NCBI GenBank assembly: GCA_002502365.1
Contig: DAOJ01000081.1
Coordinates: 562 to 57,045 of the forward strand
Source: Euryarchaeota archaeon UBA106
GTDB lineage: Archaea > Thermoplasmatota > Poseidoniia > Poseidoniales > Thalassarchaeaceae
Length of the DNA: 56,484 nucleotides
Reading direction: 5' to 3'
The notes under the pieces: generated by a model
Database searches by the model: none
What the model was told of the DNA's origin: nothing
Seen by the model: only the letters and a program-made list of their open reading frames with translations
Made by a program: the position numbers and the translations under genes
Shown: piece by piece, positions 1 to 56,484 of the stretch
Position numbering within the stretch: position 1 is the first letter of the stretch
Layout of the letters: every line of letters starts with the position of its first letter

Positions 1-881
1 GATAGATTGTCAACTGAACTTGGTTCTAGCGATGCCTTACGCAAGGTGCTAGGCCTTACGTCGTCTGGCATTACTTCTCCACGACCGTCTTTCTCAGTTC
101 GACGAATGGCTGCATCTAGCAATTCAATTGCCATTCTAGCATCTCCTGACTCAGAAGCGAATTGGCCGATTTTAGTCAGAGTTTCTTCAGCTACAGAACC
201 TGTCTTACAGGCCACATCGACTCTCTGTTTGGCGATTCCAGTTAGTGTCTCTGCGTCGTATGGTTTCATATCAACGATATTTGATTGTCCTAGTCTGGAA
301 ATTATTGCAGGTTCAAAGAGTTTCATCAATGACAAATTTTGACTGACCATAATCATCGACATAGTCCCTTGAGTTTCTTTTCCTTCGTCGATTCGAAGTA
401 GTTTGTAGATTAGATCTGATTGATCGCGATTTACCAAGACATCTGCCTCATCTAAAATTAATAGAAGATGGCTATCATATGAAATCAGATTTCTTCGAAT
501 CGATTGGATAATTTCACCAGGACTGAATCCCCTTTCTGGATGACGTTCGTCAAGGCTGAGTGCAATCTGTTGCAAGACTTGAGGGCCGGTTGGATGATTA
601 CGACAATTGACATGAGTTATGACAATCTTTCTCCTTCCTTCGAGATGACGCTGAATATCTTCTGCAAAGCGCCGCGTCATCACTGTCTTTCCAGAGCCAA
701 CCGGTCCCATTACAACCGCTTGACAACTGGTTTCATGATTCTGAATTTGCGAGAATATACCCGCCATCTCGCCCAATTCTTCATCTCGACCTATCAGAGA
801 TGGCGGAACCCAGTCGTACGACAGAGGGGCCTTGTCCAGCAGGACTTTGCCTGCTCCGATGCGGTCGAGGTATCCTGCCAT
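1..881 (-). CDS. cdc6: Orc1/Cdc6 replication initiator (AAA+); 3' end runs off the left window edge
   Basis: Absent from the ORF track because there is no stop inside the window. My minus-strand translation from the ATG at 881-879 reads MAGYLDRIGAGKVLLDKAPLSYDWVPPSLIGRDEELGEMAG...VVMGPVGSGKT (Walker A)...LLLILDEADVL (Walker B)...GDARMAIELLDAA. An in-frame TGA lies directly upstream at 884-882. Confidence 0.9.
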   Translation of the reverse strand, partial: MAGYLDRIGAGKVLLDKAPLSYDWVPPSLIGRDEELGEMAGIFSQIQNHETSCQAVVMGPVGSGKTVMTRRFAEDIQRHLEGRRKIVITHVNCRNHPTGPQVLQQIALSLDERHPERGFSPGEIIQSIRRNLISYDSHLLLILDEADVLVNRDQSDLIYKLLRIDEGKETQGTMSMIMVSQNLSLMKLFEPAIISRLGQSNIVDMKPYDAETLTGIAKQRVDVACKTGSVAEETLTKIGQFASESGDARMAIELLDAAIRRTEKDGRGEVMPDDVRPSTLRKASLEPSSVDNL

Positions 882-913
882 TCAAGGGAGTCGTGCTCTC
901 GCCGTTCTTAGAG

Positions 914-920
914 ATATTTA
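914..920 (-). promoter_or_regulatory. Candidate TATA box for cdc6
   Basis: The minus strand reads TAAATAT, centred about 36 nt upstream of the cdc6 ATG. This fits a short-leader or leaderless archaeal transcript. Confidence 0.3.
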
Positions 921-925
921 CTCCA

Positions 926-962
926 ACGCGCGCGTACACAGGCTTGTGTGACCCGCGCGCGT
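926..962 (-). terminator. Long GC hairpin between dph2 stop and cdc6 promoter
   Basis: ACGCGCGCG-TACACA-ggct-TGTGTG-acc-CGCGCGCGT forms about 15 pairs (one GU) with a 3-nt bulge. The outer arms are alternating (CG)4. Confidence 0.35.
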
Positions 963-982
963 GAGAATCCAAAAACCACTGA

Positions 983-2101
983 TTACGGGATTTCATCGAA
1001 TTGGTAACCATTTTCCCATTGCTTTTCACCAAGGGCTACTTCCAATTCGAAAGGAGTGATTAGTGGTTTAGCATATTTTACCGCGTCATCGATTGCTATA
1101 CGCGGGCAGGCAGTATTGACAAAGGCATCAACGGGATAGAAGTCGATTAGTTCAGGACCGACATGGTCTAGTGCGAGAAGGTATCCTTTGCGTCCATGTT
1201 TTTCGAGAAGCCGCTTCATTCTGATAGCAAGATTACGTCGCATTTGACCAGGCTTCTCGCCGATGAGAATTCCAAACGACTTAGCCTCATCGACAGAGAA
1301 AATCAATCCCATTCTCTGTCTTAGAATCCGTTCAATATGTTCGAAAGATAATTCGCTTGCTTCACCAGTGTAGGGATCTAGTAATGCTAGTGGTTTACCA
1401 GTATGCATGACTAAACCAATTGGATGAAAATCTCCCGAACCTAGGAATATGTAGTGCCCTATTGAGGGGTCGTCTCCTGAATAATTGCAACCTAGAACTT
1501 GTCCTGGGAAGGTCAGACGTGCCCCGCCAGTTGGAATCTCAACCTCAAAACCAGCATTCTCAAAACGCTCTTTGTAATCTTCAAGAAGATGAAGGTGTTG
1601 AATAGAACCAACAAGTCCTAATTTAGTTCCCGACAAAGGTGCAACTCTACCTACTGCATCTAAGAATCGTTCTTTTGCTTCGTCTTCGCTAAGGTCGAAT
1701 GGCATTGAAGCCTCGGCAAGCCTTGCTTCCGCGATTGCTTTGTGCTTAGCTAGTATTGGTACAACAGGATCAATCTCAGGATCTCCATCATATGTCACAG
1801 GTATGAAATGAGTTGGCATTCCAGAATCGATATTCATTGCACTGTGACCCATATGTGCGACTAATTCCACGCCCATCATACGCATTTTATCATGAACTAA
1901 ATCACATGCACCATAGCAAGGGTCTGCAGCCAATACTACCTTTGCCTCTGAGTCCTCTTCAATTGAGTCCATCATCTCAAGAGCCTGCATTTTCAGACCC
2001 TCTGGAACTTGTAATGCTACCAAGCGATGGTCGTTGTCTTTGATTCGCTCGACTAGGTCGTCGAGCTGAAAATCATGACGCTCCATGTCCATGTTAACCA
2101 A
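983..2101 (-). CDS. dph2: Diphthamide biosynthesis enzyme Dph2 (2-(3-amino-3-carboxypropyl)histidine synthase)
   Basis: 372-aa ORF with LQVPEGLK and DPCYGACD motifs and a conserved Cys-containing C-terminal half (NTACPRI), typical of archaeal Dph2. Confidence 0.85.
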   Translation of the reverse strand: MVNMDMERHDFQLDDLVERIKDNDHRLVALQVPEGLKMQALEMMDSIEEDSEAKVVLAADPCYGACDLVHDKMRMMGVELVAHMGHSAMNIDSGMPTHFIPVTYDGDPEIDPVVPILAKHKAIAEARLAEASMPFDLSEDEAKERFLDAVGRVAPLSGTKLGLVGSIQHLHLLEDYKERFENAGFEVEIPTGGARLTFPGQVLGCNYSGDDPSIGHYIFLGSGDFHPIGLVMHTGKPLALLDPYTGEASELSFEHIERILRQRMGLIFSVDEAKSFGILIGEKPGQMRRNLAIRMKRLLEKHGRKGYLLALDHVGPELIDFYPVDAFVNTACPRIAIDDAVKYAKPLITPFELEVALGEKQWENGYQFDEIP

Positions 2102-2161
2102 CTTGCCGTCCTAAGTTTGGTATTTGAGCGGTTTCAACGATGATACTTAATCGTCCCAATT

Positions 2162-2740
2162 TCAATCGACAATCTCGACTTTACCATCGATAATGTCGAT
2201 TCTTGCCAGTGAACGGATTGGCCAATGGGGTTTCTCACGGTTCAATCTCTCACGTCCTTCTCCCTTCTCGATAGCGATTACGATATCCTGTAAGATTACA
2301 CCCATATCTTCGAGTTGTTGAATAAGAGGTTCCAAAGTACCACCTGTAGAAATTACGTCATCAACGATTACGATTCTTTCTCCTGGTTTGATGTCGTTTA
2401 TGTAAACAGTTGATTGAGAATAACCAGTAGCAACATCAACACGTGTTTCTCCTTCCATACCATAAGATCGCTTTCGAATTACAACTGTAGGTTTTCCAGT
2501 AGCATCGCCTACTGCTGCAAGAAGAGGTAGACCCATTGCTTCAACTGTCACAATTAGGTCTACTTTCGACCAATCAACACTCGAGACAATTAGGTCCCTA
2601 GTTGCTCGAAGTACTTCTGGATCCATTCTTGGAATGCCATCTGATATTGGGTGAATGAAGTATGGGTATTCGCCCTTCCAAATGATTGGAGCACCCCTAA
2701 GGGACTCTTGCAGAATACTGAGAGGATCATTAGATCCCAT
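2162..2740 (-). CDS. hpt: Archaeal-type hypoxanthine/guanine phosphoribosyltransferase
   Basis: 192 aa. The N-terminus LQESLRGAPIIWKGEYPYFIHPISDGIP and the PRPP loop IVIVDDVISTGGT match the archaeal Hpt family architecture. Confidence 0.8.
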   Translation of the reverse strand: MGSNDPLSILQESLRGAPIIWKGEYPYFIHPISDGIPRMDPEVLRATRDLIVSSVDWSKVDLIVTVEAMGLPLLAAVGDATGKPTVVIRKRSYGMEGETRVDVATGYSQSTVYINDIKPGERIVIVDDVISTGGTLEPLIQQLEDMGVILQDIVIAIEKGEGRERLNREKPHWPIRSLARIDIIDGKVEIVD

Positions 2741-2752
2741 ATTGCATCAACC

Positions 2753-3298
2753 TCAGACTAACCCTAGTTTGCGAAGCGCTTCGTGCCCCTTCTTTACTCG
2801 AATAGTGGTAGGGCTTGGAATCTTCATTCCTGCCTTTCTAAGTGAGTCACGTGCTTCGGAATAGAATTCAGGGGATGTATGAACTGAGACAACTACGTCG
2901 TTCTTTGGTACACGAGCCGCTGTTCCTACATTCTTGCCGAACGACAGTCTCATTCCTTGGGATACACGGTCAGCACCTGCGCCGGTCGCTTGCTTGTTTT
3001 CGCGAAGGATATTGTGCGGGTACTTGTGAATTCGAAGTGCATATCCCATATCTCCTGCAGCTTCCCTAATTGTTGAGTTTGATACCATTCTGGCCGCTTC
3101 TAGAGCGGTGTGTCGGATTTGAACTGCATTATCGACAGTCATTTCCAAAATCACCTCGAATTCTCCTGCTTCAGCAGCCTTTCTATTGCCCATATGATAG
3201 CGAAGAATTCGATTATTTGGTACACCGCCGGTGTACTCTCGGCGGGTGTATGCCTGCCCCTTGACTTGGCGGTACATCTTTGCCGGCTTGCGTGCCAT
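2753..3298 (-). CDS. rpl10e: 50S ribosomal protein L10e (uL16)
   Basis: MARKPAKMYRQVKGQAYTRREYTGGVP... has the length (181 aa) and N-terminal signature of archaeal/eukaryotic L10e. Confidence 0.93.
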   Translation of the reverse strand: MARKPAKMYRQVKGQAYTRREYTGGVPNNRILRYHMGNRKAAEAGEFEVILEMTVDNAVQIRHTALEAARMVSNSTIREAAGDMGYALRIHKYPHNILRENKQATGAGADRVSQGMRLSFGKNVGTAARVPKNDVVVSVHTSPEFYSEARDSLRKAGMKIPSPTTIRVKKGHEALRKLGLV

Positions 3299-3333
3299 CT
3301 CAATTCCCTCGGGCTCGGCCGACCTACCCGCCG

Positions 3334-3340
3334 TATATAA
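3334..3340 (-). promoter_or_regulatory. Candidate TATA box for rpl10e
   Basis: The minus strand reads TTATATA about 38 nt upstream of the rpl10e ATG. It is flanked by the inverted arms CCTACC / GGTAGG (3323-3328 / 3342-3347). Confidence 0.35.
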
Positions 3341-3350
3341 CGGTAGGTGC

Positions 3351-3365
3351 AGCCCCTACGGGGCT
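3351..3365 (-). terminator. Perfect hairpin after the EamA gene
   Basis: AGCCCC-tac-GGGGCT has a 6-bp stem and a 3-nt loop, 12 nt downstream of the stop at 3377. No oligo-T tract follows, so a terminator role is tentative. Confidence 0.3.
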
Positions 3366-3376
3366 AAGTTAGTCCT

Positions 3377-4318
3377 CTATCCAACACGCAATCTTTCACT
3401 TTCAACTTGAACCACTCTAACTCCCATGACGATTAGAACAAAGCCAAGAAGAAGAGACCATCCAACGTTTTCATCAAGTAATAAGACTCCGCCTAGTACC
3501 CCGAAAACAGGCATCATGAATATGTAAGATGCAGCAGCAGTTGCTCCAAGTTTCTCAACTCCAATCGCAAACCAATAGTAGGCTAATACGGTTGAAATCG
3601 CAGCGAGATAGATGATTGCATACCAATCCTCTGAGGTCGGTTTCGGAATACCATATTGGTAGGTTTCCCAAGCGGCTAAAGGAGTTAATAGAACAGTTCC
3701 AATAAGTGAGTACCATACGACAATTTCCAATGTTGTTGCCTCTTGTTCGCCATTTCTTCTTTCCATCATTCGCTTGGTGTTATTAGTAGTCATTGCCCAG
3801 CATAGAGCGGCTAGGAGAATCATGAAATCGCCTAGGATTCTATCTTCAAATGGGATTTCTGTATTTGGGCTCCAGCCAGTAACTACTGCAACTCCGGCGA
3901 ATCCACATACTAGCCCTATGAACATTCTACTGGTAATTTGTTGACCAAGCATGGGTGCTGCTAATAGCACCGTGAAAACCGGATTAAATGTGATAATTAG
4001 TGATGCATCACCAGCTGCAGTAAGCTGCATGCCATTCATGAAAAGTAGTTGATAGCCGAGTACTCCAGTTACTGCAATTATGGTTAAAGTCCGCCAAGAT
4101 TGAAAGCCGCTAGGAAGCCAATTTACTTGTTTTCCTTTCAATGCCAAAACCGCAAACCAAGCATAAAACAAAATCATCGTTAGTACGTATCTAAGCCAAG
4201 CACCAGTCACTGGAGGAAGTCCTAATGCTAGGATTCTACCTACTGCCCAGGCCATCCCCCATGAGAAAACAACCAGTACCATTAGTCCGTGGACTCGCCA
4301 TTGATCCCCGAAACTCAT
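3377..4318 (-). CDS. EamA/DMT-family permease
   Basis: 313 aa, about 10 hydrophobic helices arranged as two similar halves, typical of drug/metabolite transporter (EamA) proteins. Confidence 0.75.
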   Translation of the reverse strand: MSFGDQWRVHGLMVLVVFSWGMAWAVGRILALGLPPVTGAWLRYVLTMILFYAWFAVLALKGKQVNWLPSGFQSWRTLTIIAVTGVLGYQLLFMNGMQLTAAGDASLIITFNPVFTVLLAAPMLGQQITSRMFIGLVCGFAGVAVVTGWSPNTEIPFEDRILGDFMILLAALCWAMTTNNTKRMMERRNGEQEATTLEIVVWYSLIGTVLLTPLAAWETYQYGIPKPTSEDWYAIIYLAAISTVLAYYWFAIGVEKLGATAAASYIFMMPVFGVLGGVLLLDENVGWSLLLGFVLIVMGVRVVQVESERLRVG

Positions 4319-4370
4319 CGCAAGCCCTCAGACCTGCGTATATTGACTTGGGTCAAATAGTGTACTGAGT

Positions 4371-4781
4371 TCAAAATAGATGAACAATTACTCTATTCCA
4401 GGCCATAATTGCAAATACAGTTATTGTAGAAATCAACCACAAATTGTAGATTGGTTTGGGAACATTGAATTCTTTGATATCGGAAACAAGGGGTACCAAA
4501 GATCGCAATGCAAGATAAACGAAGGCTAAGTAAATCAATGGTGTTCCTAAATTAAAATCCAATGCGGATTTTAAATCAAAATGAGTAATTGCAACGAATC
4601 CTCTAGTCATTCCGCAAAATGGACATTCATGTCCCGTAAGGTGGTAATGAGGGCATAGATTGAGGCCATCTATATCTCCATGTGGTAAAATCGCAGAGGT
4701 GATTAAGGCTCCAGAAGCAATTACACCTTCGATATCCTCTTTTGTTAAATCGGAATACGAAAATTTGACCATTTTAGGCAC
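4371..4781 (-). CDS. DUF2752-family small membrane protein
   Basis: CPHYHLTGHECPFCGMTRGF matches the CP...CPxCGxTR signature of DUF2752. Hydrophobic helices follow. Confidence 0.6.
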   Translation of the reverse strand: MPKMVKFSYSDLTKEDIEGVIASGALITSAILPHGDIDGLNLCPHYHLTGHECPFCGMTRGFVAITHFDLKSALDFNLGTPLIYLAFVYLALRSLVPLVSDIKEFNVPKPIYNLWLISTITVFAIMAWNRVIVHLF

Positions 4782-4859
4782 ATCCAGTTCTATTGCAAGT
4801 CGTTTTACATCACTACTACGCCGGAGGTCATTTTAAACATACAAGAGCAGCCGCTTGGT

Positions 4860-5084
4860 TTGATGGAAGAAGAATATTCTGACGTAGACTGGACCATATT
4901 GTTAGTTTTGTCCCTATTATTGGGCGGATTAGGTGTTGATCGATTTTACTCAGGCCACATCGGCACTGGAGTTTTGAAGTTGATAACAGTCGGCGGATGT
5001 GGAATTTGGGCACTTTATGATATCATCATGATTGCAACAGGCAAGTTCCGCGACGGCGAAGGTAAGCTAGTTGTAAACCAATAA
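4860..5084 (+). CDS. TM2-domain membrane protein
   Basis: 74 aa. LGGLGVDRFYSGHIGTGVLKLITVGGCGIWALYD is the two-helix TM2 domain signature. Confidence 0.7.
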   Translation: MMEEEYSDVDWTILLVLSLLLGGLGVDRFYSGHIGTGVLKLITVGGCGIWALYDIIMIATGKFRDGEGKLVVNQ

Positions 5085-5114
5085 AACTCTCATTTTCATT
5101 AGATTTTGAGAGTT
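5085..5114 (+). terminator. Hairpin directly after the TM2 gene stop
   Basis: AACTCTCA-(14 nt T-rich loop)-TGAGAGTT has an 8-bp stem and starts 1 nt after the stop codon. Confidence 0.4.
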
Positions 5115-5251
5115 CGCTTTCTAATCTAGCGGGAGCTAGGCTCTAACAGCAGGCAAATCCTTCCCAAAGGGAAGGTTCGCACAGGATTGCTTATGCACCC
5201 TAGGCTCACAGGCATAGCCCACGCGCAGCGTAAGCGATGGAGGGATTTGGT

Positions 5252-7948
5252 ATGGCAAAGCGTTCAATGCTTGACCAATTTGCCGAAATAAAGGCGCAGC
5301 ACCCCGATACTGTACTATTTTTCAGGATGGGTGATTTCTATGAGATGTTCTATGAGGATGCCGAAATCGCTTCTGAAGTCCTAGGAATTACTCTGACTAG
5401 TCGAGATAAAAACGCCGATGATCCAGTCCCTATGGCGGGTGTACCGTGGCATTCCGTTGAAACCTACCTTCAAGGAATGTTGCGAGCAGGGCACAAAGTC
5501 ACATTGTGTGAGCAAGAAGAAGAATTACGACCGGGTTCAAAAATTCTCGAAAGAGTTGTCACTCGTGTTTACACTCCTGGTTCATTGTATGAAGAAGACC
5601 TAATTGGTGAAGACGGCTCAAGTTTACTTGCAGGATTAGTTTCCCGCGGAGACGGACTAGGTCTTGCAATCCTAGATTCTTCCACTGGCCGTGCATGGTT
5701 GCAGGAGCACTCTGGCGCAGGCCGTTACGAAAGACTTCGAGACGAATTACAAAGATGGTCTCCAAGTGAGTTAGTGCTTGTACGCCGAGATGCAGAAAGT
5801 GATGAAATTAGAGAGTTAATACACACTTTGGATGGAGTTACTATGAGCATTGCTGAAGGTAACAAAGAACAACATCTTCAGGTAGTAAAGGATCACCTTG
5901 AATTGGTTGACTTAGGTTCTGTTGACTTAGACCGTAGACCATTAGCAATGGAGGCTTGCGGACTCACCGCGGGATATATTGCTAAGTTACATCTAATCGA
6001 TATTGTACCATTGAGAGAAGTTCATTTCGACGCTGATGATGGACATCTTGTATTGGACCAAACAACCCTTCGTAACCTAGAGTTGACTCAAACCTTGGCT
6101 GGTGAGAAAGAAGGTTCTCTCGTTCAAGCGATCGACTGTACCCGAACATGGATGGGCCGTAGAAAACTCAAGGAATGGATACTACGCCCACTTACCGATT
6201 CAGAGAGAATTGCCTCCAGACAATCTGCAGTTGCTAGTTTAATTCGTGCCCCGCGTAGATTGGATTCCATTCGTGATTGTCTGAAATCAATGCGTGATTT
6301 AGAACGATTATCCACTCGTTTAGCTTATGGTCGGGCTAATGCAAGAGATTTGGTAGCCGTGGCTGATTGCTTAGAGAGAATGCCACGGCTCCAAGGATTG
6401 TTATCTGAAGGTGATTCTGAGTTACTTCATCAATGTGCAGAAGGATTAACAGATTTAGATCCAATAATGCATCATATCTCATCCAGACTTGTTCCTGAGC
6501 CACCAATGACAATAAGAGATGGTGGTATTTTCCTTTCTGGGGTTAACGAACAATTAGACGATTTTCGACAAAAGGCTGGCGAAGGTACGAATTGGTTGAA
6601 GGGTTTTGAATCCAAAGAGCGAGAGAGATTAGATATTCCTAGCCTGAAGGTCAAACAAAACCGTCAGTTTGGTTTCTTTATTGAAATCACAAAATCCCAT
6701 CTCGATAAGGTGCCAGAAGATTATCGAAGAAGGCAGACAATGACCAATGCTGAGAGGTTTACAACCGAAGAACTGAAGCAATGGGAGGAAGTTATTCTTA
6801 CCGCTGACGATAGGGCTAAAGCACTCGAATATGAACTATTTTTGGAACTTCGAAAAGAAGTTTCATCGCAAGCGGCAAAATTGAGTGAATTAGGTCGTAA
6901 AGTGGCTTCTTCAGATGTGCTTTCTGCCTTTGCATATCATGCGAGAAAACACTCTTGGAATCGTCCAGAAATCAAACACGATTCTACCATGCAAATCGTT
7001 TCCGGCCGCCATCCTGTGTTGGAAGGTGATGGCCGATTTGTTCCTAATGGAATCAGTTTTGACAAGAATCGTAGGTTCCTATTATTGACAGGTCCAAATA
7101 TGGGTGGTAAGTCTACCTATCTTAGACAAACAGCCCTCATCACAATACTTGCTCAAGCTGGGTCGTTTGTGCCCGCAGAAAAAGCTAGGATTGGAATTGT
7201 TGATCGTGTATTCACTAGGGTTGGAGCTCACGATGATTTGCGCCGTGGCCGTTCGACATTCATGATGGAAATGATTGAGGTGGCTCATATCCTCAGAAGA
7301 GCCACACCTAGAAGTCTCATTTTACTCGATGAGGTAGGACGCGGAACATCTACCTTCGATGGTCTAGCAATAGCATGGTCGGTTACTGAGGACCTCTCTA
7401 CTAGAGTTGGAGCCAGAACCCTCTTCGCAACTCATTACCATCAATTGGTCGGCTTAGCTGACGAAATTGATGGCTTGGTAAATGTACACGTTCAAGTTGC
7501 TGATGTCAAAGGAGAGATAAGATTCCTACACACTGTTGCCGATGGTCCATGCGATGATTCCTATGGTGTTCAGGTAGCCGCTTTAGCGGGTCTTCCTAGT
7601 GGGGTCGTAGAAAGGGCAAGAGACCTGTTAATCTTCCTTGAGAGTCAAGCCCAAGGTGCAAAAGCAGGAAGTGATGGGACACCAGATTCGAGGGAATCGG
7701 GACAATCTAGTCTGTATGGTTGGATGTTGCCCTCTGGAAGAAATCAAACCAGTACTAGTGATGCGCAACCAACTCCTGACCCAACCAAGGAAATTGTAGT
7801 ACAGGAAGACCCTATCCTCAGGGAAATAGCTGAAAGATTAGAATCTCTTGACCCTGATACTCTAACTCCTAGAGAGGCTCTTGAAGCACTTTATGCAATG
7901 CGCTCGGCTATGCAAAAATCTCTGGATAGCAAGTACTTGGAGGATTGA
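5252..7948 (+). CDS. mutS: DNA mismatch repair protein MutS (bacterial MutS1 type)
   Basis: The ORF opens at 5237, but GGAGG at 5240-5244 precedes the ATG at 5252. MAKRSMLDQFAEIKAQHPDTVLFFRMGDFYEMF is the mismatch-binding N-terminus. Walker A is GPNMGGKST, followed by DEVGRGTSTFDG. Confidence 0.95.
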   Translation: MAKRSMLDQFAEIKAQHPDTVLFFRMGDFYEMFYEDAEIASEVLGITLTSRDKNADDPVPMAGVPWHSVETYLQGMLRAGHKVTLCEQEEELRPGSKILERVVTRVYTPGSLYEEDLIGEDGSSLLAGLVSRGDGLGLAILDSSTGRAWLQEHSGAGRYERLRDELQRWSPSELVLVRRDAESDEIRELIHTLDGVTMSIAEGNKEQHLQVVKDHLELVDLGSVDLDRRPLAMEACGLTAGYIAKLHLIDIVPLREVHFDADDGHLVLDQTTLRNLELTQTLAGEKEGSLVQAIDCTRTWMGRRKLKEWILRPLTDSERIASRQSAVASLIRAPRRLDSIRDCLKSMRDLERLSTRLAYGRANARDLVAVADCLERMPRLQGLLSEGDSELLHQCAEGLTDLDPIMHHISSRLVPEPPMTIRDGGIFLSGVNEQLDDFRQKAGEGTNWLKGFESKERERLDIPSLKVKQNRQFGFFIEITKSHLDKVPEDYRRRQTMTNAERFTTEELKQWEEVILTADDRAKALEYELFLELRKEVSSQAAKLSELGRKVASSDVLSAFAYHARKHSWNRPEIKHDSTMQIVSGRHPVLEGDGRFVPNGISFDKNRRFLLLTGPNMGGKSTYLRQTALITILAQAGSFVPAEKARIGIVDRVFTRVGAHDDLRRGRSTFMMEMIEVAHILRRATPRSLILLDEVGRGTSTFDGLAIAWSVTEDLSTRVGARTLFATHYHQLVGLADEIDGLVNVHVQVADVKGEIRFLHTVADGPCDDSYGVQVAALAGLPSGVVERARDLLIFLESQAQGAKAGSDGTPDSRESGQSSLYGWMLPSGRNQTSTSDAQPTPDPTKEIVVQEDPILREIAERLESLDPDTLTPREALEALYAMRSAMQKSLDSKYLED

Positions 7949-7950
7949 AA

Positions 7951-9915
7951 ATGGCAACCTTAGAGAAGCCAGACAGAGTTTCAATCAAACAACTCGACGA
8001 GTTGACAATCGGAAAAATCGCTGCAGGGGAGGTCGTTGAACGCCCGGCTCAAGTGGTCAAAGAATTAGTTGAAAATTCAATTGATTCAGGTTCAACTCGG
8101 ATTAGAATTGAGATTGAACGAGGCGGTTTTGATAGAATTACTGTAATCGATGATGGCCATGGGATTCCAAAGGATGAACTCCCACTCGCAATAACCCGTC
8201 ACGCAACAAGCAAATTATCCGGCCCCGAAGACCTCGGTAAGATTGAAACGAAGGGGTTTCGAGGAGAGGCTCTTTCATCGATTGGAGCGGTTAGTGAACT
8301 AACTGTAGCAAGTAGAATTGGTCAGGAAGATGGTGCTCAAATCCATGTCGATAATGGAGTAGTTGGAGATGTAGAAGCGGCAGGAATTGCACCGGGTACT
8401 AGAATTGATGTAGTCAATTTATTCCAGAAAGTTCCAGCCCGTCTCTCATTTCAAAGGCGGCCATCAACAGAGACTGCCGCGATTGTTGATGTGTGTGTAC
8501 AGATGGCCTTAGCAGAGCCAAATGCTGGTATCCTAGTCGATGTAGATGGAAGAAAAGTATTGGATTGTCCTCCAGCAAATTCAACCGAAGACCGTCTATA
8601 CGATCTGTTTGGAACAACTTCTGCTGATTTGATTCCACTAAACACCTCATCCGATGATACAAATGCACCCGGTGAAGAACGTTGGAATGGTTGGATTTCA
8701 CCGCCAGGTCTGACTAGAAGTCGATCCGATGACATTCATATTTTAGTTAATGGAAGGCCAGTGGCTGCTGCTCCATTCCTACAATCTGTTAGAAGAGGGT
8801 ATCATACTAGATTGATGGTAGGAAGACATCCCATCGGAGTTCTTTCACTGACACTCCCAGCAGATGAGGTTGATGTGAATGTTCACCCCACAAAAAGAGA
8901 GGTTCGGCTGAAAAACTCATGGCGAGTTTTAGAGCGATTGGAGCGTTCGATAAAATTCACACTTTCTCAAATTTCAACTCGACCGGAATCTAGCGGTGAA
9001 ACCGTTCTTGAAGGAATAGGGGAGAAACAAGGGACACAAATTCCGGTTTCAAATAATGATTTACCACAATGGGCAAGTGCTGTTAATGAAAACCCAACTG
9101 TCCAAACAAGATTTTCTAGCGTCCGTACTAATGTAGAAACTCCTTCTCGTGAAGAATCAAAATCAATTTCTGAATATGTTACTCAACAAGACACCTTGCC
9201 AGGGATGGATACTAACCCAATCGCGCCTTCACTTTCTTCCGAAGAAAGAGAGTTACACCGTCACGCGATTGGTGATTCAATATCTCCACTTGATGAACCA
9301 TTACCCGAGGCTTCGACAATACCTGAACTTCCTGAGATGAGGCCGCTAACCCAGTTGGCGAATTCTTACATCTTAGCGGAGGGCGAAGAAGAATTATTCA
9401 TCATTGATCAACATGCTCTTCATGAGCGTATTCGCTATGAGAGATTACGTGAACAAATGGTTAGTTGGGAAGGCCAGGAGTTGGTTACTCCTGTGTTTCT
9501 CTCTGTTGGCTCAAGACAAAAAGCTGCAGCGGTTTCAGGTCAGTCTATTTTGGAAAGCCTTGGAATTAAATTTGAGGTTCAAAATGAAGGGCTACAAATT
9601 AATGCAGTTCCTGATGTGTTATTAGGTAATGATTCAATTGAAGAATTCCTACAAGATTTACTCATAGAGTTACTGGGCACTGATAATGATAGTGAAGAAA
9701 TTGAAGCGGTAACAAAACTCCGAGATCATGTTGCATTCATGCGTTCTTGCAGAGGTGCAGTTAAGGCGAATGAAGAATTAAGTCTAGCCCAAATGAGACG
9801 ATTGTTACAGGACATGAGAACAGTCCCAAATCCATGGGCTTGTGTCCATGGTAGACCTACGGTTTTGAGATTGACAATGAAACATCTTGATCGCCATTTT
9901 GGCCGTCATGGCTGA
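7951..9915 (+). CDS. mutL: DNA mismatch repair protein MutL, endonuclease-proficient type
   Basis: The track ORF starts at a TTG at 7945. The ATG at 7951 follows GGAGG at 7939-7943. GHKL ATPase N-terminus IAAGEVVERPAQVVKELVENSIDSG. C-terminal DQHALHERIRYE (DQHAxxExxxxE nuclease motif) and ACVHGRPT. Confidence 0.93.
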   Translation: MATLEKPDRVSIKQLDELTIGKIAAGEVVERPAQVVKELVENSIDSGSTRIRIEIERGGFDRITVIDDGHGIPKDELPLAITRHATSKLSGPEDLGKIETKGFRGEALSSIGAVSELTVASRIGQEDGAQIHVDNGVVGDVEAAGIAPGTRIDVVNLFQKVPARLSFQRRPSTETAAIVDVCVQMALAEPNAGILVDVDGRKVLDCPPANSTEDRLYDLFGTTSADLIPLNTSSDDTNAPGEERWNGWISPPGLTRSRSDDIHILVNGRPVAAAPFLQSVRRGYHTRLMVGRHPIGVLSLTLPADEVDVNVHPTKREVRLKNSWRVLERLERSIKFTLSQISTRPESSGETVLEGIGEKQGTQIPVSNNDLPQWASAVNENPTVQTRFSSVRTNVETPSREESKSISEYVTQQDTLPGMDTNPIAPSLSSEERELHRHAIGDSISPLDEPLPEASTIPELPEMRPLTQLANSYILAEGEEELFIIDQHALHERIRYERLREQMVSWEGQELVTPVFLSVGSRQKAAAVSGQSILESLGIKFEVQNEGLQINAVPDVLLGNDSIEEFLQDLLIELLGTDNDSEEIEAVTKLRDHVAFMRSCRGAVKANEELSLAQMRRLLQDMRTVPNPWACVHGRPTVLRLTMKHLDRHFGRHG

Positions 9916-11093
9916 GATAAGGCTAGCAGTTGTTCGATAAATCCAGGATGAGATACTTCACAGATTTCGGCATTAACAATATCTGCGCCGACCTTACTGG
10001 CAAGAATCATTGCTACCATCGCTAGCCTGTGATCCATGTGCGTCTCAACTGGATTTATTGGAGCGGTTGGATTTTGACCGCCAGGAATGGATATTCCATC
10101 CTCCGTCTCCTCTGCATTCAACCCGAAGGCTTGCATCAATTCCACCGTTCTCAGAATTCTATCTGATTCCTTTCCTCTTGCGTGTGCAATTCCGGTTATT
10201 TTTCCTCCTTGTGATAACGCCATCCAAACCGCTGCTGGGGTCACCAAATCACTCGCATCACGCAAATCAACTTCTCCTCCATTAGCTCTATCGATTGCAT
10301 CAAAAGCCAACAAAAGCAAAGGGTCATATGTTGCTAATTCTGTTTGCAATCTTAATTTTTTGTGCAATAATTCTAACAGAATTGCCATAGGGAACAAACT
10401 TAGCTCTGGAGGCACCTCAACTTCACTTGGCGTGTTTACTTTCCAACTTTTGAGTAGTAATTCTGAACTCATTTCAAAGGGACAACCACAAGTCCTTGCA
10501 ATATCGAAAGTTAAACCTAGATATCCTCTGCTAACCGCCTCTCCTATTGCCTTAATCTGAATTTCATTTTCTAGATTTGGGGATGCGAGGATTAGTGCGC
10601 TTAGTGGTTGACTTGATTCGCTAAGATCCACTTCCGCTTCACCGCTCATTTCTCCATCAATTATTGCAGGTAGGGCATCATTATCCACTTCAACATTTAA
10701 CGACCTCAGAACGATACTAAGTTGACTTGTTCTATTTCGGAGTGACTCATCTCCATCTATTCTAATCTCTTCTCCCATTGTTGCGGCAATTGCAGTCAAA
10801 ACTCTTGCAGCAGTACCCGAATTGCCACAATCCAGTGTAATTTTCGGGCTAATCAGCCCTTGTGCGGGAGGTTCAATAAACCAGCCATTTTCTTGTTGAG
10901 CTACCTTCAAACCCATTTCCTTTAGGCAATTTAACATTGAATAAGCATCTTCTCCAGGTTTGTTTTCAAGCTTCAATAAGCAACTGGAATTACTCTGTGC
11001 TATCATTGCCAACCATCGAATAATATGGCTTTTTGATGGTGGTAATCGCCACTCGCGACTGCCAGAGAGGCTCATCTCAGGTATGTTGAGCAC
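9906..11093 (-). CDS. aroA: 3-phosphoshikimate 1-carboxyvinyltransferase (EPSP synthase)
   Basis: PPSKSHIIRWL, LDCGNSGTAARVL and KESDRI motifs. 395 aa with a GTG start at 11093 (alternative ATG at 11075). It overlaps mutL convergently by 10 nt. Confidence 0.8.
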   Translation of the reverse strand: MLNIPEMSLSGSREWRLPPSKSHIIRWLAMIAQSNSSCLLKLENKPGEDAYSMLNCLKEMGLKVAQQENGWFIEPPAQGLISPKITLDCGNSGTAARVLTAIAATMGEEIRIDGDESLRNRTSQLSIVLRSLNVEVDNDALPAIIDGEMSGEAEVDLSESSQPLSALILASPNLENEIQIKAIGEAVSRGYLGLTFDIARTCGCPFEMSSELLLKSWKVNTPSEVEVPPELSLFPMAILLELLHKKLRLQTELATYDPLLLLAFDAIDRANGGEVDLRDASDLVTPAAVWMALSQGGKITGIAHARGKESDRILRTVELMQAFGLNAEETEDGISIPGGQNPTAPINPVETHMDHRLAMVAMILASKVGADIVNAEICEVSHPGFIEQLLALSQP

Positions 11094-11094
11094 A

Positions 11095-11109
11095 GCCTCT
11101 CATAGAGGC
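11095..11109 (-). promoter_or_regulatory. Perfect hairpin just upstream of the aroA start
   Basis: GCCTCT-cat-AGAGGC has a 6-bp stem and a 3-nt loop. It lies between the stop of the upstream gene (11158) and the aroA start. Confidence 0.3.
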
Positions 11110-11157
11110 AAACCAATTCAACCCAGCGATGATAAAATGAGAAAAAATCGCTCCGTC

Positions 11158-12063
11158 TCAAGAGCGAATAACATCACCAAAGTCATCCTCTCCATTCCAA
11201 GATTTTGCTTTTTCATCAATTTCACAGGCGACTAATGTTTCCTCCAAAGTACCTTTCATTTCAATCAGGTTTGCTCGTTCCAGCATCTTTGGGCTTAGAC
11301 CTGGCATCAATATGGATAGGGCCTTTGGAACCCTTTTTGGATAAACTTCATTCACATGTCTCACAATATTTGTTGTACATGTATTTGTTAATGTGTTATA
11401 CCATTCTGGATTTTTTGCAAGTTCATTTGTCCTTCTTAGGTATGATTCAAGCATTCTTCTTTCATTTCCGGGCCCCAGAACTACTGCCTTGAAAAGATGG
11501 GTGACTGAGTGTCTTCTACAGCGAGTTCTAACTCCAATAACGTCCCTCTCTGTGGCCCATACATAGATCAATTCGTATTCCCTAAAGAGCCCCTTGATGG
11601 GGTGGTAAACTTCTCCTTTTTCTCTTCTGACCTCTATCGAACAGGCTAGACGTCTACCATCTTCGAATTGAAAAGAAAGAATTGTATGTGCCATCTGTTT
11701 ATGCCTCGGGTCGAAATATTCCAATGTCAACCAAATCGAATCTACTGTGCTTAAATCGAATTCCTCATCAATCCATCTTTCGTCAAAATCTTTTGTGGTC
11801 CGCCAATTAAAATCACGAATATTTGTTATTTTTGCCAAATCCCCATCAAAATCAATTCTGGCATTTCTTGAATTATCGTTTACCCAAGAACGATCGTTTG
11901 AAGGTCTTAATTTGTGAACTCTAACCCATAAAGCGATCAATAAAATGAATCCAAGTATTACAATTCCCGTGGCCGTGATCGACAGCAGCCCGAGTATTTC
12001 CATATTTGATGAAGAGCAGTCCAGCGAATGAATGATTCTGCGTTCTAAGGTAAATTTACCCAA
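11158..12063 (-). CDS. Membrane-anchored hypothetical protein, DUF4105 (Lnb N-terminal)-like
   Basis: N-terminal TM helix ILGLLSITATGIVILGFILLIALWV. The core AHTILSFQFEDGRRLACSIEVRREKGEVYHPIKGLFREYELIYVWATERDVI resembles DUF4105. This is recollection only. Confidence 0.45.
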   Translation of the reverse strand: MGKFTLERRIIHSLDCSSSNMEILGLLSITATGIVILGFILLIALWVRVHKLRPSNDRSWVNDNSRNARIDFDGDLAKITNIRDFNWRTTKDFDERWIDEEFDLSTVDSIWLTLEYFDPRHKQMAHTILSFQFEDGRRLACSIEVRREKGEVYHPIKGLFREYELIYVWATERDVIGVRTRCRRHSVTHLFKAVVLGPGNERRMLESYLRRTNELAKNPEWYNTLTNTCTTNIVRHVNEVYPKRVPKALSILMPGLSPKMLERANLIEMKGTLEETLVACEIDEKAKSWNGEDDFGDVIRS

Positions 12064-12413
12064 ATCTTTCCTTCGTCGACTTTCGTTTGATAGATTTTCA
12101 AGTCTTTTTTCTTCGACATTTTTCCGACCAGCTTACCGTATGGTGGAAAAATTGGAAAAGGTGCCCAATCAACCAAGTCTCCGGTTTCTAAATTATGTGT
12201 GGTTTGATGGAGGGGGCAACGGATACAGTTCTCATCGGTAACTTTGCCTCCCCATGCGAGAGGCCACCTCATATGTCGACATAGAGCCTCAGTAGCAAAC
12301 CAATTTCCATCCTTGAATCCAAGTAGAATTGGGTTTCCATCAACTATTTTCATTTCCATTTTGCCTTCTTTCCAATTAGCATCAATCACTTCATGCCAAG
12401 GCATTAAAATCAC
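12045..12413 (-). CDS. Small Rieske [2Fe-2S] domain protein
   Basis: CRH...(19 aa)...CPLH gives the CxH / CxxH Rieske ligand pattern in a 122-aa soluble protein. It overlaps the downstream gene by 19 nt. Confidence 0.7.
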   Translation of the reverse strand: MILMPWHEVIDANWKEGKMEMKIVDGNPILLGFKDGNWFATEALCRHMRWPLAWGGKVTDENCIRCPLHQTTHNLETGDLVDWAPFPIFPPYGKLVGKMSKKKDLKIYQTKVDEGKIWVNLP

Positions 12414-12466
12414 TCCGACTCAAATTATTTTCAATTTAACTTTGTGTATTGAAAATTTTGGATTTT

Positions 12467-12553
12467 TGGCGCGGCAGGGGAGATTCGAACTCCCGAGGTG
12501 AAACACCACTGGATTAGCAATCCAGCGCAATGGCCAGGCTATGCGACTGCCGC
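12467..12553 (-). tRNA. tRNA-Ser (anticodon GCU), class II with long variable arm, CCA encoded
   Basis: Minus strand: acceptor GCGGCAG/CTGCCGC; anticodon arm CTGGA-TTGCTAA-TCCAG; variable arm GGTG-ttt-CACC; T arm GGGAG-TTCGAAT-CTCCC; discriminator G followed by CCA. Confidence 0.9.
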
Positions 12554-12599
12554 AGTGTTTCGGCGACCTTAGATTCGGGCTTAAGCCGAGCGGTTGCAA

Positions 12600-15296
12600 T
12601 CATTCCTCTTCACTAGAGGTTTCGGAATCATCATCGCCATCATCAATAAGTTCTGCTGGAAGTCTAGCAACGAAGATAATTTCATCAACATGAGATTTTT
12701 TATCCGAGCCTCTAAGTTCCATTATTCTCGTTCCTTTGGTGACTTTACCCAAAGTTTCCTTAGTTTGTGTTGCAGGCATTCGAATCATCATACCACTTCC
12801 TGTGAGCATGAATAATTGATCAGAAAGGTCAGGAACTTGTCTGACTCCAACTATACTGTCCTCATCTGACAGAGCCATAGTTCGAACACCTTTTGTGCCT
12901 CTGTTAGTCTTCCTATAGCCGTCTCTTTCCATTAATGGTTCTCCACTTTCTGTAAGAACTTCTGATCCATCTTCCTCAGTAACTTGAATCATACTTCCTG
13001 ATCCTAATCGACTACGCTTTGCCATACCAAATTTGGAAATGGTCAGAACACTAGTGTTGAAATCGTCGGTTACTATCATACCGACCACACTATCTCCTGA
13101 TTGTAATTTCATTCCGCTTACTCCTTGGCTAACTCTACCTTGTACTCTTACTGTATGGGTAGTTTGAATTTCACCACTCGAGGGGTCGGTTCTGGTCTTG
13201 ACTTCTGCCGGCAGGAATCTACATGCATAACCTCCTGAGGATACCAGAACTACGTGATCTGAATCAGTTGCAGGCCTAACTTGCACTAATGAATCGCTTT
13301 CACTGGCAAATTTTAGCGCATATTTTCCGTTTCGATTTATTCGCACGTAGTCTGAGAGGTGACTGCGCTTAATTCGGCCTTGGCTCGTAGCGAAAATGAG
13401 ATAGTTTCCTTCAGGATTTTCGATAAGTTCCCTATCCATAGGTAAGATAGAGACAACCTTCTCATCCTCTCTAATTCCCTGTAACAAATTACGGATATGT
13501 GTGCCTCTTCCATATCTGCTTGCAAGAGGGGTTTCCCAAGCCCGTAATCCGTAAACTCTACCTTGATCCGTGAAAATTAGTAATCTGTCTTTGGAAAAAC
13601 AGGTCACAATTGCAGCTGGAGCGTCTTCATCCTTTGTGGCTACGCCCTTGAGCCCCTTTCCTCCTCTATTCTGGAGACGGAACGCTTCGACTGGTAGGTG
13701 TCGGATGTAGTTGTCTTGTGTGAGAGAAATCACCAAAGCGCGTTCTGCTACCAAATCTTCTCTATCCATGGAAAGTGGAGTTGGATCGATGTGACTTCTC
13801 CTTTCATCGCCGTGTTTGTCAACAACTTCCCGAAGTTCAGAAATTAGAATTTCAAGCCTCCTTTTTCGGCTATCTAAAATTGAATTGTATTCCTTTATTG
13901 CATCCTGAAGTTTAGTTAATTCTTCTTCAACTTCCTTTACGTTTAGTTTAGTTAATTGGTATAATCGCCTCTCAGCAATCGCCTTTGCTTGTTTCGCTGA
14001 AAATTCGAATCGCTTAATTTTAGGATATTTTTCCTCTCCTCTTAGGTATGACTCAAATTGGTCACGGGAATCAGAATTCCTTCCAATTTCTATAATTTCA
14101 GTCATTCTTTTTTGTGCTGCGATTAATCCCTCGAGGATATGGGCGCGAGCTTCTGCTTTATTCAGCTCAAATTGAGTTCTTCTCTCAATAACAGTTTCTC
14201 GATGACGAACATAGGTGTGGATGATTGTCGATAGGTCTAATTGAACGGGAGCGCCATTTAGAATCCCCATCATGTTTGCAGAATAAGATTCCTGTAATCT
14301 ACTAGATTGGTATAGTTGATTTAGAATCGCATGAGGGTCTGCATTATTTTTCACCTCGATTACTACTCTTATCCCTTCTTTGCTTGACTCGTCACGAATG
14401 TCTCGTATCCCTTTGATGGTTTCTTTTGTTACAAGGTCAGCAATTCCCTTGAGCATTCCAGCCTTGCGGACTTGATAGGGAATTGAGGTGATGATAATCC
14501 TCTTTCCTGAGGAATCATCTCTTACTTCGGCATCTGAGCGAATGTGAAACCTTCCATGTCCAGTTCGATACATATCGAGAATTCCATCGATTCCATAAAT
14601 GGTGGCTCCGGTAGGGAAATCAGGCCCTTTGAGGTATTCCATGTATTCAATTGCATCAATTTTTGGCGGTGTGTCTAAAGATCGCTTTCGGTCTTCTTCC
14701 ATCACCTTCTCAGTATGGAACTGAACTGCTGCAGCAACTTCGTTTAGGTTATGTGGAGGTATTTTTGTAGCCATTCCAACAGCTATTCCGTCGCTTCCAT
14801 TAAGCAGTAAATTAGGTAGTCTTGAGGGTAAAACTGTGGGTTCAATTTCGCTTTCATCAAAATTAGCAATCATATCGATTGTATCTTTATTGATGTCATC
14901 TAACATGTGTGAGGATAATCGATCTAGCCTACTTTCTGTGTATCGCATTGCTGCAGGGGGGTCTCCATCGATGGAACCAAAATTGCCCTGGCCATCTACT
15001 AGAGGGTAGCGTAGTGAGAAATCTTGAGCCATCCTAACCATTGTGTCATAGAGTGCTTGATCACCGTGTGGGTGATACTTACCCATGACTTCTCCGACGG
15101 ACCTAGCGGATTTGCTGTAACTCTTTTCGTGGGTGTGTCCAGCTTGGTGCATACCCCACAAAATACGTCTGTGAACGGGTTTCAAACCATCTCTAACATC
15201 AGGAAGTGCACGCCCAATAATAACGCTCATAGCATAATTGATGTAACTTTCTTTCATCTCATCGGAGACGAATCTTCTCTGCAAATCTTCGCTCAT
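12600..15296 (-). CDS. gyrA: DNA gyrase subunit A
   Basis: [19 protein letters not shown] and AAMRYTE (catalytic Tyr region), a C-terminal beta-pinwheel region and an acidic tail [14 protein letters not shown]. Confidence 0.97.
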
Positions 15297-15305
15297 TTCA
15301 TCACC

Positions 15306-17301
<1,996 letters not shown>

Positions 17302-17394
17302 GCGTCCACTTAATTTTCTAACAAGGGGAGGTTAATCAATACTCCCTAGTGAGGGTGCTAAAAATTCGTAAATTAGAGGTAAATCTATCGATTC

Positions 17395-17413
17395 ACCCCT
17401 CCATAGGAGGGGT
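17395..17413 (+). promoter_or_regulatory. 8-bp perfect hairpin upstream of aroD
   Basis: ACCCCTCC-ata-GGAGGGGT ends 14 nt before the aroD ATG. Its 3' arm contains a GGAGG sequence. Confidence 0.35.
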
Positions 17414-17427
17414 ATAGCCTAACAAAT

Positions 17428-18270
17428 ATGGTTAAACAGACCTCTCCGGTCGCCGACTCGATGCGAAGACCGACCATCTGTGTAACCCTCTCCGGTTGCA
17501 CAGTTGATGAAATGCTCGCAGATGCAGCCAGAGCTACCGCTGTAGGCGCTGACCTCTGTGAAGTTCGCCTGGACAAACTTTGGGTTGAAGAAAAATTCTC
17601 TGAACCTCAATCCGATAGCGACTCAAAAGAGGAAAAAGATCAGAGAAGGACTACTTATTCAGCACCTGAATACATCCCAAAACCGTTTGATTCAGTTGAT
17701 TTATCTCAGGCGTTAGATGCTTTCAAAGGAGGTATCGATTTACCAGTTGTTCTAACTTGTCGTCCTGAACGGCAAGGAGGCCATTTCTCGGGAACAGAAG
17801 AAGAGAGAATCTCGGTCCTCAGGGCCGCTATCGACAGTGGTGTGAGTTGGATCGATCTCGAGTCTGACATTGATTCAAAAACTCGTACTGAACTAAGAAA
17901 AATTGCTAGTGGTAAAACCAATATCATTTCTTCAACTCATTTCCAAGATGAGCCCAGCAGTGCATCAGAAATTATTTCTGACATAGAGGAAATGTCAGAT
18001 TCTGGTGATATCATCAAAGTGTGCTACATTACCAATGGAAAAAATTCTGCATTAAAGCTCTTTGAAGCTGCATGGATGATTAAAGAATCAGGAAACAAAA
18101 CAGCCATTATGGGAATAGGAGCAGGCGGAGATTGGACTAGAATTCACGCTCCATTACTAAATCAAGAACTAGTTTATTCCACTATGGAGACTGGGTCTCA
18201 TCTCTCATCTCAAGGAAGGATAAACGCATCTGACCTACTTATCGCTTGGGAGATGCTCAATTACGATTGA
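17428..18270 (+). CDS. aroD: 3-dehydroquinate dehydratase, type I
   Basis: ICVTLSGCTVDEML...GADLCEVRLD, VLTCRPERQGG and IISSTHF motifs. It carries an acidic insertion (SDSDSKEEKDQ). Confidence 0.8.
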   Translation: MVKQTSPVADSMRRPTICVTLSGCTVDEMLADAARATAVGADLCEVRLDKLWVEEKFSEPQSDSDSKEEKDQRRTTYSAPEYIPKPFDSVDLSQALDAFKGGIDLPVVLTCRPERQGGHFSGTEEERISVLRAAIDSGVSWIDLESDIDSKTRTELRKIASGKTNIISSTHFQDEPSSASEIISDIEEMSDSGDIIKVCYITNGKNSALKLFEAAWMIKESGNKTAIMGIGAGGDWTRIHAPLLNQELVYSTMETGSHLSSQGRINASDLLIAWEMLNYD

Positions 18271-19212
18271 TTACTGTTCCAGCAAAGGCACCGATTCTTT
18301 CTGTTCCTCAACTGCCTCATTTCCGCTTGAGTGATACCTGGAATGAAGGAGTATTGGAACAATAACACAACTTAAAGGTAGTAATCCAACCAATATGTAA
18401 GCAGTAAACTTAGGCAGAGTTAATCGTTTTTCAACATCTATCCAAACTTGAACAATCATGTCTCCATCTACCGCTGCAGCATCATTAGGTCTGGTATTAT
18501 TCCAACTATCTAATGCAAGAAAGTATTCCGAATCATCACTACTTCCAAAGAAGGAGACAAACGATTTTTTGTCATTATCTAGTGCAGTCGAGAAGCTAGT
18601 AGTTCGTTTATTTTCGTAAGCATGGGTGTCTCTAAATGGAAGGAAAACTACCATGTCACGCCATTCAACCGGGATGAAATCCATAATCTCCTCAGGGGTT
18701 TCGAACTCACTATTCACCATGTCATATTCTTGCTGGTATCGGAACCAATTTGCTGAGTCAAAAAGATACACATCACCCCTAGGGTCATCTGTTGGAGGGT
18801 TATCTGGATCTAAATGAAACTCCACACAAAATGTGTAAGAGTAACCTGTAATTAACTCAAGACGCAAAGCTTGGGAGTGCATTGATGCAAGGTCAATCTC
18901 AACATACAAATCCTCACTTAGTGGCTCAAGTTCTATCTCGGGAGTGGGATTGCCCCACCAATTCCAGGGGTCATCATCAACTTCCACTACCTCGGCAAGA
19001 GTTGAGTTAAATCCAACATCGGGAGATACAGAACAATCGTTTCCTGATGCAACAACTGGGTTTACCGAGACAAGAAGTATAGCAAGCATTGGGGCAAGTA
19101 GCCCTAGGCTAAATCCTCCTGCAAAAATTTTCTGAACGAAATTATTCAATTCAGCGCCTCCGAGTTCTGATGGGGCGGACGTATCCAGACTCTTTGTTCC
19201 TTCTTTCGTCAA
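18271..19212 (-). CDS. Hypothetical bitopic membrane protein (N- and C-terminal TM helices, acidic ectodomain)
   Basis: 313-aa ORF with TM helices GFSLGLLAPMLAILLVSV and FTAYILVGLLPLSCVIVPILL. Its start overlaps the 3' end of the upstream giant gene by 62 nt. No family recognised. Confidence 0.5.
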   Translation of the reverse strand: MTKEGTKSLDTSAPSELGGAELNNFVQKIFAGGFSLGLLAPMLAILLVSVNPVVASGNDCSVSPDVGFNSTLAEVVEVDDDPWNWWGNPTPEIELEPLSEDLYVEIDLASMHSQALRLELITGYSYTFCVEFHLDPDNPPTDDPRGDVYLFDSANWFRYQQEYDMVNSEFETPEEIMDFIPVEWRDMVVFLPFRDTHAYENKRTTSFSTALDNDKKSFVSFFGSSDDSEYFLALDSWNNTRPNDAAAVDGDMIVQVWIDVEKRLTLPKFTAYILVGLLPLSCVIVPILLHSRYHSSGNEAVEEQKESVPLLEQ

Positions 19213-22200
19213 CCGTCAGATACTTCGGTTGTGGAGGGGGTGTATGCTGATCCATGCCTGGTAGACCGCCTTCTGCTTCTACTTCCTGGACATCGTAGGT
19301 CTCAAGCATTTCCTCGGCATCAATCTCTTCTTCATCTTTCTGCCTCATTACTAACCAGCCCAGAACAAGGACCATGGCAACAAGTGCTAGAAGGCCCCCA
19401 CTCTCTTTATTGGGAATGAAATCTCTCCAAGTTAATTCATCCCACGACTTTTGCTGAGTCTCCTTGTCTGCAGAAAGTACACTAATGATATAGTCCTCAG
19501 AACTACAAACTCCAACACCATCACATACTTGCAATATTAGCCGTACTTCTCCAGTTTGGTCCCAAGTCATATTTGCCCAAAGGAAATCATTTTCCGGATT
19601 TCCGTCTAGGTCCGAATCGATTATTGCGTTGAGGTCCCAATCAACCGACAACTCTCCGGTCAAACTCATATCTTTGTCGTTGGTTGTTACCCCATCTCCA
19701 TCGCTATCGAAATTAGCATCAGAATCTAACCAAGCGTCGATTCCCTCGTCTAGGTCTATATCATATGCGCTGTGATTCAAAATTACTAAATCTCCCTCTG
19801 TTACGTAATCAGAGTCAATTGGGTCTATCGATTCAATTTCTGGCGCACTTGATACATAGACTGTAAATGAAGTCGTATTGGTGTCTCCCGTTTCAAATCC
19901 GTCTACCACTGTCAAAGTCACAATATAGGTTCCAGGGCGATTCCAAGAATGCCAAACTATTGGCCCCTCTAATTGAGGCGTTGCATCTCCAAAATCCCAA
20001 ATCCAGCGGGTTATACCATTCCAATCTGAATTGGTTGGATCTGTTGATGATTTTCCGGCAAAAATAGGGTCCGAGTCAAAACTTCCCGAACCATCCAGCT
20101 TCAATGGACAGTTTGGTGCAATGAACGCCCCTCCACTAGATACGAATGGAACCCACCAAGTTACTTCTTCCTCATTTGTGGGGATATTGAGTAAGGCGCT
20201 ACCATTCTCACTGGGTTGAGAGAATTCAATCATTGGAACTGGAAGTGGATTTGCAATTCTAATTTGATAGGATTTGGTAGCAGATTCTGCTCCAAGTTCA
20301 TCGACAACCGTCAAGGAAACCGTATACAATCCAGGTTCAGTAAATGTATAGTAAATCGATGATGAATTGACAATTTCTTCTTCTAAATTTGAAATCTCCC
20401 ATCGTGTCTCTAGCAGAGAGGTATCTCCATCGGGATCGAAGGATAAGCTCTCGAAGAAGTATTCAGTTTCAACTGTCCCATCAGAAGGTCGATCGAATAC
20501 TGCAACTGGCCTCTGATTCAATACACGAACCATTATGGTGGTCGCGGATGTATTTCCATCGTCATCTGTAACTTCAAGAGTTACCGTTTTCATACCAGGC
20601 GTATTCCATCCAACAGTTGGATTTTGGTCAACAGAAATAGTCTGGGAGAAGTCAGAAGTGGGTGTTATACCTCCTGTGGAGAAATTAACTCCTGAATCAA
20701 AATCCCACCGGTATCCTACTATTATCCCATCATCATCTGTAAAAATATCTGGCATTTGGAGAGGAGTTAGGGTGTATGTTTGTAACTCTTCATCAAAAAT
20801 TTGTCGAGGTACACGATTCAATATTCTGACATAAATTTGCTCTTCCACCACAAAAGTTCCGTCATTAATTATCAGAGTCAAAGTGTAAACTGTCCCTTCA
20901 GCGCTACCATCGACATAAGCATGGCTGGCTTCAACTAGTCCAACACCTGATTCGTCATTTCCATCACCCCAATTCCATGTGAACTCAATTTCATCATGGG
21001 GTACGTTATCTAAGGTGCCTCTAGCAGAGAAAAGTACCCTTTGGTCTGTGAAAAGTACAATTTCATCGGTTATCGGGACTCCGTCGACCTGAATCTCCGG
21101 AATTGGCTCTGTTGTATCTGTTACATTTACTATCCATGTTTGAGTTTGAGAATAGAATCCACCAATGTCCACCACGTTTAATTGAATGTTGTAAGTGCCA
21201 GTCTCATTGTAATAATGAATTGGATTCTTTAGGCTTGAAGTGGTGTTATCTCCCAAATCCCAGTTGTAAGCCATTGGTGTTTGATTATGCCCGTAGGATC
21301 CGTTAATCTGGCCAAATCCCCAGACATCGTAACCACCACCAAAGAAATTTACAGGTAACCATGTTTGAGTAGTTCCTGTTGATGTAGATCCACTTGCCAC
21401 AGGTTCCATATTCCCAAGTGCAATTGGAAGAGTAAATGCTGTATCTGTAATCTCTCCACTTACATCTCTAATGTCTACTCCAAAAGTCCAGTCCCCACTT
21501 TCAGGCGGAGTAAACCAAATTGATTCTGGGTTCGGGACACTATTACCTGCAGTCATCGAGAATGTTATTGAATCACGTAATGTATTATTGACAAAGGCCT
21601 CAAATGTAACCTCAATAATCTCAAAGAATGCATCTGAGGTGACCTGTAAATCGATTTGGACACTATCATCTAGATTATTTTCATCTCTATCCAAAGTTGT
21701 AACTTCGATTATGTCTACTTCTGCTGGACTTGTAATCAGCCCCGCTTGGACTACAATGTCTGTAGTTGGATAAGAGCCGGTTGTAATGCCACAACTAGCA
21801 AAGTTGTAATCACAATCGGTGACTTGAGACTCATACCAAACAATTACCCAAACTTCACTCGATGTGTTGCCAAATCCGTGAACTAAGGCTGTACCCGCTC
21901 CGGTTGCAGAATCAATTCTCAATCTATCCATCGTCCAGCTTCCGGTTGCAGAATCTTTGATCATTACAGTTCCAGTTACTCCAAAATTGGTTGGTTGAAC
22001 CATTAAATTAAGCGGAGCCCCAGTTCCTCCCGCAAACTTGTAAGCCCTCATTCCCCATCCCTCAAGTTCTTGTGAAGGACTAACCCAGGTCGATTGCCAT
22101 TGATCTTGATAGCCACTCATTTGTACTTTGCAAATAAATCCGGTAACACATCCTGCGGTCATTGCGATATTTGAAAATCCAAATGCACCTTGGGCACTAT

Positions 22201-23275
22201 CGAGGCTGACTGCAGCGGTGAAATTAGCGAAAATATCCGACATGGTAGTTCCTATTGCAGTTGAACCGGGTTCAGGATTTCTTGCTAAATTCTCAACTCC
22301 GACTCCGCCTGTAGCAGTGTCGGCAACCAGTCTAGAAATCGCTGTACCTCCTCCAAGTTTGTCGGCTAAATACATCACAAACATGAAACTTCCACCATAA
22401 TCTGCTATTCTTTGATTCCACCAACGAACACTCATGTTGGCATTTTGTGACCATTCATTTGCATGCCCTGAGATGGTGTTGGTCACACCAAAGCAGAGGT
22501 AAGCTGCCATATCAGCAGCCCCTTCATCTAACCAAATGTACTCGAATGGATCTCTTGCATTGTGAAGTAGATGTTGAAACTCATGAGCAATAATCGTGTT
22601 TCTCCAACTTAAATCACCTGAATCAACAAACATAATTTCTCTTTGATTGGCAACGTTGGGGTCGAAATAACCTCCAATGCCACCTCCGCCATCGATTTGG
22701 AAAATTAGGATTTCAATCTGACAATTATTGTCCACATCAGGAGCGGTCCCGAAGTAGGTAGTATCTGTTGGATAAATTGTCGATTCCCAAGTCGATGTTA
22801 TGTCATTGAGTGTTGTTGAGGGAATAACTACTCCATCCTCAACAAAAATAGCCGAGCTTGCAGATATTTTCTTTACTGTGGCTGAAACTAACCCACTAGA
22901 TGTGGAAAAGGTGTCCGTGTCATCGACTTGCCATGCATTTGAACAAGTGCCATTGCTAGACCGTGAGTTCTGGGAAGAAGCCGCAAAAGGGTCGATTAAA
23001 TTCGGATATCCATTTTCAATCCACTGCTTTTTTAGATAGCCAAATGCCGAATAAACTGGATTTTGTTCGTCATTGAAAATATATGCATGACCATCCTGTT
23101 CGGGACTGAAATCGCTTAGGTCACCGAATTGAGCGGGAATTTCTTCGTTAGCAGATTCGCTACTCGCTCCTACCATTGGTAACATCAGAGAACCCAGCAT
23201 CAACCATATCAACAACAACGAAGTTGTTGGCTTTGAACGTGGCTTCAAGTAACTCAACATGACGCACCTCAGCAA
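19151..23275 (-). CDS. Giant surface protein: gluzincin metallopeptidase-like head (M30/hyicolysin-like), PKD-repeat stalk, C-terminal TM anchor and cytoplasmic tail
   Basis: Signal/anchor LLLIWLMLGSLMLPMVGA. IIAHEFQHLLHN (HExxH, nt 22585-22571) plus WLDEGAAD. PKD signatures YNWDLGDN, FTWNWGDGN, YRWDFDSG and WIWDFGDAT. TM GGLLALVAMVLVLGWLVM, then an acidic/Pro-rich tail. Confidence 0.8.
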   Translation of the reverse strand: MLRCVMLSYLKPRSKPTTSLLLIWLMLGSLMLPMVGASSESANEEIPAQFGDLSDFSPEQDGHAYIFNDEQNPVYSAFGYLKKQWIENGYPNLIDPFAASSQNSRSSNGTCSNAWQVDDTDTFSTSSGLVSATVKKISASSAIFVEDGVVIPSTTLNDITSTWESTIYPTDTTYFGTAPDVDNNCQIEILIFQIDGGGGIGGYFDPNVANQREIMFVDSGDLSWRNTIIAHEFQHLLHNARDPFEYIWLDEGAADMAAYLCFGVTNTISGHANEWSQNANMSVRWWNQRIADYGGSFMFVMYLADKLGGGTAISRLVADTATGGVGVENLARNPEPGSTAIGTTMSDIFANFTAAVSLDSAQGAFGFSNIAMTAGCVTGFICKVQMSGYQDQWQSTWVSPSQELEGWGMRAYKFAGGTGAPLNLMVQPTNFGVTGTVMIKDSATGSWTMDRLRIDSATGAGTALVHGFGNTSSEVWVIVWYESQVTDCDYNFASCGITTGSYPTTDIVVQAGLITSPAEVDIIEVTTLDRDENNLDDSVQIDLQVTSDAFFEIIEVTFEAFVNNTLRDSITFSMTAGNSVPNPESIWFTPPESGDWTFGVDIRDVSGEITDTAFTLPIALGNMEPVASGSTSTGTTQTWLPVNFFGGGYDVWGFGQINGSYGHNQTPMAYNWDLGDNTTSSLKNPIHYYNETGTYNIQLNVVDIGGFYSQTQTWIVNVTDTTEPIPEIQVDGVPITDEIVLFTDQRVLFSARGTLDNVPHDEIEFTWNWGDGNDESGVGLVEASHAYVDGSAEGTVYTLTLIINDGTFVVEEQIYVRILNRVPRQIFDEELQTYTLTPLQMPDIFTDDDGIIVGYRWDFDSGVNFSTGGITPTSDFSQTISVDQNPTVGWNTPGMKTVTLEVTDDDGNTSATTIMVRVLNQRPVAVFDRPSDGTVETEYFFESLSFDPDGDTSLLETRWEISNLEEEIVNSSSIYYTFTEPGLYTVSLTVVDELGAESATKSYQIRIANPLPVPMIEFSQPSENGSALLNIPTNEEEVTWWVPFVSSGGAFIAPNCPLKLDGSGSFDSDPIFAGKSSTDPTNSDWNGITRWIWDFGDATPQLEGPIVWHSWNRPGTYIVTLTVVDGFETGDTNTTSFTVYVSSAPEIESIDPIDSDYVTEGDLVILNHSAYDIDLDEGIDAWLDSDANFDSDGDGVTTNDKDMSLTGELSVDWDLNAIIDSDLDGNPENDFLWANMTWDQTGEVRLILQVCDGVGVCSSEDYIISVLSADKETQQKSWDELTWRDFIPNKESGGLLALVAMVLVLGWLVMRQKDEEEIDAEEMLETYDVQEVEAEGGLPGMDQHTPPPQPKYLTVDERRNKESGYVRPIRTRRR
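19847..21403 (-). repeat. Array of about 5 PKD-like Ig-fold modules (protein-level repeat)
   Basis: W-x-[WF]-G-D-type motifs recur at roughly 90-100-aa spacing between aa 625 and 1143 of the 1374-aa protein. Confidence 0.6.
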
Positions 23276-23316
23276 TAGGACAGGTTCAAGCCCCGCTTCA
23301 ACCCGCTATAACATCG

Positions 23317-24360
23317 ATGGAGCATCGTTCGGACGTACCCGGCCCGAAGGGCCGATTCTCTACTCGTCCTTCACCAATTGCCATCAGACCTTATGTTGTA
23401 ATCGTAATATGCATTCTTTCATCATTGATTTTTCCCGTTTCAAATTTGAATGCAGAGACCCCTGACGTTTGGGAAGTTGTCGAAATACAACCTGAAATTA
23501 TCAATGTTGTTCCTCATGATGAATCTGCTTTCACGCAAGGGTTAGAAATTCACAACGGTAAATTATACGAAAGTACAGGATTATATGGTCATTCTAGCGT
23601 AAGAATAGTGAATATGGAAAGTGGCCAAATAGAGGCTCAGTACAACCTTTCTGAATCTTTTTTCGGCGAGGGTTTAACAATTTTGAATAATACTATAATT
23701 CAACTAACTTGGAAAGAAAATATTGCTTTGATTTATGACATCGATTCACTTGAGGAAATAGGCAATTTTTCCTATGAAGGAGAGGGATGGGGGGTCTGCA
23801 ATTCTCAAACAACAGGGTTGTGGATTTCCGATGGGACAGGTCAACTAAAGAATTCCAATTCTTCATCAATTTCATTTAATAAATCAATAGAAGTTTTGCT
23901 AGGTGGTGGGCCAAGCCAGAGGTGGAATGAATTGGAATGTATTGGAAGCAATGGCGACATTCTCGCCAACAGATGGTTCGACGACTCGATTTATCTGATT
24001 CACACTTCAAATGGTCATGTTTGCCAGAAGGTCGATTTCAGTTCCATACGAAATCAGTATGAGACCGATTCATCAGGAGTCTTGAATGGAATTGCTTGGG
24101 ACTCTGAAACAGGAAATTATTGGATTACTGGAAAGAACTGGTCAAATTATTATGAGGTGAAAATTGAGTTTGTTGACTTATCACCCAGTTGCCAGGTTGA
24201 ACCATCTGGTGAAACTCCAACTGATTGTATGAATTGTGAGAATAACGAGGGGATAGGTCTGATTCATTTTCTTGCTTTATCAATAATGATATTGGTCATT
24301 TACGCGTCAATCTCAAAGCGGCAAACTCAGAAGCCGTCTATTGTCTCAGAGGATGAGTAG
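23317..24360 (+). CDS. Glutaminyl-peptide cyclotransferase (beta-propeller plant/bacterial type), membrane tethered
   Basis: HDESAFTQGLEIHNGKLYESTGLYGHSSVRIVNMESGQ matches the glutamine cyclotransferase family signature. N-terminal hydrophobic segment VVIVICILSSLIFPV and C-terminal TM LIHFLALSIMILVIYASI. Confidence 0.8.
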   Translation: MEHRSDVPGPKGRFSTRPSPIAIRPYVVIVICILSSLIFPVSNLNAETPDVWEVVEIQPEIINVVPHDESAFTQGLEIHNGKLYESTGLYGHSSVRIVNMESGQIEAQYNLSESFFGEGLTILNNTIIQLTWKENIALIYDIDSLEEIGNFSYEGEGWGVCNSQTTGLWISDGTGQLKNSNSSSISFNKSIEVLLGGGPSQRWNELECIGSNGDILANRWFDDSIYLIHTSNGHVCQKVDFSSIRNQYETDSSGVLNGIAWDSETGNYWITGKNWSNYYEVKIEFVDLSPSCQVEPSGETPTDCMNCENNEGIGLIHFLALSIMILVIYASISKRQTQKPSIVSEDE

Positions 24361-25111
24361 GAGGGCGGACAGCATGGCCGAGGGTGAAGAATCTCGAAGA
24401 ACTCGCTTTGAATGGTGGCTGGAAGACCTCTCCATAGATCCTGCCACTAGGATAGCAGGTGCTTTGTTAATCATCTTTGGAAGTATGCTTGGAGTTTTGA
24501 CAGGTAGCCTTCACATCACTGCAGATATCGGAGATGTACTCAATGGCCAGCTTGATGACTCAGGAAGTAAAGCAGATGTGAATGGAGCAGTTTATGCCGC
24601 TTTAGTAAACAATTCATCCGGTGGAGAAGGTATGGATGAGGTGACGATAATTCTCTATAACGATGAAGAACTTGAGATAGGTCGGGACATTACTGACTCA
24701 AGCGGTAGATTTTCAATACAAGATGTACAACGAAGTTCATCGATGTTGGTGGTTGAATATCCTGGTCACATTACTCAACGTGTTATGTTGGTTCCAGGAG
24801 ATCATACTCAGATTATTATTACATTAACCGAGGGTGAAGGCATTGAAGATTTGGATATGCGTGGAGAGAGTTATCTTGCCGAATCAGTCCTAATCACCTC
24901 GATAATTGGTGGCTTCACATTATTTGCAGGAATTTTCGGAATCTTAGGTGGTATTGAGGCGTACAATGGCAGAAATCATTTCCGAACACAATTTCTTGCA
25001 TACCTCGGACTTTGGAGTCAGGGTTTGATGTTTATTGGACCATTATTCATTTTGTTAGGTATGGGCCTTACCTACCTCAGCCGCAAACAGTTCGGCATAT
25101 TGGAGGTTTGA
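24341..25111 (+). CDS. Hypothetical polytopic membrane protein with carboxypeptidase-regulatory-like beta-sandwich
   Basis: TM IAGALLIIFGSMLGVLTG. VTIILYNDEELEIGRDITDSSGRFSIQDV...VVEYPGHITQRVMLV resembles CarboxypepD_reg. Further TM helices lie at the C-terminus. The alternative start MAEGEE at 24374 removes the overlap with the preceding gene. Confidence 0.5.
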   Translation: MSQRMSRRADSMAEGEESRRTRFEWWLEDLSIDPATRIAGALLIIFGSMLGVLTGSLHITADIGDVLNGQLDDSGSKADVNGAVYAALVNNSSGGEGMDEVTIILYNDEELEIGRDITDSSGRFSIQDVQRSSSMLVVEYPGHITQRVMLVPGDHTQIIITLTEGEGIEDLDMRGESYLAESVLITSIIGGFTLFAGIFGILGGIEAYNGRNHFRTQFLAYLGLWSQGLMFIGPLFILLGMGLTYLSRKQFGILEV

Positions 25112-25112
25112 T

Positions 25113-26453
25113 GTGTATCTTATCACCATAGAAGGAGGTGATGGCTCCGGTAAAGGCCTTGCAACAAAGGTGGTTGCAGAGGTACTCGAAAGGGAGTTTT
25201 GTTTCACATCTGTAGAGGTTACCGGTGAGCCACGTCGCGATCATCCTCTCGGTAGATTAGCGATCGATTCAGTAAGGCAAAAAATCCACACCCCTGAGGA
25301 AGAAGCTGGATTTTTTGCCGCAGATCGAGTTGATCATTCCCATGGTTGGATACTCCCTCGATTGGAAGAAGGTAGGATTGTAGTCAGTGAAAGAAACGTT
25401 CATTCCTCCCTAGTTTACCAAGGGATTGTAGGCTCGTTAGGTGTAAATCGTGTAGCACAAATCAACTCTGCGGCTTTAGTTCCAGACCTATGTATTTGGG
25501 TAGATTGTGACCCAGAAGTTGCAATGAAGAGAATTCAATCAGGCACTCTTCGAATGATGTCAGATAAAGCCGAATACTTTGAAACAACAGAATTACAAAA
25601 AGCCATTCGATCGGGTTATGCTTCTTTGCTATCTGGAGAAATTGAAATGCCAACACCATTTGATATGGGTGCAATAATTGGACCAGTTTCTAACGAGACA
25701 ACAGAAAGAGAGTTTCGCAAAAAATTAACTCGTCACATTAGGAAATTCATTCATTCTCATCCTCCTCCTTTGAACGTAGATTCCGAAGCGGTTGAACGTT
25801 TCATGCTAAAGCGATTAATTAAATCAACAAAGGGTCAAACGGTTTTGGATGGCTTGGGTGTTGAACCTGCTAGGACGCTAAATGACTGGTTAGATGGTAA
25901 GGCACCATGGAAGGTACTCAAAGAAGCCCAGCAAGACCATAGTGGAGCTTTGGAATTGATTTCTGAAGATCAAAGAATTTACGTTCCAAAATCAGTTTTA
26001 GCCCACTCGATTTGTTCAATATGTGGGACTTTGGCTTTGATTCCATCTGCCGATGTAAATGAGTTGAGGGAGGCGCAAGGTCCAGTCAGGGCAGTATCGG
26101 ATTCTCACACTCACAAAGTGTTACGTTTCCTCGCTGACAGATCCAACTGGGTTAATCAGCATAAGTCACTATTAGGAAGAGATGCTGCTAGAACCCAATT
26201 AAGAGATGAATCTCATTCTTTTGGAATTCTTTGTTTAGTTCTTTGGCCATTAAGGAAAGTATTGTCTAAATGGATATCAAATAATCCAGACACCCACATT
26301 AGATTTGCAATGGGACAAATTGTCCGTTCTGGTGAACACCCCCGGGCAGTTCGAGACACTATCGAAAGACTTGCAATTTTAGGAAACGGTAATTCCAATA
26401 ATTCTCTTCCAGCAGGTAATAGCGGCCTTGTGAATTGGTGGCAAGGAAATTAA
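25113..26453 (+). CDS. tmk: Thymidylate kinase-like P-loop kinase with about 240-aa unrecognised C-terminal extension
   Basis: GTG start 7 nt after GGAGG. ITIEGGDGSGKG P-loop, AADRVDH (DR motif), VVSERNVHSSLVYQG. Residues about 205-446 match nothing I recognise. Confidence 0.7.
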   Translation: MYLITIEGGDGSGKGLATKVVAEVLEREFCFTSVEVTGEPRRDHPLGRLAIDSVRQKIHTPEEEAGFFAADRVDHSHGWILPRLEEGRIVVSERNVHSSLVYQGIVGSLGVNRVAQINSAALVPDLCIWVDCDPEVAMKRIQSGTLRMMSDKAEYFETTELQKAIRSGYASLLSGEIEMPTPFDMGAIIGPVSNETTEREFRKKLTRHIRKFIHSHPPPLNVDSEAVERFMLKRLIKSTKGQTVLDGLGVEPARTLNDWLDGKAPWKVLKEAQQDHSGALELISEDQRIYVPKSVLAHSICSICGTLALIPSADVNELREAQGPVRAVSDSHTHKVLRFLADRSNWVNQHKSLLGRDAARTQLRDESHSFGILCLVLWPLRKVLSKWISNNPDTHIRFAMGQIVRSGEHPRAVRDTIERLAILGNGNSNNSLPAGNSGLVNWWQGN

Positions 26454-26456
26454 ATT

Positions 26457-27254
26457 TCAAACCATCCGTAGTTTAGCGTCTGCAGGAAGACGTACATCTT
26501 CGGAACTATCGAATTCATGAGGTCTAGCTGAGAACATTGCAGAAAATAGCCATCCTCCAACGAACCCTGCTGGTACACCGGTGATTATTCTCATAGTATT
26601 TGTTGATTCGTAGGAGGTAAGTAACTGAGTAAAACCATCAATTCCCATGGGCACTAAGCCAATCCCCATTATTACAATCATCAACATCATCCTTTGGTCT
26701 TTGTAGTAGAACTTCTCGATTGATTCATCAGGAAGCATAGAAAGGAAAGTATCTCTTAAAGTCCACCGATTAAGCCCTTTTTGCTGCCAAATTAAACAGC
26801 AAGCTACGAATCCAAATAGAATACCGATATCTCGAACACAGACTGCTAATTGATTACCATTAATCTCCCAAGATCTGTAGTGTTTTTGATGACAATTCAA
26901 GTCTCCTATAGCGTAAACAGTTGCTGCAATTGGATTTAGATCTGTCCAAGCAAATGGACCACCATTTGCCTCTTGGTCATGACCTGCATGTTCGTAATCG
27001 CTATTGTCATTATTTCCCCAAGACCAAGTTCCGTCAATTGTGGCATAATCAAATCGATTAGCGCGCCCTGAAAGGTCAGGGATTGAATCTGCAGGCATGG
27101 TTAACGGTGTCAGAAATAAGAGAATAAGATAGGTACCTGCTATTGCTGCTAAATTACGCCCGACCTTAGATTCTCTAATTTTATCTCCACGTCCATTTTT
27201 CAATCGAGACTCTCCTGCTTGAGGCATTGAACAATCGATGGGTTCTATCGTCAT
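26457..27254 (-). CDS. DUF2085-family membrane protein
   Basis: LNCHQKHYRSWEINGNQLAVCVRDIGILFGF gives the CHQ...RS...C.R signature of DUF2085. The track ORF starts at a TTG at 27257; the first ATG is at 27254. Confidence 0.65.
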   Translation of the reverse strand: MTIEPIDCSMPQAGESRLKNGRGDKIRESKVGRNLAAIAGTYLILLFLTPLTMPADSIPDLSGRANRFDYATIDGTWSWGNNDNSDYEHAGHDQEANGGPFAWTDLNPIAATVYAIGDLNCHQKHYRSWEINGNQLAVCVRDIGILFGFVACCLIWQQKGLNRWTLRDTFLSMLPDESIEKFYYKDQRMMLMIVIMGIGLVPMGIDGFTQLLTSYESTNTMRIITGVPAGFVGGWLFSAMFSARPHEFDSSEDVRLPADAKLRMV

Positions 27255-27271
27255 CAACCTATCGCCCTACC

Positions 27272-28042
27272 ATGGTCGAGGTTAGGGTGCGAGATGCATT
27301 CGTCATCTCGTTAGTAATTTCCTTGATGGTATTGGTAATGTCTTCGATGATGGCTTTCTTCGCAACCGGTATGACAGAAGAAGCAATTCAACCGGCATTG
27401 AGAACCGGTCTTGTACTTGGTATTGGGGTTGGTTCAGTAGTTCTACTGTTCGCTTTAGCTAGAGTTAGAGACCATGCTGAAAAAGGTCAGGCTAGAGAGG
27501 AGTCTCGCGCAGCAGAAGTTGAAGCTTTACGCATAGAAATGGCATATCTCTCAAGTGAAACAGATGGCGCTTGGAATGTAGAAGAAAGAATTCGCCGTGA
27601 AAGAGGGGTGTTGACTTTCGACATGCACGGGTTGAATGCTCCAATGGCAGCCGGTGCGACGGAGAGATTACTTTCTATTCGTCAGAATTTGAAAAGGGTT
27701 AGAGTGGTAACAGGTCGTGGAGAAATATTACACGAAAATTCTGCAGACCCCGGTATTAGACCTGCGGTTTTACAAAGGTTAAGAATTGGCGCAGAGGCGG
27801 TCGACTGGCAAGTTTTAGAAAAAGCCGGCTCTATTACTCTAAGGCCTATGGGGATAGCACCAACAAAAATTCAGAGAGCCCGCAGATTCGTTATTTTCGT
27901 GATACCTATGTGTACCATTATGGGGTTCACATTTAGAGACTTAGCGGGTTCAACTATGGAAGAACAAGGCTTAGCATTTGGAATTGGTGCTGGACTTCTA
28001 CTAACCGCTTTATTATCCAGTTATAGAGACCGCTCAGGCTAA
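27272..28042 (+). CDS. Membrane protein with central Smr (small MutS-related) domain
   Basis: The track ORF starts at a TTG at 27227; the first ATG is at 27272 (MVEVRV). LTFDMHGLNAPMAAGATERLL...VRVVTGRGE gives the DxHG...TGxG Smr pattern, flanked by N-terminal (2) and C-terminal (2) hydrophobic helices. Confidence 0.6.
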   Translation: MVEVRVRDAFVISLVISLMVLVMSSMMAFFATGMTEEAIQPALRTGLVLGIGVGSVVLLFALARVRDHAEKGQAREESRAAEVEALRIEMAYLSSETDGAWNVEERIRRERGVLTFDMHGLNAPMAAGATERLLSIRQNLKRVRVVTGRGEILHENSADPGIRPAVLQRLRIGAEAVDWQVLEKAGSITLRPMGIAPTKIQRARRFVIFVIPMCTIMGFTFRDLAGSTMEEQGLAFGIGAGLLLTALLSSYRDRSG

Positions 28043-28185
28043 TGTCCAGAGTAGTCTGGAACACCCTCACAACATGCTTCTACGACTCTTCTACATCGTG
28101 GACATTCCATGTGTTGCCTCATAGGAATTGCCGGTCCTTGAAACCCACACTCACATAGAATGGATGCGCAATGATCGTGATCCAT
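28039..28185 (-). CDS. Unannotated 48-aa Cys-rich ORF downstream of sufD
   Basis: My translation: MDHDHCASILCECGFQGPAIPMRQHMECPRCRRVVEACCEGVPDYSGH. It has 7 Cys and 5 His and lies 36 nt after the sufD stop on the same strand. It is below the ORF-track size cutoff and has no obvious SD. Confidence 0.3.
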   Translation of the reverse strand: MDHDHCASILCECGFQGPAIPMRQHMECPRCRRVVEACCEGVPDYSGH

Positions 28186-28221
28186 AATGGGTCTGGTACG
28201 GATTAAGTCCAAATTGCTTAC

Positions 28222-29337
28222 TCAAGATTTCAGGTCATCCAGTTCATCTTGTAGGTGTTTGGCTAACCAATGGTGAAGAGCTTCACTTCCCATCTCAACA
28301 AGGGTTGTGTTTAGGAAAGCCGCGATAAGCGCATCTTTAGCTTCCTCAGTGTCGAATCCTCTCGATTCGAGATAAAACATTTGGTCTTCATCTACAGGTC
28401 CATTAGCGGTGCCATGGCCACATCCTACCACATCGTGTTCGCTAACTTCTAATTCAGGAATCGAATCTGCTTTCGCCTTATCAGACAATAATAGGTTGTG
28501 GAATAGTTGACCTGCATCTGCCCCTCTTGCTCCTTTGGATACCCTGAGCATACCAGTGCCTACAGTTCGAGAATTACCTCCACAGGCCGAATGCCAGTTT
28601 AACCTACTGAATGTTTCAGGCGCTTCATGATGTATCTCAATGTGATGATCAAGGTGCATATCATGTGCCGAAAGGACCGATCCAAGTACATTCAGATGTC
28701 CACCAGTATCTGCCATTTTATATCTTAAATCCGACTTTGTATTGTCACTTCCTGAACTCACTGTTCCTGTCTTCACTTGTGCATCTCTACCAATCGATAT
28801 ACTATCGACTCGTAATAGGGTTCCACTGTCAGTATGACCAATTACGACATCATTGAGAATACTTCCATTTCCAACTGTGCCAGTTCGAAGAAATCCTGTC
28901 CATGGTGCTGAGCCGCTAATCTGAGTAATTAATTCGAATTCACAGTTTCTTCCAATGTCTAGAGTGAGGTGAAGCGCACAATCAGAGTCACCTGTGTCAA
29001 TGTCTAGAATAATTGGTGAACTTGCAATGAAATTATTCTCAACTCTTAGAGTAAATACCGAATCTCGAGCTGCGGCTTTGATGAAAGAAGCAGTAACCTT
29101 ATCAGATTCTGTTAGGATTTCTCCATCAACGCCTCCCTCTTCAATTGATATTCCTACCAGGGCTATGTTTTCATCCAAACAAGTCAGGCCAAATTTAGGT
29201 GCTGATGCATCCGGAATTTCATTTAAATCACCACTTGGATGTACTCTTCTCCAAGGCGTATATTTCCAAAGATGGTCAGCCCTATCAGGCTCATCGAGTG
29301 ATTTATACAGGCTCGCGGAATCCATAATTTCACCCAT
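28222..29337 (-). CDS. sufD: Fe-S cluster assembly protein SufD
   Basis: 371 aa directly abutting sufB. The beta-helix-type C-terminal half, with DEDQMFYLESRGFDTEEAKDALIAAF, parallels the SufB tail. Confidence 0.85.
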   Translation of the reverse strand: MGEIMDSASLYKSLDEPDRADHLWKYTPWRRVHPSGDLNEIPDASAPKFGLTCLDENIALVGISIEEGGVDGEILTESDKVTASFIKAAARDSVFTLRVENNFIASSPIILDIDTGDSDCALHLTLDIGRNCEFELITQISGSAPWTGFLRTGTVGNGSILNDVVIGHTDSGTLLRVDSISIGRDAQVKTGTVSSGSDNTKSDLRYKMADTGGHLNVLGSVLSAHDMHLDHHIEIHHEAPETFSRLNWHSACGGNSRTVGTGMLRVSKGARGADAGQLFHNLLLSDKAKADSIPELEVSEHDVVGCGHGTANGPVDEDQMFYLESRGFDTEEAKDALIAAFLNTTLVEMGSEALHHWLAKHLQDELDDLKS

Positions 29338-30771
29338 TCAACCGATGCTTCCTTCCATTTCAAGGGCCATCAATTTGTTGAGTTCAACTGCATATTCCAT
29401 AGGTAATTCACGAGTAAATGGTTCAAAGAACCCGTTTACAATCATCGCGAGAGCTTCCTCCTCTGAATGCCCCCGACTCATGAGATAGAATACTTGGTCG
29501 TCGCTGACTTTTGAGACACTGGCTTCGTGCTCACAACGAGCTGTTGGATTAGCAACTTCCATCGTTGGGTAGGTGTCTGAGCGGGAACCATCGTCAAGGA
29601 TTAATGCGTCACAGACAACGTTCAATTTGCAGTTTTCTGCCTTCGGCGAAACTGTAACCATACCTCGATAGGAGCCTCTACCTCCATCCTTTGAAATCGA
29701 CTTGGAGAGAATCTTTGAGGTTGTATTACTTGCAAGGTGGTGAATCTTTGCTCCAGCATCTTGATGCTGACCCTTTCCTGAATAAGCCACCGAAATTACC
29801 TCTGCGTGACTTCCTTCTCCCTTCAAAATTACAGCAGGATACTTCATGGTCAATTTACTACCGATGTTCCCATCGACCCATTCGATCTTTGCATTTTCGT
29901 GAGCAATTCCCCTCTTTGTTACTAGATTGTAGACGTTTGTGCTCCAATTTTGAACTGTGCTATATCGAATATGAGCGCCTGGTAATGCAATTAATTCAAC
30001 AACCGCAGAATGCAACGAATCCGTTGAATATGTTGGAGCAGTACAACCTTCAACATAATGGATACTGCTACCTTCATCAGCGATAATTAATGTTCTTTCA
30101 AACTGACCCATATTTTTGGCGTTGATTCTAAAGTATGCTTGAACCGGCATTTCTACGTGAACACCTTTCGGAACGTAAATGAATGAGCCGCCAGACCAAA
30201 CCGCGGTGTTTAGAGCACTGAACTTATTGTCTTGATATGGAACAACAGAACAAAACCACTTTTTTACAAGTTCAGGATATTCTCTCAAACCCGAGTCCAT
30301 ATCGAGAAAAATTACCCCTTGTTGCTCCAAGTCTTCTCTTATTGAGTGATAAACTGCCTCGGATTCATACTGTGCGGTAACTCCCGATAACCACTTCTGT
30401 TCCGCATCTGGAATACCCAATTTATCGAAGGTATTTCGAATATCTTCCGGGACATCATCCCAGTCTTTTTCGGTTGCATCGGATGATCGAAGATAGTAGC
30501 AAACTGCGTCAAAATCAATTTCTTTCAGCATCGACATGTTACCCCAAGTGGGCATTGGTTTTCTTTCGAAATTATGAAAAGCTTTGACCCGTAATTCTGT
30601 CATCCAATCGGGCTCATTTTTCAGTGCGGAAATATCTCTGACAACTTGCTCTGATAATCCTGAGTCAAAGCGTATAGTAGCATTTTCAGGATCATGCCAA
30701 CCTGCACTATATTCTCCTACTGCTTCCCTTGCTTCCGTTGCTGCCATAATTATCTCTCCATTGCTATTCAA
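29338..30771 (-). CDS. sufB: Fe-S cluster assembly protein SufB
   Basis: 477 aa with [47 protein letters not shown] and [10 protein letters not shown]. Confidence 0.95.
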
Positions 30772-31538
30772 GCAGATTGCTCCGGGTCATTTTCGAGCCA
30801 ATCATAGCCTCTTTCTTCTAACTCGAGGGCTAATTCTGGACCCCCTGACTTGACGATTTTACCTTTGATTAGCACGTGTACCTTGTCCGGTTGGATGTGT
30901 TCTAGGATTCTAGAATAATGAGTGATAATCAGCGCCCCTGAATCTGAATTTCTAACAGCGGCATTAATTCCCTTTGCGACGGTTCTAATTCCATCAATAT
31001 CCAAACCAGAATCTGTCTCATCTAAGATTGCCAACTTCGGTTGAAGTAGCATTAGTTGTAGGATCTCAAAGCGTTTTTTCTCGCCGCCGCTGAATCCATC
31101 ATTGACGTATCGACCTAGGAAAGAACGATCAATATCTAGTTCAGTCATGGCGTCCTTCAGCGTCTTGCGGAATTCGGCACCTTTCGCTGCATCTTCACCT
31201 CTGATTGCTGCAACTGACTTTCTAAGGAAGTTGCCGACTTGCAGGCCAGGAACTGCCTGTGGATATTGGAACGAAAGGAAAACTCCCTCTCTGGCTCTCT
31301 CCCATGGCTCCATTTCCAACAGGTCCTCTCCATCTAGCTCTACTGACCCATCTGTGACATCGAAGTCTGGATGGCCCATGATAATGTTCGCAGTGGTTGT
31401 TTTACCACTTCCATTCCGGCCCATTATGGCGTGGATTTCACCAGCGGGTATCTCGAGATTTATTCCGCGAAGAATTGGTGTATCGTCGATTCCAGCATGT
31501 AAGTTACTGATTTCGAGGACCGGTTTGTCGGATGCCAT
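30768..31538 (-). CDS. sufC: Fe-S cluster assembly ATPase SufC
   Basis: GRNGSGKTT Walker [33 protein letters not shown]. 4-nt overlap with sufB. Confidence 0.95.
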
Positions 31539-31580
31539 AGTTTCGCCTCAATATTTGGCATGAACCGCCCCTTTTGAATG

Positions 31581-31599
31581 CGACCGTCATAGACGGTCG
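31581..31599. promoter_or_regulatory. 19-bp perfect interrupted palindrome in the divergent sufC / nifU-dtxR intergenic region (candidate operator)
   Basis: CGACCGTC-ata-GACGGTCG has 8-bp arms. It lies 43 nt from the sufC ATG and 57 nt from the GTG of the NifU-like gene. Confidence 0.35.
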
Positions 31600-31655
31600 T
31601 TGCATCAAAGCAAAATAAGGTCAATCAGAAGTAGGAGTGACACACCCCGCGGGAT

Positions 31656-32135
31656 GTGGAAGAGGGAGACGAACTAGCCGAGATATACCGTCTCCAAGTT
31701 GAGGCGATTATGGCTAAAGAGGCTGAAAAGAGAGTATTGGAAGCCCACGACCCCCAAGAATTAGACAGACTTCGTTCTCTTTCACTAATTGATTTGGTTA
31801 GTGACAATCATCCTGATCTAATTCCTGCCCTAATGGCCAGATTGGGGCCAGTAAGGGCTGCTCTTGATGGACACGGAGGAGGGCTGTTGATTGCACAATC
31901 GGATGTTGAAAAGATGCATTCAGGTAAATCTGCACTTTCTCTCGTTATTGATTTAGATGGGGCATGTGTTTCATGTGGCGCTGCTCCGGGTACTTTGAAG
32001 GGGATTCAGGATGACTTGCTGATGGATGATGAAGTGGTGTCTGTGCGATTTGATGCGCAAATGTTGCAGTGGTTCGATGAATTACAAAGAGAGTTTGTTT
32101 TGAAACATGGTGGGGTAACTTTTGTCGAGGTTTGA
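31656..32135 (+). CDS. NifU/Nfu-like Fe-S scaffold domain protein
   Basis: GTG start. VRAALDGHGGGLLIAQSD...LVIDLDGACVSCGAAPGTLKGIQDDL is the Nfu C-terminal domain with a CxxC. Confidence 0.7.
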   Translation: MEEGDELAEIYRLQVEAIMAKEAEKRVLEAHDPQELDRLRSLSLIDLVSDNHPDLIPALMARLGPVRAALDGHGGGLLIAQSDVEKMHSGKSALSLVIDLDGACVSCGAAPGTLKGIQDDLLMDDEVVSVRFDAQMLQWFDELQREFVLKHGGVTFVEV

Positions 32136-32137
32136 AT

Positions 32138-32602
32138 ATGGACGGTGAAAGGCTCGATGCACTCCGTTCCGCACATGAGGCAGATGGAGTTAGAAGGTCG
32201 AAACGTCATTCTGTTAGAGTTGAAGACTATCTAGAAGTAATTCATGAATTGGAGTTGGTAGAAGGTCGAGCAAAACCTGCTAGAATAGCTGATTTATTGG
32301 CAGTCGCTAGGCCTTCAGTCACAAAAATGTTGCAAAGGCTGTACGAAGAAGGCCTAGTTGAATACGAGAGATATCAAGGAGCAAATCTAACTGAGACTGG
32401 CAGAAATGCGGCAGAAAATCTCAGAGATAGGCATAGTTTACTTGTCAGATTTTTACGTATTCTCGGTGTAGATGAAGAAACAGCCCATGTTGATACTGAA
32501 GGAATCGAGCATCATTTTGACGAGAGCACTCTTAAGGCGTTGAGAATCCTAGTCGAAAAGGCAGAGTCAGATCCTATTTGGTGGGATTCTAGGAATCAAT
32601 AA
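32138..32602 (+). CDS. DtxR/MntR-family metal-dependent transcriptional repressor
   Basis: The track ORF starts at a TTG at 32132; the ATG is at 32138. EDYLEVIHEL...ARIADLLAVARPSVTKMLQRLYEEGLVEYERYQGANLTETG...RHSLLVRFL. 4-10 nt coupling to the NifU-like gene. Confidence 0.85.
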   Translation: MDGERLDALRSAHEADGVRRSKRHSVRVEDYLEVIHELELVEGRAKPARIADLLAVARPSVTKMLQRLYEEGLVEYERYQGANLTETGRNAAENLRDRHSLLVRFLRILGVDEETAHVDTEGIEHHFDESTLKALRILVEKAESDPIWWDSRNQ

Positions 32603-32605
32603 TGC

Positions 32606-33238
32606 CTAAAGTGATTCCAATTTTTTTATTGCAGAAGGGGCAAAGCCCAACACAGTAACCTCTTCTCCGTCTAGAAGTCTGGTATCCTCTGATACAGCCC
32701 CTGCCAAATCATATGCTCCAGCTTTTCCTTTCCAAGATTCACTACTAACTAATTGCAATAATCTATCTTCGCTTAACTCATCAAATTCCACAACTGCAGA
32801 TTCCGTCCAAAAATCCGCTGTCCAACCTCCGTGCAACTGATGTTCTCCAAAGTCACTGGAGGGGTAAATCAGTGCCGTTGAAGACCATACTCTGTGTCTA
32901 TTTCCTGAGAGTCTTAGTAGCATAGCCATAGCATGCTGTCCATCGTCAGGTTTTCCCATTGGCATTAAGGGATCATCTGGGTCCGAGACGATTGTATCAG
33001 AGACCATTACAAATTCTGCTTGTTCATGCCCTGCTTGTTGGCTGACAAAGCCTTCTCTTGCTGCCGCTTGTGCTTTCTTCAAACAAGAAAATTCGACTTG
33101 TTCCTTTACTGGTGCTCCCCATTTTGGTTTAGGTTCTTCGAAAAGTAATGCCGCAGAGGTGATTTCGAAGTTGTCAAATTTTTGTTTTATCCAAGTTAGT
33201 CGTCTTTGGGAAGCAGATGCTAGATGTAATCTACGCAT
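32606..33238 (-). CDS. maf: Maf-like nucleoside triphosphate pyrophosphatase
   Basis: LASASQRR near the N-terminus and GKAGAYDLAG near the C-terminus. Confidence 0.8.
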   Translation of the reverse strand: MRRLHLASASQRRLTWIKQKFDNFEITSAALLFEEPKPKWGAPVKEQVEFSCLKKAQAAAREGFVSQQAGHEQAEFVMVSDTIVSDPDDPLMPMGKPDDGQHAMAMLLRLSGNRHRVWSSTALIYPSSDFGEHQLHGGWTADFWTESAVVEFDELSEDRLLQLVSSESWKGKAGAYDLAGAVSEDTRLLDGEEVTVLGFAPSAIKKLESL

Positions 33239-33247
33239 TCTTCGACC

Positions 33248-36200
33248 TCACAGATCGATACGCACTGCACAAATTGGACAACGAGTCATTTTTAGCTCAA
33301 ATGCTACGTCAAATCGACTTCCGCATTCAGGACAAATAACAGGCTTATTCATCGGAGGAAGTTCTGGTAATGCTGGTGCTTCACCTATTGGGGGCAAAGG
33401 TTCAGCAATCCTCCCTTGGTTCGTGGTTGGTTGAATCATACCTGGTATGGGTGGAGGGATTTCATTCATCTCAGCATTTATCGCCCGCATTTGTCGTCTT
33501 TCTCGACGCGGCGAGGTCTTTTCTGCGTCCACCTCTACAACTTCAACAATAGAGGATGTATCAATCGTTTTTACGGTCAAATCATCATCATCAATGACAT
33601 CAACAACATCATCTTCCAGCATTACAATGCCTTCTGCTTGTTTGCGTCTTCGACCTCCCATCCAACGGATTGCACGACCTGACATAACCCCAAGAACAAT
33701 GGTACAGAGTAGTAAAACAGCGATTGCAACTCCGCCAACTAATATGTTGAAACTACTTTCATCCAATCCTAGTTGGAATCGTAGTTCTTCTAGGACATCA
33801 ACAGGTCCGGAATTTGGTTTACTATCGTCTATAACTGCACGTATAACCCAACCCTGTGTTGAAGTATGAACAATAACTAATTCTCCACTAATTGGTGAAC
33901 GACTTCCGGAATGTAGCCATCCATCTGATATTCGATTTGAAATTGCTATCGATAAATCCTCGGTGTAGATCATTCCGTAGTGGATTTGTGGGCCACTATG
34001 GCCTACCATGTCGTGTAGTACCTGGACACCTCGTTCGGTTTCTATGAAGACAACCTGAGAAATCCCAGTTGCTGCAATATCAATTGAACTATTTTCAATT
34101 ATTCTAAACGAATCATCTACAATTTTAGTAATTAGTCTACTTTCTATGCCACTGCCTTCCTTCCAAGCAACTACAAGCCTATCCTCTCCATCAATTGTTT
34201 CAACTTTCATCTGTGATAATGATGCATAGTCTCCCACAGCTTTTTTGTAGGTCCAGGATGATTGTTCTATGTCTCCGTGAGCATACCATAATCCTAGTCT
34301 TTCTTTACCTGTGGTGTCATTGCGCATTGATTGGTATAGAATATGCCCATCATCTTCTCCGTATTCAATTTGTACTGGATCAGTATATCCTGCAACTACA
34401 TCAATATCAGATATGACATTTGGAGTTAGTCTCCAACTCTTTGAGGAGGTGGGGGGATCTGCTTCTAGAACAAAGATGCTAGTCAAGTCTTGTAATGTTC
34501 CGCCGGTCCAAAGGTCACGGTGATAGCCCGCTACGAGTAATTTGGTTCCATCAACATCAATGTCTAAACCCCAATATTTGCCATCAGATAACACAATTGG
34601 CTCCATAAGGTCTTGAATTGGCATCATCTCACAAGAAGAATCAATTGTTGAATAGGAAACAGTCTGCTTCAGGTAACCATTAGTGTCGAGGAATCTACGC
34701 GTCCAAACGATGTGCGCGAAGCCATCTGAAGTAGTAGCTGCTGCAAAATCACCCGACCATTTTTCTTCCAACATATTCGAGCATGCAGTCATGCCTTTGT
34801 TTGAATTCAATCTGTAAAGTCCTAGTCCGCCATCTTTGGATGTTACTACTAGCCCCTCATCATTCAAATCGATCACTTCAACGGGGGTTTCTCCTGTCTG
34901 GAAATTTAATGCCCTACCACCTGAGGAAGTGCTTTTTTCTACAACAACGGTCCATTCTGCCTGATTGTTAGACCAATCTATGTCCGAAAGTACTGGGCCA
35001 CTAAGGCTAACCCTAAATTTGAATGCACCACCTTCTTCATAGGTTTGTGCGAAGGATACAGTTTTTGCTTCAGCTCCTTCTACGGAAGGAATTGTAGTCG
35101 AGGAAGTTAACTCCCATCCCCTGTCCGTGTACAGGTGAAGTTGTGCTTCAATTTCCTCCGCACTGAATGAACCTAAATTTGTAATTCGAGCATTAATTTG
35201 GAATTGTTCACCGGGTCTTGGAATTGTTGGAGTTGTTGTGAATGCTCCGTTGGGGAAAGACAAGTCAACCCCTTCGGGTCTCTGAATAACATCAAATTCT
35301 ATACTCTGATCGTTATTCGTTTCATCGATTTCAAAAATCGCATCTCCGGGGTCCAGAGCAACGGTTAGTTGGCGTTTCCCAACTACAAGTGGATTCCAAT
35401 AATGAGTCAACTGAACGATATCTCCGGAGTCTATAGAAGGAATAGTTAGTTCGTGTTTTCTAGTTCCTTCCTCAAGGAGATAAACCACAACATTGGTGGC
35501 GGATTGGTCGCCATCATTTCTGATTTCCGTGCTAACTTCAACAAAGGAATTAACGAAGGTTTCAGACATAGGAATACCCCATTCAGAAACAGTTAGTCCG
35601 CTTCTGAACATCAAGTCGGGAGCCGGGGGTTGATTGTCGATTTCTAATGTCACTCTGACTTCTTCTGAACGTACTCCAGTTCCGCTAACAAAGCGCAATG
35701 AAATACGTTGAGAGCCATCTGGATGTTCAGTCGAGTCCCAATTAAAACTGAACATATCGGTAGTTCCTCCTGAACCAAAATAGGTTCGGGCATCTACCCA
35801 ATCTTCTTTTCCAATTCTCCATTGGATAGTACCTCCATTCACGGTTTCATATTCTCCTTCGAATTGCACATCACCTACTACTGAATTTTGTCCACTTGGA
35901 CTGTCTAAAGTAAGTGTGACTCTGCCAATTTCATGGGTTCTTTTTTGTATGTCACTCCATTGATCCCATTCGTTACGTGCCTGTACTGAGATTTTGATTT
36001 CCAAGGCATCAATCTCATCCTCTTCGAAATCCGGAATAGTGAATTCTGTAGTCCAATTTACAGTTCCTTGAGCCGTGTGCCAATCTACAAGTATCTCTTC
36101 TTGAGTTGGTGAACCTTCTGGTTTGTAAGTATAAGCAATCTTGACCTGAATCTCCTCGATGGTACCATTTGTTTCGGCTTCATCATCAACATGCCCTCTC

Positions 36201-38050
36201 ACTGAGTAGGTCTCCCCTTCAACCAGCCAAGAATCTTCAAGGGGCCGTTCAAAAACTAACCAATCGCCTTCGCCAGGCGGAGGGGGCTCTGTTGTATTTC
36301 CACCTGGGTCTCCGCCTCCACCATCTCCAAGTAATGCCGAAATAATTCTATTTCCATCAATTATTCCAAACCCATACTTGTCATTCCAAGTGTCCGAAAT
36401 AGCCGGTTCTGAGGCCTCGCCCCTTGGCTCGGAATTTTCTCTTAGTATTTCCTTAACATCCTGAGGGTCAAGATCAAGTCCTTCTTCCTGACTTATCTGT
36501 AATATTACCGCGACCAAGCCAGCAACCGCGGGACAAGCCATACTTGTCCCACTCAATTCGTGATAGCTATCCTTGGCCAAGGGCTTTGGCGTTCCTGGAA
36601 TTTGACTTGAGGATTCTGCGTGTCTTGCAGACATCATGTCAGAACCCGGTGCTACTACATCAGGTTTCAATTCCTCATCTTCATCGCTATCTCCGTCACT
36701 TTGTCTTGGCCCAGAATTGGAATAAGAAGCAATGGAATCATCCCCTCTGTCTATGGTGTCCTTGTCATCAATCGCTCCGACTGTAATTGCCTGATCTGCG
36801 GCACCAACTGATGTTACTCTTCTTCGCCCATCATTCCCAATGGCAGCAACTGGTACAATTCCAGCCTCTGCTGCTTGATTGACCGCCCTAGCATCAGCAG
36901 CTGATCCGTTATCTCCGGGGTCGTCTCCATTTGGGTCTCCAAGACTTCCAAATGACATGGACATAACTTGTATTCCCTCGCTTGAATCATTGTTCCCCCA
37001 GTCGGTTTCGACGTTCGCGACTACCCAATTTATCCCTTTCAAAGTAGCAGCAGAATTTGTTCCACCTGTATCGGTCATTACTTTGACATCAACTAGATAG
37101 GACCCCGGCGCATATCCCTGATTTATTCGCCTAGAATCACCCGTCCCTAGGGCAATCCCAGCGACATGAGTTCCATGACCATCCCCATCGTCTGGGTCAT
37201 AAGTCCCCTCATTATTGCATTCGTTTTGATTGAGGGATGTAGCATCACAACCAGCAACCCATTTGGGATCTGGCAAATCTTCTGGATCATTCTCATTGTC
37301 GTCATTTTGGTCAGAGAAGTCATCTAGTGAGAAATGCTCATTATCTACTCCTGTATCTAAAATCGCGATAACAACTCCTGAGCCATCGTAACCGAAATCT
37401 CGCATGGTTTCATCATAACGATCTGAATCTCTTACCTTTGAGCCTCTGGTGGCAGTATCAAGAAATGGAACAATTACATTTTGTTCCTCAACCATGACAA
37501 CTCCGTCTAATTGCCAAATCTCGATTAAAGCACTAACTGGCACATGGTCTAGAACTATACTGTCTAGAATATCCATCTCGAAGAACCAAGATCCATCTTC
37601 ATCCCAGCCATGTGACTCTAGAACATCCTTTAATGCAGATTTATCGCTATTGCCGGGATGCCAAGCGTAATCTACGACTATTGCGACTGTGGATTTTCCA
37701 TCTAATCCAATAATTGCTGTGGGGGAGACTGATTGACGTTGGCCTGCGATGATTCTTTGTAATCTATCATCCATTCCGTTTGAGTCCAAATCATACCAAT
37801 AGCCAAACCACCAACCCTCTTCCTCCACCGGGAATCCTGCATCGAAAGGGGGTTCTCGAATTGAACGATCGATTGGTTCACATTCTGCATCTCCACACAT
37901 AAGGGCAGGAGGCCAATTTTCGGGTCTTTCTTGGCTAATTATTTCTTCATTTTGAACGATTGGAGACGCAGATACTCCAACACCCATATCCATGATTAGA
38001 ATCATCACCACTAACACTAGTGGCCTAAGGTCTAGTGGCTTCTCTGCCAT
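33248..38050 (-). CDS. Giant subtilisin-like serine protease (S8) with beta-sandwich/CARDB-like and propeller-like regions, TM anchor, Pro-rich cytoplasmic tail and terminal zinc ribbon
   Basis: Catalytic triad motifs AILDTGVD (D232), GHGTHVAG (H294) and SGTSMACPAVAG (S503). TM ILVGGVAIAVLLLCTIVLGVM. C-terminus ICPECGSRFDVAFELKMTRCPICAVRIDL (CxxC-x14-CxxC). Confidence 0.9.
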   Translation of the reverse strand: MAEKPLDLRPLVLVVMILIMDMGVGVSASPIVQNEEIISQERPENWPPALMCGDAECEPIDRSIREPPFDAGFPVEEEGWWFGYWYDLDSNGMDDRLQRIIAGQRQSVSPTAIIGLDGKSTVAIVVDYAWHPGNSDKSALKDVLESHGWDEDGSWFFEMDILDSIVLDHVPVSALIEIWQLDGVVMVEEQNVIVPFLDTATRGSKVRDSDRYDETMRDFGYDGSGVVIAILDTGVDNEHFSLDDFSDQNDDNENDPEDLPDPKWVAGCDATSLNQNECNNEGTYDPDDGDGHGTHVAGIALGTGDSRRINQGYAPGSYLVDVKVMTDTGGTNSAATLKGINWVVANVETDWGNNDSSEGIQVMSMSFGSLGDPNGDDPGDNGSAADARAVNQAAEAGIVPVAAIGNDGRRRVTSVGAADQAITVGAIDDKDTIDRGDDSIASYSNSGPRQSDGDSDEDEELKPDVVAPGSDMMSARHAESSSQIPGTPKPLAKDSYHELSGTSMACPAVAGLVAVILQISQEEGLDLDPQDVKEILRENSEPRGEASEPAISDTWNDKYGFGIIDGNRIISALLGDGGGGDPGGNTTEPPPPGEGDWLVFERPLEDSWLVEGETYSVRGHVDDEAETNGTIEEIQVKIAYTYKPEGSPTQEEILVDWHTAQGTVNWTTEFTIPDFEEDEIDALEIKISVQARNEWDQWSDIQKRTHEIGRVTLTLDSPSGQNSVVGDVQFEGEYETVNGGTIQWRIGKEDWVDARTYFGSGGTTDMFSFNWDSTEHPDGSQRISLRFVSGTGVRSEEVRVTLEIDNQPPAPDLMFRSGLTVSEWGIPMSETFVNSFVEVSTEIRNDGDQSATNVVVYLLEEGTRKHELTIPSIDSGDIVQLTHYWNPLVVGKRQLTVALDPGDAIFEIDETNNDQSIEFDVIQRPEGVDLSFPNGAFTTTPTIPRPGEQFQINARITNLGSFSAEEIEAQLHLYTDRGWELTSSTTIPSVEGAEAKTVSFAQTYEEGGAFKFRVSLSGPVLSDIDWSNNQAEWTVVVEKSTSSGGRALNFQTGETPVEVIDLNDEGLVVTSKDGGLGLYRLNSNKGMTACSNMLEEKWSGDFAAATTSDGFAHIVWTRRFLDTNGYLKQTVSYSTIDSSCEMMPIQDLMEPIVLSDGKYWGLDIDVDGTKLLVAGYHRDLWTGGTLQDLTSIFVLEADPPTSSKSWRLTPNVISDIDVVAGYTDPVQIEYGEDDGHILYQSMRNDTTGKERLGLWYAHGDIEQSSWTYKKAVGDYASLSQMKVETIDGEDRLVVAWKEGSGIESRLITKIVDDSFRIIENSSIDIAATGISQVVFIETERGVQVLHDMVGHSGPQIHYGMIYTEDLSIAISNRISDGWLHSGSRSPISGELVIVHTSTQGWVIRAVIDDSKPNSGPVDVLEELRFQLGLDESSFNILVGGVAIAVLLLCTIVLGVMSGRAIRWMGGRRRKQAEGIVMLEDDVVDVIDDDDLTVKTIDTSSIVEVVEVDAEKTSPRRERRQMRAINAEMNEIPPPIPGMIQPTTNQGRIAEPLPPIGEAPALPELPPMNKPVICPECGSRFDVAFELKMTRCPICAVRIDL

Positions 38051-38068
38051 GGCTCTACAAGTAGAGCC
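38051..38068 (-). promoter_or_regulatory. Perfect palindrome abutting the S8 protease start codon
   Basis: GGCTCTAC-aa-GTAGAGCC has 8-bp arms immediately 5' of the ATG (38050). A TATA-like TTATAC lies about 37 nt upstream on the minus strand. Confidence 0.3.
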
Positions 38069-38119
38069 AGTAATGTTCGGGGTATAAGGCGAACCCGTAA
38101 CGGTGCCACTTATGCGCCC

Positions 38120-39097
38120 TCATGGCCAGTTAATGTGATTTTTCGAATGAGCACATTTCAAGGTACAGTTCTGTCCCGAAATTACAGCATGAACCTCTCC
38201 ATCACAAACAGGGCAGATTACCTGTTCTGCAAGTTCCTCTAACCATGCTCTTCGAGTTTCAAGTTCGTCTCCCTCTTCTCTAAGTCTCTTGAGTATTCTA
38301 GCGGCCTCCTCCTTCAAGCCAACCCCCGCTTCCGACCAAGGGTCTGATTCAAGACTGCCCATTTTTGCAGTGGCTGCGTCTCTCGCCGCCTTGGAGGCGG
38401 TAGACCCAGCGATGGAAATATCACTAGAATCATCCAATTCGGATGGAGCACCTCTTGCGATCGGCCTTGCTAAAATCCAAGCGAGCATAAAGCCTCCAAG
38501 ATGGGCCATGTGCGCTACATTTGTTACTGATTGACCCGCTTCGATTTGATACATATTCCAGACTTCAATACCTAGTCTGAAAGCTACAATTCCCCAAACC
38601 GGCCAGGCACGGATGAAAAACAATAGTGGGAATTCTATTCTATCATTAGGCCAGCATGCCATGTAAGCACCAAGAATTCCGAAAGCGGCTCCACTCGCTC
38701 CGAGTGTAGGGCTTATCGAATCAGGATGGGTTAACACCCATGCTATATTACCCCCTAATAGGCCAATAAAGTACACCAATATCCAGCGCCGCTTCCCCAT
38801 TCTTTGCTCTAGAGGAACTCCCGCTAGAGCGATTACCACTATATTTGAGAGAATGTGTAGCCAACTTCCATGAAGCCAAGCAGAGGTGATGAAGCGATGG
38901 ATTTGGTCGGGATGATTTGCAATTTTCGGGATAATTGAAAGGGAGTTAACGAGTGAAAAATCGAGGAAACCCATGTTGATAATCATTTGATAGAAGGTTA
39001 CCAATAATAATGATAAAACTGTGGCTAGGGCTATACTCGTTTCTTGTTTCCAAGCCACTATATATGGAGCTATGGCGATTACTAGAAACAGGCCCAA
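38120..39097 (-). CDS. Rhomboid-family intramembrane serine protease with C-terminal cytoplasmic zinc-ribbon-like tail
   Basis: WLHGSWLHILSN, the catalytic GASGAAFGILGA (GxSG) and AHLGGF (His). Tail: ICPVCDGEVHAVISGQNCTLKCAHSKNH. Confidence 0.85.
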   Translation of the reverse strand: MGLFLVIAIAPYIVAWKQETSIALATVLSLLLVTFYQMIINMGFLDFSLVNSLSIIPKIANHPDQIHRFITSAWLHGSWLHILSNIVVIALAGVPLEQRMGKRRWILVYFIGLLGGNIAWVLTHPDSISPTLGASGAAFGILGAYMACWPNDRIEFPLLFFIRAWPVWGIVAFRLGIEVWNMYQIEAGQSVTNVAHMAHLGGFMLAWILARPIARGAPSELDDSSDISIAGSTASKAARDAATAKMGSLESDPWSEAGVGLKEEAARILKRLREEGDELETRRAWLEELAEQVICPVCDGEVHAVISGQNCTLKCAHSKNHINWP

Positions 39098-39187
39098 TGC
39101 GACCCAATCAGAACCGGTTAGGTCAGACCAAACAAGGTCATATTCAGCAGCAGCCAGCCCTCTCCCTCGAGCCTCGACAGAGCCCTC

Positions 39188-40648
39188 ATGTGCATAGGGA
39201 CTTCGATGGAACCACTCAAACGCAGGCTGCTAGTGGGGGATATCGTGAGCGCGCGTACTTTGCTCTCAGCCCGCGGGTTGGTTGTCGACAGAGGCACCCG
39301 TAAGGTGCTTCGAGGTGTTGACTTTTCACTCTCAGGTGGGGAAGTCGTTGGTTTACTAGGGGTAAACGGATCAGGTAAGTCCACTTTGTTAGAATCTCTT
39401 GCAGGTTTGCACCCTATGTCTCAGGGCCAAGTTCTAAGAAATGACCTAGATATCGAAACTACCGTCAGAGACTCTGAAGGTCAGCGAGGGGATATCACTG
39501 GGTTCGGACTTTGTTTGCAAACTGAGGGAATGTCCGGTGACGAAACAGTATTCGAAAGAATTCGTGGTGCTTGCCGCGTTGCTGGACGGGCAGATAATTC
39601 ACAAGCATTGCAGCAAATCCTCTCCGACTGGGGTCTTTTGCATAGAGCAGAGGATAGAATTTGCAAACTCTCTGGTGGTCTACGGAGAAGAGTTGCGGTT
39701 CTATCCGCCCTTGTTCCAGTCGCACTAAATTCTGAGCCATCAGTTGTGCTTCTTGATGAACCTTCAGAGGGCCTTGATCAATCATCTAGAGCATTATTGT
39801 TAGGGTGGTTAAGGGGCCTAGCAGAGAGGGGTCATGGAATTCTAGTTGCGACTCACGACCCTGAGGTCATTACCGCTTGCGACAGAATTGTCACTATTGG
39901 TGAAACCTCAGAATTGACAAGCAAAGTTCAGCAATCGAACTTAGAACATGCCAATCTTCCAGAGCCCTGTTCCCCTCAATCGCACACAGAATTAGTTGCT
40001 TGGGCTTGGAGGCTTGAGAGCCGCAACCCTATCGATACGATTGGACGTGGAGTTCCAGCATTGGTCGCCTTATTGCTAGCCTATACACTGTCTACTGACA
40101 TCGTTCGAAGTAGTGAAAATTACGATTTATTGGCCGCTCTAACTCTAACCCCCGCCTTCATCACAGCTATCGTAACTCCCGCCATTATCAAACGACTCTC
40201 TGAAGAGAGAGCGGGCGATTGGTGGCGGGCTATGACTGGTGCCCGCTCAAGGGGTTGGTTTTCCATAATGGGAGTCTCTCTGGTTCTCCCATTGCCGATA
40301 ATTTACCTGTCTTGGTACGTTATTGCAGGTGATATCAGTTCAACCATGAATTCTAATGTTTTGCTCTGGCTTTGGCTATTTGCATTTGTACTCATCGACT
40401 TGAGTGTGGCCGCTTCGGCTTTGCATCTGATGGTATCAGATCTTACGAGATCCGGCGCGGTAGCGGGAAGTTTATTGCAACTAGTCTTAATCTGGCCGTT
40501 CCTGCAAATGACTAGTGCTCTGACTTCGATAATGAGTAATGGTATGAGTTTTAAATTGGCTCTAGGTGAACCATTTGCAGACATTGCCATAGCATGGTTA
40601 ACAGTGGTATTTTTGTGGGCGATGGCAGTCATAATCCCTGAAGATTAA
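39188..40648 (+). CDS. ABC ATPase fused to an ABC-2-type permease; CcmA-CcmB-like heme exporter by context
   Basis: GVNGSGKSTLL Walker A, LSGGLRRR signature, VVLLDEPSEGLD Walker B. About 230 aa with about 6 hydrophobic helices follow. It lies directly upstream of ccmC. Confidence 0.65.
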   Translation: MCIGTSMEPLKRRLLVGDIVSARTLLSARGLVVDRGTRKVLRGVDFSLSGGEVVGLLGVNGSGKSTLLESLAGLHPMSQGQVLRNDLDIETTVRDSEGQRGDITGFGLCLQTEGMSGDETVFERIRGACRVAGRADNSQALQQILSDWGLLHRAEDRICKLSGGLRRRVAVLSALVPVALNSEPSVVLLDEPSEGLDQSSRALLLGWLRGLAERGHGILVATHDPEVITACDRIVTIGETSELTSKVQQSNLEHANLPEPCSPQSHTELVAWAWRLESRNPIDTIGRGVPALVALLLAYTLSTDIVRSSENYDLLAALTLTPAFITAIVTPAIIKRLSEERAGDWWRAMTGARSRGWFSIMGVSLVLPLPIIYLSWYVIAGDISSTMNSNVLLWLWLFAFVLIDLSVAASALHLMVSDLTRSGAVAGSLLQLVLIWPFLQMTSALTSIMSNGMSFKLALGEPFADIAIAWLTVVFLWAMAVIIPED

Positions 40649-40659
40649 ATGGTGAGGAA

Positions 40660-41385
40660 ATGAATTTTCGTGATTCAGGTTATGCTTTGACATATCTGGG
40701 GCTTGCGGGTATTGTTTTTGTTTCAGTACTTGGATTAGAGTTTGCTCCGGGTTTGAAGCCATGTACTGAAGGAGGCTGCTGGGAGGCTCCTGAAGCATAC
40801 AGAATTCTCTATCTTCACGTGCCATTCGCTTGGTGTTCATTCTTATCTTTCAGTGTTCTCTTTTATGGCTCATTGATGTGGTATCTTAAGCGCAGTGAGG
40901 ATGCTTGGGTTTACTTTCAGAGTGGGTCAGACCTAGGTGTTATATTCGGATTAGGAGTAATTACTTCAGGGCCAATTTGGGCTTCTGCAGAATGGAATCG
41001 GCCTTGGGATTGGGGTGATATGAGGTTGAATTCCTTTGCCCTACTGACCGCAGTTGCCCTGTTCCTACTATATTCTCGTCAATCTCAACCCGACACACAA
41101 CAAAATCGAGACACTCTTTCTGCAATCGGATTATTCGGGTTCGCTTTGGTTCCGATTACCGCTGGTGCAACCACTTGGTGGGAAACCACCCATCCTGAGG
41201 TTTTAGTCGTCGAGTCAACTGAATCAGTAGGAATGAGTCCAGAAATTCGCTCATTCTTATTGATTAGTTTTGGTATAATGTGTATTCTATTCATGGGTTT
41301 ACTATTGCTTTCAAACAAGCGATACCGCCTTGCTGCAGAGGTCTCTGCAAGAAAGAATGAGCTAGATCAGGAGTCGATATCTTGA
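40660..41385 (+). CDS. ccmC: Heme exporter protein CcmC
   Basis: YRILYLHVPFAW (compare E. coli YRIIYLHVPAA), the W-rich loop WASAEWNRPWDWGDMRL, and a second His region TTWWETTHP. Confidence 0.85.
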   Translation: MNFRDSGYALTYLGLAGIVFVSVLGLEFAPGLKPCTEGGCWEAPEAYRILYLHVPFAWCSFLSFSVLFYGSLMWYLKRSEDAWVYFQSGSDLGVIFGLGVITSGPIWASAEWNRPWDWGDMRLNSFALLTAVALFLLYSRQSQPDTQQNRDTLSAIGLFGFALVPITAGATTWWETTHPEVLVVESTESVGMSPEIRSFLLISFGIMCILFMGLLLLSNKRYRLAAEVSARKNELDQESIS

Positions 41386-41534
41386 GCGGAATTGTTGAAG
41401 CATACATAGCCTATGCAATTATGCTTGGCTTAGTAATTTGGTTTAGTCGCGAATTGCTCACATCAATTTCTAATTTAGAGACAGAATTAGATTCACTTTC
41501 CGATAAGCAATCAAGGCCTAATGAGGAAGAATAA
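41382..41534 (+). CDS. Unannotated 50-aa single-TM ORF, CcmD-like by position and shape
   Basis: The TTG start overlaps the ccmC stop (TTGA). (M)SGIVEAYIAYAIMLGLVIWFSRELLTSISNLETELDSLSDKQSRPNEEE has one TM plus a charged tail. A terminator hairpin follows. Confidence 0.4.
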   Translation: MSGIVEAYIAYAIMLGLVIWFSRELLTSISNLETELDSLSDKQSRPNEEE

Positions 41535-41551
41535 TTCTAATTTCTTCTTGT

Positions 41552-41573
41552 TTCGGCCCCAAAGTGGGCCGAA
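41552..41573 (+). terminator. Terminator-like hairpin after the ccm genes
   Basis: The T-rich run TTTCTTCTTGTT is followed by TTCGGCCC-caaagt-GGGCCGAA (8-bp stem). Confidence 0.45.
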
Positions 41574-41638
41574 TTAGCATACGACCGGCTCACCAACCAT
41601 TCAAACGGGGTAGGCTTGCCGGATAACGAGGGAGCAAC

Positions 41639-42691
41639 ATGGATGGCGCAGCGTTTTGTATCGCATGTGGCTCCCCTCCGCCTCTAACATCTGAACGTCT
41701 TTGCGAAAATTGTCTTAGAACAAGAACGGTTTTTTCTCAGGTGTCCGAGCGAATTCAACAACATCGCTGTGCAAAGTGTGGAATGCATGAAGTAGAGAAG
41801 CGATGGGTAAGAATTGAAGACGAAGAATTGGGTGAATTACGGCTCCGGGAAAACCTTGGAGTTACAGAAGGAGCCACAGCAGTAACTGTTGATATGGCAT
41901 ATCAGCCGATAGATGATAGGACTGCAAGGCTTCACGTTACTGTTGATGGTGAATTAGAAGGATACAAATTTGAAGACCAGCATGAAGTACTATTGCAAAC
42001 AAGTAACGCAGTTTGCCCTTCATGCACGAGAAAAGCAGGTGCGTATTTTGAGGCAACAATGCAACTAAGGAGTGCAGGGCGTAGATTATCTGAGGAGGAA
42101 TTAAAGGATCTTAGAGGAACCTTGGATGAGTTACTCGATGAATTAGAATCAGACCCGATGTTTTTCGTAACCAAAGAAGGACCAGTTACAGGAGGTTGGG
42201 ATCTGCAACTCGGGTCGAAAGCCCTTGCAAGAACTTGGGCTCGAAGGCTTGTTCGAAGGTTTGGAGGAACGACAAAAGAGACCTCAACTTTGGTTGGTAT
42301 GAGGGAGGGTTCTGAAGTGACACGACTGACTCTTTCCTACAGAAAACCGGCTTATGGGCTCGGAGATGTAATCCGTCTAAAAAGGGAATACTGGTTAGTT
42401 TCAGCTTGGCAGAAGGATGGTCCAAAAATCAGACGATTAGATCGCAATGAACGAACAGGGGTGACTTGGAGAGATATGGAGAAGGCTACTGTAGTTAGTA
42501 AATCCGACGACCAATTCATCGTCGATATTCTGAACAGAGATAGTTCAGGAGCTGAAGTCATGGACCCCAATGACTACCGAGTTGTGACTGTCGCTTTACC
42601 TTACGATAATGATTCGTCTTTGCCAAATCTACGAATTGCTTTCATAGACGACTCATGGTTGGCTTTACCAGGACACAGGGGAGAGGAGTGA
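41639..42691 (+). CDS. nmd3: NMD3-family protein (archaeal homolog of the 60S export adaptor)
   Basis: N-terminal Cys clusters CIACG...CENC, CAKCG and CPSCTRKAGAYFEATMQLR are typical of NMD3. Confidence 0.8.
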   Translation: MDGAAFCIACGSPPPLTSERLCENCLRTRTVFSQVSERIQQHRCAKCGMHEVEKRWVRIEDEELGELRLRENLGVTEGATAVTVDMAYQPIDDRTARLHVTVDGELEGYKFEDQHEVLLQTSNAVCPSCTRKAGAYFEATMQLRSAGRRLSEEELKDLRGTLDELLDELESDPMFFVTKEGPVTGGWDLQLGSKALARTWARRLVRRFGGTTKETSTLVGMREGSEVTRLTLSYRKPAYGLGDVIRLKREYWLVSAWQKDGPKIRRLDRNERTGVTWRDMEKATVVSKSDDQFIVDILNRDSSGAEVMDPNDYRVVTVALPYDNDSSLPNLRIAFIDDSWLALPGHRGEE

Positions 42692-43731
42692 GTATCTTGG
42701 ATTTGGATTTTCAATCACTTCTTGCCAAATACGACAAATCGGATATGGCCGGATTTACCAGAAAATTTGTTGATGACCTGAATGCAGCAATATCTGCCGA
42801 GATAGAAATCGAGGCAGACATGGATTGGAGTGGAGTTGTCTGCTTAGGAATGGGCGGTTCTGGAGCAGGGGGTATGTTTCTGTCTACTCTAGCCGATGAT
42901 TCAGGAGGTCTTCCATTTGTAGTTTGGAATAACTATGGTCTACCGTCTTGGTGGGGGCCCGATTGGCTAGTTTTAGCGACATCATATTCGGGCAATACAG
43001 AGGAGACTTTGGATGGTGTAAGCAAAGCTCTGGAAGAAGGAGGGGTTGTGATAGGCATTTGCTCTGGTGGAAATCTAGAAGAGATGCTTTCTGAAAGTGA
43101 AGAATCGATTTGTATAACGGTTCCAAGTGGGCAAATGCCAAGATCGGCATTTGGACATATTTTTGGTAGTCAACTATCAATCTGTTGGGCTCTAGGTATT
43201 CTTCCGAAACCTTCTGATGAACAAATTAACCAAATGATTGGTCGCCTAGCGACAATTTCTGAATCTGCAGATTTAGTTGGTGGTGATGGTAGAGTATCTA
43301 GTATGGCATCAAAATTCTCAGACAAGGAAATCGCCATCGTTTCGGCGAGTGAAATGTCATCGGTCGGTATTCGATTTACCAACCAGATTAATGAGAATTC
43401 GGAGATGTTTTCCCGTCCTGTTGAATTGCCTGAAATGAATCATAATGAGATAGTGGCTTGGAATAGAAACTCATCATCTCAAGCATTGCTATACCTCGCA
43501 AGCCCGCACACTCATCCACGCGTGCGTGCGCGCATGAACTATATGATGGAAAATCTCCAACCGGGTGATTCTTGGTTACTTGATTGCGAGGGTGAAAACC
43601 TACTTGAGAGTCTTCTTTTCGCAGCACACATAACTGATTGGGTAAGTATTGCATTGGCAGTTATGAATGGTATTGACCCATCTGAAATGACTGCAATTGA
43701 TGGCCTCAAAACATATCTTTCCACAGTTTAG
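42688..43731 (+). CDS. Bifunctional phosphoglucose/phosphomannose isomerase (SIS domain)
   Basis: The track ORF opens at 42655. A GTG at 42688 overlaps the nmd3 stop (GTGA). GMGGSGAGG and ATSYSGNTEET motifs. Confidence 0.8.
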   Translation: MSILDLDFQSLLAKYDKSDMAGFTRKFVDDLNAAISAEIEIEADMDWSGVVCLGMGGSGAGGMFLSTLADDSGGLPFVVWNNYGLPSWWGPDWLVLATSYSGNTEETLDGVSKALEEGGVVIGICSGGNLEEMLSESEESICITVPSGQMPRSAFGHIFGSQLSICWALGILPKPSDEQINQMIGRLATISESADLVGGDGRVSSMASKFSDKEIAIVSASEMSSVGIRFTNQINENSEMFSRPVELPEMNHNEIVAWNRNSSSQALLYLASPHTHPRVRARMNYMMENLQPGDSWLLDCEGENLLESLLFAAHITDWVSIALAVMNGIDPSEMTAIDGLKTYLSTV

Positions 43732-44309
43732 TAGAGGTCACCTAGAACCAATCTGGGGTCGGGATAAATTTGCAAAGCCTCTTCTCGATCTCTAGGCGCT
43801 ACAACTCCTGGCATATCATGAGTTTCTGGCTCTTGATATGACAATTGAAAGTGTAGGTGAGGTTCCCAACCACCATTTTCATGATGGGCGCCCATCCAAC
43901 ATATTACATCACCAGAATTAACCTTCTGACCTACCGATTTACCCTCTATTGAAGCCGAATCAAGATGGCCATAAAGTGCCCAAATTTTTGTTCCATCCAA
44001 GATATGCTTGGTAATTACAACGTGACCATAGTCTCCATCGGCTGCATTGTATCCAAAATGAGAGATCTCACCCTCGGCGAATGCCATACAGGGAGTTCCG
44101 ACTGGCGCTCCGATATCTATCCCCATGTGTAGAAAGCGCTCTCCTGAAAATAGTTCAGTTGAATATAATCCCGGCCTCAATTCATCGTACTTCCCAACAC
44201 TATAATCAGTTTTGGGAGGAGTCCAAGTTCCTCCTGATAAATCGAGGACAGTGTAATCTTCTGGTATATCGACAACTGGATGGAAATCGTGAGAGCCCCA
44301 GTCAATCAT
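43728..44309 (-). CDS. M23-family (LytM-type) zinc metallopeptidase, no signal peptide
   Basis: HMGIDIGAPVGTP (HxxxD), GHLD and PHLHFQL (HxH). The N-terminus MIDWGSHDFHPVVD is not hydrophobic. Confidence 0.75.
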   Translation of the reverse strand: MIDWGSHDFHPVVDIPEDYTVLDLSGGTWTPPKTDYSVGKYDELRPGLYSTELFSGERFLHMGIDIGAPVGTPCMAFAEGEISHFGYNAADGDYGHVVITKHILDGTKIWALYGHLDSASIEGKSVGQKVNSGDVICWMGAHHENGGWEPHLHFQLSYQEPETHDMPGVVAPRDREEALQIYPDPRLVLGDLY

Positions 44310-44334
44310 GGTCCGCCGGTGCAGACCTAGGACA

Positions 44335-45597
44335 TCATTCCTCCTCTTCTACGCTACCTGTGTTCTCTGGAATTCGAGCAGTCCCATCAACTGTCTCAAT
44401 AACTTCCAATTTTCTTGCAGTATTGTCAGCCACTCGGAGATTTTCAAGCCTACGGCCAGCAGGAATAACTCTTCGATCGTAGGAGCCAACTGCTGAATTG
44501 TAAGCATTAGTTGCGGTATTTAGTCCGCGTCCAATCTTTGCTAAATCCTCTCCAAATTTCGCAGAACGCTCGTATAATTCTCGAGCGGCCTGCTGAATTT
44601 CTTGCGCATTCTCAGCCATCGATTGTTGTTGCCAGTATACGCTAACCGTTCGTAATAATCCGAGCAATTCTACAGGAGTTGTAATTAGGATATTTTTCCT
44701 GAAAGCGTACTCTTGCAGAGTTGGATCAATTTCGAATGCTGCTGCAAGTATTGGAGGTGCGGGAATGTACATGACCGTGAAATCAGAACCACCCATTAAA
44801 CTGGGATAATCTCTTTTCACAAGAGCATCGATGTGAACTTTCAGAGATTTCGCATGCTCTTGCATTTTCTTTTTCCTAGCATCAGGGTCTTCGAGGTCGA
44901 GGCCATCCCAATAAGCTGCTAGAGGTACCTTAGCATCAATCGGAATGTTTCCACCGTCTGGAATTTTAGCGACCATATCGACTCGACCACCACCTGCGCC
45001 AGAAGCTAAAGTGACCTCAACATCAAAATCACAATGTTCAGTCATTCCAGCCGACTCTGCTACATTTCTGAGTGAAATTTGCCCCCAGTCTCCTCTAGAT
45101 TTGCTAGACCCTCTTAATGCAGTCGAGAGTTTGACATTGGTATCTCGCAAATCAGTAGTTTGTTTGCTCAGTCCTTCGACGGTCCGCTTCAACCCCTGGT
45201 AAGCTCCCTCGCGTTCCTTCTCCATCTTGTCTGTCGATGCTTGCAATTTCTCCAAACTATCCTTGATTGGAGTCACTAAGTCCGCAACCTCCTTTCGCCG
45301 AGCATCATGATCCTTTTCAGTCTCAATTTTTTGCGCATCAAACCTTTCTCCAGCAAGTTGTAGAAGATTTACGGATGCTTTTTCATTTGCTTCGGTGGCA
45401 AAATTCCTCATCTCGGCCCTGAGTAATTCCATCGATTTAGTATGTTCTTCAGACATCACGTTTACGGAGACTTCAGCCTGTGCTAAAGCGGATTTCATTG
45501 CAAATAATTCAGCATTCATTTTCTGTTTGGATAACAGCCATCCAATGACGACTCCCAAAACAAGTCCGCCGACAAGATACGTGATTTCCAACAACAT
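44335..45597 (-). CDS. rmuC: DNA recombination protein RmuC
   Basis: N-terminal TM, a long coiled-coil, then GDWGQISLRNVAESAGMTEHCDF...VDMVAKIPDGGNIPIDAKVPL...DFTVMYIP, which is the nuclease-like RmuC core. Confidence 0.85.
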   Translation of the reverse strand: MLLEITYLVGGLVLGVVIGWLLSKQKMNAELFAMKSALAQAEVSVNVMSEEHTKSMELLRAEMRNFATEANEKASVNLLQLAGERFDAQKIETEKDHDARRKEVADLVTPIKDSLEKLQASTDKMEKEREGAYQGLKRTVEGLSKQTTDLRDTNVKLSTALRGSSKSRGDWGQISLRNVAESAGMTEHCDFDVEVTLASGAGGGRVDMVAKIPDGGNIPIDAKVPLAAYWDGLDLEDPDARKKKMQEHAKSLKVHIDALVKRDYPSLMGGSDFTVMYIPAPPILAAAFEIDPTLQEYAFRKNILITTPVELLGLLRTVSVYWQQQSMAENAQEIQQAARELYERSAKFGEDLAKIGRGLNTATNAYNSAVGSYDRRVIPAGRRLENLRVADNTARKLEVIETVDGTARIPENTGSVEEEE

Positions 45598-45710
45598 GTC
45601 AATTAACTAAAACTCGAGGGTATTTAAACAATCATTGCGAACATGCGTAATTATTGTCCTAAGAATTCGAAACAGTACTCTTTAGGGAGCCTGTTTGATA
45701 GGGGATACTA

Positions 45711-46811
45711 ATGGATTCCTACGGGAGGGTGCGCTGTGCAATTCTCGGCGCAACAGGAATAGTCGCCCAACGGTTCTTTCAGAGACTTCAGTTTCATCCT
45801 TGGCTCGAACCGGTGGCAGTAGTCGGCTCTCCAGAAACCGCGGGAACTTCTCACGATGATTGCTTATGGAGTCTCGACGAAGAAAGACCTCCTCCCTCTG
45901 GACTAACAATTGGGGGATTGGAAAACATTCCTTCATTGATTGAGGATTTTAGAAATTTAGGTGTTCGGATTATTTTCTCAGCACTTCCCGATGAACCGGC
46001 CGAAAGGGTAGAGCGAAATTTGGCTGCTGCAGGTTTTCTGGTAGTGTCTCATGCACAGATCCATAGATTATTCCCTAATATTCCCTTGATTGTTCCTGAA
46101 GTAAATTTTAGGGATTTAAAATTACTAGAAAAGCAATTTGATACGGCTGATGGCAGACTCATTTCGTGCAGTAATTGTACAGTTGCTCCAATAGCAATTA
46201 CACTCGCTCCACTCATGAAAATTTGTAGTATATCCTCAGTTAGAATAGCCACTGAACAAGCACTTTCAGGCGGAGGGCGAAAATTACTTGCGAAGGCACA
46301 TTCTGGAGAAGTAATTGCTAGTGAAATCCCTGGAGAGGCTGAGTCTGTAGTAAACGAATTAACTAAGATTCTATCCTCGGATTTTCCTATTGAAGCTGAA
46401 TGTAAGAGAGTAACTCGAGACCATGGGCACTATGCTAGAATAGAAGTCGAATTCGAAGATTCAATTAGTGCTCACCAAGTTATTCATTCTTGGCAAGAGT
46501 CTACTACACGCGGCCAGGAATTGAACCTTCCATCGGCTCCCAGTAGGCCGATTGTCTTTGTTGATGGAGAATTACATCACGACCATCGTTGGGCCGGTGT
46601 AGAGGTTGCTGATCACCCTGGACAAGATCTGAAGGCCGCAATGTCAGTAGCGGTAGGTGAGGTAGAGGTCGAAGGCTCAAATCTGAGATATTCGACAATG
46701 GCTGATAACACAATTCGTGGCGCAGCAGGTTACTCAGTTTTACTAGTTGAACAATTGTTAGCGGACGGGCTTCTTCATGACAATAACACCATACTAGCAG
46801 GGGATTTCTGA
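45711..46811 (+). CDS. asd: Aspartate-semialdehyde dehydrogenase
   Basis: AILGATGIVAQRF (NAD(P) loop), active-site SCSNCTVAP, and C-terminal NTIRGAAG. Confidence 0.85.
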   Translation: MDSYGRVRCAILGATGIVAQRFFQRLQFHPWLEPVAVVGSPETAGTSHDDCLWSLDEERPPPSGLTIGGLENIPSLIEDFRNLGVRIIFSALPDEPAERVERNLAAAGFLVVSHAQIHRLFPNIPLIVPEVNFRDLKLLEKQFDTADGRLISCSNCTVAPIAITLAPLMKICSISSVRIATEQALSGGGRKLLAKAHSGEVIASEIPGEAESVVNELTKILSSDFPIEAECKRVTRDHGHYARIEVEFEDSISAHQVIHSWQESTTRGQELNLPSAPSRPIVFVDGELHHDHRWAGVEVADHPGQDLKAAMSVAVGEVEVEGSNLRYSTMADNTIRGAAGYSVLLVEQLLADGLLHDNNTILAGDF

Positions 46812-46847
46812 CCGCACACGCCAATAGGCTGACCTCCATCGGAGTTC

Positions 46848-47462
46848 GTGCGACAACGGCAACTAGCCATGCTGCTTTCCTCTCTTCCTGCTCATCCCTG
46901 TGGAAGGCTTGAGTTAGAACAATATTCTACGCCGGGAGATATAGCAGCATCTTGGTTAAGTCAAATAGCAACATTTGGCGATATGACTTCTGATTCAACT
47001 ATTGTAGACCTAGGTGCTGGAAACGGGGTGCTTGGAATAGGCGCTGCTCTGATGGGAATAGAACAAGTGCTTTTGATTGAATTGGATGAAGATGCCTGTA
47101 ACAGCGCCTTCCAATCGATCGAACAGGCGGGTGTTACAGAAAATGTCGAGATTGTGATGAAAAATGTCGATGAGAATTTAGATCTATCCGGTGTAGATTT
47201 GATAATTTCTAACCCGCCTTGGGGAACACAGGTCGCTAAATCAGATCGCCCTTTTTTTGATACAGTCGTTCGTTCTAATGCCATTTGTCACCTTATGCAC
47301 AGTGCCAAAGCAACTCATATTGAGCCTTATTTTGAATCCAAAGGATGGACCGTTAACCGATATTGGGAAACTGAATTTCCTCTCCCTGCGGTCTATGCTC
47401 ACCACTCTAGTCGTCGAGGAAGGACAAAGGTTGCATTCTGGAGATTAAAGCCTCCTGAATAA
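46848..47462 (+). CDS. Class I SAM-dependent methyltransferase with NPPW motif (METTL5 / COG2263-like N6-adenine RNA methylase)
   Basis: GTG start after GGAG. VDLGAGNGVLGIGA (motif I) and IISNPPWGTQ (motif IV). Confidence 0.7.
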   Translation: MRQRQLAMLLSSLPAHPCGRLELEQYSTPGDIAASWLSQIATFGDMTSDSTIVDLGAGNGVLGIGAALMGIEQVLLIELDEDACNSAFQSIEQAGVTENVEIVMKNVDENLDLSGVDLIISNPPWGTQVAKSDRPFFDTVVRSNAICHLMHSAKATHIEPYFESKGWTVNRYWETEFPLPAVYAHHSSRRGRTKVAFWRLKPPE

Positions 47463-47481
47463 TTGATTTTATTTTCAATTA

Positions 47482-47498
47482 GCCGTGCTACGCACGGC
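47482..47498 (+). terminator. Perfect hairpin between the methyltransferase and csl4
   Basis: After TTGATTTTATTTTCAATT comes GCCGTGC-tac-GCACGGC (7-bp stem, 3-nt loop). Confidence 0.35.
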
Positions 47499-47536
47499 CG
47501 GACCGTTCATAGGGAGTAGTTCGGTCGCCGGCCACG

Positions 47537-48805
47537 ATGAGTGCTACAACTGGGGACTTTGTCACACCAGGAAATCAAGTAGAAGTGCCATCAGGCACCG
47601 CAATTGGTTCCGGACTTTCAGAGACCGATGTTGGTGCAATTGCACTGGTCAGTGGGACGATAATTTCGGATGGGGAGATAATCTCGATAAAATCAAATCG
47701 TCCCAATACCAATTCTCCAGAAATTGGAGATGAGGTTATCGCAGAAGTTGTCAAATTAATGCCTAAAGTGGCAATGATTCGTATTTTACACACTGAAAAA
47801 GAAGGTGGACACAGAGACTTGATTGCTGACGATTTATTCGCGGATATCTTCGTTACTGAAATTGTCGATAGATTCCTACCTTCACCAGGGGATGCAATGC
47901 GAACTAGGGATTTGATTCGAGCTAGAATAACACAATTGGAACCTAACTTGAAAGCGAGTACACGCGGCTCCCCTGAATTAGGAGTCTTATGGGCAATTTG
48001 TCCCGCTTGTGGAAATGAATTGACAACATCTGGGAAGAAACAAGATTTCAATGTGACATGTAATAGATGCGATTATTCTGGATACAGAGCATTATCCAAT
48101 GGTTTTGGCCACGGTCATACTCTCGGTGAGGATATACAGGATTTGAATAGGGCAGGGGAAAGATGGTCTGCGGAAGCTGAAGGCAATCTTGGTCATGAAG
48201 GTGCTAGACCGTATCTTTCTCCTATGGCTGACCATCGTCGTGGGCCTAACCACAAGGCTTCACCCGCAGCAGTGAGGATGCGTTCTGCAATTACCGGAAA
48301 AGGAGGCTCAGGCGGCCGTCAACGCATCAAGCATGAGTGTAAGTGTACACTTTGTGGAACCGATACTACAGTTCCATTTGAGCCCACACCAGGTAAGCCA
48401 ATCCGATGCAAGGATTGCATGGATAAGGTGAATGACGGTAAGGCAACCAAGGAAGAACTCGCAGCAGAAAGAGAAGTTCTTACCAAAGCTCGTTCACAGG
48501 CAGCAGAGGCAGCGGGAATCAAACTCTTTGTTGCAAGACTTTCCTTTGATGCGAGTGAGGAAGACGTCAGGAATCTATTTTCCACCCACGGGGAAATAAC
48601 AGAATGCAGCATTGCAAAGGACAGAGACACAGGAAAGTCTCGAGGATTTGCTTTCGTTAAATTTGCTAGTCGGAAAGCCGGTGAAAAGGCGATCAAGGAA
48701 CTTGATGGAGCCGAAATTCATGGAAGAAAAATTAGCGTTCAAGAATCTAATGATGGCGGCGATCGACGCCGTGGAAAAGGAAATCGAAATCGCAATCGCC
48801 GATAG
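47537..48805 (+). CDS. csl4: Exosome cap subunit Csl4 fused to a CxxC-x17-CxxC zinc knuckle, an RRM domain and an RG-rich tail
   Basis: N-terminus FVTPGNQV...; S1-like core IGDEVIAEVVKLMPKVAMIRIL...FADIFVTEI...GDAMRTRDLIRARI; Zn ribbon LGVLWAICPACGNEL...VTCNRCDYSG. Then CKCTLCGTDTTVPFEPTPGKPIRCKDC (48338-48430). RRM at 48518-48750 with RNP-2 LFVARL and RNP-1 RGFAFVKF. Tail GGDRRRGKGNRNRNRR. Confidence 0.8.
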   Translation: MSATTGDFVTPGNQVEVPSGTAIGSGLSETDVGAIALVSGTIISDGEIISIKSNRPNTNSPEIGDEVIAEVVKLMPKVAMIRILHTEKEGGHRDLIADDLFADIFVTEIVDRFLPSPGDAMRTRDLIRARITQLEPNLKASTRGSPELGVLWAICPACGNELTTSGKKQDFNVTCNRCDYSGYRALSNGFGHGHTLGEDIQDLNRAGERWSAEAEGNLGHEGARPYLSPMADHRRGPNHKASPAAVRMRSAITGKGGSGGRQRIKHECKCTLCGTDTTVPFEPTPGKPIRCKDCMDKVNDGKATKEELAAEREVLTKARSQAAEAAGIKLFVARLSFDASEEDVRNLFSTHGEITECSIAKDRDTGKSRGFAFVKFASRKAGEKAIKELDGAEIHGRKISVQESNDGGDRRRGKGNRNRNRR

Positions 48806-48831
48806 AGGATAATTTCCCAATATATCGACTC

Positions 48832-50667
48832 TTGACTAGCGAAGTCGTGAAGACCAAACAGCAATTCGAACACTCGAGGGTTTGGATGGAAGGCTGGTTG
48901 GTCCTTGATGGATATGAGGATGAGCCCGCTGCTTTTGGGGTTCCAAATTATCTTGGATTCCATATCAGATATATCTGTGGAGTGCTTGAATCCAGAGGGT
49001 TAGAATACACATATATGACAATTGATGAGTGGAGGCTGCAACATAAACAAAAACTGACCAATTCCTCGGATAGAGAAATACTGAAAAAACAACTCTCCGA
49101 ACTTGACGGTGCTGTAGTTTTAGCAGGTGCAATAGTACCTGGTAAGTACGTTCGCGGAACTCCTATTTCACGTAGAGAATTGGATGAATTTCTTTCGATA
49201 TTTCCAAGTGAGCAACCAGTTCTCACAGGTGGCTGGGCAATTCGTCATTGGCGTTATGATGGCTGGATGCCCCTGCGAACTGAATTATTTTGCGCAGTTC
49301 AGGATACAGATGCCACCTTGGACTATTTCCTAAGCACAGGGGAGTGGTCTCACAAGCGAAGAACAAGTGACCAGTGGAATACTTGGGCGAAAGCAGGAGC
49401 CGAAGGAAAATGTGTCACAAATCATCCCGATTTAATCACCGAAGATGGTCGTCCTGGACCCCTCACTTATGAGGTTGAACTGTATCAAGGCTGTGTGAGG
49501 TACAAACGGGGTTGCAAATTCTGTATTGAGCCAAAGAAAGGAATTCCTATTTTTAGGGACGAAAATGATGTAATTACTGAAATTACCACGGCTCTGGACA
49601 ATGGAGTAAATCACGTCAGAATCGGAGGCGCCACTGACATCTATACCTACAAGGCCGAAGGTGTTGTAGAATTAGAATACCCAATCCCTGATCCAGAACC
49701 GATTGCCAAAGTGCTACATGGATTAAGGGAAGATGAAAGATTGGACATACTGCATGTCGATAATGCAAATCCTTCGATTATTGCCGAGAATTTAGAACCC
49801 GCATCTGAAATAACTAGAACTTTGGTTTCTACTTTATCTGATGGAGCAGTACTCTCATTTGGACTCGAATCGGCTGACCCGCTGGTTCATCAGGAAAATT
49901 GGCTTAATTGCAATTCGGCACAACTCAAGATTGCTATTCGTCACATCAATGAATATGGTAGAGAACGTGGTCGACGAGGACTGCCGAAATTATTGCCAGG
50001 GCTCAATTTCATTGCCGGCTTAAATGGAGAAACAGAGAGCTCCTATGGGATCAATATGCAATTACTTGATAGCCTTCGATCAGAAGGTCTATGGCTCCGC
50101 CGAATAAACATCAGACAGGTCGAAGGATTAGGGTTCCAAGAAATCCCTCAAGATACATTTCAAGAATTCAAGAATAGTGTGCGAGAGGAAATTGACAAAC
50201 CACTGTTAAAAGAAATGTTTCCAATCGGAACTGAACTCAAAGGAGTCTGGTGGGAAGCCCATGATGATCGAATCAGAAGACCTGAACAGGTTTTGCAAAA
50301 AATCCACAGAGATGCTTCGATTTATGGCAGTTCAGGAATTACTTTTGGCAGACAGATTGGTGCCTATCCAATATTGGTAGGTACACCATATCAAATCCCT
50401 CTAGAAACAAAATCTGACATCATAGTAACAGGGCATGGAATGAGAAGCATAAGTGGAGTTGAATCCGGATTATCGATTAACACCGCCACTCAATCTCAGC
50501 TTGAAGCAATACCTGGAATCGGTAGCAAAGCAGCATGGCGTATTGTCTCAAATCGGGCAAAGTCATCTAGAAATTCTCATGAGCCTGCTTTCTCAGACGT
50601 AGAAGAGGCATTAACAGAAGTTGGAGTACAGTCCTACGGACTGGCCTCAAAGGTCCTGAAGCTATGA
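48832..50667 (+). CDS. Radical SAM enzyme with C-terminal helix-hairpin-helix (COG1031-like)
   Basis: The track ORF starts at a TTG at 48832; the ATG at 48886 (MEGWLVLDGYEDEPAAFGVPNY) is likelier. Cys triad GCVRYKRGCKFC. C-terminal HhH QLEAIPGIGSKAAWRIV. The stop overlaps the next gene (ATGA). Confidence 0.75.
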   Translation: MTSEVVKTKQQFEHSRVWMEGWLVLDGYEDEPAAFGVPNYLGFHIRYICGVLESRGLEYTYMTIDEWRLQHKQKLTNSSDREILKKQLSELDGAVVLAGAIVPGKYVRGTPISRRELDEFLSIFPSEQPVLTGGWAIRHWRYDGWMPLRTELFCAVQDTDATLDYFLSTGEWSHKRRTSDQWNTWAKAGAEGKCVTNHPDLITEDGRPGPLTYEVELYQGCVRYKRGCKFCIEPKKGIPIFRDENDVITEITTALDNGVNHVRIGGATDIYTYKAEGVVELEYPIPDPEPIAKVLHGLREDERLDILHVDNANPSIIAENLEPASEITRTLVSTLSDGAVLSFGLESADPLVHQENWLNCNSAQLKIAIRHINEYGRERGRRGLPKLLPGLNFIAGLNGETESSYGINMQLLDSLRSEGLWLRRINIRQVEGLGFQEIPQDTFQEFKNSVREEIDKPLLKEMFPIGTELKGVWWEAHDDRIRRPEQVLQKIHRDASIYGSSGITFGRQIGAYPILVGTPYQIPLETKSDIIVTGHGMRSISGVESGLSINTATQSQLEAIPGIGSKAAWRIVSNRAKSSRNSHEPAFSDVEEALTEVGVQSYGLASKVLKL

Positions 50668-53600
50668 TGCAACCCGTTCAGGCAGAGGTAATAGTCATAA
50701 TCTCTGCAAGTACGCCGAGACATATGCAGAATACTGAATCGAAGAGAATCATTGCTCTGGGGGTTTGCTTTTTATTTCTGGCCGTACCAATATGGGGTTT
50801 TCTTTCTGATACAGATACAGAAATTGTAGATTTGAGTGAAACTAAGGAACAACACTTCACGAATACCGGTTCTTCGTCAATTAACATCAATGGTTCAGAA
50901 GCGAGTTCAATTTTTTCAAATTCAGTATTGGATGTGACAAATACCGGCCCATTGGTTATTCTCAATAATGGAACTTCAGTGAAATGGTCAGAAGGAAATC
51001 CAATCTACACTGAGGGTTCGTTAATTTCAACCTCAGGTAGGTGTTCCATATTGTCAAATTATTCAGTTTTCTGTTCCGGCTCAAATAATTACGGACAGCT
51101 TGGTTTGGGAAATAATGGCATAACAGAAGGATATGTTTCTTTAACCCAAGAAGCAATTGTTGTGGATGAAGGAAAAGACCACACCTGCGCCATATTAATT
51201 GACGCTAGCCTTTGGTGCTGGGGTCGAAATCATGAAGGGCAAATCGGAGACAATACTACTGTAAATCGAGCCTCGCCGGTGCAGATTGACCTTGGGTCCG
51301 GAATTGATGCAGTTGCAGTTTCAGCAGGTGATGACTACACTTGTGCATTAACCCACACAGGAGATGTCATGTGTTGGGGGCTGAATGTAAGAGGGCAACT
51401 TGGAGATGGAACCACCAATAATTCACTCGTTCCCACCTTATCTAATCACTCCACAAACCTTCGAGCAGTATCCCTTATCACAGCAGGAAGAACCACTTGT
51501 GTTTTATTCCAAAACGGTTCTGTTGGCTGTTGGGGAAGTAAATTTACTGTTTTCTCAGATAATGGCCCTGTAACTTCTAATCTTCACCTAATAAATCTTG
51601 GAGATAATGTGACTGCAAATATGATTGATGGTGTTGGTGACCATACCTGTGTCGTCACCAACAATGGATCAATGCAATGTTGGGGGATAAATACCAATGG
51701 ACAGCTAGGGGATGGAACCTGTTCCTCTACCATAGAAACTAATTGTACAGCGGAGAACATTTTTCCCGGAGAAGGAAATTCTCCAGTTAATGTTAATTTT
51801 AGTGCTGGATTAACTGTTATTTCAGCGGCTACTGGCCCCCACTCAACCTGTGTCTTAATGTCTGATGATTCCTTGCAATGCTGGGGCGCTCAATCGGGTG
51901 AATTTGATAATACAACAAAATCAAAAATCAACCCCTACCAATTGTTATTTACAGATGGCACCAATGTCGCTTACTCAGATCAAGATTTAGATGGGGACGG
52001 TATTCGCAATATCTTCGATACCCATCAGTCTGGAGATACAGATGGTGATGGCACTCTAGATTCTGATGATAGCGACCCTAACAATCCGGCTAGGTGGTTA
52101 GATTGCTCCGAGGGAAAATTTGGAAGGCTTGCGTGTAATGATACAGATCCAGGCCATTACTCTACTGGAGGCTTAATTCAAATTGAATGCGAGCCAGGAA
52201 CTTTCCAACCATTTATTGCTCAATCGAACTGTTTTGATTCCTCTGCGGGCTATTATGTTGATTTATTTGCCTCAGTATCACAAACTCCCTGCGAAAGTGG
52301 ACATTACAATATGGAACTAGGTCAATCATCCTGTATTGCCTCTGCCCCAGGTTCCTATGTTAGTCCAAATATGGGTGATGCTGGCGATACGAGCGATACA
52401 GCAGTACCATTGTCTTTGATGAGTGCTAATTACACGGGTAATTTCGAAGGTAATTCGGACAGTACCGACGTATTTTTCCTAAATTTATCAAGGAATAATT
52501 GGTTCATAGCAAATCTAACTTCTCCAGCTGGAAAAAACTTTGATATCGAATTATTGAATACATCATTCCATGTGATTGACTTTTCCAATACAAGTAACAC
52601 TCATGATGAGGTCTCGACAATTTCTTCAAACAATTCGACAGGAATATACTTTATTCGGATAACATATTCCTCTGGATTCAACGGCTCAGACGATTACAAT
52701 TTAGTTATTGAAGTGAAATCTACAGATGAAAACTCAACATCAATAGGTTCTACATCTATTCACGTTAACGCCGAGCAGGCACTTTATTCCACACCCTGTG
52801 CTCCAGGTTCCTGGCAAGATCAGGAAGCTTCATCCTCCTGTAACCAAGCCTCACCAGGGCATTATGTATACGGCTCTGGAGCAACTTCTCAGAATCAATG
52901 TGCTGCTGGTTATTTCCAAACTAATTCTGGACAAACCGGTTGTACGATTGCCTCTTTAGGTTTTTACGTGCCTCAAGCGGGTTCTACAAATCAAATTGCC
53001 GCTGGTGTAGGGCATTATGTTAATTCAACAGGTTCATCCGGACAAACCTCCTGTTCAATAGGAACTTATCAACCATCATCTGCCCAAACAACATGTTTTG
53101 CGGCAAACCCTGGGTATTATGTTCCTACAACTGGCCAGGCGAATCAAACAATTTGTAGCGTAGGGACTTATCAGCCTGATTCAGGTCAAAGGATTTGTTT
53201 GGAAGCAGATGCTGGACATTATGTTCCAATTCAAGGTGCAACGAATCAAACCCAATGCTATCTGGGAACCTTCCAGCCCTATGGTGGACAGTGGTCGTGC
53301 ACGGATGCTGCCCCGGGACACTTTGTTGCCACGAATGCTTCAATTTCTCAGACTGCATGTTCACAAGGAGAATATCAACCATTAAGTGGTCAGACTAGTT
53401 GTCTTCAAACATCTTCTGGGTATTATACAAATATACCCGGTTCAGCAAATCAACAACCATGTCTTCCAGGTTACTATCAGCCTCTAACCGGTCAATCAGG
53501 TTGTAATGGGGCTGAACCTGGTTTTTACGTTGAAAACCAAGCCTCAATTTCTCAAACAGCATGCTTAGCTGGTTCATATAATCCATTTGCTCTTGCTACT

Positions 53601-55826
53601 CAAGCCAGCGATTGTATGCTCGCAGATTTCGGTCATTTTGTTCCTTTACCCGGGTCTATTGGACAAATAGAATGCAATCCAGGTAATTTTTCTGCAAATT
53701 TAGGACAAATTACGTGCGACTCAGCCGAGCCTGGTTATTTCGTCCCAAGCTCAGGGGCAGACGCCCAAATACCATGTTCTATTGGTACATGGCAAGGTAG
53801 TTATGGTGCAACCAGTTGTGATTTTTCTTCACCTGGATTTTACGTAGACACTACAGCGGCTTCGCTCCAAACTGCCTGCAATGCTGGAACCTTCAACCAA
53901 AATAGTGGTTCGAACAACTCTGCAGACTGTCTTACAGCAGACCCTGGAAACTATGTACCTAACCCAGGATCCTCGGAACAAATTTTGTGTACTGCAGGAA
54001 CCTATCAACCTGCACCCGGACAATCTAACTGTATAACTGCTGATTTTGGATATCATGTTCCAGCCGAAGGAGCAACAGGCCAGATTGGCTGCTTAATGGG
54101 CTCTTATCAAGCAAATCGAGGAGGCACTGATTGCGTTCTTGCTGAACCAGGTTACTATGTTGACTCTCATTTTGCCTCATCACAAACTGCTTGTTTAGCG
54201 GGAACTTACCTTCCATCAAGTGGTTCAACTTCCTCAAACGATTGCATAGATGCAGATCGAGGATACTTTGTTGCAGAAAATGGTGCTGACTCACAAGAGG
54301 CATGTAATATTGGCACTTACCAACCAAATGAAGGAAGCTCAATTTGTTTAATTGCGGAACCTGGACATTACGTAGACACACAAGCCTCCTCTACTCAAAC
54401 AGCTTGTGAGGCAGGAACATTCAATTCTGATTCAGGTTCCAATAATCAGTTCGCTTGTTTAGATTCAGAATTGGGTTATTATGTTCCTGAATCTGGATCT
54501 GTAAATCAAATTGAATGTGAAGTAGGTAGTTACCAAAATCTCAAGAAACAGACCGAATGTAAATTTGCTAGCCTAGGATTTTTCGTAAATTCCACCGCAG
54601 CGAAATCGCAAATACCCGCGCCAATTAATTTCTACATAGACACCGAAGGTGCTACAGAACCACTACCTTGTCCACAAGGAACAATCACATTGGTCGAGGG
54701 CGCGGATAATGTTGAAGATTGCCGAGAGGATTATGACGGAGACAATTTACCGAATTTTTTGGATGATGATGATGATAATGATGGGGTACTTGACTACACT
54801 GATTTATGCGATTATGGACTAATGAATTGGATTAGTACAAGATCTAACGATTGGGATCAAGATGGCTGCGAGGATAGTGCAGAAGATAGCGATGACGATA
54901 ATGACGGTTTTTCCGATGCAGAAGATCATCTCCCCCTAGACCCAACAGAATGGTTGGACACTGATAGCGATGGAATCGGAGATAATGCTGATACAGATGA
55001 TGATGGCGATGGAATTCCCGACCTTCAAGAAAGTAAGATTGGATTGGACCCACTTATTCCTGATTTCGATGGGGATGGTACATGTGATGGCCCAAATAAT
55101 GTTACCGGAGTTTGTACGGCAGGCCCCGATGCCTTCCCATTCAACCCCGACGAGCAGAAGGACACTGACGGAGATGGAACCGGTGACAATTCAGATGATT
55201 TCCCTACGTTGAAGTTTTACCAAAATTATGGTCAAGCAGCAGTTCACCTGTTTATCGGTTTAATTATTCTTGGAGTAATCGGATTTAGCGTACGAATGGG
55301 TATTGGTAGTCGACAGGAGAAATCTGAGGCAGATGATAGCACTCATGAGGTTCGACAGATAGGTGGAGTGGAAGTTAGAGTATCGGCAGAGGACCGTATG
55401 TTTTCTGAAAATACCCAAGCCCAAGTCGAAAGTGAGCCTACACCTCAAACAGAAGAGCCCTCCTCCCCTACAATGTTCGACTTACAAGTAGCAGAACAGA
55501 CAGTTACAGAATCAATGGATGAACCGATTACTGAACAAGTTGGAATGGATTTGACTCATGAAGCTGAGGTGCAGGAAGAGGCACTTACGGAATCTCAAGA
55601 CACCTCACAACCAACTGAAGTCTTCGATGAGTTAGACCTTGAGAGTCTTCTAGCAGCTACACCGCCTCCGGTTCCGAAAATAGAAGCACCCCCTGATGCT
55701 CAAGTCAATGAACACGGGCAGAAAGTTTGGAGGGATGACAATGGGGATGTTTGGGTACAGAACCCAGATGGAAGTCTACTCAAGCACAACGTCTTGACAG
55801 GTACTTGGGAACCTTACGAACAGTGA
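50664..55826 (+). CDS. Giant surface protein: N-terminal anchor, RCC1-repeat propeller, TSP3-like Ca repeats, ephrin-receptor-like Cys repeats, PPC domain, second TSP3 block, TM anchor, acidic cytoplasmic tail
   Basis: RCC1 motifs NNYGQLGLGN, HTCAIL..SLWCWGRNHEGQIGD, VMCWGLNVRGQLGDG and MQCWGINTNGQLGDG (about nt 51021-51893). DLDGDGIRNIFD / DTDGDGTLDSDDSDPNN. PPC-like DSTDVFFLNL...GIYFIRITYS...DDYNLVIEV (52373-52718). TM LFIGLIILGVIGFSV. Confidence 0.85.
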   Translation: MMQPVQAEVIVIISASTPRHMQNTESKRIIALGVCFLFLAVPIWGFLSDTDTEIVDLSETKEQHFTNTGSSSININGSEASSIFSNSVLDVTNTGPLVILNNGTSVKWSEGNPIYTEGSLISTSGRCSILSNYSVFCSGSNNYGQLGLGNNGITEGYVSLTQEAIVVDEGKDHTCAILIDASLWCWGRNHEGQIGDNTTVNRASPVQIDLGSGIDAVAVSAGDDYTCALTHTGDVMCWGLNVRGQLGDGTTNNSLVPTLSNHSTNLRAVSLITAGRTTCVLFQNGSVGCWGSKFTVFSDNGPVTSNLHLINLGDNVTANMIDGVGDHTCVVTNNGSMQCWGINTNGQLGDGTCSSTIETNCTAENIFPGEGNSPVNVNFSAGLTVISAATGPHSTCVLMSDDSLQCWGAQSGEFDNTTKSKINPYQLLFTDGTNVAYSDQDLDGDGIRNIFDTHQSGDTDGDGTLDSDDSDPNNPARWLDCSEGKFGRLACNDTDPGHYSTGGLIQIECEPGTFQPFIAQSNCFDSSAGYYVDLFASVSQTPCESGHYNMELGQSSCIASAPGSYVSPNMGDAGDTSDTAVPLSLMSANYTGNFEGNSDSTDVFFLNLSRNNWFIANLTSPAGKNFDIELLNTSFHVIDFSNTSNTHDEVSTISSNNSTGIYFIRITYSSGFNGSDDYNLVIEVKSTDENSTSIGSTSIHVNAEQALYSTPCAPGSWQDQEASSSCNQASPGHYVYGSGATSQNQCAAGYFQTNSGQTGCTIASLGFYVPQAGSTNQIAAGVGHYVNSTGSSGQTSCSIGTYQPSSAQTTCFAANPGYYVPTTGQANQTICSVGTYQPDSGQRICLEADAGHYVPIQGATNQTQCYLGTFQPYGGQWSCTDAAPGHFVATNASISQTACSQGEYQPLSGQTSCLQTSSGYYTNIPGSANQQPCLPGYYQPLTGQSGCNGAEPGFYVENQASISQTACLAGSYNPFALATQASDCMLADFGHFVPLPGSIGQIECNPGNFSANLGQITCDSAEPGYFVPSSGADAQIPCSIGTWQGSYGATSCDFSSPGFYVDTTAASLQTACNAGTFNQNSGSNNSADCLTADPGNYVPNPGSSEQILCTAGTYQPAPGQSNCITADFGYHVPAEGATGQIGCLMGSYQANRGGTDCVLAEPGYYVDSHFASSQTACLAGTYLPSSGSTSSNDCIDADRGYFVAENGADSQEACNIGTYQPNEGSSICLIAEPGHYVDTQASSTQTACEAGTFNSDSGSNNQFACLDSELGYYVPESGSVNQIECEVGSYQNLKKQTECKFASLGFFVNSTAAKSQIPAPINFYIDTEGATEPLPCPQGTITLVEGADNVEDCREDYDGDNLPNFLDDDDDNDGVLDYTDLCDYGLMNWISTRSNDWDQDGCEDSAEDSDDDNDGFSDAEDHLPLDPTEWLDTDSDGIGDNADTDDDGDGIPDLQESKIGLDPLIPDFDGDGTCDGPNNVTGVCTAGPDAFPFNPDEQKDTDGDGTGDNSDDFPTLKFYQNYGQAAVHLFIGLIILGVIGFSVRMGIGSRQEKSEADDSTHEVRQIGGVEVRVSAEDRMFSENTQAQVESEPTPQTEEPSSPTMFDLQVAEQTVTESMDEPITEQVGMDLTHEAEVQEEALTESQDTSQPTEVFDELDLESLLAATPPPVPKIEAPPDAQVNEHGQKVWRDDNGDVWVQNPDGSLLKHNVLTGTWEPYEQ
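52797..54722 (+). repeat. About 18 tandem 32-36-aa Cys repeats (protein level), ephrin-receptor-like / GCC2_GCC3-like; 3 more copies at 52104-52364
   Basis: Recurring unit C-x2-G-x-[YFW]-Q-x5-8-C-x3-4-[PF]G-x-[YF]-V-x8-10-Q-x2, for example CSIGTYQPSSAQTTCFAANPGYYVPTTGQANQTI and CSVGTYQPDSGQRICLEADAGHYVPIQGATNQTQ. Confidence 0.7.
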
Positions 55827-55859
55827 CCTTGCATAATTTCGATGAAGCATTAGATTAGT

Positions 55860-55874
55860 CGCATTGATAATGCG
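55860..55874. promoter_or_regulatory. Palindrome upstream of sodN
   Basis: CGCATT-gat-AATGCG has 6-bp arms, and a further AATGCGG copy starts 7 nt downstream (55881). It lies 33-47 nt upstream of the ATG at 55907. Confidence 0.25.
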
Positions 55875-55906
55875 GCACCTAATGCGGTTGTTCGAAGGTG
55901 AGTCAA

Positions 55907-56365
55907 ATGACAGACAACGACAACGAATTTATCCAAACTATCGAAGCCAGCGCCCACTGCGACGGTCCTTGTGGAGTCTACGATCCTGCAAGTGCAAGAA
56001 TAGCCGCTGAGGCAGTTCAATCGATGACCAAAAAGATGGTGACACTTGCAGAAAACCATGGCTCAGACTGTGGAACTGCAAGCTACATCAACACAATGAG
56101 TCGCTACGCTACAATCAAGGAAGAAGAAGCCCAAAAGTGCAAGGACGAATTATTGGTACTTTGGACTGACTACTTCAAGCCTCAACATCTAGAATCAATC
56201 CCTGACCTACACGACACTTTCTGGCAGGCAGCAAAACTCTGCTCAGCATGTAAGGTAGAAGTCTCGGAGCAACATGCTCAGGAACTAATGGATGCAGTTG
56301 AAGCAATCCACCACATGTTCTGGGGAACCAAGGGCCGTGAAGACCCATGGATTCGCGCTTCCTAA
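55907..56365 (+). CDS. sodN: Nickel superoxide dismutase precursor
   Basis: The track ORF opens at a GTG at 55898; the ATG at 55907 follows GAAGGTGAG. The propeptide MTDNDNEFIQTIEASA is followed by HCDGPCGVYDPA (Ni-hook; canonical HCDLPCGVYDPA). 4-helix-bundle length. Confidence 0.9.
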   Translation: MTDNDNEFIQTIEASAHCDGPCGVYDPASARIAAEAVQSMTKKMVTLAENHGSDCGTASYINTMSRYATIKEEEAQKCKDELLVLWTDYFKPQHLESIPDLHDTFWQAAKLCSACKVEVSEQHAQELMDAVEAIHHMFWGTKGREDPWIRAS

Positions 56366-56484
56366 ATGTCGTCGTAAACGGCGACTCAATGTGGCCTACA
56401 CTCAAGCAGGGTAGCACTGCTAAGTTTGAGAGAATCGACTCAAACTTAGTGGCAGTAGGGCAAATAGTATTGTTAGATCATCCA
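56347..56484 (+). CDS. sodX: SodX-like S26/S24 signal-peptidase-family protease (Ni-SOD maturation), 3' end off the window
   Basis: Absent from the ORF track because there is no stop in the window. My translation: MDSRFLNVVVNGDSMWPTLKQGSTAKFERIDSNLVAVGQIVLLDHP, with the GDSMxPTL nucleophile motif. It overlaps the sodN end by 19 nt. Confidence 0.7.
   Translation, partial: MDSRFLNVVVNGDSMWPTLKQGSTAKFERIDSNLVAVGQIVLLDHP

Follow-up and report, generated by a model that had tools for sequence, protein, structure and literature searches.

A Csl4 exosome cap subunit fused to a zinc knuckle and an RNA recognition motif in Marine Group II archaea

Substrate choice by the archaeal exosome is an open question, and it is one on which a fused gene for the exosome cap subunit Csl4 bears. 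Ordinary archaeal cap subunits bind RNA with little selectivity, and the known archaeal exosome helpers (DnaG and others) are separate proteins that have been studied in a few thermophiles. The fused gene lies in a stretch of DNA of 56,484 nucleotides, which is referred to here as the window, and its source archaeon is a member of Marine Group II (MGII; Thalassarchaeaceae/MGIIb). An initial annotation, made from the sequence alone, had read the gene as an archaeal Csl4 that continues in the same frame through a basic linker into a zinc knuckle, an RNA recognition motif (RRM), and an RG tail. The locus raises the questions of whether this fusion is real, whether its N-terminal half is the Csl4 of this organism, and what the added modules may do.

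The gene, a Csl4 with a C-terminal RNA-binding extension (47537..48805, + strand), is a single open reading frame (ORF) of 422 amino acids plus stop, which is free of internal stops and starts at the first ATG past an in-frame TAG at 47510-12. Full-length relatives were found down to 58% identity, and a genome scan with a five-sequence alignment showed a relative to be encoded in 176 GTDB species representatives, including single-cell genomes. Of the 83 related loci, 80 have an unbroken frame with exactly one knuckle and one RNP-1, and the remaining three are interrupted by contig ends; among the orthologues, no stop or frameshift falls between the Csl4 and RRM halves. The uninterrupted frame noted initially is confirmed, and the fusion can be taken as genuine and as conserved throughout MGII.

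The N-terminal half consists of three domains. The N-terminal domain (residues 1-58, 47537..47710, +) carries the family-wide V-x-PG motif, of which P11 and G12 are invariant across all architectural types, and ECR1_N matches were obtained in orthologues. The S1-like barrel (residues 59-148, 47711..47980, +) has a mean pairwise identity of 70%. The zinc ribbon (residues 149-193, 47981..48115, +) contains the motif CPAC...CNRC, whose cysteines (C155, C158, C175, and C178) are invariant in all 22 window-type orthologues, and it ends in the G-F-G-x-G motif, where ordinary Csl4 stops. One lineage of the two-RRM type (P0138) has lost two of these four cysteines.

Both sequence profiles and the predicted fold uphold the reading of this half as an archaeal Csl4. 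The NCBIfam Csl4 model NF034126 matched the window protein over profile positions 1-178 of 180 (E = 2.4e-23). The score of 82.9 bits is slightly below the equivalog cut-off of 90 bits, which P0382, a positional orthologue, passes with 100.2 bits and P0125, another, with 96.7 bits; it is a near miss that comes from divergence, with no feature lacking. When a profile of all architectural types was compared with the PDB, it aligned end to end, S1-like barrel included, with A. fulgidus Csl4 (2ba1_A, E = 8.5e-29; positions 4-188 of the profile on residues 2-177 of 179) and with human CSL4 (E = 5e-11). Likewise, a Foldseek search with the predicted fold ranked 2ba1_A first (E = 5.9e-15, TM 0.65), and ranks 2-18 were Csl4 chains from the yeast, human, and C. 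thermophilum exosomes.

The segment that joins the two halves had been described as a basic linker, and this description has to be revised, as residues 186-240 show the highest conservation of any region of the fused protein and variable G/R filler is confined to residues 241-262. The conserved part includes a clade-specific add-on (residues 194-220, 48116..48196, +) with an LNR-G-x-RWS-x-AE core, for which the model predicts an ordered structure that belongs to the Csl4 body (pLDDT 80-91 for residues 181-210 and 70 for 211-220) and in which W210 is invariant across all architectural types. It is followed by a near-invariant motif, E-G-A-R-P-Y-L-S-P-x-A-D-x-R-R-G-x-x-H (residues 221-240, 48197..48256, +), with a pLDDT below 50, which is a candidate docking-peptide motif. 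The core of the 186-240 segment is common to all architectural types, while the modules downstream of it are swapped. Conservation and pLDDT delimit the variable Gly/Arg low-complexity spacer (residues 241-262, 48257..48322, +), which has a mean identity of 44%, no column conserved at 95% or more, and a pLDDT below 50 at residues 241-246 and 254-262; the model is thus confident for residues 181-220 and not for residues 221-262. The structure model used was built from a 50-sequence alignment mixing architectural types, which cured the weak Csl4 half of a first model from 22 close sequences; at a pTM of 0.46, its domain arrangement is uncertain.

The modules beyond the spacer were mostly as first described. 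The treble-clef zinc knuckle (residues 263-297, 48323..48427, +) has the exact CxxC-x17-CxxC spacing, read directly from the sequence (CTLCGTDTTVPFEPTPGKPIRCKDC), and scored above the cut-offs of both TIGR04272 (40.3 bits versus 36) and Pfam zf_Tbcl_2 (PF23477; E = 9.6e-10, 38.4 bits versus 27), with a pLDDT of 81-85 across residues 271-300. A long, rigid connecting helix (residues 298-327, 48428..48517, +; DSSP helix 305-326) leads to a canonical RRM (residues 328-405, 48518..48751, +; PF00076), in which the RNP-2 (LFVARL) and RNP-1 (RGFAFVKF) motifs are indeed both present. The RRM_1 match is strong (E = 1.7e-20, 73 bits versus a cut-off of 20.7), L330, F331, G370, F371, A372, and F373 are invariant, the aromatic residues of RNP-1 and RNP-2 among them, and the predicted fold agrees, with the secondary-structure order E-H-E-E-H-E of a beta-alpha-beta-beta-alpha-beta fold and TM values of 0.89-0.94 (rmsd 0.7-1.4 Å) against the RRMs of CIRBP, HuR, and TIA-1. 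The protein ends in the tail GGDRRRGKGNRNRNRR (residues 406-422, 48752..48802, +), which is variable in length and sequence. The tail reported initially is there, and its designation as an RGG-like tail does not stand, as it contains one RG alone and is better described as an Arg/Asn-rich basic tail; the tails of orthologues are short and R-rich. A long true RGG-type repeat was seen in the two-knuckle relative P0125.

The extension differs between lineages, with a knuckle and an RRM in MGIIb, two RRMs and an acidic tail motif in MGIIa, and two knuckles in another lineage. All of these architectural types occur at one locus, downstream of a METTL5-like (COG2263) methyltransferase gene (46848..47462, +, in the window), whose product matches 1wy7, 1ne2, and human METTL5, which bears out the METTL5-like assignment of the initial annotation. 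This gene lies directly 5' of the Csl4 gene in every type, with a gap of 920 bp in one two-knuckle locus (L168). The downstream neighbor (48832..50667, +) encodes a radical-SAM protein with a C-terminal helix-hairpin-helix, again as first noted, and belongs to COG1031/arCOG01359; its true start may be downstream of the listed TTG. All families keep these three genes in one order, with the methylase first, Csl4 second, and radical SAM third. The suggestion of an RNA-centered neighborhood is only partly shown, because the COG1031 radical-SAM family has no established function. NMD3 is encoded near the locus as well.

Directly 5' of the start codon, we found a conserved, gene-specific non-coding element (47498..47536, +; CCGGACCGTTCATAGG...GTCG...), which, counted from that codon, is conserved at -39 to -9 and has TTCATA at about -30 to -25. 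That it is the general promoter motif of the organism was rejected, as the window has a single copy of the exact motif and no more near matches than expected by chance. Covarying hairpins in a structured RNA leader were considered and rejected as well, as the hairpin offsets differ between clades; RNAalifold gave no consensus RNA structure for the element, and it had no match in Rfam. More speculatively, the element may be a feedback site for the fused Csl4 itself.

A Csl4 assignment has meaning only alongside the exosome ring, and the presence of Rrp41 and Rrp42 that the initial annotation presupposed was confirmed in an MGIIb genome with the same locus. For SIMO Bin 19-2, SDO1-Rrp4-Rrp41-Rrp42 and DnaG are listed, with Rrp4, Rrp41, and Rrp42 as K03679, K11600, and K12589 (PMC9723583, supplement), and the sole COG1096 gene is the fused Csl4, in the same gene order as in the window (PMC9723583). 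COG1096 and “Csl4” each occur once among the 1,251 genes of this bin, which is 82-92% complete, and metatranscriptome coverage is non-zero for its fused Csl4, SDO1, Rrp4, Rrp41, Rrp42, and DnaG genes (PMC9723583), which shows that they are transcribed in the sea. A second Csl4, hinted at by the label “csl4_1”, was dismissed, as that numbering spans several genomes and SIMO Bin 19-2 has one COG1096 gene. The nearest plain Csl4s in an exhaustive search are at most 31% identical to the window protein, with the named ones among them belonging to other phyla. By an indirect count, ring subunits occur in 46 of 49 archaeal lineage clusters.

The ring genes are not linked to the Csl4 locus. Pfam scans detected no RNase PH domain in 31 of the 42 window ORFs of at least 150 aa, and a tblastn search with the PDB-validated S. 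solfataricus Rrp41 gave no match in the window and 83 related loci (1.24 Mb). No ring gene occurs within 10 kb on either side of the Csl4 locus in any architectural type; beyond the left end of the window, only Cdc6 and S6e were found and no MGII ring gene. When metagenomes were scanned with an alignment of three Rrp41 sequences, no MGII ring gene was recovered, only P. abyssi-like genes (63-95% identity), and a scan of viral contigs recovered no ring genes.

We propose, with a probability of roughly 0.7, that this MGII archaeon has one Csl4 orthologue, the fused gene, and that the tethered modules of the fused protein capture RNA, the mechanism being inferred. In this proposal, the Csl4 core would dock on the Rrp41/Rrp42 ring in the usual way, and a flexible tether of about 40 residues would let the knuckle, the RRM, and the basic tail sweep around the S1 entry pore. 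By binding single-stranded RNA without much regard to sequence, these modules would raise its local concentration at the pore, so that the cap would hold a substrate-capturing adaptor in cis. The invariant motif at residues 221-240 would most likely dock a partner protein or an adjoining subunit. What was inferred rather than observed is that the fused Csl4 binds the ring, that its extension binds RNA, and how residues 194-240 act. Weighing against a place in the cap are the score slightly below the NCBI Csl4 cut-off, the lack of linkage to the ring genes, and the nature of the evidence for the ring, which is one published bin together with an indirect lineage count. RRMs can also act as protein-binding modules, so RNA capture by the extension is not proven.

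The latter point leads to the strongest alternative, in which the extension serves chiefly for docking or coupling, with residues 194-240 and possibly the RRM surface tying the cap to another machine. That machine could be the ribosome or a pre-ribosome, the product of the adjacent METTL5-like rRNA methylase gene, the radical-SAM enzyme, a nuclease, or a helicase, which would make the MGII Csl4 a hub in the maturation of rRNA or in co-translational decay. That conservation peaks at residues 186-240, above the RRM and the knuckle, fits such a role, as do the retention of this segment in all types despite the swapped modules and the combination of invariance and low model confidence at residues 221-240, which is typical of docking peptides. 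The constant order of the methylase, Csl4, and radical-SAM genes, the proximity of NMD3, and the additional conserved acidic C-terminal motif of the two-RRM type point the same way, and the C-terminal domain of Csl4 is already known as a partner-docking site, namely, for aRNase J (PMC7144898). However, the RNA-contacting aromatics of RNP-1 and RNP-2 are invariant, and the knuckle, the RRM, and the basic tail stack three nucleic-acid-binding elements in one extension. Moreover, every module that has been swapped in is of an RNA-binding type, which speaks for RNA binding as the property under selection. As the main role of the extension, docking appears unlikely to us; the two readings are mutually compatible.

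Considerably less probable still is that the protein acts off the ring, as a free multidomain RNA chaperone or regulator that kept the Csl4 fold and lost the cap role, in which case its S1, zinc ribbon, knuckle, and RRM would be likened to cold-shock or Rbp-type proteins. The score slightly under the Csl4 equivalog cut-off would be in keeping with this, the best NCBIfam E-value belongs to the Rbp_regulator model (82.4 bits), members are named “cold-inducible RNA-binding protein” in some sources, and the ring genes lie elsewhere. But a genome that retains Rrp4, Rrp41, and Rrp42 has no COG1096 gene other than the fused one, and the N-terminal motifs common to Csl4 and Rrp4 are invariant in all types. 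The missing linkage is also ordinary, as no Csl4 or methylase gene lies within 6 kb on either side of Rrp41 in 80 loci of other archaea. Finally, an artefact, whether a frameshift, a chimeric join, or two neighboring genes read as one, is practically ruled out by the comparative data, as nothing beyond general caution with metagenome assemblies speaks for it, whereas one continuous frame is seen in all of the independent assemblies (ENA, NCBI, JGI, Logan, and Tara) and likewise in single-cell genomes, the junction is the most conserved stretch of the protein, and the architecture recurs in hundreds of clusters at 90% identity.

A group that is among the most abundant archaea of the surface ocean thus has extra domains of RNA-binding types wired onto its exosome cap subunit, and these domains are exchanged between MGII families while the junction is conserved even more. 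The variants amount to a natural domain-swap set for accessory RNA binders at the exosome entrance, and the conserved, uncharacterized motif probably marks a new interaction. More tentatively, MGII could have independently evolved adaptor-guided exosome targeting with the adaptor built into the cap, the modules setting lineage-specific substrate preference and residues 194-240 being a new docking site for another machine, e.g., the pre-ribosome and the METTL5-like methylase; we regard this larger scheme as doubtful. There is also a practical consequence for genome annotation. The MGIIb form is mostly labeled “hypothetical” or “CxxC-x17-CxxC domain protein” and falls slightly below the NCBI Csl4 threshold, and MGIIb genomes can therefore seem to have no Csl4.

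Compared with known systems, the window protein has the same three-domain core as archaeal Csl4 (COG1096/arCOG00676/K07573; 2BA1/3M7N of A. fulgidus), but ordinary Csl4 is about 180-200 aa long and ends at G-F-G-x-G, whereas the window protein is about 230 residues longer. Within the best 150 cluster representatives of the exhaustive search, add-ons of the RRM or knuckle kind were confined to the long relatives from this clade (10 scanned); the 10 odd-length Csl4s scanned from outside it had none. Our literature search found no description of an archaeal exosome cap subunit carrying an RRM, in agreement with the initial annotation, and the Csl4-RRM fusion is apparently new to the literature.

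A functional parallel in archaea is DnaG, which joins the archaeal exosome cap through Csl4 and, in the same way as proposed for the extension, adds an RNA-binding element to the cap where Csl4 sits (PMC7144898). DnaG is a protein of its own and has a Toprim/primase fold, whereas the added binders of the window protein are covalently part of Csl4 and have unrelated folds. Since DnaG is still encoded in MGIIb, the extension is an addition rather than a plain replacement of this Csl4-bound partner. For the RRM itself, the nearest likeness is to the single-RRM proteins of bacteria and organelles (Rbp type; CIRBP-like): it is 41% identical to CIRBP (rmsd 0.7 Å), a basic tail follows the RRM in both, and the score with the Rbp_regulator model (82.4 bits) is short of that model's 100-bit cut-off. 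Those proteins are small and free-standing, whereas the RRM described here forms the C-terminal part of a larger protein, an exosome subunit.

The eukaryotic exosome adaptors NEXT (ZCCHC8 and RBM7) and TRAMP (the Air1/2 knuckles) use a knuckle and an RRM to bring single-stranded RNA to the exosome, as separate proteins that act through the Mtr4 helicase. The window protein has the same kinds of modules, a resemblance by module type alone, but they are fused to a core cap subunit with no helicase involved, and its knuckle is a CxxC-x17-CxxC treble clef in contrast to the CCHC knuckle of the eukaryotic adaptors. The relationship is one of analogy and not of homology between the assemblies, and the fused Csl4 would represent a convergent counterpart of the eukaryotic zinc-knuckle and RRM adaptors.

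Where the initial annotation had placed an exosome Csl4 continued in frame by a zinc knuckle, an RRM, and a terminal tail, we found a single open reading frame encoding 422 amino acids (window positions 47537 to 48805, plus strand), whose start is the first ATG past an in-frame TAG at 47510 to 47512. All of the quoted motifs are present in it (the zinc ribbon CPAC...CNRC, an exact CxxC-x17-CxxC, the RNP-2 LFVARL, and the RNP-1 RGFAFVKF), and the tail is arginine rich. Profile searches bore out both added domains, matching the RRM to Pfam RRM_1 (E = 1.7e-20) and the knuckle to Pfam zf_Tbcl_2 (E = 9.6e-10) and, also over its cut-off, TIGR04272. In a predicted model, the RRM superposes on those of CIRBP, HuR, and TIA-1 (TM, 0.89 to 0.94; rmsd, 0.7 to 1.4 A), and its RNP aromatic residues are invariant.

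The Csl4 assignment was likewise upheld. The N-terminal 200 residues alone match Archaeoglobus fulgidus Csl4 (2ba1_A) over its full length (E = 1e-9), and a profile of all architectural types, i.e., Csl4 relatives differing in their C-terminal modules, matches the same chain at E = 8.5e-29 and human CSL4 over its entire length (E = 5e-11), with the alignment ending precisely at G-F-G-x-G, the terminus of an ordinary Csl4. The NCBIfam Csl4 model NF034126 aligns over positions 1 to 178 of 180 (E = 2.4e-23), with a score of 82.9 bits, slightly under the cut-off of 90 bits. In an initial AlphaFold model, built on 22 close sequences, the Csl4 half was weak; a second, from a mixed alignment of 50 sequences, had a mean pLDDT of 77.8, with 2ba1_A as its best PDB match (E = 5.9e-15; TM, 0.65) and only Csl4 chains from yeast, human, and Chaetomium thermophilum exosomes at ranks 2 to 18. 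Apart from narrowly missing one curated cut-off, the predicted product is a Csl4 on every sequence and fold criterion.

A frameshift or chimeric join between the two halves can be excluded, because the frames are intact in relatives and independent assemblies and single-cell genomes agree. In the orthologue survey, the frame was unbroken in 80 of 83 loci (408 to 446 amino acids), each encoding a single knuckle and a single RNP-1; contig ends truncate the remaining three. A search with the full-length protein gave 289 clusters; the top 120 were all approximately 420 to 440 amino acids long, carried RRM and knuckle marks at identities down to 58%, and came from sources named Poseidoniales, Thalassarchaeum, or Marine Group II. 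Further, 176 genomes among the GTDB species representatives encode a relative, and the best 80 of these were all MGIIb-like and included single-cell genomes. A 58%-identical orthologue has the same neighbors in independent ENA, NCBI, and JGI assemblies.

An exhaustive search using only the Csl4 part separated ordinary Csl4s of approximately 190 amino acids (about 24 to 31% identity) from long relatives (34 to 55%), whose lineages and modules were assigned from domain scans and source names. MGIIb (Thalassarchaeaceae) proteins carry one knuckle and one RRM; those of MGIIa (Poseidoniaceae) and some unplaced Thermoplasmatota carry two RRMs, no knuckle, and, at the C terminus, a conserved acidic motif (S-R-E-x-x-A-x-x-E-E-G); a lineage represented by a 3.0-Mb contig has two knuckles and a long RGG-type repeat without an RRM; and one small group has a single RRM. 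Common to all types is a core after the ribbon in which R184 and W210 are invariant and LN..G.RW, E215, and D232 nearly so. All types adjoin the same methylase on its downstream side, and the one-RRM and two-RRM types are also followed directly by the same radical-SAM gene. Because core and neighbors are shared, the architectural types are positional orthologues whose C-terminal modules have been exchanged in place. The NCBI Csl4 cut-off is exceeded by the two-RRM and two-knuckle forms, which are hence named Csl4, whereas the window's type falls short of it and is mostly labeled "hypothetical" or "CxxC-x17-CxxC domain-containing." A domain scan recognized no extra RNA-binding domain in 10 odd-length Csl4s from elsewhere in the tree.

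Several features of the relatives deserve mention. The acidic motif, S/K-R-E-x-x-A-x-x-E-E-G, ends the two-RRM, single-RRM, and two-knuckle proteins (P0122, P0128, P0129, P0132, P0134, P0138, P0139, P0133, and P0125 in the alignment spanning the types), is missing from the window's type, and looks like a short docking motif. In one two-RRM lineage (P0138; locus L167), only two of the four cysteines of the zinc ribbon remain (AVCSNSG...VCHTSG), the other two having been lost, and the rest of the Csl4 core is kept. In a two-RRM profile search, the next-best matches after archaeal Csl4 relatives were poly(A)-binding proteins of eukaryotes (E, about 1e-60 to 1e-70), a hint that the tandem RRMs may be PABP-like.

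The segment joining the two halves, initially described as a basic linker, proved to be no mere linker. Over 79 distinct species-level sequences, residues 186 to 240 are the most constrained part of the protein, with a mean pairwise identity of 76% and 58% of columns conserved at 95% or more, compared with 70% and 39% for the S1 barrel and 62% and 24% for the RRM; residues 241 to 262 (44%) and the tail (45%) have no such columns. The first few residues of the segment from 186 to 240 correspond to the ordinary Csl4 C terminus, and the clade-specific core spans residues 194 to 240, approximately. In the second model, pLDDT is 80 to 91 for residues 181 to 210 and 70 for residues 211 to 220, and this stretch behaves like a structured addition to the body of Csl4. 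Residues 221 to 262, including a near-invariant ARPYLSP-AD-RRG motif, are mostly below 50, and residues 221 to 240 are a candidate docking peptide.

Immediately upstream of the start, 39 nt (window positions 47498 to 47536; CCGGACCGTTCATAGG...GTCG...) show nucleotide-level conservation among MGIIb loci that encode proteins sharing only 58 to 88% identity. Nearly all MGIIb loci have the element, and its distance from the ATG is fixed; it also precedes the gene of one two-RRM lineage and is absent before Poseidoniaceae and two-knuckle genes. It is non-coding, because a 1-nt indel separates clades. TTCATA, at about −30 to −25, stands where the TATA box of a leaderless mRNA would lie, the window contains the exact motif only once, and neither an Rfam match nor a consensus RNA structure was found for the element, which looks like a gene-specific promoter/operator or a linear binding site. 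Just 5' of it, in some clades only, lies a perfect 7-bp hairpin (GCCGTGC-tac-GCACGGC; 47484 to 47500). Some database entries for this gene (proteins P0060, P0067, and P0119; upstream regions L027 to L039) have a 20-residue N-terminal extension (MSLRLNPAGPFIG...); these starts are probably miscalled, because the extension is the conserved element translated from a nonconserved ATG (CTG in sister genomes).

The proposed RNA-centered neighborhood was borne out by half, in that the gene on the upstream side is METTL5-like, with matches to PH1948 (E = 1.7e-23), human METTL5 (E = 1.8e-15), and Ta1320. The downstream radical-SAM gene (48832 to 50667, plus strand; COG1031/arCOG01359, with a C-terminal helix-hairpin-helix) had no match among curated NCBIfam models. 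Its product has C-x6-C-x2-C (CVRYKRGCKFC), the usual radical-SAM cluster motif being C-x3-C-x2-C; the TTG start listed for it probably lies too far upstream, as orthologues have 576 to 592 amino acids versus 611 here; and the gene stays adjacent to csl4 in MGIIa and MGIIb. Its stop is overlapped by 4 bp by the start of a 1,720-amino-acid protein (50664 to 55826) that combines RCC1 repeats and numerous Cys-rich repeats of the ephrin-receptor-like kind with a D-rich acidic region and a membrane anchor at the C terminus, and a similar giant protein follows the csl4 locus in other MGIIb genomes. Elsewhere in the window are an RmuC-family protein (44335 to 45597, minus strand; E = 2e-82) and an M23 peptidase (43728 to 44309, minus strand), two typically bacterial families here found in an archaeon, in an arrangement kept in related MGII loci; a nickel superoxide dismutase (55898 to 56365; Sod_Ni, E = 1.7e-47) whose exact protein sequence had no record in a large assembly collection; and a 446-amino-acid frame (25113 to 26453) with a thymidylate kinase domain only at residues 6 to 173 and approximately 270 further residues without a Pfam match.

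The Csl4 reading had been made to depend on a genome with the exosome ring (Rrp41/Rrp42). No RNase PH gene was found among the scanned window frames or, by tblastn, in the window or related loci, and metagenome searches recovered no MGII ring gene. Of 49 archaeal lineage clusters, 46 have Rrp41 and Rrp42 on record (PMC7414124), and the exosome is known to be absent from exactly three clades (PMC7144898). Both ring genes are listed in an MGIIb genome that has the window's csl4 locus, SIMO Bin 19-2 (genus O1; 82 to 92% complete; redundancy, <0.6%), annotated in Supplementary Table S3 of PMC9723583: one contig carries consecutive SDO1, Rrp4 (K03679), Rrp41 (K11600), and Rrp42 (K12589) genes, and another carries ASD, a COG2263 methylase, "Csl4" (1,270 bp; K07573; arCOG00676; Pfam RRM match, 2.7e-21), the HhH radical-SAM gene of COG1031, and a giant RCC1-like protein, in the order seen at window positions 45711 to 55826. 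The fused gene is the sole Csl4 of this genome, at its 82 to 92% completeness, because COG1096 is found once among its 1,251 genes. The table also lists DnaG, two beta-CASP nucleases, and a Hel308-type helicase, transcript coverage is nonzero for all of these genes, and the source paper does not discuss the fusion (PMC9723583); our literature searches found no paper describing or discussing such a Csl4 fusion.

The exosome cap binds RNA and feeds the ring, DnaG enters the cap via Csl4, and aRNase J docks on the Csl4 C-terminal domain (PMC7144898), exactly the end at which the MGII extension begins. The most economical reading is that the Csl4 core would dock on the ring in the ordinary way, that a tether of approximately 40 residues would carry the knuckle, helix, RRM, and basic tail for single-stranded RNA capture near the pore, and that the invariant junction motif would recruit a partner or lock onto an adjoining subunit. 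That all swapped-in modules are of RNA-binding types and that the RNP aromatics are invariant argues for RNA binding as the selected property, and the junction, even more conserved than the RNA-binding modules, argues for a second interaction. In having RNA-binding modules covalently attached, the window protein is unlike all Csl4s described to date. By module type only, and not by homology, it resembles the zinc-knuckle/RRM exosome adaptors of eukaryotes, NEXT and TRAMP.
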